Source: Cyanophora paradoxa CCMP329 (lineage: Eukaryota; Plantae; Glaucophyta). From it: a stretch of DNA of 64,000 nt. Below, in pieces: positions 1-64,000 of the stretch. Within the stretch, counting starts at the first letter, position 1. Each line of letters begins with the position of its first letter. Where the stretch lies: assembly GCA_004431415.1 (NCBI GenBank), contig QPMI01000101.1, positions 124,001 through 188,000 on the forward strand, given 5' to 3'. The position numbers and the translations under genes are program-made. The notes beneath the pieces were generated by a model. The model was not told where the DNA came from. It worked only from the letters and a program-made list of their open reading frames with translations, and did no database searches.

Positions 1-3000
1 GCGCACCCCGTCGAGGGGGCCGGTGAGGCCGGCGAGAATGCGGTCGCGGCAGGCGGCGGCGAGGGTGGCGTTGACGCGCCCGCCGGGCCCGGCGCTCGGC
101 CCGGCGATGAAGAAGGCGCCGCCGCCCTCGGCCGCCCGGTTGCCCCGCACGCTGGTGCCGTGCAAGGAGGCCGCGGGGCAGGCGGCGGCGCGGAGGAGGG
201 TGCCCCCGCCGTAGCGCGCCCGGTTGTTTTCCAGCGACGAGGAGACGAGGGCGAGGCTCGCGCCGGGCTCCACGCGCAGCGCGCCGCCGCCCTCGTGCGC
301 CTGCGAGGCCGCCTCGGCCGGCGCCCGGAGAGCGCAGAGAAGGCGGCGCACCGAGTTGCCGGCGAGGCTGCAGTTCGTGAGGGACGACGAGCCGCCCTCC
401 AAGGCGCAGGCGCCCCCGGACTCTGCAGGAGAGAAAGAAAGCAAGGGTCAGAGGGGGCGCCGGGGCGGGGCGGAGGGGCGGGGCGGGGCGGGGCGCGCGG
501 TTGGCAGAGTTGGAGGCGAAGGCGCAGCGCGCCGCGTCGACGACGGCCGCCTGCGACACGAGGAGGGCCCCTCCGTTCTCCAGCGCCCCCTGCGCCCCCC
601 GGCAGCAACGCCCATCGGAACGGGGGCGCGGAGGGGCGGGGCGGGGCGGGGCGGGGCGGGGGGCGGGGCGGGAAGAGAAGAAAGAGAAGAGGGTACGCAC
701 GTTGTGGGAGAGGAGGGAGTCACGGAGGGTGAGGTTGGCGGTGCCTGCGGCGTGGACGGCCCCGCCCGAGGCGAGCGCCGTGTTGTGCTCCACGCGGCAG
801 CGCGCCAGCCGCGTCACCGCCGCCTCCGCCACCGCCGCCGCCCCCCCGGTCGCCGCCACGTTGCCCCGCAGCGCCCCGTCCGTCAGCTCTGCGCCGAGGG
901 CGCCCGCGTCAGCGCCGGGACAGCTCGGAATAGTGCACCACTCCCTAAGAAGGCGCCAGGCGGAGCGACGGCGGCGGCCGCTTCTATACAAAGAGCTGCA
1001 GTAGATCGCTCTATAGGGGGCGGCTGCCCAGAGAACTGCTGTAAGAGTCGCTGGGAGGGGCGCTCGCGCCCCGCTATGAGCCGGCCGCCCATCTATAGCA
1101 CGCGTCATTCCAGCGTCTCATAGGAAGCGGGTGAAGAGCCTGTGGAGCGAGTACGGCAAGGGGAGGGGCGGACCGAGGAAGGCAGCGCCCTCGACGAGGA
1201 GGCCGCCGCCCTCCTCCTCCGCCACGTTCGAGGCCAGCGTGCACGCCGCGCACGCCACCGTCGCCCCCTGCCCGCCCCCGCCCCCTCAGCCGACACCACG
1301 CGTGGCAGCCGCGCTGCACCCGTCCCGACGAGGCCCGCGGGCGCGGGGTGGGGCGGGGCGGACCTGGGAGACGGCGATGCCGGCGCCGTGCGAGGCGCGG
1401 TTCTCCAGCACCGCCGCCCCCTCGATGGCCACGCGGGCCTGGCCCTCGAGCCACAGCGCCCCCTGCGCGCCACGCTCCCGTCGAACAGGGCGGGGGCGGG
1501 GGCGGGGCGGGAGGGGGTGCGGGGCGGGCGGACGCCGGACTGGGCGGCGTTGCGGCGGAAGGTGGAGGGCCCCGCCACCGAGAGCGCCGCGTTCGTCCCC
1601 GCGAAGACCGCCCCGCCCCTGCTCCGCCCCCCCCGTCAGCAAGCCGATTGGCCGGGACGCGAGTTTGGTTATTTGATTTGCAGGAGTTTGCAGAAGGAAA
1701 GATATGGGAGCTTATGTCAGGCTCTTCTTTGTGCGTTCAATGAGGGCAAGAGGCTCCGGCGGGGCGCACGCGTCGGTGGCGGCGTTGTCGAGGAAGGTGA
1801 CCGCCTCGAGGGCCGTCGGCCGCCCCGCGTCGCCCCCGACGTACACGCCGCCTGCCGCCTCCCCCTCAGCCCCAATTGAGGAAGCCAATTCAAGAAAGGG
1901 GCTGGGGAGGTGGGTGGGGGATTGGGCACGCGCCACCCGAAGAGTCGGCGCGGTTCTCGCGGAAGAGGGTTCCGTTCACGGCCGAGTCGGCGTTCCAGAG
2001 GAAGAGGCCGGCCCCCTGCGCGCGCGCGCGGGCGGGCCGTCGTCAGACACTGACACACGCGAGAGGGTTGCAGGGGCGATTCGCTATCGTTTGCACGGCG
2101 TCGAGTCTGCTTCAGGCAGCCGTGACTGTCAAAGCGCGTCGGATTCCGCCCGCGGGTTTTCGTTATGCGTTCGCTAATGTAATATGGCCGGTTGAGGGCG
2201 TTGTGTTAGGTCCTAGGCTACGCGGCTTGCGTATTCCGAGGGCCGAAAGAGGAAGAGGGAAGAAGGAAAGAGCGGACGCGGTCGTGGGCGGAGCAGCGGA
2301 CGACGGAGCCGCCGGAGAGGCGGAGCGAGTTGAGGTCGCCGGCGTAGATGGCCCCGCCCGAGTAGGCCGAGCAGCCCTCGAACGTCGAGTTGCTCACCGT
2401 GAAGCTCGCCAGCCTGTGCCGGCGGGATTAGCTTGGTGTCGCGCGGATACCGCTTCGTCGAGCTAGTTGATTAGCTAGTGCAGCTTGTTCAGAGTGGTTT
2501 GAATGGCTCAGGCTCGGTCCGGCGGCGTCGACGCACCGGAAGGCGTCGGCGAGGAGGCAGCCGCCGAGGGAGCCGGCGGTGTTCCCCTTGAAGGCCGAGT
2601 CGGAGACGGTGAGGGCGATGGCGCGGACGGCGGCCGCGCCGCCGCGGAAGGTGGCCGAGTTCCTCGCGAAGGTGCAGGCGGCGAGGGAGCCGACGGAGAA
2701 GGGGTCCCCCGTCGCGCCCCGGAAGCCCGTCCCGAAGTCGGAGGTGGCGTAGAGGGCGCCCCCGATGGCCCCCCGGTTCATCTCGAAGGCGGAGGAGACG
2801 AAGGACCAGTCGGTCCAGTCCAGGCTGTACACCGCCCCGCCCGTCCCGTCCGCCCCCACCGAGTTGTTGTGCAGGCGGCACCCCTCGCACGTGAAGTTCG
2901 CCGGCTGCCGCGCCCTTAGCGCCGGGCGAGAGGGGCGTGCAACAGACGCCGCCAATCGGACCTGCTCCAAGCTGAGGAAGAGGGACACCATCGCGAAGCC

Positions 3001-6000
3001 CCCGCCCCACACCTGAAGCGCTTGGGGTCACGAAACCGCGATCTCAACGGAACGGAACGCAAGCACCTCGGCGCGGTTATCAGCGAAAGTCGTGTTGCGG
3101 AACGCGACGGAGGCAGAGGCAGCAACGACGGCGCCGCCGCCCCACCGCAACTTCTGCCGCCGCGTGCACAGCGCTGCGCGGCCCAAAGCTTACGCCTGGA
3201 AAGAACGAAAGGAAAGGCGAAGAAGGGAACGTACTCTGGGTGTTGCCGGCGATGACCGAGTTGGAGACGGTTACACCTCGGCTCCACGCGATCGCGAAGC
3301 CCGCCCCCGCGGCTGTTGAGCGAGAGAAGCAGAAAGGAGTGAGAACGGAATGGCGCAGAGAAAGCCGGAACAACAGAGGGAGAGAGCTCACTGGCGGAGT
3401 TGTTGACGACGGTGACAGAGTCCACGACCGTGTTGTTGCTGGCGCGCGTTGTTAGCGGCGTCGACGTTGGCGGCCCCGGTCGGGGAGTGGCAATTCCGTC
3501 TGATTAGTTTTGGTATTTAGGGAAGAACGTTTAGCTCTGTGGAAAGGTTCCTTTGGTCCTCGCCCACTTGCTGAGCGGATTCCCTCCGGAAAAAGGATTC
3601 GAAAGGCGCGAGTCACCTCTCTACGATGGCGAAGCCGCCGCCACAGTCCTGCAGGTTCATCCAGCCGCCGCCTGCAGAGCAGAGCGCTCTCGATACGATG
3701 CGCGCGAGACAATGCGTCGAAAGCAACGGGAAGACGCACGCTGGCGGTTTCCGGTGAAGGAGGAGCGCGAGAGGGAGCCATTGTTGACCCACCAAAGGAG
3801 GGCGCCCGCCCCCGCGCTGTCGAGCTCTGCAGCGCAGCGCCTGCTGAGCAAGAAAGAAACGGATGGATGTGGCGGGGAGAGGGAAGAACGGACTGGCGCC
3901 GTGGGGCCAGAGCGAGTCGACGCGGTTGGCGTCGAAGATGCAGTCGGACACGGAGACCGACTCGGACATCGTCACAGCGAGGCCGCCCCCGCCCGTCCCC
4001 GCCCGGTTCTCCCGGAACGTGCAGTTCACCTGCCCCGCCATCGGAACCCGGCGGACCGAAGCGGAGCAGAGATGGGATTCGGGATCGCACGATGGAGACG
4101 TTGTAAGAGGGGGTGTAAGTGGGCGGCTGGACGCTCCCGGCCACAAAGAGGCCGCCACCGAACTGGCCCTGCGAGGGTATCGCAATTCGGGATTCGATTC
4201 CGCAGCGGGGCGAGGCGGGGTCGGGTGGGGCCGAGCCGACCACCGCGTTTTCAACGAAGTCGCTGTTGCGGACGATGACGTTGTTCGACTGGTAGATCAC
4301 GAGGCCTCCGCCCTGGGGTGCGGGGTCGGCGGGGTACGTCGAGGGAGCGGGGGGGGGCGGGGGCACGTGGGCGGTGAAGTAGCTGAAGCAGGAGGCGGTG
4401 AATCCGGAGGGGCCGCAGGGCGTCACGGCGCAGCGGCTCTCGTCGTAGGGGACCACTTCGTTCTTCTCGAAGACGCAGTCCTCGACGAGCACGGACTGGT
4501 AGGCACGGCGCCATGAGGGGTTTGGGGATTGAGAGAGAGCAGAGAGGGTACAGGCGCACGGGGGACTTGGCGACGTTGATGGAGCCGCCTCCGCCGCTGA
4601 AGGCCTGCTGCGTGTTCTCGTGCCCTGCGGGGGGCCTGAGGGGAGGGGGGGAGGGGGGAGCAGGGCGAGCCGGGGTGCGCCGCACGGTTCTTCGAGACGT
4701 AAAGGCGGCGGAGGAGGACGGCGGGGCCGTTGACGGTGGTCGAGCCCGTGACGCTGAGGGCCGACCCCAGGAAGGGGAAGAAGGGGGAGGAGGGCGCGAA
4801 GTAGGCCCCCGTAATCTGCGCGGGGCGAGAACTCGGGGGTTCGGAGCCTTGGAGGGGGGCGCTTCCTGGGAGGAGGCGCGGCTCACGTTGAGGTCGATGA
4901 AAGCGAAGGAGGAGAGGGCGTTGGCGGTGACGGCGAGGAAGGGCCAGGGGGCGGCCGGGGAGATGGAGGTGCGCTCCCGCCCCGCCAGCCCCAGCATCGT
5001 GACGCGCACGCCCAGCGTCGAGCCGGCGTCGATCGCCACCCGCGACCAGCCTGCAAGCGACCCGTAAGGAAAGGAGCGATGGCGACTGCGCGTGGGGGTG
5101 GATATGGAAGAATGGAGCGGACCGGGGCCGGTGTAGCGCCCAGGGAAGAGCGCCAGAGTGTAGTTCCAGGCGAGGTTGCGGTGAAGAAGCGACGTGCAGA
5201 AGACGGGGGATGGAATGTTGAGGCAGACGGCTCCCTGCGGGGCGCTCAGTGTCGGCGGGCGGGGGGGAGGCGGCCGCGGCAAGACGGCGCACGTGGAGGG
5301 TGGCGAGGGGCCGGAAGTAGGAGCCGCGGCCGAGGAGGGGCAGGGAGCTGTCGCTGGCGCCGGCGGCGGGCGGGGCGAAGTAGAGGGCGGTGGGGCGGAT
5401 CGGGGGCGTCTCGAGGGGCGGGGGGACCGCGCAGTGCCCGCACACGCCCGTCGGGTAGCACGAGCCGAGCGCGAGCAGGTCGCCCAGCAGCCGCGTCGCG
5501 TTGCCCGCCGCCGCCTGCGCCGCCGCCGACGCGTTCGCCAGCGCCGACGCGGCGGCGGCCGCGGCGGTCGCGTTCCGCGCCATCGCCGCCGCCGCCGCCT
5601 CGGCCTGCGCCCGCGCCGCCGTCGCCGCGGCGCGCGCCGAGGCCGCCTCCGACGCCAGCGCCGCGTCGCCGGGCGAGACCGCCGCCGCCGCCTCCGCCGC
5701 CGCCGCGCGCCGCTCGAGGTCCGCGGCGCGCGCGCCGGCGGCGGCGCTGATTGCGGTCGCGTTGGCGAGGGTCTCGGCGGCACGCAGCGAGGCCGCGCGG
5801 GCCGCCGCCTCGGCGACCGACGTGGCGTTGGCGGCGTCGGTGGCCGAGGCGGCGGCGGCGGCGGCCGAGGCGCAGCGCCTGGCGTCGCATGCCGGCACGG
5901 CCGGGCAGTCCGGGTCCAGCATCCCGCACCCGCAGTCGCAGTACCCGTCCCCGTACCACGCCGCCGGGCACGTCCAGTTCGCAACTGCGCGTGCGCGGCG

Positions 6001-7474
6001 TCGGCAGCGGAGCGGAGGGCCCCCCGCGAGCCCAGCCCGGCGCACGGTTCGCCGGTTTCAAGCACTGATCCACTACGCAGAGGCCGCCGTTCGCGGCGCA
6101 GTCGGCGGCGCAGCGCGCTGCGCGGCGGGCGAGCTGAGTGGGGATGGGAAGGAGAAGAGGAAGGGGCGGCGCACTGCCCCAGATCTCGGCCTTGACGCGG
6201 ATGTCGTTGTTGGCGACGTGCGTGTACTCCGCGTACAGCGAAGTCGTCTGGAAGGTCAGCGTCGCCGCCGTCGCGTTCGCCCGCGTGAACCTGCGAACGG
6301 TCCCACCCGGTGAGAAGGCGCGGCGCGGGCGTGCCGGGCGGGGTCCGGGAGGGGAGGGCGCGCACAGGGCGAGGAGGCGGGTGCGGTCCGGGGAGTCGTA
6401 GAAGGCGAGGCTCTCGCCGGGCTGCAGAGAGGCGGCCCCCGAGACGGCCACGCGCGCCGCCGTCGCCCTCGGGTCGAGAGCCACGCGCCACGCGCAGACC
6501 CCCGCGCCCGTCTCGTTCGCCGTCCCCGGCCGCCCCGAGAGCACCGTGCCCCACACGCCCTCGTCCCGCTCCTCCACGTAGCCCCCCCGCCTGCACCGCA
6601 CCGACCCTGCAGCGCCGGCGGCCCTCGGCCGGCCGCAAGGGCGGGCGGGGGATGCCGACCGCACCCGTAGAGAAGGAGCCGTTAAAGCCCCTCCCCTCGT
6701 AGAAGGTGAAGTCCTTGTTGTAGACGAGGCAGAGCTGTGGGGCGAACGCGGCGCTCCACGGCGAGGAGAGGAGCGCCGGGGCGCTCCCCGTGAGGCGCGC
6801 GAAGCGAAGGGTCGAAGACGGCGTCCCCGTTCCCGTCGCGCCGGTGCATCCGGTGCTGTATGCGTCCAGCGTGTCCCCGCTGAGGAAGAGGCCCCCGTCC
6901 TCCACGTCTGCGCGGGGCGCCGTCCGGTCAGCGACGATCGGGCGGGCGGCGGGCGCCGCGGCAAGCGCCGCTCGATCCGAGGCTCGCGCACCGAAGTCGC
7001 TGAAGGTCACCCACGCAATCGACACGTTTCTTTGGAGCGGGTCCGGCGGCACCCGCAGATCCCTGCTCCGTGTCACCTCCGCGCCCGATCACTGCGAGAC
7101 GCAGTAGCTCGCGCACCAGGGCGTGGGACATTGCGCAGTTGTCCCGCCTCGTATGCAGCTGACTGAGGCGTTGAGCGCCTGTATTTGGATTGCTGCGGTG
7201 AAACGGCGGGATTCGCGGATAAGCGAATCGGATCGCGTGCAGCGCTACGGGTGGGTCGATCCGCACTGGCAGCTGTGTGCAGTAGCGATGCAATAACTGC
7301 ACAGGAGAGGATCAGGTCGGACAGCAGCTTTCGCCTCGTCCAGATGCGCGTTCTGGAGGGGCGCGCTCCCGGCGAGCCCGCGCAGGACAGCAGATGATGG
7401 TGCACGGATCGGGACCATTGTAAGCTGGCCCTCCCAGGCCTCCCGTTGCTCCTCCTCATCGCAACCGGCCGCAT
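1..7474 (-). CDS. Large multi-exon secreted/surface protein with Cys-rich EGF-like motifs and right-handed beta-helix (PMP/pectin-lyase-like GGA/FxxN) repeats; 3' end runs off the window
   Basis: Hydrophobic N-terminal segment (LILSCAVIASLLHTAASA); Cys-rich WTCPAAWYGDGYCDCGCG..DPDC; repeated FEKN, GGGLVI, FRENRAGTGGGGLAV, GGAVYS, FEMNRGAIGGALYA, FARNSATFRGGAAAV, FKGNTAGSLGGCLL in exons split by short introns. Exact start uncertain. Confidence 0.75.
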
Positions 7475-8333
7475 CCTAACTAGGCGAACCCAGTCGGCCA
7501 GGCGACGGCGGTTGCTGCTCTAGTGGCTATCATCGAGCTATCATCGAGTCGTCGATCGAGCAGCAGTGACTCGGCCGGGTCGGGTCAATGCTGCGACACA
7601 GTCGATCACACTCGGCCGGGACACCGGGAGAGGTGCGGAACGCCCCAGATTCGAACATAGGTCTTTCAGGTTTATTGCCCTTCACAATTTTAGTAAAAAG
7701 GTATCCACCGGTGACGTGACGTCATGATACGATCCGAAACGCTCAGGATTGGTCGGTGTTCATGGATTTTCATTTCCCCTTTAAAAAACAAATTTTTGCA
7801 CACAATTAAAGTTGCATGAATCATGCATAATCGCAGATAAATAAGCATGGATCTTATAATGATTCTTATTTCCATCGATATCCCGGCCGATCGATATATA
7901 TATATCGATATCGATTTATATATATATATGATAAATCATGATCACATCATTGATATCGTGGCTATTCTGGCCATGGATGCATGCGTAATTAATAAATGCG
8001 CACGACGCTGCACGTGCACGTGCACGTGCGCTTACCACAATGCATTTAATATTTTAATGCAAATTTAAATTTGCAATCTCCAAATTCTGTGCATGCGCAA
8101 TGCGGGTACGAGGCGTCTGAGCGCGGGAGGAAGCTGTTCATGCTGGGGTATAGAAGAGCGGGTGCGCACGGGTACAGGCGGGCGAGGCAGTGCTCGTGCT
8201 GCAGCTGGTATACGTAGCGGGGAGCTTAAGTTTAAGCTGCACGCGCAGTTAGCTATATATAGCTGAAGACGGCGCGGCAGCGTTCGGATAACGCCCGGCG
8301 CCAGTTCCCGCACACCACCCTCGTCTTTGGCCA

Positions 8334-9326
8334 ATGTCCTTAAGCTTCGCGCATCCAGCTGCAGTGCTAGCGCAGCCGATCCCGGCGCGATCCGGCCCAT
8401 GGAGCTTGTTCCGGGGCACCTCTCTGGCCCGTCGCGGCGCTAGCGCTTTGCCAGCCTCCTTGCCGGCGCCCGCTCCGCTATTCACTCTCAGCTGCAGCGC
8501 CGGCCGCGGTGGCAAGCTCGAGACGCTCATGATCATGATTACGCCGGCGCCAGAAGCCGCGGCCGCGGCTGAAAGTGGACTGGAACAACAGGGAATCGTT
8601 TGGGAGACCAGTCGAGCGCTTCGCCGCCGCAAGCTCCTACTCTCCGCCGCGGCGGCCGCGGCGTGCACAGTCTCTGTCGCGGCCGCACCAGTCTCCGCAC
8701 GAACTGCAGGCCAGGACTTGCAGTTTGTGAAGACTGAATCCGGGCTTGAGTTCTACGATTGGAGCTATGGACAGGGCGCCTCGCCCAAACCCGGCGACGA
8801 GGTGGTCGTCGAGTACACAGCTCGACTGGCAGACCGGCACGCGCGCTTTGGCAGCCCTCCCCTCGCCTTCCCCCACGGCAGCGCCCCCGCTCGTCTTATT
8901 AAGCCATATGCATTGATTTGTCGTCGCCGTCCGACGGTCGTGGCATGCGCAGATTCGGGTGGCAGTTCGATTCAACGAAGGGAAGGGGACAGCCGCTGGT
9001 GCTGCGGATCGGCGATGGGAGTCTCATGAAAGGGTTCGAGGAGGGCCTGCTGGGAATGCGCGAGGGCGGCGTTCGCCGCCTGGTCATCCCCCCGGGCCTC
9101 GGCTTCACCGACGAGAGCGTCGGGCCCGTCCCCGACGACGTGCGCCCGATCCCCGCATACTCAACCCCTCCCGCCCGCGAGCTCGAGCCTTACTAAGTTA
9201 TATCAACCCGGCCCGGGGTCCCCTCGCCAGTTCGGAGACAGGCGAAGACTCTATTCGACGGTGCTGAACCCCTCTCGGCCTCCTGTAACGGTCGTCTATG
9301 ACGTGAAGCTCATTGGGATTCGCTGA
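8334..9326 (+). CDS. FKBP-type peptidyl-prolyl isomerase, probably plastid thylakoid-lumen targeted
   Basis: MSLSFAHP.. transit-like start; RRRKLLLSAAAAAA twin-Arg-like signal; TESGLEFYDWSYGQG, GDEVVVEYTARL, FDST..RGQP, KGFEEGLLGMREGGVRRLVIPPGLGF, VVYDVKLIGIR*. Introns 8837-8952 (GC-AG) and 9140-9230 (GT-AG). Confidence 0.9.
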
Positions 9327-9409
9327 GCGCCTTCGGGGCGCCGGCTGTCCTCTTTCTGCTCGCCTCCTTGCTGTTGTGTGATTAATACCTTTCTAGATCT
9401 ACCAGTCTG

Positions 9410-12177
9410 CTAGGAAAACTTCGTTCTGGTTAAAAAGACCTGCGCGGCGGTCTGTACGGGCAGCGGGTGCATGCGCAGGGAGGGCGGGCGGGCCTTCTCG
9501 GCAGCCGGGGCGGAGTGGGGTCGGGCCTTCTTATAGACGAAGTTGTCCCACTGGCACCGGGCGACGGCGTCGGAGGGCAGCGGGGCCGGCGGGGCGGCCG
9601 CGCCGGCCTCCCGCCCGCCTCCTTCCTCGCCGCCGCTGCCGTCGCTCGCGGCCGACCGGGGCCGCTTGGGGGCCCCCGCGGCCCCCGCAGCGGCGCTGCA
9701 GGCGGAGCCGGGGCGAGAGCTGGCCGCACTCCCGCTGCCCGAGCCGGCCTCGGCGGCTTCGTCCTCCTCGTCCCGGCCCCACGTGAAGCTCCACCTGCCC
9801 GCCGCTCGACCGGGACCGGACCAGACGGGGCGGCGCGGGGCGGGGCGGTGTGGGACGGAGAGGGGCGCACGGGTCGGCCCCCGGGGAGGCCGGGCGGGCC
9901 GGGGTGCGCTCCCCCGCGGAAGGCGAACGCTCCCGCTCTGGAGCCGCGAAGTACCTGCCGCTCCATCAGCGTTCCCCCTCCCTCCCAAACCGGCCGCCCG
10001 CCCGCCGCTTCCCTTGCTTACCGCGAGGTCTGCTCGCGCGGGCGGTCGGGAGGGCGTGCCGCCTTCGCCTCGTCCCGGCCCGCCCCGGCGCCGCCGGATT
10101 TGCCCAAGGGCGCCGGAGGAGGGACCTCCTCGTCGTCCTCCCCCCCGCCCCCCTCCCCTTGCCCCTCGTCCGCGTCCAGCACAATCTGCGTCTCTGCGAT
10201 CAGAGAAGCACCCGGGCCCAGAAGGCAAGAACGCTGGGCCCCGCACAGGCTCGAACTGCTGCCGTTCCAGCGGCCGGGAGGGGACGGCAGGGCCGGGCCG
10301 CGGCGGGAAGGACGCGGTTGGGCCCTTCGGCGCAACGGGCCGCGGGGGCTTGAAGCCGCGGCTGGCGGCGGCGGAGGCGCCGGGCAGCTGCGCGGGGGCG
10401 AAGAAGGACGAAATCGGCTTCTGGCCCTTCTGCAGGGGGCCCGGATCCCGCTTGCTCTTCCACTCCGCGGCGCCGGCCGGCTGCGCAGCCCCGGCGGCCT
10501 TCTTGGAGATGGGCCCGAAGCCGTTGTCGGCGCTGAAGGGGGCCGGCCTGGGCCGGCCCGCCGGCTGGGGGCCGCCGGACATCTGCGGGCGGGGCGGGCC
10601 GGCGCGCTGCGGCGGCTGCTCGCGGGGCGGCGAGGAGGGGAACGGCTCGTGGGTCATCGGGTCGATCTCGCCCCGGGCGACCCGGCGGGCTGTCTCTGGC
10701 GGGATCTCCGGCCCCAGGATGTCGGGGCGGGGGCCCGAGCCCTCCGGCAGCTCCCGCATGCAGTGCACCAGCTCCTGCCGCTCCGGGTCGAAGACCCAGT
10801 GGAATCTGCGGGGCGCGTCGGCGGGAGGGAGCGGGGGAGGGGGAGGGCGGGGGTACGTGAATGTGGCGCAGGCGTCCTCGAACTTGGCGCGGTAGTCCTG
10901 GGGTACGTTGAACTTGCCGGAGAGCTGGATGCGGCGGAAGACGACGTCGCTGCTGGGGGCCCCCTTGATGAACTTGTGCGCCGTCTTGACGCCCATCCCC
11001 TGCAGCGACGGCAGGAAGTCGCACCCCGCCAGCACGCACTGCCCGCACCGGTGTCAGGGGCGGGTGCACGGTTCGCGTGCGAGGGAGCGGGGTACGCGCG
11101 CGCACCATCTGGAGGAACATATCCTGCGTCCAGCTGTGGAAGTTGAGCTCCACGGCGCTCGGCAGGTTGCGGATCTTGACTTCCTTGGCGTTGCCCTGCT
11201 TGTCCAGCTTGAAGAGGACCCACGGGCACGCGTACGCCAGCAGGTCCGAGTCCTCCGTGAGGACAGCGTCCACCATTCCATTCCGGCAAAGGTACGCCAG
11301 CTGCGCGTCCGCCTCGTAGGGCGCCACTGCGGCGCTCTCAGCGGCGGCGGCGGTTGGTGTGCGCTTGCGTGCGGGTGGGCAGGTCAGGCCAGGGCGAACC
11401 CAGGTACTCCACGTTCTGCTCGCGGAGGGCCCGGATCCAGCGGTACGCCATGTAGGGCGTCACGTCGACGGCCTTTGCGTAGTACTCGTTCGCCGCGTCG
11501 CTGCGGGGCTCGCGCGTAAGCCCCGCACGCGAACACCGGGCGGCGCGGGCGCACCGCTTGCCCTCCCGCTGGTACTCCTCGGCCTTCGCACGGTTCTTAG
11601 CGCGCTCCCTGCACTGTGCTTCGGGTGCGCGATAGCGGTGGCGCGCGGCGCGCGGCGCACGCTTGGCGCTCCTTCTCCTTGCCCGCCTTCGACGGCAGGC
11701 GGGCGCCACTGCGGGCGTGGGTAAGAGGGGGACGCTGAGAGCGAGTCGAGATGTGACGCACTCGAAAACGATGTAAGGGATCACTCCGTGGTGCCTCAGG
11801 AGGCCTGCGGTGCGAGTTGGAACCAATGGGTCAGAGGCGGGCAAGGCGCGTGCCCCACTTGCGGGAGCGGACGGACCGACGAGGTTCATGCAGAAGTGCA
11901 CATATCGGTCTGTTCCCTGCGGATTGTTGAACAGCTCCTGGGCGCAGCCGAACACGCTGCGGTGTAGCCAGCAGTAGCCGTCCTGCGCCCCGCCAGGTCA
12001 GAGCGACGCACGGAGCAGGTCGGATACGAGAGCGCACGACCGCGATTCTCTTCCCGCTCAGCTGGCTCAGGTGCACGTCCTGCTGGATGTTCTTCAAGAC
12101 CGGCAGCAGGCCCTGCACGCTCGCATCAAGACGGCGTGCACCGAGGCCGCGGGCAGCGATCGTACTTGGATGCCCAT
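9410..12177 (-). CDS. EXO1: Exonuclease 1 (XPG/FEN1 family), multi-exon
   Basis: Spliced MGIQGLLPVLK..SGKRIAVDGYCWLHR, APYEADAQLAYL, VDAVLTEDSDLLAY, LAGCDFLPSLQGMGVKTAHK; low-complexity C-terminal tail. Confidence 0.93.
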
Positions 12178-12458
12178 GGCGACAGATCCTCGTCCTCACA
12201 GGCTGCACAGGCGGGCTCCGGCTCGCCCACTTCTTCCAGCAGTACAAGAGCGCCGTGTGGGCGAGCGCTGCTCCTACAAACCGACTCCTAGTGCTTCAAG
12301 CGATCCCTGCGCATCGCTGAGAGGCCCCTTTCGACGTTTCTCGTTCGAATGCTGCCGTGCCTTGTACCCCAACCCGGCAGCTCGTGTTTTGTACCCCCTC
12401 GCCGTTCCGACTCTTCCGAGCACGCAGCGTTTCCCCGTTTCCCAGCACCGTGGCGAAG

Positions 12459-13095
12459 ATGTCCGACGAGATCCGCTCGCGTCCCGGCGATCAGCAGGGC
12501 GGTCATCAGGGAATGGGCAAGGGAGCGGAGAGCGGCGGGCCGATGGGCAAGCAGTCGATGGGGGTGCGTATGCGCTCATGTTTGCGCGAGCGCAAGTAGG
12601 CGCGCGCGCGCTCGGCCAAGCGCGCGTTCGCTCGACCAAGCGCGCGCTCTCCGCTACTAGAACGTATCCGCGCGCGCGTATTCGTACGCTCCTAGATCTT
12701 CGCATCAGCGATCGCCGCTACGTGCTCGCCGCTCCTTCTAGATCTCCGCCCGTCCATCGCTCCGCGCTCCGGCCGGCGCCCGGCCCTGACGTCGACACGA
12801 CCGACTTCAGGGCGGCACGAAGGGCGGCGCGGGCCTGTACGCGTCCGCGGTCGAGCACTCGGTGGAAATTCCAGGAAAGCCGAGAGGGAGCGACAACACC
12901 CAGCCCACGCCCTCAAACATCGGAGTGAATGAGGACGCCATCCGAAAGGCGCATTCCCCATGGCCGATCGCATGCTCAAGCTTATCAAATTTCTCGCGCG
13001 CGCCGCAGGGAATCGTCTCGGAACCCGATGCCGGAGTGCGCCGCGGGGAGGCGGGCCCCGCCGACGCGCGCCTCCAGAACAACCCGAATGCTTAA
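12459..13095 (+). CDS. Small hydrophilic Gly-rich protein of unknown function (spliced)
   Basis: MSDEIRSRPGDQQGGHQGMGKGAESGGPMGKQSMG|GTGCGT donor ... PTPSNIGVNEDAIRK|GC..CAG|GIVSEPDAG..NNPNA*. Middle exons not resolved. Confidence 0.5.
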
Positions 13096-13180
13096 AGCTC
13101 CACCGTCCTGCGCCCAGCCCTGCGCCAGCTGCAGCGGTGTCTGGTTGTTTGTTCCTCTCCTGTAATCTTAATACGACACC

Positions 13181-14459
13181 CTACGGCGCCTTCTTCATCT
13201 TTAGCACAGCGCCAGGGGCGGGGTAGGGTCGCTGCTGGAATAGGGCTCCCGCCGCGGTGTAGTCTGCACGGGGCGGCGTGCACGTGAGCCGGGAAGGCGC
13301 GGGGCGAAACGGGACGGGGCGCGGCGGACCGGCCGGTTTGGGGGCGTTCATTCCCTTGGCGCCCTTCACGACGGGGAGCTCCTGCGCGGACGGGTTAGGA
13401 CGCGAGGGCGGGCCGGGCGGCGGCTGCGAGGGGCGCACGGAGGGGTCCAGATCGAGCAGGATGTCCTTCATCCTGTGCTTCTTCAGCGTCCCACGCGGCC
13501 CCGAGATCTCGTCCTCGTCGCCCTCCTCGTCACCCTCGTCCGCGCGCTGCGCCGCCCGCTTCCGCTCCGCCCGCTCGCTAGGCTGCTCGTCCGGCGGCGC
13601 CTCTCCGACGTACGGGATCGGCTTCGGTTTCGACGCCGCGTGGAAGTCGCCGCCACGCATGCGCGAGAACGAGCAGAAGTGGCAGATGCCCTGCGGCCAC
13701 GCGAGCGTCAGCGAAGACTGCGGGCGGGGCGCTCGGCGGATCGAGGCGAGGCAAGTGCGGAGGAGGCATGACGCACCGACTCCTGCACCGCGCAGGAGCG
13801 CGTGAGCGTTGGATTGCAGAATGGGCGAAGGATGAGGCGCGGGGAGAACGGACCCAAACGAGGCCTGCGCCCCACGCGAAGCACTCCTTGCAGCGCGACA
13901 GCGGCTTGTTCATACTCTTTTCCGCGGCCAGCCGCTGCTCCTCCGACTTGACCGTGTAGCGCAGGCGCCCATCGGGCCCTTTCGGGATGATCGGGCCAGT
14001 CGGACGCTCCCACTGCCGCTCGCCTGTCGACTGCTTGTAGTAGTAGTAGGTCTGATACGTCGCATCCCACGACGCAGCCCAGCCCGTGGGGAGCTCCCCG
14101 CTCGGCGGCGCTTGCGGCGGCACTGCAGGCGCCGCAGATGCTGGATAGCCGTAGGGCATACCGTAGCCGGGGTAAGCGCCATACGGATAAGCACCGTAAG
14201 CTCCATAGTAAGCTGCTGCTGCTGCCGCAGCTGCAGCAGGCGTCGCGGCGGCCGCAGCAGCTGCGTCGGCGCTCTTGTCCTTCTTCTTCTTCTTTTTCTT
14301 TTCGACAGGGGCGCCTTCCTTCGTCTCTCCCTCTTTCGGCGCGTCCTCTGTGCTTGTGGGCTTCGCGTCGGCCTCCGGCTTCGCGCCGGCTGGCTCCGCT
14401 GTCGCTGTCGCTGGTGCGGACTCGGCGGCCGCTGCGCTCGTCTCCTCGTCGCCCGCCAT
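13181..14459 (-). CDS. PQBP1: Polyglutamine-binding protein 1 homolog (WW domain, spliceosome-associated)
   Basis: WW domain LPTGWAASWD..YYYY..TGERQWERP; CxxC..WG.GLV..G.C.FC motif as in plant-type PQBP1; C-terminal DYTAAGALFQQRPYPAPGAVL matches the PQBP1 signature. Confidence 0.88.
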
Positions 14460-14773
14460 GCCTTCTGCTCGCCCTGCGCGCTGCGTTGCTGCGCGCTCTC
14501 GCTGCCTCGGACGCTTCCAGGACCCCCCGTACGTGAATTCGAGACCTCGAGTTGGCGCCCCGCGCCCGGCAGGCGCGCTCGGATCGCGGCGCGTTGTTGT
14601 GATGACGCTCTTGAGCGCATTTTGGGCGTCAAGCGGGGGCGCTGCGGCCGAAGACGCCGGCGAGTACGACAGCCTAAAGGGGGTGGGCCCCGCCCTGCAG
14701 CCCATTGCGCACGCCTCGAGTTAGGTCTAGGCCGCTAGGCCAGCGCAGTACTGGTGTTCGACGAGCGCTGATC

Positions 14774-16167
14774 ATGACTGACGCACCCGAACAGGTGATT
14801 CGAAAACGTTCCGATCCTGCACTAGTACTGCAAACTGGTCCGACGGTCAGCGATACATGATCGATCCCCCCAGGCCGCCCGCTGTCGGGCGGCAGCCATC
14901 GGACGCGCGCCGCAGACACGTGCGCCGGGCGGAGATCTTCCGGATCCAGCGCTCCCACAAGCGGATCATCCTCTACCGCGAGCTCTTGGTTTGCCTGTCC
15001 ATCCGCCCAACGCCCCTCCCCGGTCATCGCCCGTCGATCTAAGGCGGCGCCAACGCCCTTGCCCTCGCCCCAAGGACCGGCGCCGCGCTCTTCTTCCGCC
15101 TCGTCTTCGCTGTGTCCCCGCCGCCAACACGGCCTTCCAGGTCTGTGCCCCGTCGTCCTCCCGCTGTCTCCGGTGCCAGGATCGAGGCCCCAGCCGCGGG
15201 CCGGCGCGCAGTAATCCTCTCAGTTCGCGGGCGCCGGCGCCGGCGCCCTCCTCAACACCATCCAGCTTGGCCAGCTTGGTTTCCTGAAGCGCCGCACCGG
15301 GCCCACATGGAGATGGAGGCGACTTCCTGGGGTTCAGCGGTTGGCGGCGCGTCGGCAGCGCCCGACTCGGGGGTACAGGTGCGGATGGGACCCAAGGTGT
15401 ACCCTCCCCCCTCCCCCCTCCCCCGAGCGGCCCACTTTTTTGAATCCGGAGGCGGCGCGCAGAAAGTGCTACCCGCCCTATTGCCCCCGCGGCTTGGAGG
15501 CCCGCGAGCCGTTCCACGGGCGCTCCTCCGGCGCCCTCTATACGAATGGCGTGTGCGCGAGGCGTACCCTCCCCTCTCTTCCCCCCTCCAACCCGCGGGT
15601 GGCGTGCAGGGGGGCGTTCCCCTGCTGAGCTCCTGGCCGTTCCAGCACGAATCTCGGTACTATCCTGAGTGCGGCGCCGGCCGCGGCGGGTACAGCGTTT
15701 TCCTCTCGACCCAGAACGTCACTCGGGCGCGGGAGCAGCTCGACCAGCTCCGCGTCGACGAGTTTCTCGGCAGTGCCCCCAGAATCGCTTGTACCCTGCA
15801 CCTCCCGACCTGAAGCGAGTCTCGTACCTGAGACTTGACGTGGGCGGTGGCGCTGAGCTTTGCCGTGTACTATCCGCACACGGAGCTGTGCGTCGCGTTC
15901 GAGCTCCGTGCGGCCCTGCACCCCTCCCAGGATTCCGCCCCCCGTCCCAAACACCTTCCGACCGTGTACCTTCTCCACCAGTGGCCGGATTTTCTAAACG
16001 TGGGCCTTCGTTTTTTATCACACGTACGGCATCCGCTGCTGCGCACGCACGTGCCTCGTGATCGGGGCCCGGCGGCCCCGGGAGAGCCCCTGGCCCATCC
16101 CTGGGTTTCACTGGCGGTCTCGGATCGAACGTTTACGCAAGACGGGAAGCTAGCTATAGTTGTTTAG
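14774..16167 (+). CDS. Polycystin (PKD2-like extracellular domain) fragment; possibly truncated or pseudogene
   Basis: Exons YYPECGAGRGGYSVFLSTQNVTRAREQLDQLRVDEFL / DLTWAVALSFAVYYPHTELCVAFE resemble the polycystin GGY...L..L....W.D..TRAV.VEFTVYN motif. No six-TM channel region seen; boundaries uncertain. Confidence 0.55.
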
Positions 16168-16260
16168 GGCCGGCCACGGAAAAAAGACCACCGCGGCACG
16201 GCCGGCGGAGAGCTGCAGCTGCAAGTCACGGGGCCTAGGCGGCGCGGGCGGCGAGCGGGC

Positions 16261-17820
16261 TCATGGGGCCCCCGCTCGCGAACTTGCACTTCGCGTAGAG
16301 CCGCGCGAGGATCGCCTCGTAGACAACCTGCGCCCCGGTCGCGGCCGCCAGTTCAGATCCAAGAAGGCTGCATCGATATCTAAGATCCCATTCTGCTGGT
16401 CACACGAGCCGACCTGGTCGTCGGTCCCCAGGGTGAAGCGGGGCGGCTCCCCTTTCGCCCCAGGCAGGTGCGAGTCGGCCTGCCGGAGTGCCGTGCGCTC
16501 AGCCAGGGGGTACCGGGGTTCAGCGAGGGGCTCGGCATGCCCGGATGAGGAGGGTGTAGCGGAACTGGCTTCCGAGGCTGTCCTTCGGAGGCAGCGGCTT
16601 GGGCGTGACCTGGCGCAGACAGGGGAACGTCCACAAACCGCAGGACAGAGGGTACACGCGGGGTACACGCGCAAAAGAGGGGGTACAGACCTCGTAGACC
16701 TGGCGAAGGGCGAATAGGTCCCTCCTCTCCCCGCTCTGCCAATCGCGACGGCGCAGATTAGATCAGACCGGACTTGAGAGCTCAGCTTCAAGGGACTGCC
16801 GCGGGCACCGTGGCGATTTCCTGACAGAGCGTCGCGTTGACGAAGATATTCCGGCCCACCCTGCGGACCCCGATTGATCGCGAGGGTACAGCGCGTTACG
16901 GGAGCGGGATTGAAGCCGGGCCCAAGGCGGGAGCGGGGTACGCACCACTTGCGGGCCATGAAGCCTCCTTCGAGGAAAAAGACGGTGGCGGCGATGAGGG
17001 GAACGTCCGCGGCCTGCCGGGCGATCAGAGCGGAGCCAGCTCAGGGGGCGCCGCTGCAGCGCCTCAGTTTGGACGCACGTCGCGCGCGTGCTGATCGGAG
17101 GCGCCCCCTCCACGGCGCTCGAGATCGATTCTGGCGGGACGATAGTCGACCTGAGAAGGTGCGAGGGCGATCGTGCGCGCGCGTGAGCGCTCCGGCGTGG
17201 GCGCCAGCGCCAGCTAGCGCGCCAGTCACGCACCACCTCCTCTTCCGTAATGCTAAGCTTCTGCCCCGTGAGGCGCTTCTCCTGCTTCTTCAGGTCTGCG
17301 GGTACCGGTCAGAGGGCGCACTAAGACTTAAATATATGTCAGCTGCTTGTAAGCTGCAGCTCCGGCGGATTGCAATTGGGGGACGACGCACCGTTCAAGA
17401 GCTCCATTTGAAGGCTGTTGCACCGGCCAACGGCGAGCGCCTTTTTCCGCGCCTGAAGAGGGTCGACCCCCGTGGCGAAAGCTGCGGACTCCGGAACATC
17501 GCTGCCGCTGACCGGGACGATGTCTTCCTGGGGATCTGCAGGGGCAGGCGCTGCGCATGCAAGCGCATATGGCTGCGCAATAGCCGCTGGTTCTGCGATC
17601 GGCTTAACCTTTGCGTCGCCTGGCAAGCTGTCCGGGTCGGGGAATATGGAGGTCACGCCGATCTGTGGATGCCCTCCCTTCGATCGCTTTAATTTGAGCG
17701 GGACGAATTGCAGGCGATGGCCAGATCGCTCGGAAGCGATCGGCGTGAGGGCTGCGACTCCGATACTACTTCTTCGGGCTTCACGCGCGCGCAGCACAAG
17801 AATCCTCGCTGCGTCTTCAT
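16261..17820 (-). CDS. Hypothetical multi-exon protein
   Basis: Coding-like segments (IGVTSIFPDPDSL..; DLKKQEKRLTGQKLSITEEEVVRDW; VPLIAATVFFLEGGFMARKW) bounded by plausible splice sites; no family recognised. Confidence 0.35.
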
Positions 17821-18809
17821 TCTAGATCTGCTGCCGCTGCTGCCGTCAGAGCGGATGTCGATCCTCGGCAGCTGGCGCTCCCGATCCAGCAGATCGATCG
17901 TGCGCTATTGCTACAGCTAGCGCTGCGCTCGCGATCCAGATCACAGCGTACACGCCGTGACGTGCACAACGATCGTCACGGCGTCTCGACAAGGCGCCAT
18001 CTGCAGGGCCTCGCCTTCCGCGGACAGCGATTAAATATTGCGTTTCTGCAGCTGGATGAAATGTACAGAGCGCTGCTGCAGGAGGAGGATCGGCGCGCTG
18101 CCGGCGGCGACAGCACCGACCCGACGAACATCGGCGCGTACGCAACCTCTCGCGTGATCCAACCGCTTCGGCAAGCTCACTCGGCGATTCTGCTTTCGCA
18201 CGCGTTCTGTCGGCAGGCTTCAAGGCTTATAATTACTCTCGCTTGAGACTTCTCAGAGTCTGCGCGGCCGGCGTGTGCATCATGATGACAGCACTCAGTG
18301 ACTGATCACGATCATGCGATTACGATCGTAACTAGGACGTCTTAGCTTTTGATCTAAAAGAGCTCACTTGGCCCCCAGTGGGGGTGTTCGGGTGCCCACC
18401 CTAGGCCAAAATGAAATGTCCCGAGCTCCCAAAACCCGGGTTTTCTCGCCGGATCCTAGCAAGCCATGTCCCTATATATGCTAGGAGTCCGGAAACGTGT
18501 GCCGGGAGTTCCGAGTCCTATCTGGTGGACCAGGAATGGGCAGTAACACATTTTCGAAAAATGCAATCTAGCGCCTCACCAAGTGCACGTGGCGGTATAT
18601 CTGCCGGACCATGCAAGTGCGCCTAAACGCGCGTGATATCGATGAGCCCGATCGCGACGATTCATGTCATACATGCCGAGACCGGAGGAGCACAGGGTGG
18701 CCCGCTAGGCCGCCTAAAGTACCTTCGTACAAGCGAGTCCCTGCGGAGCAGGAGTGGCCTTGGGTCTTGGGGTTTCAAGGGGTGAGGGTGGCCGCTCTTT
18801 GTTTTAAAA

Positions 18810-21800
18810 CGGGGCCCCAATGTCATGCCCAATCGTGCCCAAGTACGTGCCCAGACGAAGTTCGGACATGCTCAAGGAGGGCACGACTCGGAAACTCTTT
18901 CACAACGAAAGGCTATTCCAAAATCGATCGTCCAGGGCACGCGGATCGCAGTCCTTCACGCTGATGGATACCAGCTGCGCGCCCAACGTGAGCTCCATTG
19001 TCGTGTCCAAATGGTGCTCAAAACCATACCCAAACGTGCCTCGCGGGGCACGTTTGAGTATGATTTGGGCACGTCGGAGCATGGGGTTTGGGCATGACAG
19101 AGACGCACGTCGCCGACTGCAAGGTTGGCGATCTCCCCGGCTCTCTTGCGGGCGAAGTCAATCATCCTGTTCCTGTACGCCGAGAGACGATCGTTCAGGA
19201 CCCCTACGTAAGCCTTGTACTTCTCGTGCTCCTTCTGCGGGAACAATGTCAGTGCCGACAGCCATTAACGTAAACAGGACATAGCGAACCATGAAAGCGA
19301 TCGGCATCCCCTCGATGGTGCCACGACGGAAGCCGCCTTTGAGATGGCGCTCTGCGGAGTCCAAGTACTGCTCCGATTCCTTAGATTCCTCCTCCTCCAT
19401 GTCCTTCACATACTTGTCCCAGAGGATCTGCTGCTTGTCGGTGGGCACCCAGCTGTCCCGGGCAGCTGCAGCCTCAACATCTTCGTCCGTGCCGACATCG
19501 ACAGTGATTCCCGCATCCTGCACGACGGGCATGGGAGGGAGCAGCATCAAAGCGTTCAAGAAGGCCTAGGGAGGTGTGCACCTTCATGAGCTCCTGGAGC
19601 GTAGTGCCCTGCACGACCTCCCGCTCGTTGTAGACACGATCAGAGGAGGCGGGAGCCAGGTTTCCGAATCGCTCGGACGGATCTCTGTTGAACATGACCT
19701 TGAAAGGCGTCTGCTTGTGCCCCTTGGTGAAGATGGATGTGTTCATCTGCCACTGGACCTGTGCCTGGGTTGGTTGCAGGGCGCGAGCATGTCGGCACGG
19801 TCATACCGGGCCCAGGGCGGACACCCAGTCTTTCGTTCCGTTGAAGAAGCAGTACGCAGTGACTCGGCGGCCGAGCGTCCGGTTCGCGCGCTCCACAGAA
19901 CCTGCAAAACACGGTCATACCCGAACATGCTCAAACATGCTCGGCACGTGCTCAAAAAGATCGTTGGGCACGATTGAGCATGATGTTGGGCATGTCGCGG
20001 GCATGACGCGGGCATGGCGGGGGCATGGCGAACCTTGGTGCCAGGGACGGTAAGGCGCGCCGGTGATGATCACTATCTTGCGCCCCGTCACTCGCTGCCA
20101 TTGCTTGCACGTCGAGCGAACAACCTGCGTCCACTTTCAGCTGATATGACGGCCCTAGGCAGACGTCCAAATGTACCCTGTTTACGAACTCGGACCCGTT
20201 GTCGTGATGCAGCACTTGTGGGACTCCCATCACCTGGAAAATCTCGACAAGAGCCTGTGCGACGCACCAGGCGGCCTTGAATTCCAGCGGCCTCAGGATG
20301 CTGAACCGAGAGAAGTGGTCCTGTAAATGCACCCATCATGATCAATGAACAGCCAGACAGATGGTGTTGAACAGCGAACCCGGACGTGCAAGACGTATCT
20401 GTACCGGCGAGTCGGGTGATCGAACCACTCGACATCCTCGCAGTCGAGCCTGTCCATGGCCGCCGCTTCCTCGTCGGTCTCAGGGATCCTTGGCACTCGA
20501 ATCGGGATGGGAAGCTTGCTGAAGTCCTTGAGGTCGATGACGACGCGAGACCAGGCGGACTTTGCGACGATAGGCTTCATGCCCGCGAGCTTCGCAGCGA
20601 GCTCGACCGCCCTGTTGATGGCACAGTACGGGCAGCGCTGCGTACGGGTGTCAGTCTTGCTCAGGGTCCCCGCGCGGGCAGCTGCAGCGAGCACCTTGCA
20701 GAAGTACTCGACGAACTTGTCTTTGATGGCATAGACGCGCGAAACCTTGCCCTTGACGGTGTACGCAGCCTCGTGCGCCGCGTTATGGTACTCCTGCGCG
20801 CGCGTCGTCACGTCGTGCTCCGGGCACGGTTTGAGCACGATTGGGCACGATGTTTGGACACGTCCTTACCGACAGGATTTCGAAGACCTCGCGGGCGTCC
20901 TTCGGCAAGATACGCACTTGAGTAGGGGCCGTCGCCGCCACCGCTCCAGTGTTGTTCTTCTGGCGCTTCTTGGCCACCTGCACTTCCTGCATGACATACA
21001 CCGCGGGTCCGTTCGGGTCGCGCGGGTTTGGCTGCTCGACTAGAACGTAGTTGCCGGTGCGGTTCTTGATCCGCTGATCGTTACTCTTCTTGGCCCTCCC
21101 TCCGCAGCCTTCTGGTTCTGCTCGTCGCTCTTGTTCGGATCCGCTGGCGCCTCCAGGTCCTTCCTCTGGACGCGCGCACGCACGACTGGCTTCGACGCGT
21201 TCAGCCGCTTGATCGCCTCCTTGTCGTTCGCGTCCCCGGCTGCCTTCATGTCCCGCTCCCAGACCAGCGCGTTGTAGCGTTCCGTCTCGTCGAGTGCGCG
21301 CTCCGCGTTGGGATTCCCCTGCTCGTCCTGCATGTCCTTGTGCTTCCGGAATGGCGCTAATTCGTTGCACGCCTTTATGAACTCTTCGTACGTCCAGCGC
21401 ACGGTGTGCCGCGTGCTGGTCGTTTCCTCGCTGGGCGCTGCGCCGCCGTCCGAGCCGTCCGATTGCCGCTGGGTCGCAGCAGTTGGTGCCCTACGCTGCT
21501 CCGGAGGGACGACATACGCGCCAGGCGGCGGGCCAGCTGCTGCCGTGCTGTTCCCGCCACCATTGCTTGAACTGCTCGAAGGCCCCGCGCGTGCCTGCTG
21601 GAGCTGATCTAAGAGAGATCTAGCAAGATGCCCGCCAGGACAATGGCCGCGGTGGCCCTCCTTGTGATCGCAGTCGCAGCTCGAGAACGACGAGATCAGC
21701 TGCTCGATGTGGCAGGTACACTTGCGGCCGCACCACGCGCGACCCGCGAGCACAGCTGTCTGTAGCGCGAAGCTGCAGAAGACGCAGAACTGCAGAATCT

Positions 21801-21962
21801 GGCCGGCCGCCTGAATCTCCTCCGGCGACAGGCCCAACATCGCTGCAGCTGTCTGGGCTCTAACACCTGTCGTGCCCAACACAAAGCTTACGTGCCCAAG
21901 CCTTTGGGCACGACGCGCCCTAGCCCCGACGTGCCCAAAGCGGATTTGGGCACGGGGCCCCG
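18810..21962 (-). mobile_element. DNA transposon encoding a retroviral-type integrase (Ginger/KRBA2-like); no RT or LTRs
   Basis: Inverted CGGGGCCCC at 18810-18818 and 21954-21962, each followed inward by clustered RTGCCCAA motifs; single internal integrase gene. No TSD identified, so ends are approximate. Confidence 0.7.
18900..21840 (-). CDS. Intron-containing DDE integrase/transposase with HHCC zinc finger; one frameshift near 21100
   Basis: YHNAAH...CKRCPYC (HHCC); SRVVIDLKDF; DHFSRFSILRPL; GVPQVLHHDNGSEFVN; TGAPYRPWHQG|SVERANRTL; MNTS...KQTPFKVMFNRDP; C-terminal LAVGD|LVSISV. Confidence 0.88.
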
Positions 21963-22103
21963 GCAATCATGTAATAGGCCCGTCCAACTCGATTCTGCTA
22001 CGTGGTGCAAAAGGGTACGTAGTGGAGTGGCAACACTAGTGACTCCAGCCTTCCAGCCGGGTACAGAGGCTCTTTGCAATTTCCATCGGCGAAGGGGAAG
22101 CAA

Positions 22104-25100
22104 TTTTTTTTTTGGTGAATTACCGGCCACAGTCTCTAGACACCAGCACTGCGGGGGCTGCCCAGGGGGCATAGAGACAAAAAAGCAAAATAACTAATTT
22201 TAAGATAAGACAAAGAGCCAAAATCGACAGTAAAAAAGGAAAGACACAGAGCTCGAGACAGATCGATTGCGAGAAGAGACGATAAATCGAGCAGATCTAG
22301 GGACAGAGGATAACTGACACGAAGAAGAGCCAGAGCTAGAGGATAACTGACACGAAGAAGAGCCAGAGCTAGAGATACCATCAATATCAGAAGGAATTAC
22401 ATCACTAAGAAGCGGGGGACAAAATTGAGAAAGATAAAGAACAGGAAGAAGACAAGTAAGAGGAACAACAAGACGACATGGAGGCGGAGGCGAAGCAGGA
22501 CGATGCGAAAGGGCAGAGCTACGGCACGAGGTCGAGGAGGACACAGGAGGCGGAGCAGGCGGATCAAGAGCAGGCAAAAGAACAGTCAAAGGAATCACTA
22601 AAGCCGGCCGGGGTCGAGGCGGGCAATCGAACTGCAAACGACGGCGAACAACAGGTCGAGCACGAGGACTATAGCTAGTATTGAAACTAACTCTAGCATC
22701 AACACTACGATCAGAATCCGAACCAGACCAAACTAAACTAGAAGACGAAGAAGTACGCCGGCGCCGGCGGGATACGATCGCGACCAGCGAAGCAGAAGAC
22801 AAGGACAAAGGCGGTAGTCCGGTATCAAGAACAAAGGCCGGAGGGTCCGGCCCGGCAAACCGCCGGGGGAAGTAGAAGGAGCCGCAGGCTCGGCAAGCCG
22901 GCGACGGGTACGACCACGAGTCCGGAAGGAGATCGGGGAAGCCGGTCCCGGAGCTGAGGGCCCAGGAGCAGAGCCAGGAGAAGGTAAGCCCGGCGAGAAA
23001 TCTGACCCGGAGCCGGAACCCAGCGAACGACGACGACGAAGAGGCCCCGAGGAGCCACGACGGGGGAGCTACCGAGCAAAGTACTGACAGCCGGCGCCGA
23101 ACACGGCGGCGGAGGTACCCCGCAGACAGTGGCAGGCGGAGAGTCCAGGGTCGATCGAGAGATCCGCCGACGGGAATGCGGCGGGGGCCGACGAGACGGA
23201 AGAGGCGAGGAGGGGGCCGAGGAAGGGTCGGAGGCAGGGGAAGGGCCACGAGCAGGTGACGGGGATCGCTGCCGGCGCCGAAGAGAGGGCAGCAAACTTT
23301 GAAAGCAGGAGAAAGGTCGGGTGGCGCCGGATCAGATGACACGGAGGTCATGGCCATGGGCGGTGCAGAGAGAGACGAGCTCGAGGGCGCAAGGGCCCGA
23401 CGAGGGCGCCGGCGGCGAATCTCACGAGCGCCAGGAAGCGGGATAGGACCCGCAGATGGGACCCGAGGCGCCGAAGGGGGAGCAGGGAGCCGGAATGACG
23501 GGGAGATCGAAAAGAGGACAGTCTCGCCAACACTCGGAAGCGGGGCAGAGGCCGAGGACCCGGAGCTCGAGGGGGGGAGGGAGGGCGGAGGAGGAGAGAG
23601 GAGGCGGCTATTCGAAGGGTATGGAGAATCGAGAGCGGAGGCGAGGGAGGCCGAAGTGATGGCGAGCTCTGGAGGCGAGGGGCCTGCAAGCGATCCGGGA
23701 AAGTGGATGCAGACGCAAAGAGACCGGGGACGTAGAGGCGGGAGGGGCATGCAAAAAGATAGTGCCGCCCAGCGTCACAGTTGCAGAAGCGGGGGCAAGA
23801 AGGATGGGCTGAAGAGGGGGCTGAACCAGGAGGACGTCAGAAAGAGGGCCTCGCAGGGGCGGAAGTGGAGGAGCAAGGGGAAGAGGTAAGAAGGGGTATG
23901 GAGCTGCAAGATGACCAGGGACCTGCCGGGGAACAGGCAAGTGAAGAGGCCCCGTGACAGCAAGTTGTAAGGAGGGAGGAGGCAGAGGCGGGGCCAGAGG
24001 GCCAAGGAGCACAGGGATCGGGACCGCAGGGAATGGGGGGAAAGGAGCGTCGAGAGGGGCAGCGAGAGCAGGAATAGGAATGGGCCCAAGGGTCACTACA
24101 GGGGCCAGAGCAGGAGGGGACGGCGCAGGAGGCGGGCGACCACCAGGGATCCCCAACGGGACATTCCCACGAACGGCAAACTCCGCAGGATTCCGGAGGA
24201 CAGAATCGATGTCACGCGAAGAGACGAGGTTGTCAGCACCGCCCGAAGAAGGAGCGCCGGACGAGTCAGAATCAGAGCTTGAACTCAGTGACTAGAACGA
24301 TGAGAACCGGTACCAGACTCTGAATCATGTGCGTCATCATCCGAGGCAGCCTGATCATCAGCGTCAGCAGCAGCCAAGCGAGCGCGCCGCTCCTCCAACA
24401 AGGCCGAAGCCTGCGAAAGGGTGAACTCGAGGTACGACATATTTCTGTCCCAGGCGGCAACAAGCGCGGCGCGGTTGTAAGAAGGCGCATCAATGTCAGC
24501 CTCCTCAAGATCGCACCGAGCGCGAGCAACCTGTTGGATGGAAAATACGCCAGCAAGGATCGCTCCAAGTGAGCGAAGGCAGAAGGCGGGGTTAACTTTA
24601 CTGCGCAAAATGGGCCCAGATAAATCCGGAACCGAGAGGATGTGGAAGAGAGAGAGCTCAGGCACTGCGACCTCTTCACGCTCATCCGGTGGAAGAGTAG
24701 AAGCCCAGAAATTCAGGCGCTCACGAATGAAATCCCAGAACGAACGAGAAAGCGGGCACTCAGAGAAAACGTGCGCGTGAGAGCGAGCAGATCCGTCATT
24801 ACAAACCCGACAGAAACGACGGCGGGGCGACTGTTGCTCGCCCAAACGATACAATTTGAAATGCAAACGGTAAAGAGCATCGATCCAAAGCATCGGGAAA
24901 CACTGAAGGACGACAAGATTAGGAAGACGGGACGGAGACAAGGCGCCGGGAAACCCCCACTTAGCATCGGGCATCTGAGCGTGGCTAGACACATCGCGAA
25001 GCCGCTGGACCTCAAGGCAGTAGAAGCGACGAACAGAGGAGAGGCGGAGAGGGAGCATACGAGCGAAAGTGAACGCAAGATTATCAAGAGAAAGAAAGGC

Positions 25101-25746
25101 CGAAGGGCCTGCGCCAAGAACAAAAAGGCCAGGCAGGGTCCCGCGACGAAGAGAGAGGAAGACAGCGCTGAAGCAAACATGCAGCGGGAGCAAACGGGAC
25201 AGAATTGAATTGGAGCTCGAGGATAGGCCCACAGGGTGGGAAGCCGCAGGGCGGCAAGGAACGCGCGGTATGTAGTCCAGCACCCGTGGAATTATCTGGT
25301 TATCGCGAACGGGAAGGCAACAAAAGTACCACTTGGGCCTCGAAGGAGAGCAAACGAGGCGTCCGGTCCGGACCACCAGAGATGCTGAGGCGGCGATGCA
25401 GGGGCCTCGAGAACCTGGCGCCAAGTAGCCGGGAGCGCAGAACACAGACTAGGGAAAAAGGAGTGGAGGGCGGAGGAGGCAGCTGCTGGAGCCCGGAACC
25501 CCCGGGCAGCACAATCCCAGATATCGCAGACCCGCAGCAAGCCGGACCGTGCACAGCGACTCCAGTCGACCTCGTCGCCGGGAGTACTGAACAGAGGATT
25601 GAAGAAAAGAGGTTGGGATAACACTTCGGGAGAGTTACGAGGTTGACACACGCCCTGGCGCTGAGCCCACTCGGAGAGAGTCCGCTTCCAAATAGGAGGC
25701 AAGTCAAGTCTGTCAAGTGGGAGGCGGAGCGAGACAAGGGCGGGGC
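22104..25746 (-). mobile_element. 5'-truncated non-LTR retrotransposon (L1/Tx1-like) with poly(A) tail
   Basis: ORF2 C-terminal remnant QPLFFNPLF...RFCRVCNDGSARSHAHVFSECPLSRSFWDFI (zf-RVT CCHC), frameshifted near 25320; T10 at 22104-22113 (poly-A on minus strand); flanking AAGCAA at 22098-22103 and 25747-25752 as candidate TSD. Confidence 0.8.
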
Positions 25747-26832
25747 AAGCAAGCTGGAACCAATGACAATCGCGCTTGTCCGTGAATGGGTGAATTGATC
25801 ATGACTTTTTGTGCCAATGGCGATCGGGCTTCACGCGAACAATTTCGTTCGTACGTGCTGTTAGTGCATGTTAGAGGTGTCACATTTGAAAAGCAGCGCC
25901 GCCATCGTGCTCCCTAGGGTCGAAAATGGGTACCTAGGTCCAAAAAGTTTGACCTGAATCGCATTTTGAATTTACGGACAGGATAGCAACAGACCTAAGG
26001 GCCTCTCCTTTCCCCAAGGCCGACTTGCTGGTCCGAGACTCGATCTGGCTCCGAGCTCCTGCGCATGCGAGTTTGGAATGTGGTTTTTTTCGGCACCCCT
26101 GCAGCGGCTGGCCCCCCATCTAGCCTTGAACCGGGTACCCTTGAGCGAGCTGCCACTGCCTGCCAGCCATCGATCGGCGCCGGCGCTTCCACCGGTGACG
26201 CGTCCTGACTCGAGTAAGCGGGAAGCTGCAGGCCGGGGTATACGTACGTGCAGTGGTCAAAGCTGCTCATGAGCTCGAGCGCTTCGACGTCGACACGCGA
26301 ATGCGCATAGCATATATAGGGTAGCAGCGCGTGGCGCGCCAGCTGCAGCGCCGGCGCGCGCGGCGCCGGCGAGCCTCGATCGCGAGGCCCGCGCAGGCCT
26401 AGCTATAGGCCGCGGACGGCGCCTAGGCGCACGCTATATATCGATTTCGTCGTGCTATAGCTAGCGCTTGTCGACGTCGGAGTGCTGCGCCTTCAACAAA
26501 AGACGGCAGGTACTAGTACAGTCTCCTGGAATGCGAAAATCACTGCGGCTATCACATGTACATGTACAGTATCATAGTATGGCCACAGTATGGGTACTTC
26601 TAGCTTACATGAACTTCGGGACTCTCGGAAAATTGGGGGGTCCGGATCCGATATTCCGTGAAACTCGGTGACCACTGCACCTGGCCGCTGGCCGGTCGAC
26701 TCGCGGCAAGCTGGACGATGCACATGAAGCTGTGCGCCGAGGCAAGAGCGTCGGACGGCCGGGGGCCGAGGGCCGAGGGCGAGGGCGAGCTGCCCCGGGC
26801 CCCTTTCCGGGGGGCGGCCCGGGCGGGGTGGA

Positions 26833-27704
26833 TCAATGGGGCCGAAGTGTTGGGACCTGAGCTGATGGGATCCGTGGTGAGGCTCGCTGCGCGCTGCCCG
26901 CTGGCACTGCAAACGATCCTCCGCCCGCGGCCCGGTGGTGGTGCGCGCGCGAAGTGATCCGCCGCAGCGAGGGTTGACGGGGAGCTTCTGGAGATCGCGC
27001 GTGCAAATCATCAGGGGCCCGCCGCCCCCGCGAACGTGCCGAGGTCCACGAAAGAGAACCAGATGGTCCCCTTGCACGCCAGGCGCTCGCGGACGTGCAC
27101 AGAGCCAGTCAGAACCCCTGCGCGACGGCGCGGGGGCGTGCGTGAGCAGCTGGATTGCCGAATGGAGGTCGGTCGAGGCTACGCGAGCACCGAGCTTTCT
27201 CGCCTTCACGCCTAGCAGCTCGGCGTCGACAACAAGTTCATCGCCGGTCGCTGCGGGCGCCCGTCTGCTTCGCATGCGGACGCGCGCAGCCCCGGCCTAC
27301 GCACCCGGCTCGAGGCCACTGAACTGAACGTCCTTCATCGCGGAGAAGACGGGCAGGAGGCGCGCGTACTCTGGCATCTGACGCACGATGAGGGAGCCCG
27401 CCTGCGCGATCGCTGCGGCCTGCGTCACGCGACCAGCTGCACGAAAGCTGCGGCGGCAGCGTGCCGCACCCTCGACGAGCAGCATCTGCTCGAACGGGAC
27501 CTCTTCCGGGAGCACGGTGCGGAGCGCCTTCACGCGTTTACCGTACACGTTCTCCACGCAGCGGTCCACATACAGGAATGGCGGCTTCTGCTCCAGAAGC
27601 CGCAGCACGTCCGCCCGCTCCAGCACGGGCGGCACCGCAGGCGCCGAATAGGCAGCACACCGCGCCGCCGCCCACGGGCCGCGACGGGCGAGGACGGAGA
27701 ACAT
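26833..27704 (-). CDS. FabZ-like hotdog-fold 3-hydroxyacyl-ACP dehydratase homolog, probably mitochondrial
   Basis: MFSVLARRG.. presequence-like start; LLEQKPPFLYVDRC, LLVE|AIAQAG, FSAMKDVQF, GDELVVDAEL, VRERLACKGTIWFSF. Last exon and stop uncertain. Confidence 0.7.
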
Positions 27705-27849
27705 ATTGAAAGTTCCGATGGGTACAGCTGCGGACGCATGCGCACTTGAGGAATTGACTTGAGGCCGGCCTTTTCAGTTGTGTTCTCGTATCCCGTTTGA
27801 GATCTACTAGCAGTCGAGAGCAGTCGGCGTCGATGCATGTGAGGGGGCG

Positions 27850-29419
27850 ATGAGGAAGGCTCCAACGCGAAAGTGTAAGTGCGCTATGATCCGTTGTAGC
27901 CTGCACTGATCCCACTTGCCCGCACAGCGCTTCCGAGCGGAGGTGAACCTGGGCCTCGCGGGCCGCAATTGCCCGAGCCCCGCCTCTCGCCCGGCCCCTA
28001 TCGTTGGGCTGAGCGCGCGCCCTCAGATGGCGGCGCCACGATCGCACAAGCCCGGGAGATCGCCGAGCAGCTGATCCAGGACGCCCTGACGCCGCTGAAG
28101 AAGTCCATTGCGGCCCTCACGCTCCGCGTTGGCGAGCTCGAGGCCGGTGCGGCCGCCGCTGCCGCGCGAGGCACTTCTTTGCTTAGCTGCACGCAGCGGT
28201 CTCCCGAAGCGGGCCGAGCGCGCCCGCACCCTCCGCGCCCTCACCGCCGCCGTACTCCCGTGCGACCGCCCACGGGACGGCGCCGAGCCGCGCGAGGGCG
28301 GACGGGACGCACCTGCCGGAGCTGCGGCGGCAGGCGTACACGCACCCGCCGGCGCTGGAGCGTGCACCTCAGCCACTGGCGGAGGAGCCGGCGGCCGACC
28401 CGCCCTGGGAGTTCTTCATCGAGTCCACCATCTCGGGCGCTACCCTGAAAGTGCAGGTCCGCGCTCTGCACCCGGCACCCAGCTTTCAGCTCCGGATCCG
28501 ACCGAGCGCGCCGCGCAGGTGCAGCCGACGAACACGGTACTGGAGCTGAAGGAGTGGATCGAGGGTGAGGAGGGCGTACCCGTCAGCGAGCAGGCGCGCC
28601 GAGCCGCCCTACGGGTGCACTCCGCGCCATCCGACCCCCTTCCCTCCCCCCGCAGGTCATTACCTTCGAGGGGCGGCCGCTGGGCGACCGGCGGCAGCTG
28701 GCCGAGTGCGGGGTACACCCCTCCGCCGTCCTGCAGGCGCGCCGCCCGCCCCTTGCGCTCCCCTGCCTGTACCCCTCACCAAGCAGCGCGACCACAGCTG
28801 TCCTCCATCTCAAAGGCGCCCGAGAAGAATTTCATCCGGTAACCCCTTCGATGCTCGAGCCCGCCGGTACCGCAATCAATATCCGGCACCCCCCCGCGCA
28901 GGTTCGAGGTTCGAGCGCCGGACCTGACCATGTACAACTTCCGCGCCCGGGACACTACGACGGTGCTCGCTCCCCGCCCGCCCCCCCCTCCGATCCTGCG
29001 CCCTCCCCCACTCCCCCCCCCCCCCCCCCCCCCCCCCCCACCCCCCCCACCCCACCCCACCCCACCCACCCACCCCACCCCCACCCCACCCGCCAACCCA
29101 AACCCCAACCCGGGGGGCTGCAGGCGGGCAAGATTTTGGACAAGCTCGTGTCGCGGCTCAACGTAAACTGGGACAAGGGCAAGTGGGACAAGTGCGCGAC
29201 GCGCCGGGGCGCCTTGCACGGCCTCTGACGTGCGGGGACAGGCGGCTCTCGGCCCAGCTGGCGGGGCAGCTGCACCTCGAGCCGAGCGGCCTCGTCCTCT
29301 TCAGCCCCGACGGGCAGCAGATGCGCCCCGCCTCGCAGCTCCGCGAGTACCGCATCACCGACGGCGCCGTCCTCTTCCTCCAGCTCGCGGAGCGCAACCC
29401 CGCCCCGCCACAGGACTGA
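27850..29419 (+). CDS. Protein with N-terminal coiled coil and two ubiquitin-like domains
   Basis: Spliced WEFFIESTISGATLKVQ|VQPTNTVLELKEWIEGEEGVPVSEQ|VITFEGRPLGDRRQLAECGV; second UBL ending LVLFSPDGQQMRPASQLREYRITDGAVLFLQL. Confidence 0.72.
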
Positions 29420-30065
29420 GGCCCCGGCCCCGGGGCCGGGCCGCCCCTCCCCTCTCCGCCCTCCACCTAACTTTATTTATTTTGCCCGTCGAGTCTTAAT
29501 TAGAATCGGCCGCCGATTGCGATGCCGCGATTGCATTCCCCTTCATTTCTGGCCGTGGGGAAGACCGCATTTGTTTTCCTCGTCGAATTCTCATCCGAAT
29601 TCATGTCCAAACCGACCTGCTCTTAATCTCAGCGCCCGGGATTCCGGGATCTGATTCGTTGGAGATCCAGAACTTATATATATGATCGTGAGCATTAAGT
29701 CGAACCGTTGGACGTTACCGTCGACTCATAATTGAATTAAATATTTAATACACATACATGGCTCAACAATGCGACTATTCGAGCTCCTGCCCCATGTCGA
29801 CTTCAGACTCTGTCAACGTCAGTGTTTCTGCCCCCCTCCCGTCCCAAATTTACAGCCTGGCAGCTACTGCGCCGCAGGCTACAGCTAGAGCTGCAGCTGT
29901 AGCTATAGCTATAACTACAGCAGTGCAGGATGTTTTCGCCGCGCTGAGATTGATCACAAATCATTCAAACAAATTCGTGAACCGAGCAGGCGGCAGTACT
30001 GGTTAATCTCAATTGCATACTAGAATTCGAAGGCTCGAAGGGTGTGGAAACAAAAACCAACGAGG

Positions 30066-33000
30066 TCAAAACGCGAGCGGACGGGCGGGACCCGGGGGGG
30101 GCATGGGGAGGCGCTGGCTGTACATGTAGCCGGCGGGGAGGAATCGGCCCGGGGGCGGCGGCGGGGGCGCGCGGCCGGGGCCGCCGGGGAGCCCCCACGA
30201 GGCGGGGGCGCCGGCGGCCGAGGAGAGGGCGTCGGGCCGGTGGGGGCGGCGGACGAGGCAGGCCGTGGCGATGGTCCCCACGAGGAGCAGGAGCAGCGCC
30301 CCGCAGAGCAGGAACGCCCACAGGGGTGCCTCCCTCGAGCCCGAGGGCGGGTACGCCGGCGTTGCGATGGCGGCCGAGCGCTGCACGGCGGCGGGGGGGG
30401 CGGGGGGGAGGGAGGGGGCGGGGGCGGCGGGGGCGGCGAGGGACTGGAGGGCGGACGGCTCCGCCTCTTCGAACATCTGAGCGAAGTACGCGAAGCCTCC
30501 CAGGAACCACGAGACCTCCCGGCCCTGCCGGGGGGTGCAACGGTCGCGCTGGAGGAGAGTCGCAGCGCAGGGGCGTGCGGCGGGTACTGGGGTACAGGGA
30601 TACGGGGCCGCGAACCTCGACGGAGCTTGCGAAGATGACGGGGGTATCGGGGTTCACGCGGAGGCCCGAGGTGAGGACCTGCGGGGGGTGAGCTAGTGGG
30701 CGGGTACCGCATTTGACGCGGGGATACCGCACCTCGTAGACGTAGACGGTCGAAAAGGCGTCGCCCTAACGCGAGGAGGGCGTTAGGGCGGGCGGACGAG
30801 GGGGGTGCGCGGGGAGCGCACGTAGGGGCCGGCGGAGGCGGCTAAGGCGCTGCCGCCCAACGAAAGGAGCGCGCCGGCGCGGCGGAGGAGGCACGAAGGG
30901 GTGCTCTCCCCCGCGCAGCCCGCCGCCTGCGCCACCCTGCGGGGCGACTAAGAGAGGGCTACATGGATTCCGAGGGGAGGGTACGCCGCACTCCGCGAAG
31001 AGGCCGACGGCGTAGAGGCGCTGCCCGGCGTCCCAGCGTGGCTGAGGGGGCGCATCGGGCCCCACGAGAGGGCGCCGGCTCGCGGCCAAGGGGGAGCGGA
31101 CCTGGAAGGACCCGAACATGGCGCACGGCGGCGCCGCGCAGAACGCGTCGAGCCTGGGGCGGGGGGTGGGGGGGTGAGGGGGTACGGGCGGGGGTGCGGG
31201 GGTGCGGGGGCGCGGACGCGAGGAGGGAGGAGCGGAGGTCGGCGCGGCAGCGCTCGAGGTCGGGGCGCCCCGAGGGCGAGCACGCCGCCTCCGCCGTCGC
31301 GTTGCCGGGGGCGCCGGCGAGGCGCTGGCCGTAGCGGGCGCGGGCGGCGTCGAGGCCAAGGGAGTGGTAGGAGAGGGCGTAGAGGTCGAAGACCGTCCCG
31401 TTCGCCACCAGCGGGAACGCGTGCGCCGCCGGGCTCTCCCCGGGCAGCGCCGCCACCTGCCGGGGGCGGGTCGGGGGCGGAGGGCGCGGGAGGGGGGAGC
31501 CGGCGCGGGGGGGCGGACGCGGAGGGAGGCGGGGCGGAGGTCGGCGACGGCGGCGTGGCGGGCCCCGTCCTCGGCGTCGTAGAGGGCCCCCAGGAGCCAG
31601 TTCGCGTGCAGCCAGGCCATCGCCGCTGCGTCCCGCCCTTTTCGCTCAGAAGGAGGGGGAGGGGGAGGGCGGGGTGGCAGGGCGGGCGCCTTCGGCGGGG
31701 CCGGAGAGGAAGCGCTCGACGGGCTCCGGGCAGACGCGGCCGGGGCGGAGGCGCCGGCGAGGCCCTTGACGGCGGCCCGCGCCAGCAGCCGCAGCCGCCC
31801 GCCCTCGCCCCGCTCCGCCAGCGCGCCCCGCAGCGCCGACGAGGCCTGCCGCCGCGTCAGAAGCGCGGCGCGCGGCGGCCCGAAGCGGAGCGGCGGGGCG
31901 CACCCATAGGCTGACGCGGACGCAGGGCTCGCCCGGGGCGGCAGCGGCGAGGCCGAGAGCGGCGGCGGCGCGGCGGAGGGGCTCGTCGAGGAGTAGCGAG
32001 GGGCGGGGGCCTCGAGGGCGGAGGGGCCGGCGGGGAAGGTGCCGAGGGGCTCGACGGAGCCGAAGCGGCCGCGCACGTACAGCACGGGGACGACCTCGGT
32101 CCGCTCCCGCCCCGCCACGACGAGCACGGCGGGGCGGCGGGGGCCCTCGGGGGCCGCCCCGCCCGCCCCGGCAGCGCCAGCGGCAGCGAGACCGCCGCCG
32201 GCGGCACCACGATCGAGTTCGCCTGCGCGCCGCAGGAGTTGGCGCGAGCCGGGCGGGGGTCGGGGGCGGGGGGGAGGGGCGGGGGAGCGTGGCGCGCCTC
32301 GAACATAGCGGCGCCGAAGGCCCAGCCGAGCTCGACGCCGGCGACGCGGTCCACCACAAAGAGCGCCCGCGAGGCCGGCACCCGCAGCCCCGACACGATG
32401 GCCCTGCCCGAGGCGCGAGGGGCTGAGGCGCCGGCACGGGCACACTGCGGCGGCGGCGCGCACTCGTGGCAGAAGAGGGCGGAGAAGAGGAGTCCCGGGA
32501 CGAACTCGGGGGGGCAGCCGGCGGCCTGGAGGCGGGCGGAGGCCTCGGGGGCGGGGAGGAGGGCGAGGGCGGCGGCCTTGGCGTAGAAGCAGGCGGGGGA
32601 GGTCTCGTTGAGGCACCCCAGCGGCCGCCCGATGTTCGAGAAGGTCGCCCACGCGTCTGCCCCCGCCCCCGTCAGCGTCCCCCGCCCCACGCCCCCGGCC
32701 CTGTCTTCGCCCGTGGCGCACAGATCGGGATCTCCGGCGGGAGCGCCGGCGCGTGCTCCCCGTTCATTCCGCACGGGGGCGCCGCGCAGGCGCCCTCGCC
32801 GCTGCGCGCGGCACCGGATCGGGCGCAAGGCCCGGGATGGCGAAGGGGGTGGGAGGCGGAAGGGGGAACCCGATGATGAGGCGGCGAATGTCGGCGGCGC
32901 AGAGGGCGGCGTTGCCCGTACCCCTCAGCCGCACGGAGGAGCCCTGCGGAAGCGGCTCGCGGGGCTGCCACTGGACGGGGTGCGGGGGAGGGTGGGGCGG

Positions 33001-34411
33001 ACGGGTCCGAGGGGCACGGTGGCCTCGAGGGCGGCCCACTGGCAGGGGTCGTCGGCGGCGGCCAGGCCCCGCTGCTGCGCCTCCCGCGCCACCGCCTCCC
33101 GGTACCTGCGCGGGGGGCCCCCTCGTCGCCGTCTCTCCGGATCGGGAGGGAAGGGGGGGGCGGGATGGCGCGTAGCGCCGCACCGATTCTCCGCCGCATC
33201 CCGCCCGAACTGCAGCTGCGGGGTGCGGCCGATCAGATCGGCTCAGGGGGATAGAAGCTGTGACTCACGTAGCTGTGGCTGTACAGCGGGTAGAGCGTTT
33301 CCCCGAGCCGCAGGGGGAACTGCGCCGGGGGCATGGGCGCGGGGCACGAGACGGGGGCGCGGTGGGGCGCGTGCACGCGCCTCGTTCGCGATCGGCGGCT
33401 CCACCGGCTCGTACGTGATCTGCGGGTGCGGATTTCGAAGGTCAAGGTTCGCGGTACCCGGGGGGCGTCGGCGCCGAGGGACCTGCAGGGAGCCGCCGCC
33501 CATGTCGAGGGCGGCTGCGGTGCGGCCGGCGCCGTCCTCGCCGACGGTCCCCAGCAGGTGGTTGAGGGCGAGCCACCCGAAGACGCCCTCGTGGGGGCCC
33601 GAGATCACCTGCCCCGGGGCCCCCCCGCTCGGCCGCACCGCCGGGCGCGGCTCGAGCGGCGGGCGCGCTCGCCTGCGCCTGGCGCCGCCTGAACGCGTAG
33701 GGGCAGGCCGAGCGGTTCGAGAGGAAGGCGCGCGCCGCCTCCAGCAGGCGCCGCGCCTGCCGGCGACCCCGCCCGAGTCAGTGCGAACAGAGCGGCGGGC
33801 GCGGCGCGGCGTGCCCGAGCGTCCTCGAGCATGCGGAGGCCCGCGGTTGCGTACAGGAAGAGCGGCGTCGCCTCCGCCTCCGCCTCGGGCACGAAGCCCT
33901 GCGCCGCCGCCGCGTTCGGCGTGGCGCGAGGAGCGGCGCCGTGGCGCTTTGCCGACGGGCACGCACCGACGCCCTCGAAAGGAGGTCCGCAAGGTAGGGA
34001 GCCACCTGCTCCGGCTCCAGGCTGCTGAGTCCGGGCCGGACCTAGGAGGAGATCAAATCAAAAGTGTCAGCCCGAGGCGCGGCGACGGGCCTTTGCCGAG
34101 GTGACGCCAGGAGCGAGCGGCCGGGCGAAGATCTGTGGCGCGGGTCAGCGGGCGCGGCCCGAGCGCGGTCGGAGCAGGCAGGCGGCTGCGCGCCTTGGTC
34201 GGATCGAGCCGGAGCTCGTCTGCATCATACTCGAAGCCTGCGTACGCTCTTAGGCCGCCAGAAACGCCGCCGAGCCGCCCAACTAACCGGATATGCGAGA
34301 CCCGGACGACCCAGCGTCCACGACGAGCAGCTTGGCCCTCGGCGCGGCAGTAACGGCGGTAACGGCGGCTACGAGAAGCACAACCGCCAGAGAGGCGGCC
34401 GGCCCACGCAT
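30066..34411 (-). CDS. GDA1/CD39 family NTPDase (apyrase) with a second degenerate NTPDase domain and C-terminal TM helix
   Basis: Signal peptide, then VVDAGSSGSRI, LYATAGLRML, ISGPHEGVFGWLALNHLLG, ALDMGGGSLQITY, ELGWAFGA; second copy LLARAAVKGL, GRDAAAMAWLHANWLLG, VADLRPASLRV, FDLYALSYHSLGLDAAR; TM LWAFLLCGALLLLLVGTIATACLV. Confidence 0.87.
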
Positions 34412-34816
34412 CGCGCCCCCGGAACTTCGGAAAGTTGCGAACGAAGTGAATTGCGGCAGCGGTAGCCGCCATGCTCGACCTAGAGCGCTGGACGCCGCCA
34501 GCTGCAGGACGCGTACGCGTAGCAGCTTGAAGCGCCAAGCGAACGCCGTTTGGACGCCGCTGGATCTCTGAAGCGCTAGCGCTAGCGCCACGCGAACGCC
34601 GCGGCCGCTGCCACAACACCCGGCCCGGCGCGCGCAGGCCTAGGGCGCCCGCCGCCCGGCCGCGGGCCGGTTCACGGCTACAGGCTACTGCGTTCACTGC
34701 TACATGTACACATTGATGAAACTCGAACCACATGAAGAGCGGCCTCCAGGACTCTAGCTACCCCTATAGCTAGTAGACCCCAAATTAAAGGGAACTGCAG
34801 CTGCAGCTGCAGCATA

Positions 34817-37800
34817 TTATGACGACGTCGACCGACCGGCAGGCTCGGGCGCTGGCTCACTTTTCGGAGACCCGTCCTCATCTGAGCCCGAGGCGCGGCG
34901 CCGGCCCAGCGCCTCGCAGCGCTGAAGGGCGGCGACCAGCGCGTCCATCCGCACCGGCTCTGAGGCGTGGGCAGGGGGCGAGGCGGCTCAGGTCAGGTCA
35001 GCTCATCTCAGATCAGATCTGAGCGCACTGGGGAGGTAGTCCGACATCCCGCTCGCGAGGCAGTGCTCCCGGTCGCCCGCCATCGCATTCGCCGTCTGCG
35101 GAAGCCGTGCATTGAGCACAACTCAGTGCGGAGAGTGCTTAAAACTTGGCGATTTGGGGTCGTCCATTTTCGGATCTTCTAGATCTAGATCTTCGGGTAG
35201 TCGGCGATGGGGCGGGCGGGGCGCACGAGGGCGATGATGTAGGGGCGGCGAGCCTCGGGCAGCTCCGCCTTGATGCGCCGCGCCGCCGTCAGCCCGTCCA
35301 TCACTGCCCGCCCCCGCCCCGCCCCCTCAGCCCCGCCCCCGCCCGGGGCGGAGGAGGCGGGGCGGGGCGCGCCGGGCATCATGACGTCGAGGAGGAGGCA
35401 GTGGAACTGGCGCCCCGCGGCGGCCGCCGCGTGCACCGCCGCGAGCGCCTCGGCGCCGTTGCTCACGGCCTGCACCCGCGTGTACCCCCGCTTCTTGAGC
35501 ATCAGCAGCAGGATCTTCGTGTTGACCTGCGCGGGAGGCGACCCGTGAGCCGGCGTCGCCATCGGGGCGGGGCGGGGCGGCGCGGGGCGGCGCGGCGCGG
35601 CGCGGCGCGCCTCGACGTCCTCGGCGACCAGGATGCGCAGGTCGGACTCGGGGGGATGAAGGTGTCGCGGGAGGGGAGGGAGGGCCGCGCCGCCAGCGCC
35701 GACTCGAGCGTGAGCGCGCTCAGGCGCACGGAGAGGCGCCGCGCCGCGCCCGGGCTCGGCAACGGCGCCGCGATCGCCGCGAACACCGCCTCCACGACGG
35801 CGCGGGGCTTGGCGGGCTTGAGGACGGCCTCCGCGCAGGCCTGCGCGGAGTGAGCAGGGGAAAAGGAGCTCAGGGGAGGCGGGGGGCGGAGGAGAGGGGA
35901 CCTGGAGAATGGCGTCGTGGTCGGCCATGCCGCGCGCCACGAGGGCGACGCGGGGCACGTCGGCGAGGCGGCGCCAGGCCGGCGACGAGCCCTCCCCGGC
36001 AGCTGCCGCCCCCGCCGCGCCGGTCGGGGCCGGCAGGCACGGGCAGGCGGGGCCGGCGCACCGCGAAGCCGACGCCCGAGGCGGGCGGCGCCGTGTCGAG
36101 GATGCAGCAGTCGAGCGCCCCGTCGCAGCCGCCGCCGCCGCCGGGGTCGGAGTCGGAGTCAGGGGCGTCGGGGGGCGGGAGAGCGTCGACGGCGGCGCCG
36201 GCGTCCTCGAGCGCCTCCCGCAGCAGCGCCTGCCGCCGCCGTCGCCCCCCGTCCCGCCCCGCGCGCCGCGGCGGGCCCGGCCGGGAGCGCGCACCCGCGT
36301 GGCCGGCGACGGGCTCCAGACGGCGACGCGGCGGCCGGAGAGGGGCCAGCCAACCTCGTCGCTGATGGGCGGGGGCAGGGCGAGGGCGGCGGCGCCGTCG
36401 GTGATGGCGCGGGCGGGGAAGGTGACGAAGAAGGTCGAGCCGCGCCCGCGCTCGCTCTCGCAGCGCATGTCGCCCCCGAGCAGCACCGCCAGCTTCCGCG
36501 AGATGAACAGCCCCAGCCTGCGCCGGGGCTGAACAAAGAGGCGGGGGGGCCCGCGCGGGGACGCAGCGCACCCGGTGCCGCCGTACTGGCGGGAGTGGGA
36601 GGAGTCGACCTGGTAGAACCAGGAGAAGAGCTTCTGCTGGTCCTCCTCCGCGATACCGATCCCCGTGTCCCGGATCATGATGCACAGCTGCTCGCCCTCC
36701 ATCCGCGCCGTCAGCGACACCTCGCCCCGGCTCGTGAACTTGATCCCTGCCCGCGCGCCGGCGCTCAGCCGACTTCGCGAACATGGCGGTCGATTCTGGA
36801 CGCGAGGGCGGACCGTTGCCGAGGGTGTTGACGAGGATCTGGTTGAGGCGGGCGCCGTCGGTGTGGAGGAGGGCGGGGCAGTCGCGCGCGACGTGCCACG
36901 TGAGGTCGATGCCCTTCTGGGCCGCCGACGGGAACATGAGCTCCGTGGCCTGCGCGTGCGGCGAGAGGGCGTCAGGGGCGGGGCGCCGGCGCAGGCCGGC
37001 AGCCGGTCGCTCGCGCCTGCTCGAAGATCTCGCGGAGGACGACGGGGGCGCGCCGGATCTCGACCTTGTTGAACTCGAGCCGGCTCGTGTCCAGGATGTC
37101 CTTCAGGATGTTCAGCAGCGCCAGCGACGAGTTCTGCCGCCCTCCGCGTCAGAGGGGCCGCGAGCCGATCGCGCCGAGCCCGCTCAGGGCGCCCCTCGAG
37201 TGGCGCGCTCGCGCACGTGGATGATGGTGCAGAAGTCACGCTGCTGCGGGGAGAGCTCCGTGTCGAGAAGCAGCTCGCTCATGTTGCACAGCGCGTTCAT
37301 TCTACGGGGGGAAATCAACGAGGAGGGTGCGGCGGGGCGCGGGGCGGGGCGCACGGGGTGCGGATCTCGTGGGAGACCATGGCGAGGAACTGGCTCTTGG
37401 CGGCGCTCGCGGCGTCCGCCTCGCGCCGCGCCTCCTCCAGCGCCGCGTTCTGCGCACGGCCCGCGCGCTCAACCCGGCGACGGCGCCGGCGCCGCCGGCT
37501 CGGCGAGGGCGGGGCGGGGCCGGCGCGCCTGGCGGGCGAGCAGCTCCCGTTGCTCCGTCTCGTTCCGCAGCAGAACCGATTGCATGATCGCCACCCCGAT
37601 CTGTGCCGACGGCGCCGCCCCCCGTCAGCGTCAGGCGCGCTCACCGCCGCGAGGCGACACGTGTACTACTCGATATCCTCTATGTATCTAGTGCCGCTTC
37701 GGACCCCTGAGCGCCTGCTGGGGAGACGGCGTGTGTGGCCTTTCTTTCCTCCTGTCTACGCCCTGGCGTGTGCTCGACGAGCTCTCGGGGCACCTGCTCG

Positions 37801-40800
37801 GAGACAGTGTGGAGGAGGCGGAGCTCGTCCTCCTGCCAGGCGCGCGCGCGCTCGATTTGCGAGACGCTGATGAGCGCGTTCGGCCTGCCCGCCGCCCCCG
37901 CACCGCGTGAGGACGAGGAAGAGAGGCAAGGGAGCGCAAGGAAGAGGGAGGGGGCGGGAGGGGAGGGGGCGGACCGCCCGTGGAAGGTCGTGAACGCGAT
38001 CGCGATGCTCTTTATCTGCTGGTACCCGAAGACCTGCGCGCGGCGCCTCAGCCCGCTCCCCTCCACGCCGGGTTCAAGCGGGGAGCCCGCGGCCTCTTCC
38101 CCCGCGCCCCGCGCCGCGGGCTCGCGCCGGCTCGCACCTTGCAGAAGAAGTGGGCGTTGGAGATGCCCTCGCGGCCCAGCGCCGCCGCGTCCGTTGCGTC
38201 CTCCAGCGCGATCACCCGCTTCCCCGCTGCCGCCCCGCCGCCACCGAGCCGCCTCAGGCCGGCGGCAAGCAGCGAGGAAAGCGGCCCGTATGCATGGCTG
38301 CCCACACGTGTCTACACGCACGCGACGGCGTATGCCTTGGGAAGAACTCGAATTAAGTCGTAGATGGATAGTTTGGGGCGGCGTTGCGGGGGGGAATTAA
38401 GCGCGCCAGGCGCAGGGGGGCGGGAGGAGGGAAGGCAAAGGGCCCGGGAGGCCGCGGGGGAGGGTCAGGGGCGACGAGCTCTCGGGAGAGGGCGGGGGCG
38501 AGGGAGAAGGTTCCTCTCGCGACGAGGGGCGAGGGCGCGCACTCTTGGTGAGGTGGGCGACGAGGGGCTCGAAGAAGGAGCCCGTCGCCGGCCACTCGGG
38601 GGCCGCCTCCGGCACCGACGCCGCCACCGCCCGGTCTGCGGCGGGTCACATGGGGGGGAGGGGGAGGGCGCGGGGGCGAGGCGGGGCGGGGCGGGGCGCG
38701 GGGCCGGCGCGGGAGAGCGGGGCGCGGGGCGCACGGATGTCGGGCCCGGCGAGGAGGGCGGCGTCGGGGACGCCCGGGGCGGCGTCGATGGCCTCGAGGG
38801 CGGGGTCGTCGAGGCTCAGCACGCGCACGCGGCACGCGCGGAAGGCCTCCCGCACGAGGCGCGCGCTGCGCTGGTAGACCTCGCGCACCCCCAGCACCTG
38901 GTGGATCTCCCGCGTCATCTGCCCCCCCGCCCCGCCCCCGCCCCCCCGCTCAGCGCCCCGCCGCGCGCGGCGGGGCGGGGCGGGGCGGACGGCCTCGAGG
39001 AGGCCGGAGTGCATGAGCTGGCGCTCGAGCTGCGCGGCGTGCGTGCGCTGCTGCTCCAGCAGCCGCCCGTGCGCGATCGCCTGCCCCGCGCCCCTCAGAG
39101 GCAGGCAGGCGAAGCTCGAGAAGGCGCCTTCTCGCGTCGAGGAGCTGATCGCATGCAAGGAGGGCGGGGCGCACGACGCCGACGTGCTCGGCGACCTGCT
39201 TGAGCAGCAGCCGCTCCTCCGCGCCCCACGACGCCTCCCGCTCCACCATCTCCACTGCCCGCCCGTCGCCCCGGGGCCGCGCGCGGGGGAAGGGTGAGGC
39301 CCCGAGGCGCGATTCCCGCAATTCTCGGAATTCGAAGGGCGCACGGACGATGACTCCCTGGATTTGCCCGCGGAAGAAGACGCGGGTTGCCATGCTGAAA
39401 GAAAGCGTCGCGGATCAGGTCAGGCGAGAGGGGGAAGCGCTTCTTCAAGCGTCGGGCGAGCGGCTAGAGGGCCGCCTCCTTCGTGCCCCCCGGCTTCTTC
39501 TTTGGCGCCGCCAAGGGCTCCAAGGCTTTCTAAGCGTCTGCTCCCGCCGGGGAGGGCCCTCGGGGGTCGCGGGGCGGGACCTGGAGCGGGAGGCGACCTC
39601 CTCCATCTCGCGCCTCGCCTCCTCGCTCACGAACGACGCCCGCGCCATCGCCTGCGTCGCCCCACGCCGATCAGCAGGCGGCGTGCACGAGGGAGGAGGC
39701 GGGAGAGAGGTGCCCCGCCATCTCTCCCTCCAGTTTTGCTTTCAGAGCGAACGAGAGAGAGAGAGTGCGGGGCAAGCGGCTCGAGGGGGGAAGAGCGGGG
39801 GAGGGGGGGGGAGGAAGGAGAGAGGAGGAGGGGGCTGGGACCTGGACGTCGGGGATGTGGAGGACGCCGTCCGGGGCGTTCTCGTGGAGGGCCCACCACA
39901 CCGACGAGGCCTGCGCGTCGTACCCGGGCAGCGCCTGCGCCCCCGCGAAGCGCGCTCAGCACCCGAGGGCCAGGGGGAAGGAAGAGGCGCCAGCGTGGGC
40001 TTAGTCGCGAGAGCAATGCCGCTGCGTGCGCAGGGGCCCAGAGCGGCGCCGGTGCCGGCGCACCTTCGGGATGCCCTCTTTCGCCACCCAAACGACCTGC
40101 CTCCGACGTCGCCGGCAGCTAAGGCGACAATGGCGGCGCGGAGCGGCGCGCCTGGGCCTCAGTGAAGGTGTCCTTGTACGTGTTGTCGAAGTACTGCCAG
40201 AGGGAGCAGCGGTCGACGTTGAAGGCCTTTCCCACAAGCTCCGCCCTGCGCCCCACCGCATTCGCCGGCGCCGACGCCGGCTGGCTCGGGCGCGGGAGGG
40301 CATCGGAGGCGACGCGCACGAGCGGTGGAAGATGTGCTCGATGGAGCCGTCGACCTGCGCGGCGCGACGCTCAGTGGCAGCGCGGGGCGGGCCCCGAGCG
40401 GGGCGGGGCGGGCCTCCTGCGAGATCTCCCGCACGATCCCGGCGAGCAGCGCCGAGTTGCGCAGCTGCGGCGGCCGAGTCGGCGGCCGGCGGGGGCGGCG
40501 CGGCGGGGGCGGGGGCGGGGACGGGCCTCGCGCTGGAGGTCGCGGTTCTGGACGGCGACCTGCTCGCGCAGCGCCGACTGCGCCAGCGCGATCCCGATCT
40601 GGTCGGCGACGAGGCGGAGGAAGTGCGACTCCTCCGGCCCCCAGTTCGCGATCTGGTGGTGGTGAGCGATCCCGGAGGCGCTCCCTGCCCTGGACCTTGT
40701 CCCGACCTTGTCCGTCGTCTCGACGATGAGGAGGGCGTTGTAGGCTCCCTCGTGCATCGTGCAGGCGCACATGCAGCTCAGCGCCGACGTGTAGGTCCTG

Positions 40801-42872
40801 CGCCCCTCTTCGCTCAGCACCGCGCAGCTCTCCCTGCAGCGCCGGCACCCGCTTTACGCGCTCTCTAAGCACTTTCACGCTCGCACAGCGTTGCAGCTAT
40901 AGATAGAGAATCTTCGAAGACGCGTTTTCAGCTCGTTCGTTCTCTCTCTCTTCCTTTCTCTTCCCCTGCGACTGCGACTTCTGCGGCGCGCGCACCTGAA
41001 CTCTGGAGGCAGCATGTCTAGTCCGTTGCGCACGAAGACGTAGTCTGGGATGGGGTCAGCTCGGAGGGGATCTCGGGGGCGGGAGGAGAGGTGTGCGGGG
41101 CGGTGCGGACCGGGGCTGGCCTCGCAGAGCTGGATGGTGGTGTCGACCATCGAGTCCGAGAGGGACATGTCCGCGTCGGCGTGGGGCGACCCCGGCACCG
41201 CGAACGTCACCCTGCGCAACCCAGCGCTCGAAGCCCGGCCGCGGAGAGGGCGGCGGGGGCGGGGGGGGGAGAGGGGCGGCGCGCTCGCCTGGGGGCCCCC
41301 CTGGGCGACTGGGACATGTCGAAGACGACGGCGCGCGTGGCCTGGAAGTGCCCGCAGAGCAGCGCCGCCACGCAGTCGAAGACCTGTCCCGCGCGCCCGC
41401 CCCCGCCCCTCGAGACGCGCCCCGCCCCCGCGCCCCAGCGCCAGCGCCCCCGGCGCACCGCCTGCACGCCCGAGCAGGCGTTGATCTCGTTCGCGAGCCT
41501 GCGGATGAGCTCCTGCTCCCTGAGCTGCCGCTGCGGCGCGCCGGTCGGGGCCGAGCAGCGGGCAGGACGGGCCGCCGGGATCTTGACCGAACCTGGAGCG
41601 CCCGGTTCTGGGCCTCGATCTCCGCTTTGGCCGCCGCCAGCCGCGCGCACGCCGCCCCCTCGCTCGCCTGCCCCAGCCCCGGCCCCGCGTCACGCCGCCG
41701 CCACCCGCGGCCGCGCGCCCCAGCCGCCCGCACCAGCGCGGGGCCCAGGGTCCACGCACAGCACGCCGCCGCCTCCGCCTCCTCCTCGCTCCAGGCGCGG
41801 CCAGCCGCAGGGCGCCCGGCGCCGCCCTCGCGAGCGGCGACGAGGGCGCCCACGAGGCGCTGGCCGACGGCGATCGGCTGGGCGAGCAGCGGAGCCTCCT
41901 GCCCGGCCCCCGCCCGCACCACCGCCCGCCCCGCCTCCAGCTCCCCCACGCCTGCCCGCCCGTCAGCCCGCCACCCGCCGCCCCTCCGGCCCCGCCAGCG
42001 CACCCCCTCCGGCAGCGCCAAGGCTGCCGCCGCCTCCGCGGGGGCGGCGCCCCGCTGCGCCGGCGCCCCGCTGCCCGAAGGCGCTTCCAGGATCCAGCAC
42101 CTGCGTCCCGGCCAGCCTCAGCGGCCAGCGGCGAGCCCGATCCCCCTCCCGCGGGCGGCGCACCAGTCGGCGTCGAGGGCGGCGCGGGCGGCCGCCGCCG
42201 CGCGGTCGAAGGCGGCCGCGTCCGCGGCCCCCGCACGGCGCGCGCGACGGCTTCCACGGGGCACGAGCGGTGCGCTGCGCGGCGTCGGCGGGCGCGGGGG
42301 CCGGTTCGACGTCGGCGGCGGGGGCGGCGGCGCGCGCACCTTGGAGGCCGAGCGCCACGAGCCCCGCCGCCTGCACCAGCAGCGCCTGCTCCTCCGCCGT
42401 CAGGCCCGCCTCGCCGCCCTCGAAAGCCATCTGCCGCGCCCGTCCCATTTGCTGCTCGCTCCGCCCCGCCCAGCGGCGTCGGCGGCGCGCAGCGGAGGGT
42501 GCGCACCGTCACCACAGCGCGGGCCGAGTCGCCGGCGGCCTCCTCGTCTGCCGCCCGCACCGCGTACCGCGGCCCCTCGCACGCCGGCCCGGTCGACACA
42601 GGGGCCGGCGAGGCGAGGACCGCGGCAAGGCAGGAGGCGAGCTCGCCCGCAGAGCTCCGCGGCGTCGCGGAGACGGCGCTGTGCGCCGCGAGGAGCCCAT
42701 GCAGCCGCCCCCGCTCGACGACGTGGAGCTCCACGAGCGCCGCCCCGAACGCAGTCGCCAGGAGCTCTGCCGCCGCCTGCGGGAAGGCCGCCGGCCGCGC
42801 AAGGGCCTTCCGCAAGGAACGAAGGCAATCCTTGCAACGATGGGCGAGCCCGCGACCGTGCCCTGACTCCAT
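34817..42872 (-). CDS. Multi-GAF hybrid sensor histidine kinase (about 5 GAF-like, HisKA, HATPase, degenerate REC, REC)
   Basis: GAF ends WGPEESHFLRLVADQIGIALAQ, WGAEERLLLKQVAEHVGV, WQEDELRLLHTVSEQIGVAIMQ; H-box KSQFLAMVSHEIRTP|MN; RLNQILVNTLGN, DTGIGI, QYGGTG|LGL; receiver ILVAEDVE|VN..LLDVMMP|VMDG..TANAMAGDREHCLASGMSDYLP|KP. Confidence 0.92.
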
Positions 42873-43576
42873 GATCGTCGCCACGCTCGGATCTTCGATC
42901 GAACCTCCGCGTGTGCTAGCTGGCGCTGGCCTGGCTGACGATCCGGTGCTTGTCTTAGTGAAAAGGCTCTGATGCAAGTTCATGCAACGAGCGTGCAAGG
43001 CTGCAACTTAAACCAACTTTACGGAATAGACTATCCGACTATCTGCTGCGCGCTGCGGGCCTGCGGCGCGAGGAAGGCCAAGCTTAGGGCCCGATGAAGC
43101 AGCCCATTTGCAACCGGATCGAAGAGCCGAGTTGTATTGCTGCTGCGTGACGCTCGAGATCCAGACTTCACTGACAATGCGGCGCCGGCCTACCGGCTGC
43201 AGTACTTGCCACTGCACAAGTTGTCATAAACTGTGGCGCCTGATCATGAAGGACGCGCACGCGCACAGCGGCAGTGCTGCGGCACAGCAGGACCCGCGCT
43301 CGAGTCCTGACCTGTCTGTACACAGTTTATGGGTACGCTAACGCTTGAGGCCCTACATGTATACTGTAATATACAGGGCTAGGAAAAACAATATTCCAAA
43401 ATTGTACGTACCCAAAAAGCCAACCCGCGCCGTACGCGTGTACCCGAGCCGGTCGACTGGAGGGTACAGCTGCTCAACGCATCGTGCACGCATTCAGCAC
43501 GCCGCAGCAGTAAAGTGGAAATGCCATTCATGCATTGGACTGTCTAGATAAAAGCCGCCGGACCGGGGACCTGCCC

Positions 43577-44452
43577 ATGACCGGATCGGCCTGCCGTCTG
43601 ATCGGCGCCTCGGCCGCGATCTTCCAGCATGATTAGTAGATGGCCCCGGCTCTCATCATTCGCGCACTTCGCCGTCACGAGCCTGCGGCCGGCACTGCTA
43701 CCGCTATGTGCGTCGTTTTGCGTTCGTAGCGGGTTGCCCGCTGACCACGTAGACGCATATAGGGGGGTTGGTCGCCTTCTATTTGACGATAGTTCCGAGG
43801 TATGCGGTCGCTACGCCGCCGCCTCAGCGTGTCTGGATCACAGCGATTTGGGTCGCTGTCGTCGTTGGTACGGCGCTCAACGTGAACGGCTACGTGGTCA
43901 GCGGGCAGACATCGCCGCGCGTGTACGCTCGGAACGCGCCGTTCTCCATCATGCGGTCCGCTCCCCCTCGCCCGCGCCCGCGCCGAGGTTCGAATCCGGC
44001 GGCGCTGACGCACGCGGACGCGGGCCGCCGCCGCCCGCAGCTTCTTCCTCATACCGTTCTGCGTCGCGTCGTACTCGGGCGTCACGGCGGTGGCGGGCGA
44101 GTCGAGCTTCTGGTACATCTTCCCTCGGGAGGGCGCCGTGCTGGCCGTCTCTCTGGCGGTCCCCGCCGCCGTCGTCCTCTTCGGCGTGGGGCTGCACTTG
44201 AGCCGCCAACGCCGCGCCAAGCGCAGCCCCGCGGGCCCGGAAGGGGAGGCGTCGCCGGCAGGCTCCCGCTGCTCGCTGGCCTCCACGCGGCCCCAGGCCT
44301 TCTCCGAGCTCGACGCCATCGCGTTCGGCTCCGCCGGGGGCGACCCCGGCGGCCCCGGCGGCGACTCCGGCCCGGGCCCGGGCTCCCCACGGCACCCGGG
44401 CCCGTCAGGCTCCTCCGGGAATCACGTGCTCCACCTCCACCCCCACCCGTAG
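43577..44452 (+). pseudogene. Fragment of a multi-pass membrane protein, probably degenerate
   Basis: Hydrophobic segments VWITAIWVAVVVGTAL, FFLIPFCVASY, VLAVSLAVPAAVVLFGVGL; tandem TAGTAG stops near 43634; no family assigned. Confidence 0.35.
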
Positions 44453-44934
44453 ACCCGCACGTGCGGGCTCGCCCCTCGATTTCGGCTTCCATTTCCTCCG
44501 TCGCTCCTGTGGTGCACAGTGAGATGTAAGTCCCTAGCTATAGTGAGACATTAGTCCCTAGGCTAGAGATACCTGAGTTCTAGCACAGGTGGTTCGCACC
44601 GTGAGATGCATTGCTAGATCTAGACGTGAGAGCTCTGTGTTTGTAGCGTAAGGCCCTGAGGCGGGGGGCGGCAAGTGCGATCCGTCGCAACAGGCAGCTA
44701 TAGGGCTTCGGGGGGCACTCGAGCTCCGCTTGTTGAGGCCGCTCGGAGGCGTCACGCGGTTGTCCAGTGCGCTTGTAATTGGACTAGCTATATATCGTAC
44801 TGGAGTTGGGATTGCTTGACTCCTTTCGATTAATTATAAATAATACTTGAAACTTGAAATATATCGCCATTCTGAATGATGGGATCAGCGGGGCATAAGC
44901 TCATCGATTCTACCGTGTACGTATATATATATAT

Positions 44935-46427
44935 TTGCAAGGGGGGGTACCCCCTCCCTTGCTCCCCTGGTGAATTGGTGCGGCGTACTTTCTGTGTTAG
45001 CAATTTTTGTAAGATGAGATTCTTTGCATGCGCTCTCGTATAGGTGTGATCGCATCGTAGCCGCTGCGAGCGGCGAAAAAAAATGCAAGGGCGGGGCTGC
45101 GCAAACATGTCGAAGCCGCTCCTCGCCTGCTATTGCTATATGCGCCGGACCACGTGCTCCTGAATGCTCTCAATGCGTTCTACAAACTCTGTCATACATG
45201 CCTGGGCTCGAGAAGCGGCGCGTGGCGCGCTAGGCCGCCTCAAGTACCTGTTGTACCGGGCGCCGGAAAAAAAGTGCTCCTGAGAGTTTCAGGCGATTGC
45301 TGGGTACACATGCCAGAGCCCGGCCCAGAGGTCGAGGTCGCGGGGCCGAGCATCCGCATGCGGAGCGCGGGCCGGAGCGGCGCGCCCGCAACGTCGCGTT
45401 CCGGTGCGCTTCCGGCTGCGGCCTCGGCGGCGACACCTGCACCGTGCGGGAACAGCGCTAGCCGCGGATGCGCTCCTGGTGGCGAATGCGGGCACAGCCG
45501 CTCCTGGTGGCGGAGAGCGCCGCGAGAGTGCAGGAAGAAGGCGCCCGAGACGCCGCGACGCCGGCTGTGTGCGCGCCCGCGGCCGCGGCGTTTTGCCAAC
45601 GCTCTCGGTTTCTGATGGACTCCGATTCATGATCGAGCAGACTCCAGCTCGATGTTGTCAAGCTCTTCAAGCGCGGTTCAAGCACGGGGCGGGTCGCCAC
45701 TTGCACGCCTCGGCCCCACGTATGCGTGGCTTGAACCGCGGCCGGCGTTCCGTAGCAGAGTGTGGCGGCCGCGGCGTCGCAGCATTCGCAGCTGCTCCTA
45801 GTACGTCGCGTCGGGCTAGGCCCCGCCCTGCGCCGCGGCTGTCCGGGGCGAGCTGACGCCTCGGCCCTGCGCAGGCTATGCGCAGGGCCCGGCGCCACCT
45901 GCCCGTCCGCCCGCTTCCCCGCCCGCCGCCCTGCCGGCTGCCTCAGCGTCGTCGACTCCAGGTTCGCTCCGCCGCTGCTGCCGCGCACCTGGCCCGGCCG
46001 CCCCCGCTGGGCCCCGCCCCCGCACGGCCGCTGTCCGGGGCGAGCTGACGCCTCAGCTCTGCGTATGTGCAGGCTATGCGCAGGGCCCGGCGCCACTTGC
46101 CCCTCCGCCCGCTTCCTCGCCCGCCGCCTCGCCGGCTGCTTCAGCGTCGTCGACTCCAGGTTCGCCCCGCCGCTGCTGCCGCGCACCTGGCCCGGCCGCC
46201 CCCGCTGGGCCCCGCCCCCGCACGGCCGCTGTCCGGGGCGAGCTGACGCCTCAGCTCTGCGTATGTGCAGGCTATGCGCAAGGCCCGGCGCCACCTGCCC
46301 CTCCGCCCGCTTCCCCGCCCGCCGCCGCCTTCGCCTGCCTGCCTGCCTGATGCCGTCGCCCGCGACGCCACCCCACCTGCCCGCCTCGCGACCCCGCCCG
46401 CCTCGCCCGGCCGCCCGCCTTGCCTCT

Positions 46428-46461
<34 letters not shown>

Positions 46462-46576
46462 CCTCCCACACACACACACCCTAAGTACCCTGCAATGTGT
46501 ACCAGCACCCCCCCTTGCACCTCCGCGCGCGGCCCGCACTTGCCGATCTTGCACAGGGCCGGGCGCGGTCTGCTAG
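44935..46576 (+). mobile_element. Non-autonomous rolling-circle-like element (Helitron/Helentron-type), copy 1
   Basis: 5' TTGCAAGGGGGGGTACCCCC; subterminal inverted copy CACCCCCCCTTGCA near 46506-46519; 13-bp GC stem (12/13 paired) then TCTGCTAG 3' end; homologous to 61863-63503. Confidence 0.7.
45836..46330. repeat. Central tandem repeat (~192-198-bp unit, ~2.5 copies) inside the rolling-circle-like element
   Basis: GTCCGGGGCGAGCTGACGCC recurs at 45841, 46033 and 46231; the equivalent array is in copy 2. Confidence 0.85.
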
Positions 46577-46959
46577 GTAACACTTAAGTAATGCGCGCAC
46601 TTAAGTAATGCGGTCCCAAATTAATGCGTTTTTCGCTGGCAAAACGCATTAATTTGGGACCGCATTAATATCTGTATCTACCCCCCTACTGGCATACTAC
46701 TGCAGCCAAAAAGCCTTGAAGCTTCAAAACGCATTAATTCGGTGCCGCATTATTATCAATACTAGGGGTTCGGGTCCAAAAACGCATTAATTTCTGGCGC
46801 ATTAATTAAGTGTTACACGGTAGATATCTAGCCTAGTAGAGCATGATCATGATCGATATCTAGATCATGATCAGGAGCTCGCGATCGCGCGCTGCTCTCA
46901 GGCTTTGCTTTTCCTCTCGCTTCTGCCGGCCCAATCGATATCATCGCATATGCAAGTAT

Positions 46960-47985
46960 TCAGAGGAAGAGAACGCCGAAGGTCCCGCCCGCTACGGACT
47001 TGGAGTCCCCTCCGAGCCCGCAGAGGCCGGCCCGGGCCGCGGCTACCGGTCGCCGGCGGCCCTCGCGGCGGCGGCGGCGATGGCGGCGCGCAGGACGGCG
47101 GCGACGGCGTCGGGCGTCGGCTCGCGCGCCGGGGTCGGCTCCCGCGGCGGCGGGGGCGGGGGCGGGGCGGGGGCACCGGCGCGGGCCCCGGGCGCGGGCT
47201 CGGCGCTGCCGCCGCCAGCGCCGCCCGCAGCACGGCGGCGACGGCGTCGGGGTGGACTCTCGCCGGGGGCGCGGCGAGGGGGAGCGCGGCCCGGCGGCTG
47301 CGGCGGCGGCGTCGAGGAGGGCCTGGGCGAAGGCCTCGAGGACGGCGGCATCGGGGCCGCCGGGGGCGAGCCACGCGGCGGCGCTGCGCACGGCCGCCTC
47401 GGCGATCGCCTCGTCGACGAGGGGCGAGGCGGCGCGCCGGCCCTCCGCCTCCGCCCGCTCCGCCTCGAGCGCCGCCTCCACCGCCCGCGCCGCCCGCTCC
47501 AGCGCCCCCGCCACCTCCTCCGGCGTCCCCGCCCGCCCCCGCTCCCGCGACCCGGCGCGGGGCCGGCGGGGCCCCGGGGGCCCCCGAGAAGGCCGCGGCG
47601 GCCTCGGCGAGGAGCGCCTCGGCGAGCGCGTCGAGGGCGGCGAGGAGGGAGGGCGTGGGCGAGGGCGCCGGCGGGGAGGGCGGCGGGCTGGGCGTGGGCG
47701 GCTGCCCGCGAGGCGGCGGGCGGCGGAGGCGAGGACGGCGTCGACGAAGGCGCGGAGGGCCGGCGGCGGGGTCGCCTCCCGCGGCGCCCCGCCCTCCGCC
47801 TCCTCGTAGTAGCTGAAGGACTCGGCGCGGGCAAAGGCGGAGGCCGGGGCGGAGCGGGCGGAGGGCGGCGGCTCGCCGTCGGGGGTGGAGAGCTGGTCCT
47901 CCTCGATCACGGAGAGGCGGTGCATGCGGACCTTGCGGCGCCCCGCGTGAGGCCGAGGCGAGCGAGGGGCGGTGCGGGGGTGGGT

Positions 47986-48016
<31 letters not shown>

Positions 48017-49393
48017 CGAAGGCGTCCGCGCACCGACTCGGGCACGCCGGAGCGGAGGATCTCGAAGGAGCGCGAGACGAGCCCGCCGGCCGCCGGCCGC
48101 CCGTGCCCGCCCTCCCCCCGGTAGATGATGTCCACGTTCTGCGCGGTACAGTCGCGCCAGGGGGCTGATTGGGGGGAGGGGGACGGGCCTTCGGTCCGGG
48201 GAGCTCGATGGGGGCGAGGAGGGAGGGGAAGGAGGGGCGGCGCTCCGTAGCGGCGGGTGTACCCCCCGAGGACTCGGCCCCCTCCCCGCTGCCCTCCCCG
48301 GGGGACGGCGCATCGAAAGACAGCTCCGGGAGCACAAGGTGCCTGTATCCCCGGCGCGTCAGGTACCCTTGAGGAGGAAAGGGGTACGCGAGAGCGGCGT
48401 ACACGAGCTCGCTGGTTGCAAGGGGGGTGGGAGCGGGGATGAGGTGCACGTCGAGGGGGGGAGGGAGGGGAGGGGCAGCTCGACGGCGGGCAGGGGGGCG
48501 GCTCCCACGCCTCCACGACGCCCGGCAGGCCCCCGCCGGCAGCGACCTCCGGGAGCGCGGCCGGCGCCTCGGAAGGCTCCGCCGGGGCCGGGGGGCCGGG
48601 GGCGGGGGCGTGGCGGGGCCGTCGAGGGGGATGGGGGTGCCGGTGGGGGGCCGCGGGAGGCGGGCGAAGCGGTGGAGGAAGGCGGCGTGGTCGCGGGGCA
48701 GGGAGGCGGGCGGGCCCGGGGGCGCGGCGTCGAGGAAGCGGAAGCGGACGGCGTCACGCAGACGCTCCACCAGCCGCCGCGCCAGCCGCTCCCCCGCCGC
48801 CGCCCGGCTCATCGGCGCCCCCTTCCGCTGCTCCCCAACCGCGTCCTGCCGCCCCAAGACCGAAGAAGTGAGCGGCGCGAGGGAGAAGGAGGGAGAGGCA
48901 GGGCGGCGCCTTGATCTGGGCGAGCATGCGCTGCATCTCGCGGCGCTGGTCGGCGAGGGGCCGGCCCTCGCGCCCCGCCGCCTCGAGCTCCAGGCAGAAC
49001 TGCTCGACGAGGGTCGTGCCCCTCTCCGCGAGGATCGACGCCGGCAGCACCGCGTCCAGCGAGCCCAGCATCGAGAAGAGCGTCCGCGCCATCAGATCGC
49101 ACGCCTCTGCGGCCGCCGCGCCCGGGCGTGGACGACGCGTCAGCTGCAGGCGCGAGACGCCGCGGCGGCTCGCACCCTCCTCCTTGGGGCGCTTGCCTGA
49201 GCCCGAGCCGCTGGCGGGCAGTGTCGCGGTCGGCATTGGGCCCAGCGTTAGCCGCAGCCTGCCAGTGAGAGCGATCGCTCAACGCTGCATATCGCGCTCC
49301 AGGGAGCAAAGGCTCCAACCGGCGCTCGCCGAGCCACGCTGCTCGCTCTGCCAGCGGGACAGGCCGCCCTATTCGGCGCCAAGCCAATTCCAC
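46960..49393 (-). CDS. Hypothetical multi-exon Ala/Pro-rich protein
   Basis: Coding-like exons (AAEACDLMARTLFSMLGSLDAVLP..; LVERLRDAVRFRFLD; VRMHRLSVIEEDQL..GGTFGVLFL*); start codon not identified; no family recognised. Confidence 0.45.
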
Positions 49394-49855
49394 GCTGCCG
49401 CCGACAAGCGCCTGGCAAAGCGGTGCTGCAGTCGACGGCTGGGCTAGCTATACCCCTCTGATCATGAGGTTTCGCCACAGGATAATCAAAATATGATTTA
49501 GCTAGCTATAGATTTAGCTATTGCCGCAGGCTAGATCTAGATCTAGAACGCCTGCAGCTGATTGATCATGAGGGAAGGTATAGGCTCCGTATATATAGCA
49601 GCCGCGGTTGGGCGCGCGGCGAGGAGAGGCCCCCAGCGCACGAGCCTCGGAGCTCAAGGCTACAATCTAATAGGCTTGGGCCCGGGGGGCCCGCGCGTGC
49701 GCGCGCGGCCGGGCGAGAGCCAGCATCAGCCAGGTATTGATTTCTAATTATAATATTCGAAGCTCGAGGGGGCACGGCCTGGCGGGGTTCGGGGGCCGCG
49801 CTCGACGCGCATCACGGTAAGGCAGATAGCTAGCTAGCAATAGCGTATGCACTAA

Positions 49856-50624
49856 TTAGCCGCAGGCAAGGGACACGTCTTCGTCGCTGAGGAAGAGGAA
49901 GTGGCCGGCGAGGGCGCCCAGAGCCACCGTCAGGAAGACCCCCGCGTTGAACGTCATCACCTGGCCGCGGATATCGATCACATTTCAAAGTTTGATTTGA
50001 GGCCTAGGACGCGTACGAGGCGCGGCCTGTTCGGGCGCATGCGCACCACGAGCATGACAAGGAAGTGGGCGGAAAAGGAGGCCGCGTAGAGAGCCGATGC
50101 GACGAGGCGCTCCGGGCCCGTCCGCAGCTTTCCCCGCGACGCCGGCGCCGAGCCGCCGAGCAGCGACTCGCCAACCTCGCGCGCGACAACGACCCGCTCC
50201 GCACGGCGTAACGCGTACACTTTGCTCTGCTTTTGAAGCCAGACGCTGAAAACGGTGAACGCGAAGATCAGCTGCGTCACGATCAGCGCGCGCTAGCTGC
50301 AGGCTATAGCTAGGCGAGGCGAGGCCTCGGAGAGACACGTACGCACTCCGAGCGATACAACGTAGCTAATGAGCGTCTTCGTGGCCCACCAGTCAAACAA
50401 AATCGTGACCCTGTACGCACGTCTAGTCAGCGCGGTGCGCCCACACGAAATTGGGTTGTACAGCTTGCCTGTAATCGTTGTAGAAAGTCATCTGCATCCC
50501 TTCGCGAGGTCATTTGAAGGTCAGAAGCGCGCAGGCCGGCGGCGTGGCGGCTCGAACCCATGTCGCCGGAGTCGCTGTCATCGGCGAGCGGTCTGCGAAT
50601 CCATGTTGTCGGAGTTGCTGTCAT
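49856..50624 (-). CDS. Ctr/COPT family copper transporter
   Basis: Spliced M|GMQMTFYNDYR|VTILFDWW...YVVSLG; TM2 MxxxM motif HFLVMLV|VMTFNAGVFLTVALGALAGHFLF; ends LACG*. Confidence 0.88.
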
Positions 50625-50734
50625 TGAGGTGGCTGAGAGCGGCCAGAGAGCGGCTGAAAGTGACAGAGGGTCGCAACAGGGTCAGCGTGTCTCAGGGTGT
50701 CTGAGAATCTGGGGTACCGCAATCAGAGCTGCAG

Positions 50735-53420
50735 ATGACAGCACGTCGAGCCGCGGCAGCGGCGCTGCTGCTGCTCTACGGTGCGCTCGCGGATCTCTAT
50801 ACTGTCGCGTGTGGCATCGCCGCTTATCCGGCTACCGAGCGCAGTGACAGCCGCCGCGCTTGGGGACGCGGCGGCACCGGCAGATCCTCCGAATGATGCG
50901 GTGACATCAGCGGCAGCGGTGGCTAGCCCGACAATCAAAGGTACCGCAAAAGAAGTTCCGCGTCGCCGGGCCTGCGGCGAGGCTGAACACCATGTCGGTG
51001 CGCAGAGATGCAGGAAGAGATAGAGAAGCAGATCAGCACGGCACAGGCCAGCCTCGAGGACCCGAAGAGGAGAAGTGCTGACGTAAGAGCGGCAAAGGAA
51101 ACCCTGGAGAAGCATGCAGCGCAGGGCGTGAGCAGTGCCCTCTACGCGCTCGCCACGCTCTTCGAGGTCACAAGAGCCTCCTCGTACGCCCGCACCGCGC
51201 CCCGGCCTGAGCGGCTCGCGCAGGCCGGCGCGCCGGGCATCGAGCGGAACATCAGCGCGGCGATCGAGCTCCACCAGCAGGCAGCCGACACCGGCCACGA
51301 GGGATCGCAGGCTTCGCTCGGATTCCTGTACGCCGCTGGAATCGGCATGGCCCGCGACGAGCCGCGGGTGCGACCGACCCGCCCCGCCCCGCCCCGCCCC
51401 GCCCCGCTCCGCCTCGGCTCGCCGCCGGCCGGCAGGTCCTCCGCGCCACGCAGCTCAGTCTCGCGCAGTCGCTTCTGCACCTGCACTTCGCGGCGACGGG
51501 CGGGAGCGTGGAGGCGGCGATGGCGATGGGCTACCGGCACCTCTTCGGGCTGGGTGTCCCGGCGGACTGCACCCTGGCTTCCCAGTTCTACATGCCCGTC
51601 GCCGAGCGCGGTCCGCTCCTTTCCTTTCTTTCCTTCCCGCCTTTTTCCTTTCTGAGGGCGGCCGGCAGTGGTGGCGCACATCCAGAAGCCCGGCAACGGC
51701 CCCGTGGTGGACTGGCCGCGCCTTAACGACGACGCCGTGGCCAACCCCAACAACAAGGGCGAGGACGACGACGTCATCCAGTACTACCAGTTCTCCGCGG
51801 ACAACGGGGACGTCCAGGCGCAGGCACGTACCCCCTTCCCTTTTCTTCCCGCCCCGCCTCCGCTCATCTCCGCCCCGCAGATGGCCCTGGGCAACCTGTT
51901 CTACTGGGGCAACCGCAACGTACCCGCCTCGCCGGCGAAGGCGCTGAAGTACTTCAAGGCGGTGCGGCGTACCCCCCGGGGCTCGGGCCTGGCGTCGGGG
52001 CGAGCGGCGGGGGCAGGCGGCGGCGCAGGGGGACGCGAGCGCGCTCTCCAACCTCGGGCACATGCACCTCCACGGCGTCGGCGTCGGCCAGGTACCGCCC
52101 CCTCCCCCCCCCCCCCCCCCCCCCCCCGCCCCCCGAGATGCCCCCCCTCCAGCTTCCCCGCCCGACGCGCACCCCCGCAGGACAACGAGACGGGCTTCCG
52201 GTACTTCCAGCAGGCCGCCGAGAAGGTCCGCACTGTACCCCTGCACCGCGTTATCCCCCCCTTCTCACCGCGCCGTTCCTTTCAGAACAACTCGGCTGGA
52301 CTGAACGGACTGGGGTACTGCTTCATGTACGGCTACGGCGTGCCGGTCTCCCACGCGTGCGGCCGTACCCTCCCGCCTTTCCCGTTGCCGCCCTGACTCG
52401 GGTTCGAATCCGCAGGGAGGCCTTCCGGTACTTCAAAATGTCCGCCGAGCAGCAGAACCCCGAGGGCCAGTACAACCTCGCCACAATGTTCATGTGTACG
52501 TACCCCCCACTGCCTGTCCCCCTCGCCGCCTCTCAGCCCCCGGGGCAGCGGGGACGGGTACGGCGCAGGATCTGAGCCTCGCGTATCAGTACTTCACGCT
52601 GGCAGCCGCCCAGGTGCGGTGCCCCACGGCCCCCAGCCCCCTGCTCCCTCCCCCTGAAGCCCCCGCAGGGGCACACCCTGGCCCTCTACAATCTCGCCCA
52701 CATGCACCTCAACGGCATCGGCACCGAGCGCGACTGCCAGGTGCGCATCCTCCTCCCCCCCCCCCCCCCCCCCCCCTCTCTCTGTCTCAGGGAGCGGCAG
52801 GTGGGGGTACGGCGCTACCTGAAGGCGGTGGCGGAGCGGGGCCCCTGGGCGCGCTCCGTCCAGAACGCGTACCACGCCTTCCTCCGGGGCGACGTGCAGT
52901 CGGCGCTGCGGGGGTACGCGCGGGCGGCGGAGCAGGGGTACGAGGCGGCGATGGCGTCGGCGGGGTGGCTGTACGACAGGGGCGCCCCCGCGGCGGAGGC
53001 GGAGGCGTTCCTGGCGGGGAGGCCGCCCCCCGGGGACCCCCGCGGCAACCGCATGGCCCACGCCCTCCGCATGTACCTCCGCGCCGCCGAGCAGGGCCCG
53101 CCCCGCCCCCGCCGCCGCCCCCGCCCGCCTCGTCCGAGCGCGGCGCGCAGGCAACGCCGAGTGCGAGGTGCGCGCGGGGGACCTCTACTACTACGGCGAG
53201 GGCACCCCCGTGCGCTTCGACGCGGCCGCCTCGCACTACCGCCACGCCGGCGAGCAGTCCCGCTTCCGCCACCCCAAGGCGAGCCCGGCCGCCCGCCGCC
53301 CTCGGCCCCCTCTCAGGGCGGGGCGCAGGCGCTGTACAACGTGGGGTACATGCACGAGTTCGGGCTGGGGCTGGCGCGCGACTTCCACCTCGCCAAGCGC
53401 TACTACGACATGGCCGTGCG

Positions 53421-53456
<36 letters not shown>

Positions 53457-54198
53457 CCCGCTCCCCCCCTCGCTGCTCTGAGGCGGGGGGCGGGGCCGGC
53501 AGCTGGCGTCGCACCCCGAGGCGGCGGTGCCTGTGGGGCTCGCCCTCGTGCGCCTCTGGCTCCACATCAAGTGGCTCGCCCTGCGCCGCGCCGACTGGGA
53601 CGCCCTCTTCACCTGGTCCTGGGGCTCACACTCCGACCCCGCCGCCGCCCCGTCGCCCCCACGTCGCCCCTGGCGAGCCGCCCTCCGCACCCGCCCCCGG
53701 CCCCGGCGCCGGCCCCGGCCCCGGCTCGGCCTCCAAGCCGCCGGCGCCGGCGGCGTCGGCGGGGCCGGCGGGGCAGCAGCGGCGCCAGTCGGGGAGGGCG
53801 GCGGGCGGGGCTTCCTGCAGCGGCTCGAGGACGCGGCGCGCTGGGCGGGGAGGCGGCGCGGCGAGCGGCGGGGCGGCGGCGGCGGAGGCGGCGGCGGTGG
53901 CGGGGGCGGGGCGCTGCACTGGGACTCGGCGGCGCTCGGCATGCTGATCACCGCCCTCATGCTCGTCCTCGCCGCCCGCCAGCAGCGCCGCGCCCCGCGG
54001 CCCGGCCCGCCCCCGCCCCCGCCCGCCCCGCCCCGCCCACGAGGCGGCGCCCCAGCCGGCAGCTGCAGCGGCGGCGGCAGCAGCCGGGGATGCGCCTCCG
54101 CCCCGGCCGGAGGCGCAGCCCGATCCGGAGCCCGAGAGGCCATTCGCGATGGAATGAGGGCCTCCGCCCCGCGCTCCTCCCCGCGAACAATCATGTAA
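50735..54198 (+). CDS. SEL1L: SEL1L/Hrd3 ERAD component (signal peptide, Sel1 repeats, C-terminal TM)
   Basis: [95 protein letters not shown]; [16 protein letters not shown]. Confidence 0.92.
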
Positions 54199-55135
54199 TT
54201 CTAGCACCGCTGTAGGTTATGAAGTTCTTTTTCCGATGTAAATTGAAACGATATCACGATCGACTCCGCTGCATGCGCATGCGCAGTGCCGTACTATAGC
54301 TACTGCCAGGCCGACGCCGACAGGGCGCTTCGAATTCAGATCCGACATTAATATTAATCCGACTGCCATATGCATATGCATGCATATAGCCGGGCAGCAG
54401 CACCATGCGCATGCGCACTGCGGCAGCCCTAGGCCTGTGCACGTGAATTCGAATTCCAATTCTAATCGTCCGAGTTCGATGTCTGTCTGTCATACGTCGT
54501 GATCACTGCGTAGCCCAGATGCTGGTGCACGAATCGAATATTCATCTCAAAGTTTAAGCCGCTTCAGGATTTTCTCTACTGAAAGGTTGCCGCCCGGAAA
54601 ACTGAGTGCGTTCTTCTTCGGGAGAAGAAACTCCTTGATGTAAAGCAGGTCATTCTGGCGGAGTTGCCGACGCGTAATGCGTGCACAAATCAACTCGCGG
54701 ACAACTTAAAGTGAACGCTGATCATAAAAGCGGGGCACCTGGAGTTTTGCATCGCTGATGGGAAGGAGGGCCTTTTCGAGGCTCGCCGTCGTGCGCTCGC
54801 GGATCTCCTCCCGTAGCTGAGGCAGGGCGAGCTGCGGATGCACGTGAGTGGGCAGGCATCCGCGCGCACGGGCAGCCGCGACATGCGAGCCTCGGTACAC
54901 TTGCGGAGGAGGGCGACCGCAAGAGCGTGGTGCACGTGCTGGCGCTCCCTGGAGAGCACGAGAGTCCACTCGAAGGCGGCCAGAGCCGACACGATGCTGC
55001 ACGCGGCCAGCCTTCAATGTACATGTGCGCCCCGGCCCGCTCCGGGCACCGCGCACTGCAGCCGCGCAGCTCACCGCATGGCGACCAAAGACGCGAACGC
55101 GTCCAAAAGAGCGCGAAACTTGTCTTCGCGATCGC

Positions 55136-56898
55136 TCACATCCGGACGATGGCGCAGCTCGTCTTGCCCGTGCCGGAGCGGCCGACGGCGAGCACGGGGC
55201 CCGGCGCGCAGATGAGGTTCAGCTCCGCTGCCCTGCCGCAGTGCGGAGGGGCGTGAGGGGGAGCGCGAGGAGAGCCGAGGGCGGGGTAATGGCGACGAAA
55301 GATTGCGGGAACAAAGGAAACGTGGGCGGGGGGGGATGGAGTGGGCGGGAAGGGGAGGTGGGGAAGATCTAGAAGGGAAGGGAAGGGGCTGGGTGTCTGT
55401 GGGTGTGTTGGGGGGGGGGGGGGAGGGGGGGAGGAGGAGGGGTGGTGGTGGCAGGGGGAAGCGAAGAGCGAGGTGAGATGGATGGGCAGGGGTAAGGCGA
55501 GGGGCGGGATGAGGCCGGGGAGGGGAGACGGTGGAGGCCAGGGAGCGAGGGAAGGGTGAGGGCGGAAAAGGATGTCGGTGAGGGTGAAAAAAAAAGGGGA
55601 GGGTAAGGGCAGGAGGAAGAGGGGGGGGGTTGGGGGGAGCGGGGGGGGGGGGGGGGGGGGGAAGGCGGGATTGGCGGCACAGGGCGCGGAAGGGCGAGAC
55701 GCGGCGTGGACGAGTCAAACAGGGCGCAGGCGGGCGCACGAGATCTCGGCGCGCTCGCTGGCCGGCACGTCGTCGGGGGCGCCGGCGAGCGAGCGCCCCG
55801 CGAGCGCCTCCCGCGCGATGCCCGCCGCCTGCCGCCGCACCTGCTCGAGCACCGGCAGGTCTGCGGCCCGTCAGGCGGCGCCCGGCGGCGGCGCAGGGGC
55901 GGCGGGGCGGGGCGGACCGCGGTCGACGGCGGGGCGCGGGGGGCGGCGGGGCGGCCCTCAGGCGGCTCCTCGGCCGGCGCCGGGGCGGGCGGCTCGACGG
56001 CAGCGAGCGCGGAGAGCTCCAGCGCGAACTCGTCGGTGCGGGGCGGGGGCGGCGGCCCCTCCGCCGCCAGCTTCCGCGGGGCGCGCACGCCGCCGGCGTC
56101 GGGCGTCCTCGGCGGGGGCCGCGGCTCGCCCAAGGCCACCGCCTGCCGCCGGCGGAAGCGCTCGGAGACGGCGCGCACGGCCGCCGGCACTCCGTCGTGC
56201 CCGCAGACGTCCCTGGCCGCGCAGCGTACGCGTCGGCGCGGGCGCCGGCGGCGGGCGCGCGGCGCCGGGCTCGCGCACCAAAGCAGGATCTTGTCACGCC
56301 AGCACGCGCGCCGCTCCGAGAACGCGAAGACCTGCCGCCGGTGCGATCAGCGCCCAGGTCCACATCGGAACCATGGCCACCGACCCCGCGGAGACACCGA
56401 CCTCCTCCCAGAGCAGCCGCCATCCGAGCGGCAGGTAGGACTCGAACAGGGCCAGGCCCGGCTCGGCCTGCCCGCGCCCCGTGTGAACAGCGCGAGGCGC
56501 CGCAATCCGCAGCTGCAGCAACGGGCGCACATGGGCGAGGGGCTTCGCGTGGTTCACAGCGCTTCGGAAGTCGCGCCCCTCGACGAGCAGCCGCAGCTTC
56601 TTCAGCACCGGCACCCGTAGCGCCGAGTCGAGGTTTCGCCACGACCTGAAGAAGCGCCGTGTGACCTCCACCTCCCTGCACGTCGCGCGCGCCTGATCGG
56701 AGCTCGGCAAGCTCTGTCACCAGCGCCTGCGCTCCTGCTCCGTCGCCAGTGCCGTCCTCCGCCTCGAGCTCGAGCGCTGCGTTCTCGCCGGCTGCAAGCG
56801 CACCGGGCACGAGCGCGCGTTCATCGCCGTCGAGCTCGCCGGGTCGCTGATCGACCACAATGGGCGGGAGGGGCGGGATCGGCGATGCCTGCCGATGT
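55136..56898 (-). pseudogene. TRANK1-like (RelE-like domain plus UvrD-type P-loop) gene fragment, interrupted and truncated; upstream part at 61794-61860
   Basis: EVEVTRRFFRSW...VLKKLRLLVEG...LFESYLPLGWRLLWE, KILLW|DVCGHD, PVLAVGRSGTGKTSCAIVR follow the motif order I recall for TRANK1; too little room downstream for the rest of a helicase. Confidence 0.65.
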
Positions 56899-57945
56899 TG
56901 TAGTGGACCAAACAATTCCGTGGACCATCAAATTTTTTTGGTCCGCGTTTTTGATCCATCTTCGAGTAAATGCGTAGCCCGACACAAAGAGGGGGATTGT
57001 GTGACGGGAGGGCGAGCCCTGCACGGGTAGCAGCGCATAGAACTGCGTGGGGTAGCGCACCCATTTGCATGCCGAACCAGGCCTGGCGCGCAGTAGCGGC
57101 GGCAACATCCGGGCCTGAATTTCGAAATCTATCTGAACTCGAGCACTCGCGATCGTGGCACCGACTGATCTCTAGATCTAGCTGCGCCCTGTCGTCAGTC
57201 GGTGCCCTGTCGACGTCGTCTTCGCCCGCGTGCCACATCGCGATGGATATCTAGCCTATAGCTATGCTCGGGCTGCGAATCCGCAGCAGCCCGCACGCGC
57301 AGCAGCCCGTCCGCCGCGCGCGCGCGCAATATTGCGCATGCAAGCGCAAGCGCAAGCTCGAGCCTGCGTGCAGCAGGCAGAGCATGCGCAGACGCGAGTG
57401 TGCGCGCTAGCTCCGAGGCTCCACGATCGATTCCACACACAGGGCTCGCTCGCGCTATAGCTATAGCTATAGCTAGCGAGCGAAGCTGCATGCGCAGCTA
57501 GATCGACGACGCCTGCGCCGACAGCTGCAAAGAAGCGCAGGCGGCCGCCAAAGCGAACGTCAACATCAAGGTCTTCACGCGCAGGCTATAGCTAGGTGTG
57601 CAGAGGTGTTAACGTTCCATCAGGCCAGCGGCTGGCCCACGGGTCTTCTGGCGACGTTCCCCATGGCCAGCTCGGGCGGGCGCTATTCTCCGCCGAGGAG
57701 ATCTTCGATTTCCTAACAATCAAGGTGGGCCCCCATGCATATATATGTTACGCAAGCGGTCTAGTCTGCGTTACACTTTGTTTCACAAATGCGCAACACA
57801 ATTGTTTCACTATGTGTCACACATTGCATCAATTTGCGTAACGTTTGCGTAACACAACGACGCAGCGGGAGCCCACCCCCGCCCCCCCTTCCCTTCCGTC
57901 CCCCTCCCCCCTCCCCCCCCCCCCCTCCTCCCCGACGGCCTCGCA

Positions 57946-58530
57946 GCGGCTCGCGAAGGCTCTGGAGCACTTCCAAATCGACGTCATCGGCGCCTTGTAC
58001 GCCCCCCGGGCCCCGGCTCGTTCCCCCTGGCATCTCCTCACCCCCCGCAGGGGCCTGGACGTGGACGCCTCGACGGGCGGCTTCACGGACGTGCTGCTGG
58101 CGAGCGGCGCGCGGCGGGTCTACTCCGCTCGGACGAGCGCGTCGTCTTCCTCGAGAAGACGAACGCGCGGAGCCTCTCCCCCCACCCCCCCGGAGCCTCT
58201 CCCCCGCCCCCCGCCCTAACCCTAACCCTAACCCCGCCCTCGAGCTCGAGCTCGTCGACGTCGTCGTGTGCGCGGCCCCAGCCCCCCTCCGGAGCCCTCC
58301 CCTTCTCGGCTGAGGCCCGGCAGGTGCGACGCGCCGTTCATCGGGCTGGCGACGGTGCTCCCGGCGGCGATGGCGCTGGGCGCCGACGGCTGCCGCCTGG
58401 TGGCCCTCATCAAGCCCCAGTTCGAGGTGGGCAAGGGCAACGTCGGCAAGGGCGGCATCGTGCGGGACCCCGCCCTCCACCGGGCCGTCTGCGAGCGCAT
58501 CCTCGCCTGGCTCGACGACCCCGACGGCCG
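57946..58530 (+). pseudogene. Captured fragment of TlyA/hemolysin-A-family rRNA 2'-O-methyltransferase
   Basis: RLAKALEHFQIDV, LDVDASTGGFTDVLLASGARRVY, VFLEKTNARSL, VDVVV|CDAPFIGLATVLP, LVALIKPQFEVGK..VGKGGIVRDP; no N- or C-terminus, internal deletion, introns retained. Confidence 0.85.
58214..58231. repeat. Interstitial telomere-like (CCCTAA)3
   Basis: CCCTAACCCTAACCCTAA followed by CCC, within the tlyA fragment. Confidence 0.6.
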
Positions 58531-59960
58531 CCACGCCGCCGAGCGCGCCGGCCTCTCCGGTCGCAGCCCCCACGGCCACGGCCCCTGCCCCCGCGCCAGC
58601 CCCCCGGGTCGCCGCGGCTCGCCGGGCGGGGCGGCGGCGCCGCGGGCGGCTCCGCGTCTCGTCGCATGGGGCGGCGGCGTGGTGGGCGGCGGCGCGGCTT
58701 GCGGGGCGGGAAGGAGGCGCGGCGGGCGGCGCCGCGGCTCGCTGGGCGGGGCGGCGGCGCGGCGCCGGCGGGCGGCGGCGCGTCTCGCCGCATGAGGCGG
58801 CGGCGAGGCGGCCGGCGCCGCGGCTCGCCAGGCGGTGCGTGAGGCTCGGCGTTCGGCGGCGCGGCTTGCCGCATGTTAACGTTGTACATGCATATGGCGA
58901 TATTCAAGAGTAACATAGGGGACACGTCACAACGTTGGGGCACGGTGGCGGGGCATGGTACCGGTGGGGCACGTCGAGGCACGGCCGCATGGTGGGGCAC
59001 GTCGGGGCATGGTGGGGCACGATGGGGCCCGGGGCACGTGGGGCACGTCGGGGCATGGCCGCAAGTAACATGTACTAGAATCCTTAGGGGACACGTCACA
59101 GCGTTGCAATTGGGGCACGGTGGCGGGGCATGATGCATATGGGGCACGTCGGGGCGATTTCGTTCCAACAAGCGATGCCCAGTGAATGAGTGATCATGCC
59201 ATGATGACATATATATATAAGGCTTGTTTAAGCCTTTGTAAATAATATGCAATATGCATGCCATGATGCTGTTATGTATATTCAGTGGTAATGGAGTCAC
59301 CCACCAAGGTCAGTGCCACGGTGTCCACCAAGGTCAGTGCCACGGTGTTCATGATGACAGAAACGGGTGAGGTTAAGTTGTCAGTGTGCATGTCATGATC
59401 AGGTTTCAAGTTTCACTGAGTCAAGCCTTGAAGCCGAAGTTTGAGAACTCGTACGCCGTGACGGGCAAGCCTTGAAGGGTAATTTGCGAGTCCCGACCTT
59501 TCAAGTTTTTATATATCCTGAAAGCCCCTTTAATTGTCTTCCTCATGATGTCCTCTGATCTCATATATGATATACACCTAATTTCCATCCAAAGATATGC
59601 AGTTCGGAAAGAATCGAGTATGTACTGATGCCATGATGTGGATGGCATATGGTGCCCTGGTCTCGATCTGGTCATCCCCCTCAGGGCCTAGCGCTCGGCG
59701 CCCCGGGCTCATCTTATAGATTCTGAATCTCTGATGCAGGCGCTCCGATGCAGGCGCGGGGCCCGCGGCCCGTCCTGGGGAGAACGGGCGCAGTTCCGCG
59801 GGCCCATCCCCTCATGTGCCCCCCTCACTCCCTCGAGGCGAGCCTTTTGTCTCGCGCCCGGCGGCCCCGGCTCATCTTATAGATTCTGAATTTGGGTTTC
59901 ATACACGTCGTTCTTGTGTGCTCCGATGCAAGCGCGGGGCCCGTTCTGGGGAGAACGGGC

Positions 59961-60840
59961 GCGTCCGCCCCGCCCGGCGAGCCGCTCCTCCGCCCGCCGC
60001 GCCTCCGCCCCGCCCGGAGAGCCGCGCCGCCGCGCGCCGCGCCTCCGCCCCGCCCGTCGAGCCGCTCCTCCGCCCGCCGCGCCTCCGCCCCGCCCGGAGA
60101 GCCGCGCCGCCGCGCGCCGCGCCTCCGCCCCGCCCGGCGAGCCGCTCCTCCGCCCGCCGCGCCTCCGCCCCGCCCGGAGAGCCACGCCGCCGCGCGCCGC
60201 GCCTCCGCCCCGCCCGGCGAGCCGCTCCTCCGCCCGCCGCGCCTCCGCCCCGCCCGGAGAGCCACGCCGCCGCGCGCCGCGCCTCCGCCCCGCCCGGCGA
60301 GCCGCTCCTCCGCCCGCCGCGCCTCCGCCCCGCCCGGAGAGCCGCGCCGCCGCGCGCCGCGCCTCCGCCCCGCCCGTCGAGCCGCTCCTCCGCCCGCCGC
60401 GCCTCCGCCCCGCCCGGAGAGCCGCGCCGCCGCGCGCCGCGCCTCCGCCCCGCCCGGCGAGCCGCTCCTCCGCCCGCCGCGCCTCCGCCCCGCCCGGAGA
60501 GCCACGCCGCCGCGCGCCGCGCCTCCGCCCCGCCCGGCGAGCCGCTCCTCCGCCCGCCGCGCCTCCGCCCGCCCGGAGAGCCACGCCGCCGCGCGCCGCG
60601 CCTCCGCCCGCCCGGCGAGCCGCTCCTCCGCCCGCCGCGCCTCCGCCCCGCCCGGAGAGCCGCGCCGCCGCGCGCCGCGCCTCCGCCCGCCCGGCGAGCC
60701 GCTCCTCCGCCCGCCGCGCCTCCGCCCCGCCCGGAGAGCCGCGCCGCCGCGCGCCGCGCCTCCGCCCCGCCCGGCGAGCCGCTCCTCCGCCCGCCGCGCC
60801 TCCGCCCGCCCGGAGAGCCGCGCCGCCGCGCGCCGCGCCG
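59961..60840. repeat. GC-rich minisatellite: alternating 40-bp A/B subunits forming an 80-bp higher-order repeat (~11 units)
   Basis: A=GCCTCCGCCCCGCCCGGAGAGCCGCGCCGCCGCGCGCCGC, B=GCCTCCGCCCCGCCCGGCGAGCCGCTCCTCCGCCCGCCGC alternate; distal units lose a few bases. Confidence 0.93.
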
Positions 60841-61862
60841 CCGCCCACCACGCCGCCGCCGCCGCCGCGCGCCGCGCCGCCGCCCACCACGCCGCTGCCG
60901 ATTGCGTTACACAGTGTTCGCCACAGTGTATGGACTGTGTTACGCAACTCATGTGTGGCTTATGTGTAACTCAATGTAAGAGACTGCGTAACACAATGCA
61001 CACAGGCGCACCTTCAGAGGCAGTACACGGAGACTGAAACGGGCTCCTCCGGCGGCGTCGCTTCCCCTCGTCGGCGTTGCCAGCCGTCGGTCCTTCTTGC
61101 CTTTGTCCGGGCCGATGTGTGTTCAGGAGGGTCTCCCCGCTGCGGCTTTTGCCGCAGTGCAATTGGCTTCTTTGCGGACGGCCGGTCGCCGCCTGCTCCC
61201 GGCAAACGCTGTGCCAAGGCTGCGCGCGACGATAGACAACACGTCTGGGCTCGAAGCGCTAGCGGGCGCGGCGGCGCAGCGGCGCTCAAGCTCGTGGCCT
61301 GGGCGGCGCCTTCTTGTTCGAGCTGCTGCAGCTGCTGCTTCAAGAAGGTACGTTGTCCGCCTCCGGCTCCGCGGCTCCTCGCTTCGTCACGAAGTAGATC
61401 TAGAAGCACCGGCGCATGCGCGCGATGCTTGCGCAGTGCGGGACGCGAGGGCAGCGAACCTCTGCCTCGTTAAAACCTTCACATCAGCTGCGCGCCGGCT
61501 CCATCGATCGTGCTCGCACTTGCACTTGCACTGTCGACGTCGACGCTGCACCTGCACCTGCACCGTCGACGTCTGGCTTCTAGATCTTGCCCATCGTGCG
61601 ATCGCCCCGGCCGTACGCGTACGAGCTCTAGCTATAGCTATAGGGATCGACTGCGGCTCTAGCTAGCTGTATCCTGGCGTAACGCAATCCCCCTCTTTGT
61701 GTCGGGCTACGCATTTACTCGAAGATGGATCAAAAACGCGGACCAAAAAAATTTGATGGTCCACGCACGGAATTGTTTGGTCCACTACAATGTGCGTCTA
61801 GGTACTCCGCCGCGGTTTTTCGGCGCAAGCCGTTAATTGCTTCTAAGTTCATGGCTCTCATA

Positions 61863-63503
61863 CTAGCAGACCGCGCCCGGCCCTGTGCAAGTGCGGCAAG
61901 TGCGGGCCGCGCGCGGAGGTGCAAGGGGGGGGTACTGGTACACATTGCAGGGTACTTGGGGGGGAGGCGGGGGGCGCAGGGGAGGGGGGCGGAGGGGGCA
62001 GCTAGAGAGGCAAGGCGGGCGGCCGGGCGAGGCGGGCGGGGTGGCGAGGCGGGTAGGTGGGGTGGCGACGCTGGCGGCGGCGGGCGGGAAAGCGGGATCC
62101 GGAGGAGAGACAGGTGGCACCGGGCCCTGCGCGTAGCCTGCGCATGCGCAGAACCGAGGCGTCAGCTCGCCCCGGACAGCGGCCGTGCGGGGGCGGGGCC
62201 CAGCGGGGGCGGCCGGGCCATGGCCATGTGCGCAGCAGCAGCGGCGGAGCGAACCTGGAGTCGACGAAGTTGAAGCAGCCGGCAGGGCGGCGGGCGGGGA
62301 AGCGGGCGGAGCGGCAGGTGGCGCCGGGCCCTGCACGTAGCCTGCGCATGCGCAGAACCGAGGCGTCAGTTCGCCCCGGACAGCGGCCGTGCGGGGGCGG
62401 GGCCCAGCGGGGGCGGCCGGGTCAGATGCGAAGCAGCAGCGGCGGGGCGAACCTGGAGTCGACGAAGCTGAAGCAGCCGGCGGGGCGGCGGGCGAGGAAG
62501 CGGGCGGAGCGGCAGGTGGCGCCGGGCCCTGCGCGTAGCCTGCGTGCGCAGGGCCGAGGCGTCAGCTCGCCCCGGACGTCGACAGCGGCGCCGGCGGCGC
62601 CGGCGCGGGGCCCAGCGAGGTCGGCCGGGTGACGCGCGCGGCAGCAGCGGCGCCGGCGGGGCGAACCTGGAGTCGACGAAGCTGAAGCAGCGGGCGGGGC
62701 GACAGGCAGGGAGCAGCTGCTGAAGCAGCTGGCGCGCGGAGCAGCTGGGAGCAGCGGGCAGGGAAGCAGCCCGGCGCGGCGAACTAGGAGCAGCTGTGAA
62801 TACTGCGACGCCGCCACCCGGCCCTCCACTACCGTAGTACAGCTAGTACGGAGCGCCGGCCGCGGCCGCCGGTCAAGCCACGCATCCGGTCCGGCCGCGC
62901 CGCGGCGGGCCGAGGCGTGCGAGTGGTGATCCGCCCCGTACTTGCGCTTGAAGGGCTTGACATCGCCGAGCTGAAGTCCGCCTGAACTGGATCATTGGCG
63001 GAGTCCGCCTGGAGGGTGGGCGAAACGCCGCGGCCCGGGTGCGCACCGGAGAAGGCGCCCGCTTCTTTCTGCACTCTCTCGAGCTCACGGCGGGTACTGC
63101 AACACGATATCGGCATCCATTCCTTCCCTGCTCGAGTCTCGAAACAATCCAACTCGCAGGAGCGCTTTTTTCCGGCGCCCGGTACAACAGGTACTTGAGG
63201 CGGCCTAGCGCGCCGCACGCCGCTTCTCGAGGCCAGGCATGTATGACAAAGTTTGTAGAGCGCATTGAGAGCAATCAGGAGCACGTGGTCCGGCGCGTAT
63301 AGCAACAGCAGGTGAGGCGCGACCTCAACATGTTTGCGCAGCCCCGCCCTTGCATTTTTTTTCGCCGCTCGCAGCGGCTACGATGCGATCACACCTATAC
63401 GAGAGCGCATGCAAAGAATCGCATCTTACAAAAATTGCTGACACAGAAAGTACGCCGCACCAACTCACCAGGGGAGCAAGGGAGGGGGTACCCCCCCTTG
63501 CAA
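61863..63503 (-). mobile_element. Non-autonomous rolling-circle-like element (Helitron/Helentron-type), copy 2, inverted relative to copy 1
   Basis: Reverse complement of 44935-46576: same TTGCAAGGGGGGGTAC 5' end, subterminal inverted repeat, central ~200-bp tandem array, 3' hairpin and CTAG. Confidence 0.7.
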
Positions 63504-64000
63504 CAAAATTCTGTCAATACGTCTCGCTGCACAAAGAACGTATCGCACGCCCCGCAAACACGCTCAGCGGCTTAAAAGGTGGAGACGACTCATATCTCCA
63601 GACGTTTTTCTCAAAAGTTGAAAACATGCCGTCGAAGTGCGATTCCGGCTTCCAAAACTGCATGCATATGACTCATGATCAGCTGCAGTGATCACTCGAG
63701 CTCAGTGACTAAGAACATCTGATCGCGAATGTGTACGTAGCTCAGCACGACGCTCAATTGCAATACAGAATTCGAAGAGCGGGGGGCTCCGATATCGGTG
63801 TTCGCGAGTCCAATGAGGATGTAGTTGATGCCCGACATCATCAAAGTCGCCCCCGCGCGCCAGGAAAGGAGCGCGGACATCGATCGCGAGGGAGGGGTAC
63901 AACCAGACATTAAAGGTGGGTACAAGGCAAAACTCAACTCGGAACAAGTTTGTGGAGCTCTAGCTCATGATCAAGCTCGCTCAGCTGTACCTCAAGCTCG

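What the first reader, a model, noticed from the sequence alone, without database searches (positions are those of the whole stretch)
18810..21962. Integrase transposon whose introns are built from its own terminal motif
Seen: the motif RTGCYCAA and close variants (ATGCCCAA, GTGCCCAA, GTGCTCAA) is clustered at both ends (18821-18890, 21868-21955). It also fills three introns of the integrase gene (~18975-19109, ~19904-20034, ~20806-20868); in the first two it points one way in the 5' half and the other way in the 3' half. I did not see it clustered in the exons. Known: subterminal repeats are usually transposase binding sites, and Ginger-type elements encode intron-containing retroviral-like integrases. 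Inference: the introns act as internal transposase-binding arrays for autoregulation or transpososome assembly, or derive from miniature copies of the element's ends. I know of no description of this architecture.
Basis: partly seen in the sequence, partly recalled or inferred. Interest (0 to 1): 0.8.

Follow-up and report, generated by a model that had tools for sequence, protein, structure and literature searches.

The report
Transposon hides own ends in introns
A multi-copy DNA transposon of the alga Cyanophora carries arrays of its own end-cluster sequence inside three of the nine spliced introns of its transposase gene, likely stray copies of its ends that persist because splicing removes them and that would likely also bind the transposase.

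Summary
RTGCYCAA occurs 18 times in 18800-21970 and 4 times in the other 60.8 kb (chance 4.3). A matrix built from the end clusters alone finds 14 sites in three introns, 0 in six other introns and 0 in exons. RNA contigs of four runs splice all nine introns. The gene encodes a Ginger2/KRBA2-like DDE transposase of Cyanophora paradoxa, in roughly 6-9 near-identical copies. This copy lacks about 550 nt of mRNA, and apparently up to 4.2 kb of DNA, at 18928. The motif is the conserved Ginger2 tip (11 of 12 bases match a relative's tip). Intron 18975-19108 holds a 101-bp mini-element with two full TGT...ACA tips but no target duplication. Eight candidate intron gaps of six related elements lack end motifs. 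The title overstates: 3 of 9 introns carry arrays, and the true ends are not established. Best reading: end copies pasted internally, expanded by slippage and tolerated where spliced out, likely bound by the transposase. Selected enhancer or brake function is untested. I found no description in ten literature searches and no earlier scan note. A new variant of a known kind.

The parts
18810..18890 (.). Left motif cluster: CGGGGCCCC, a full Ginger2-type tip TGTCATGCCCAA at 18821 (+), further motif copies, one inverted near 18885; transcribed and unspliced (3' untranslated)
   Evidence: RNA contigs cover 18729-18931 unbroken
18928..18931 (.). Deletion junction (4-base overlap TCGT): other copies carry about 550 nt more mRNA (C-terminal 180-190 aa with a Cys cluster); DNA contigs run on for up to 4175 nt here
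   Evidence: searches (X17 record 6, loose ends; X10, X14, X8 records), P0004-P0006 versus P0001/P0003
18975..19108 (-). Intron 9 (134 nt, GT-AG, spliced) with palindromic motif array
18999..19099 (.). 101-bp mini-element inside intron 9 with two inward-facing complete tips (TGTCRTGYCCAA ... TTGGRCAYGACA); no target-site duplication
19902..20033 (-). Intron 5 (132 nt, spliced): almost wholly motif array, 10-12 nt period, inverted halves, 11-nt slippage gradient at its 5' end; 6-nt repeat AGGTTC at its borders
20794..20869 (-). Intron 1 (76 nt, spliced): one-directional array of 3-4 motif copies
18880..21840 (-). Transposase gene (ATG at 21840): 10 exons, 9 introns in this copy; H2C2 finger, DDE core (D392, D483, E525 of P0004), SH3-like part; six short introns without arrays at 20638-20694, 20321-20379, 20125-20176, 19759-19806, 19518-19581, 19235-19289 (48-64 nt)
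21097..21097 (.). Apparent frameshift; all 8 laid runs read one extra C here, so likely an assembly error of the window
   Evidence: table 4
21862..21962 (.). Right motif cluster upstream of the ATG: a full tip at 21868 pointing away from the gene, two head-to-head motif pairs (21891-21912, 21930-21954), CGGGGCCCC; partly transcribed

Best explanation
This is a transcribed, multi-copy Ginger2-like transposon whose end-cluster sequence recurs as arrays in three spliced introns, likely because copies of its own ends were pasted inside it and survive only where splicing removes them. Shown: the transposase gene, its splicing, the confinement of the motif to the two end clusters and three introns, a two-tipped mini-element in one intron, and the match of the motif to the tips of related elements. 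Inferred: pieces of the ends entered by self-insertion or abortive gap repair after excision; slippage (10-12 nt units) and fold-back copying then expanded them. Insertions in exons were lost, and those in introns or untranslated DNA were kept, the hairpin likely keeping the splice sites close in an alga with 48-64 nt introns. Because the arrays repeat the tip sequence, the transposase would likely bind them as passive decoy sites. I judge this binding a by-product rather than the reason for their persistence.
For: Motif equals the tip: TGTCRTGCCCAA matches the tips of TIR-bounded relatives at 6-11 of 12 bases (15 tips of 8 elements; L022 11/12). Complete tips occur at only four places in the 64 kb, two of them facing each other in intron 9. 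A left-cluster block recurs with the same spacers in intron 5 (24/27 identical) and intron 1 (31/40), above every one of 200 shuffles. The three array introns are the three longest (76, 132, 134 nt versus 48-64). Intron 5 shows an 11-nt tandem gradient. End motifs spread inward in non-coding DNA of relatives too (L051, L048). The family rearranges internally: a 939-bp deletion variant, the 18928 deletion and a short fused gene model. A second TIR element in the window appears to hold a nested TGTTAC-tipped unit inside an intron (reading unconfirmed). Relatives transpose with plain introns: 0 of 8 candidate intron gaps in 6 elements carry end motifs.
Against: No target-site duplication flanks the 101-bp mini-element, and its flanks are not the AT-rich Ginger2 target, so direct transposition is not shown. 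Removing it leaves 33 nt, shorter than any other intron here. The arrays share motif and phase but are not long copies of each other or of the ends; that could mean age or selection on the motif. After the CRTRY anchor, 17 of 28 intron cores keep the rest of the motif (ends 10 of 12, exons 1 of 34), which is compatible with selection. All copies are near-identical (no variant letters listed inside the element in 4 DNA runs), so no divergence test was possible. The true ends could not be read.
Confidence: 0.5

Rival explanations
1. The intron arrays are selected internal transposase-binding sites. They load transposase for end pairing (an enhancer, as recalled for phage Mu) or sequester it and block transcription (a brake), and introns are the only place in a compact element where such sites cost no coding sequence.
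For: Three separate arrays keep the motif at about one helical turn (10-12 nt) with differing spacers. Introns 1 and 5 keep the core but have lost the cleavable TGT tip. The right cluster overlaps the transcribed 5' region. An internal transposase site that restricts piggyBat is published (PMC11707139, passages).
Against: Six of nine introns have no array. Eleven TIR-bounded relatives show no motif cluster inside the gene, and 0 of 8 intron gaps carry one. The period could simply be inherited from the end arrays by copying and slippage. No binding data exist.
Confidence: 0.3
2. The three introns were created by insertion of miniature copies of the element (introner-like), which brought or co-opted splice sites.
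For: Intron 5 is nearly all array and has a 6-nt border repeat. Intron 9 leaves only 33 nt without the mini-element. Ginger-like introner families are listed for Mycena and Amoebophrya (PMC12130899, supplement file 8 rows).
Against: The three introns are not near-identical copies. Their donors resemble those of the plain introns (GTTCGC in introns 3, 5 and 8). Introns 1 and 9 have border repeats of 2 and 0 nt. No such intron was seen elsewhere in the window.
Confidence: 0.12
3. The motif is a site for a host factor (chromatin, methylation or splicing aid) common to Cyanophora mobile elements, not for this transposase.
For: A related phased array (CRTGCCCC) lies at 58916-59155 in another element, and other phased arrays occur in the window.
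Against: The motif matches the tips of related transposons from unrelated metagenomes. Host-gene regions of the window (XPG, WW, histidine-kinase, Sel1 hits) show only the chance rate.
Confidence: 0.08

Closest known systems
Ginger2/Tdd DNA transposons (Bao, Kapitonov, Jurka 2010, PMC2836005; parts 1-2 of 5 read) and their KRBA2/SCAND3 derivatives (Llorens 2012, PMC3575427; part 1 of 3 read)
   Same: H2C2 plus DDE integrase-like transposase without reverse transcriptase; TGTNR tip sequence; best named hits are KRBA2-like; groups with TIR-bounded, TGT-tipped elements in a quick tree; motif arrays near the ends as in relatives fetched here
   Different: Nine or more introns; tip-motif arrays inside three of them; no TIR pair or 4-bp AT-rich target duplication demonstrable in this copy; the parts read mention introns only for Ginger1 and describe no motif in them
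Introners (Gozashti 2022 PMC9860276, supplement search only; Gozashti 2025 PMC12130899, passages and 12 of 14 supplementary files searched)
   Same: Miniature TIR-like sequence removed by splicing; a few Ginger-like introner families are listed
   Different: Here the arrays sit in the element's own gene, differ from each other and mostly lack target duplications; no dispersal into host genes was seen in the window
piggyBat internal inhibitory transposase site (PMC11707139, passages)
   Same: Extra end-type sites inside the element could restrict activity
   Different: That site is subterminal (within about 130 bp of the tip), not intronic, and is shown by experiment
GingerRoot (Cerbin 2019, PMC6839031; part 1 of 7 and passages)
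   Same: Integrase-related DNA transposon of the plant lineage; gene-fragment capture resembles the second element in this window
   Different: TA...TA termini and 6-bp duplication, not seen here

Membership tests
Ginger2/Tdd | Integrase-like transposase with H2C2 finger and DDE triad | tested here: met
   Pfam rve E=1.3e-8 above cutoff, Integrase_H2C2 E=9e-4 below cutoff; D392, D483, E525 conserved in A1
Ginger2/Tdd | No GPY/F or YPYY motif, no OTU or Ulp1 domain (these mark Ginger1) | tested here: met
   No such Pfam hit on P0004; motifs not seen by eye in P0004
Ginger2/Tdd | Termini TGTNR | tested here: inconclusive
   Four TGTCR tips exist, one correctly placed at the left (18821); none faces inward at the right, where 21915 reads CGTCG
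Ginger2/Tdd | TIRs of about 50-180 bp | tested here: inconclusive
   No long TIR in this copy; a joint 18822/21891 on opposite strands in 3 of 4 DNA runs, at the element's depth, hints at a TIR of 39 bp or more in other copies
Ginger2/Tdd | 4-bp target duplication in RTATAY | tested here: inconclusive
   None at the candidate ends; CGGGGCCCC stands on both sides but may belong to the flanking repeat or the element; ends undefined
Ginger2/Tdd | Phylogenetic placement with Ginger2 transposases | tested here: inconclusive
   Quick tree only (careful search unfinished): with 11 TIR-bounded elements and KRBA2-like P0016, apart from LTR pol proteins, SH-aLRT 92; no curated Ginger, Polinton or Ginger1 references included
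Introner | Near-identical introns repeated at unrelated sites | tested here: not met
   The three introns share motif blocks only; none elsewhere in the window; genome not available
Introner | Target duplication at intron borders | tested here: inconclusive
   Border repeats of 6, 2 and 0 nt for introns 5, 1 and 9; 1-3 nt for plain introns
GingerRoot | TA...TA termini and 6-bp duplication | tested here: not met
   Tips are TGTC; no 6-bp duplication at the candidate ends
LTR retrotransposon integrase | Part of a pol gene with RT and RNase H between LTRs | tested here: not met
   Free-standing 934-aa protein without RT; nine spliced introns
Internal transposase-binding array (enhancer or brake) | Transposase binds the internal sites and activity depends on them | not testable with these tools
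   Needs binding and transposition assays

The most novel reading that the evidence does not exclude
An active eukaryotic DNA transposon uses its spliceosomal introns as containers for helically phased transposase-binding arrays: one stretch of DNA is a protein-loading or braking site at the DNA level and a self-folding intron at the RNA level. The arrays arise from the element's own ends, which would catch intron gain from a transposon's tips in the act, inside its own gene.
Probability: 0.3. Interest if true: 0.72.

Novelty: new variant of a known kind. Interest (0 to 1): 0.46.

Why it matters
Ginger2 elements have, to my knowledge (recalled), no biochemistry of end recognition. This element repeats its tip sequence some 25 times in ends and introns, which names a candidate binding site and makes end recognition directly testable. 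If the intron arrays are bound and selected, introns are a place where a compact transposon stores regulatory protein-binding DNA at no coding cost. If they are passengers, they still show a transposon's own ends being turned into, or absorbed by, spliceosomal introns, which bears on how introners originate.

Tried and rejected
No whole genome is held, so no genome-wide copy collection, end definition or host-intron count was possible; the host control is the other 60.8 kb of the window. Viral contigs hold no relative and no match to the tip array. The single-sequence fold of P0004 was useless (pLDDT 39.6); the alignment-based fold had not finished, so no fold search was run. The C-terminal Cys cluster got no Pfam name and only an E=0.47 PDB hit. 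The Atlas gave unnamed or KRBA2-like clusters at 0.91-0.93 (a lead only); 'CXC-like, DNA-binding' is my recollection. The run search listed no holder on record as RNA; the four runs laid are guessed RNA, and I rely on their spliced joints. My first exon model missed one in-frame intron and misplaced another; RNA corrected it. A generic cluster score did not separate the element from GC-rich window segments, so I did not use it as evidence. CGGGGCCCC as a 9-bp target duplication or as TIR tip: neither could be established. A search with the putative exon of the second element found nothing. A recalled precedent (Angel inverted repeats in a Tol2 intron) was not confirmed. A hand-listed spacing tally is not used; spacings are cited. 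Earlier scan notes: none on this element.

Full report
Observation. The strict motif RTGCYCAA has 22 hits in the window, 18 of them in 18800-21970; shuffles of the whole window give 4.33 +/- 2.2, so the 4 outside hits are the chance rate. To avoid circularity I built a weight matrix from the nine sites of the two end clusters only. At 10 bits it finds 14 sites in three introns (342 nt), none in six other introns (335 nt), none in 2236 exon bases, and 10 isolated sites in the other 60.8 kb. That outside DNA includes ordinary host-type genes: Pfam hits on 5 of 40 long frames tested (XPG, WW, ubiquitin-like, histidine kinase, Sel1). Ten strict hits in the three introns compare with a shuffle mean of 0.09 and a maximum of 2 in 5000. 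Same-strand neighbours are mostly 10-13 nt apart. Introns 19902-20033 and 18975-19108 switch orientation in the middle and fold as hairpins (z -5.8, -5.5); intron 20794-20869 and the six plain introns do not (z -0.5 to +1.9).

Gene and splicing. The gene lies on the minus strand from ATG 21840. Contigs of 4 of 4 RNA-type runs from four studies skip nine GT-AG introns. Contigs of 4 of 4 DNA-type runs run through them (18928-20303 and 20274-21268). The array introns are the three longest (76, 132, 134 nt against 48-64). All eight runs read one extra C at 21097, so the frameshift there is likely an assembly error. The spliced exons match the EukProt model P0001 of Cyanophora paradoxa. Ten related models lie on nine contigs. 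Contig depth relative to the unique left flank is about 6-9 (a rough figure, as the tool warns). The full protein P0004 (934 aa) has an H2C2 finger, an rve core with D392/D483/E525, and a C-terminal Cys cluster missing here. At 18928-18931 this copy lacks about 550 nt of mRNA, and DNA contigs of three runs continue for up to 4175 nt of other sequence. A second contig's model (P0003) ends like this copy, so the deletion is probably real.

Family. A full-library HMMER search gave 8079 hits, the named close ones KRBA2-like or from the same alga. Eighty related loci came from metagenomes. Of the 43 that are 2400 nt or longer, 12 have inverted repeats around the match; I used 11 and left out L072. 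They show TGT tips, AT-rich flanks and short motifs repeated near both ends, as published for Ginger2 termini and targets (PMC2836005, parts 1-2; PMC3845634, passages). A quick tree puts P0004 with these elements and a KRBA2-like protein, apart from LTR pol proteins (SH-aLRT 92; careful search unfinished; no curated references). KRBA2/SCAND3 derive from Ginger2 (PMC3575427, part 1). I call the element Ginger2-like, because TIR and target duplication could not be shown in this copy.

What the motif is. TGTCRTGCCCAA matches the tips of those relatives at 6-11 of 12 bases (15 tips of 8 elements; L022 11/12). So the intron motif is the tip sequence itself. Complete tips occur at four places in the window: 18821+, 18999+, 19099- and 21868+. 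Two face each other in intron 9 and delimit a 101-bp mini-element; a scan for TGT...ACA pairs gave six hits in 64 kb, this among them. It has no target duplication, and 33 nt of intron remain without it. A block of the left cluster recurs with the same spacers in intron 5 (24/27) and intron 1 (31/40). Intron 5 also has an 11-nt slippage gradient and a 6-nt border repeat.

Ends. RNA contigs run through the left cluster into the flank. The flank 18206-18809 is a high-copy repeat, and a LINE-like element starts at about 22103. A joint between 18822 and 21891 on opposite strands, in 3 of 4 DNA runs at the element's depth, suggests that most copies have a TIR of 39 bp or more that this copy lost on the left. 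No inward-facing tip stands at the right.

Generality. In 11 TIR-bounded relatives the end motif forms no cluster inside the gene; in L051 it spreads about 430 bp inward in non-coding DNA. Six of them have candidate introns (8 gaps, 7 with GT..AG); none carries the end or tip motif. Intron arrays are thus not a family trait among those fetched, though that search favoured intron-poor elements. In this window a second element (56899-61789; about 110-bp TIR, TGTAG tips, duplication ATGT) seems to hold a TGTTAC-tipped unit with arrays inside a putative intron. The reading of its exons as a decayed transposase rests on eye only (one search found nothing).

Mechanism. Most likely (0.5), pieces of the ends were pasted inside the element by self-insertion or gap repair, grew by slippage and fold-back, and persisted only in introns and untranslated DNA. 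The transposase would likely bind them, as a by-product. The selected-array reading (0.3) is favoured by the kept phase, by kept cores (17 of 28 against 1 of 34 in exons) and by loss of the cleavable tip in two arrays. It has a precedent in the inhibitory internal site of piggyBat (PMC11707139, passages). It is weakened by the relatives and by the six plain introns. Introner-like creation (0.12) fits intron 5 best; Ginger-like introners are listed for Mycena and Amoebophrya (PMC12130899, supplement file 8). A host-factor site (0.08) is least likely.

Novelty. Ten full-text searches gave no description of tip-motif arrays in a transposon's own introns; the library lacks most subscription papers and Repbase reports. 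Cyanophora is not named in the main text or in 12 of 14 supplementary files of the 2025 introner survey. It appears once, in a genome list, in the cut supplement of the 2022 survey. GingerRoot (PMC6839031, part 1 and passages) and a Cyanophora methylome paper (PMC12344493, passages) say nothing on it. The scan's own notes hold nothing on this element. Verdict: a real, apparently undescribed variant of a Ginger2-like transposon, with function untested; interest 0.46.

Noticed in passing
window 56899-61789: Second Ginger-like element: about 110-bp TIR, TGTAG...CTACA tips, 4-bp duplication ATGT. It holds a nested unit 57746-60993 with TGTTACGCA tips and motif arrays, apparently inside an intron (57725-61005, 33 nt without the unit), carrying what looks by eye like a captured TlyA-type methyltransferase gene piece and a 40-nt satellite.
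   Followed up: partly
window 58916-59155: Phased array of CRTGCCCC (about 14 copies, 10-17 nt apart), a close relative of the finding's motif, inside the nested unit.
   Followed up: partly
window 21734 and protein P0022: In two RNA-type runs a short form joins 21734 directly to the exon coding KAFFDWCAI of the C-terminal Cys domain, on contigs of much greater depth than the full form. The joint seems to create a stop codon; it may come from a deleted derivative or from exon skipping.
   Followed up: no
window 20299-21239: 939-bp deletion variant (4-base overlap) in 4 of 4 DNA runs and one RNA run; matches gene model P0009.
   Followed up: partly
window 22103-25450: Very high-copy LINE-like element on the minus strand (poly-A end at about 22103-22113, weak zf-RVT hit); other copies are inserted in the left-flank repeat at 18773 and 18806.
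   Followed up: partly
window 18206-18809, 44935-45288, 63151-63503: High-copy repeat left of the element shares a 60-nt block with an inverted pair of 354-bp repeats elsewhere in the window.
   Followed up: partly
window 46578-46817: Another palindromic phased array (AATGCG/CGCATT) bounded by GGTAACAC...GTGTTAC; looks like a further mini-element.
   Followed up: no
L048:3860-4720 and L051:4080-4510: Related metagenomic elements with end motifs amplified over 400-850 bp of non-coding DNA (83-nt period in L048).
   Followed up: partly
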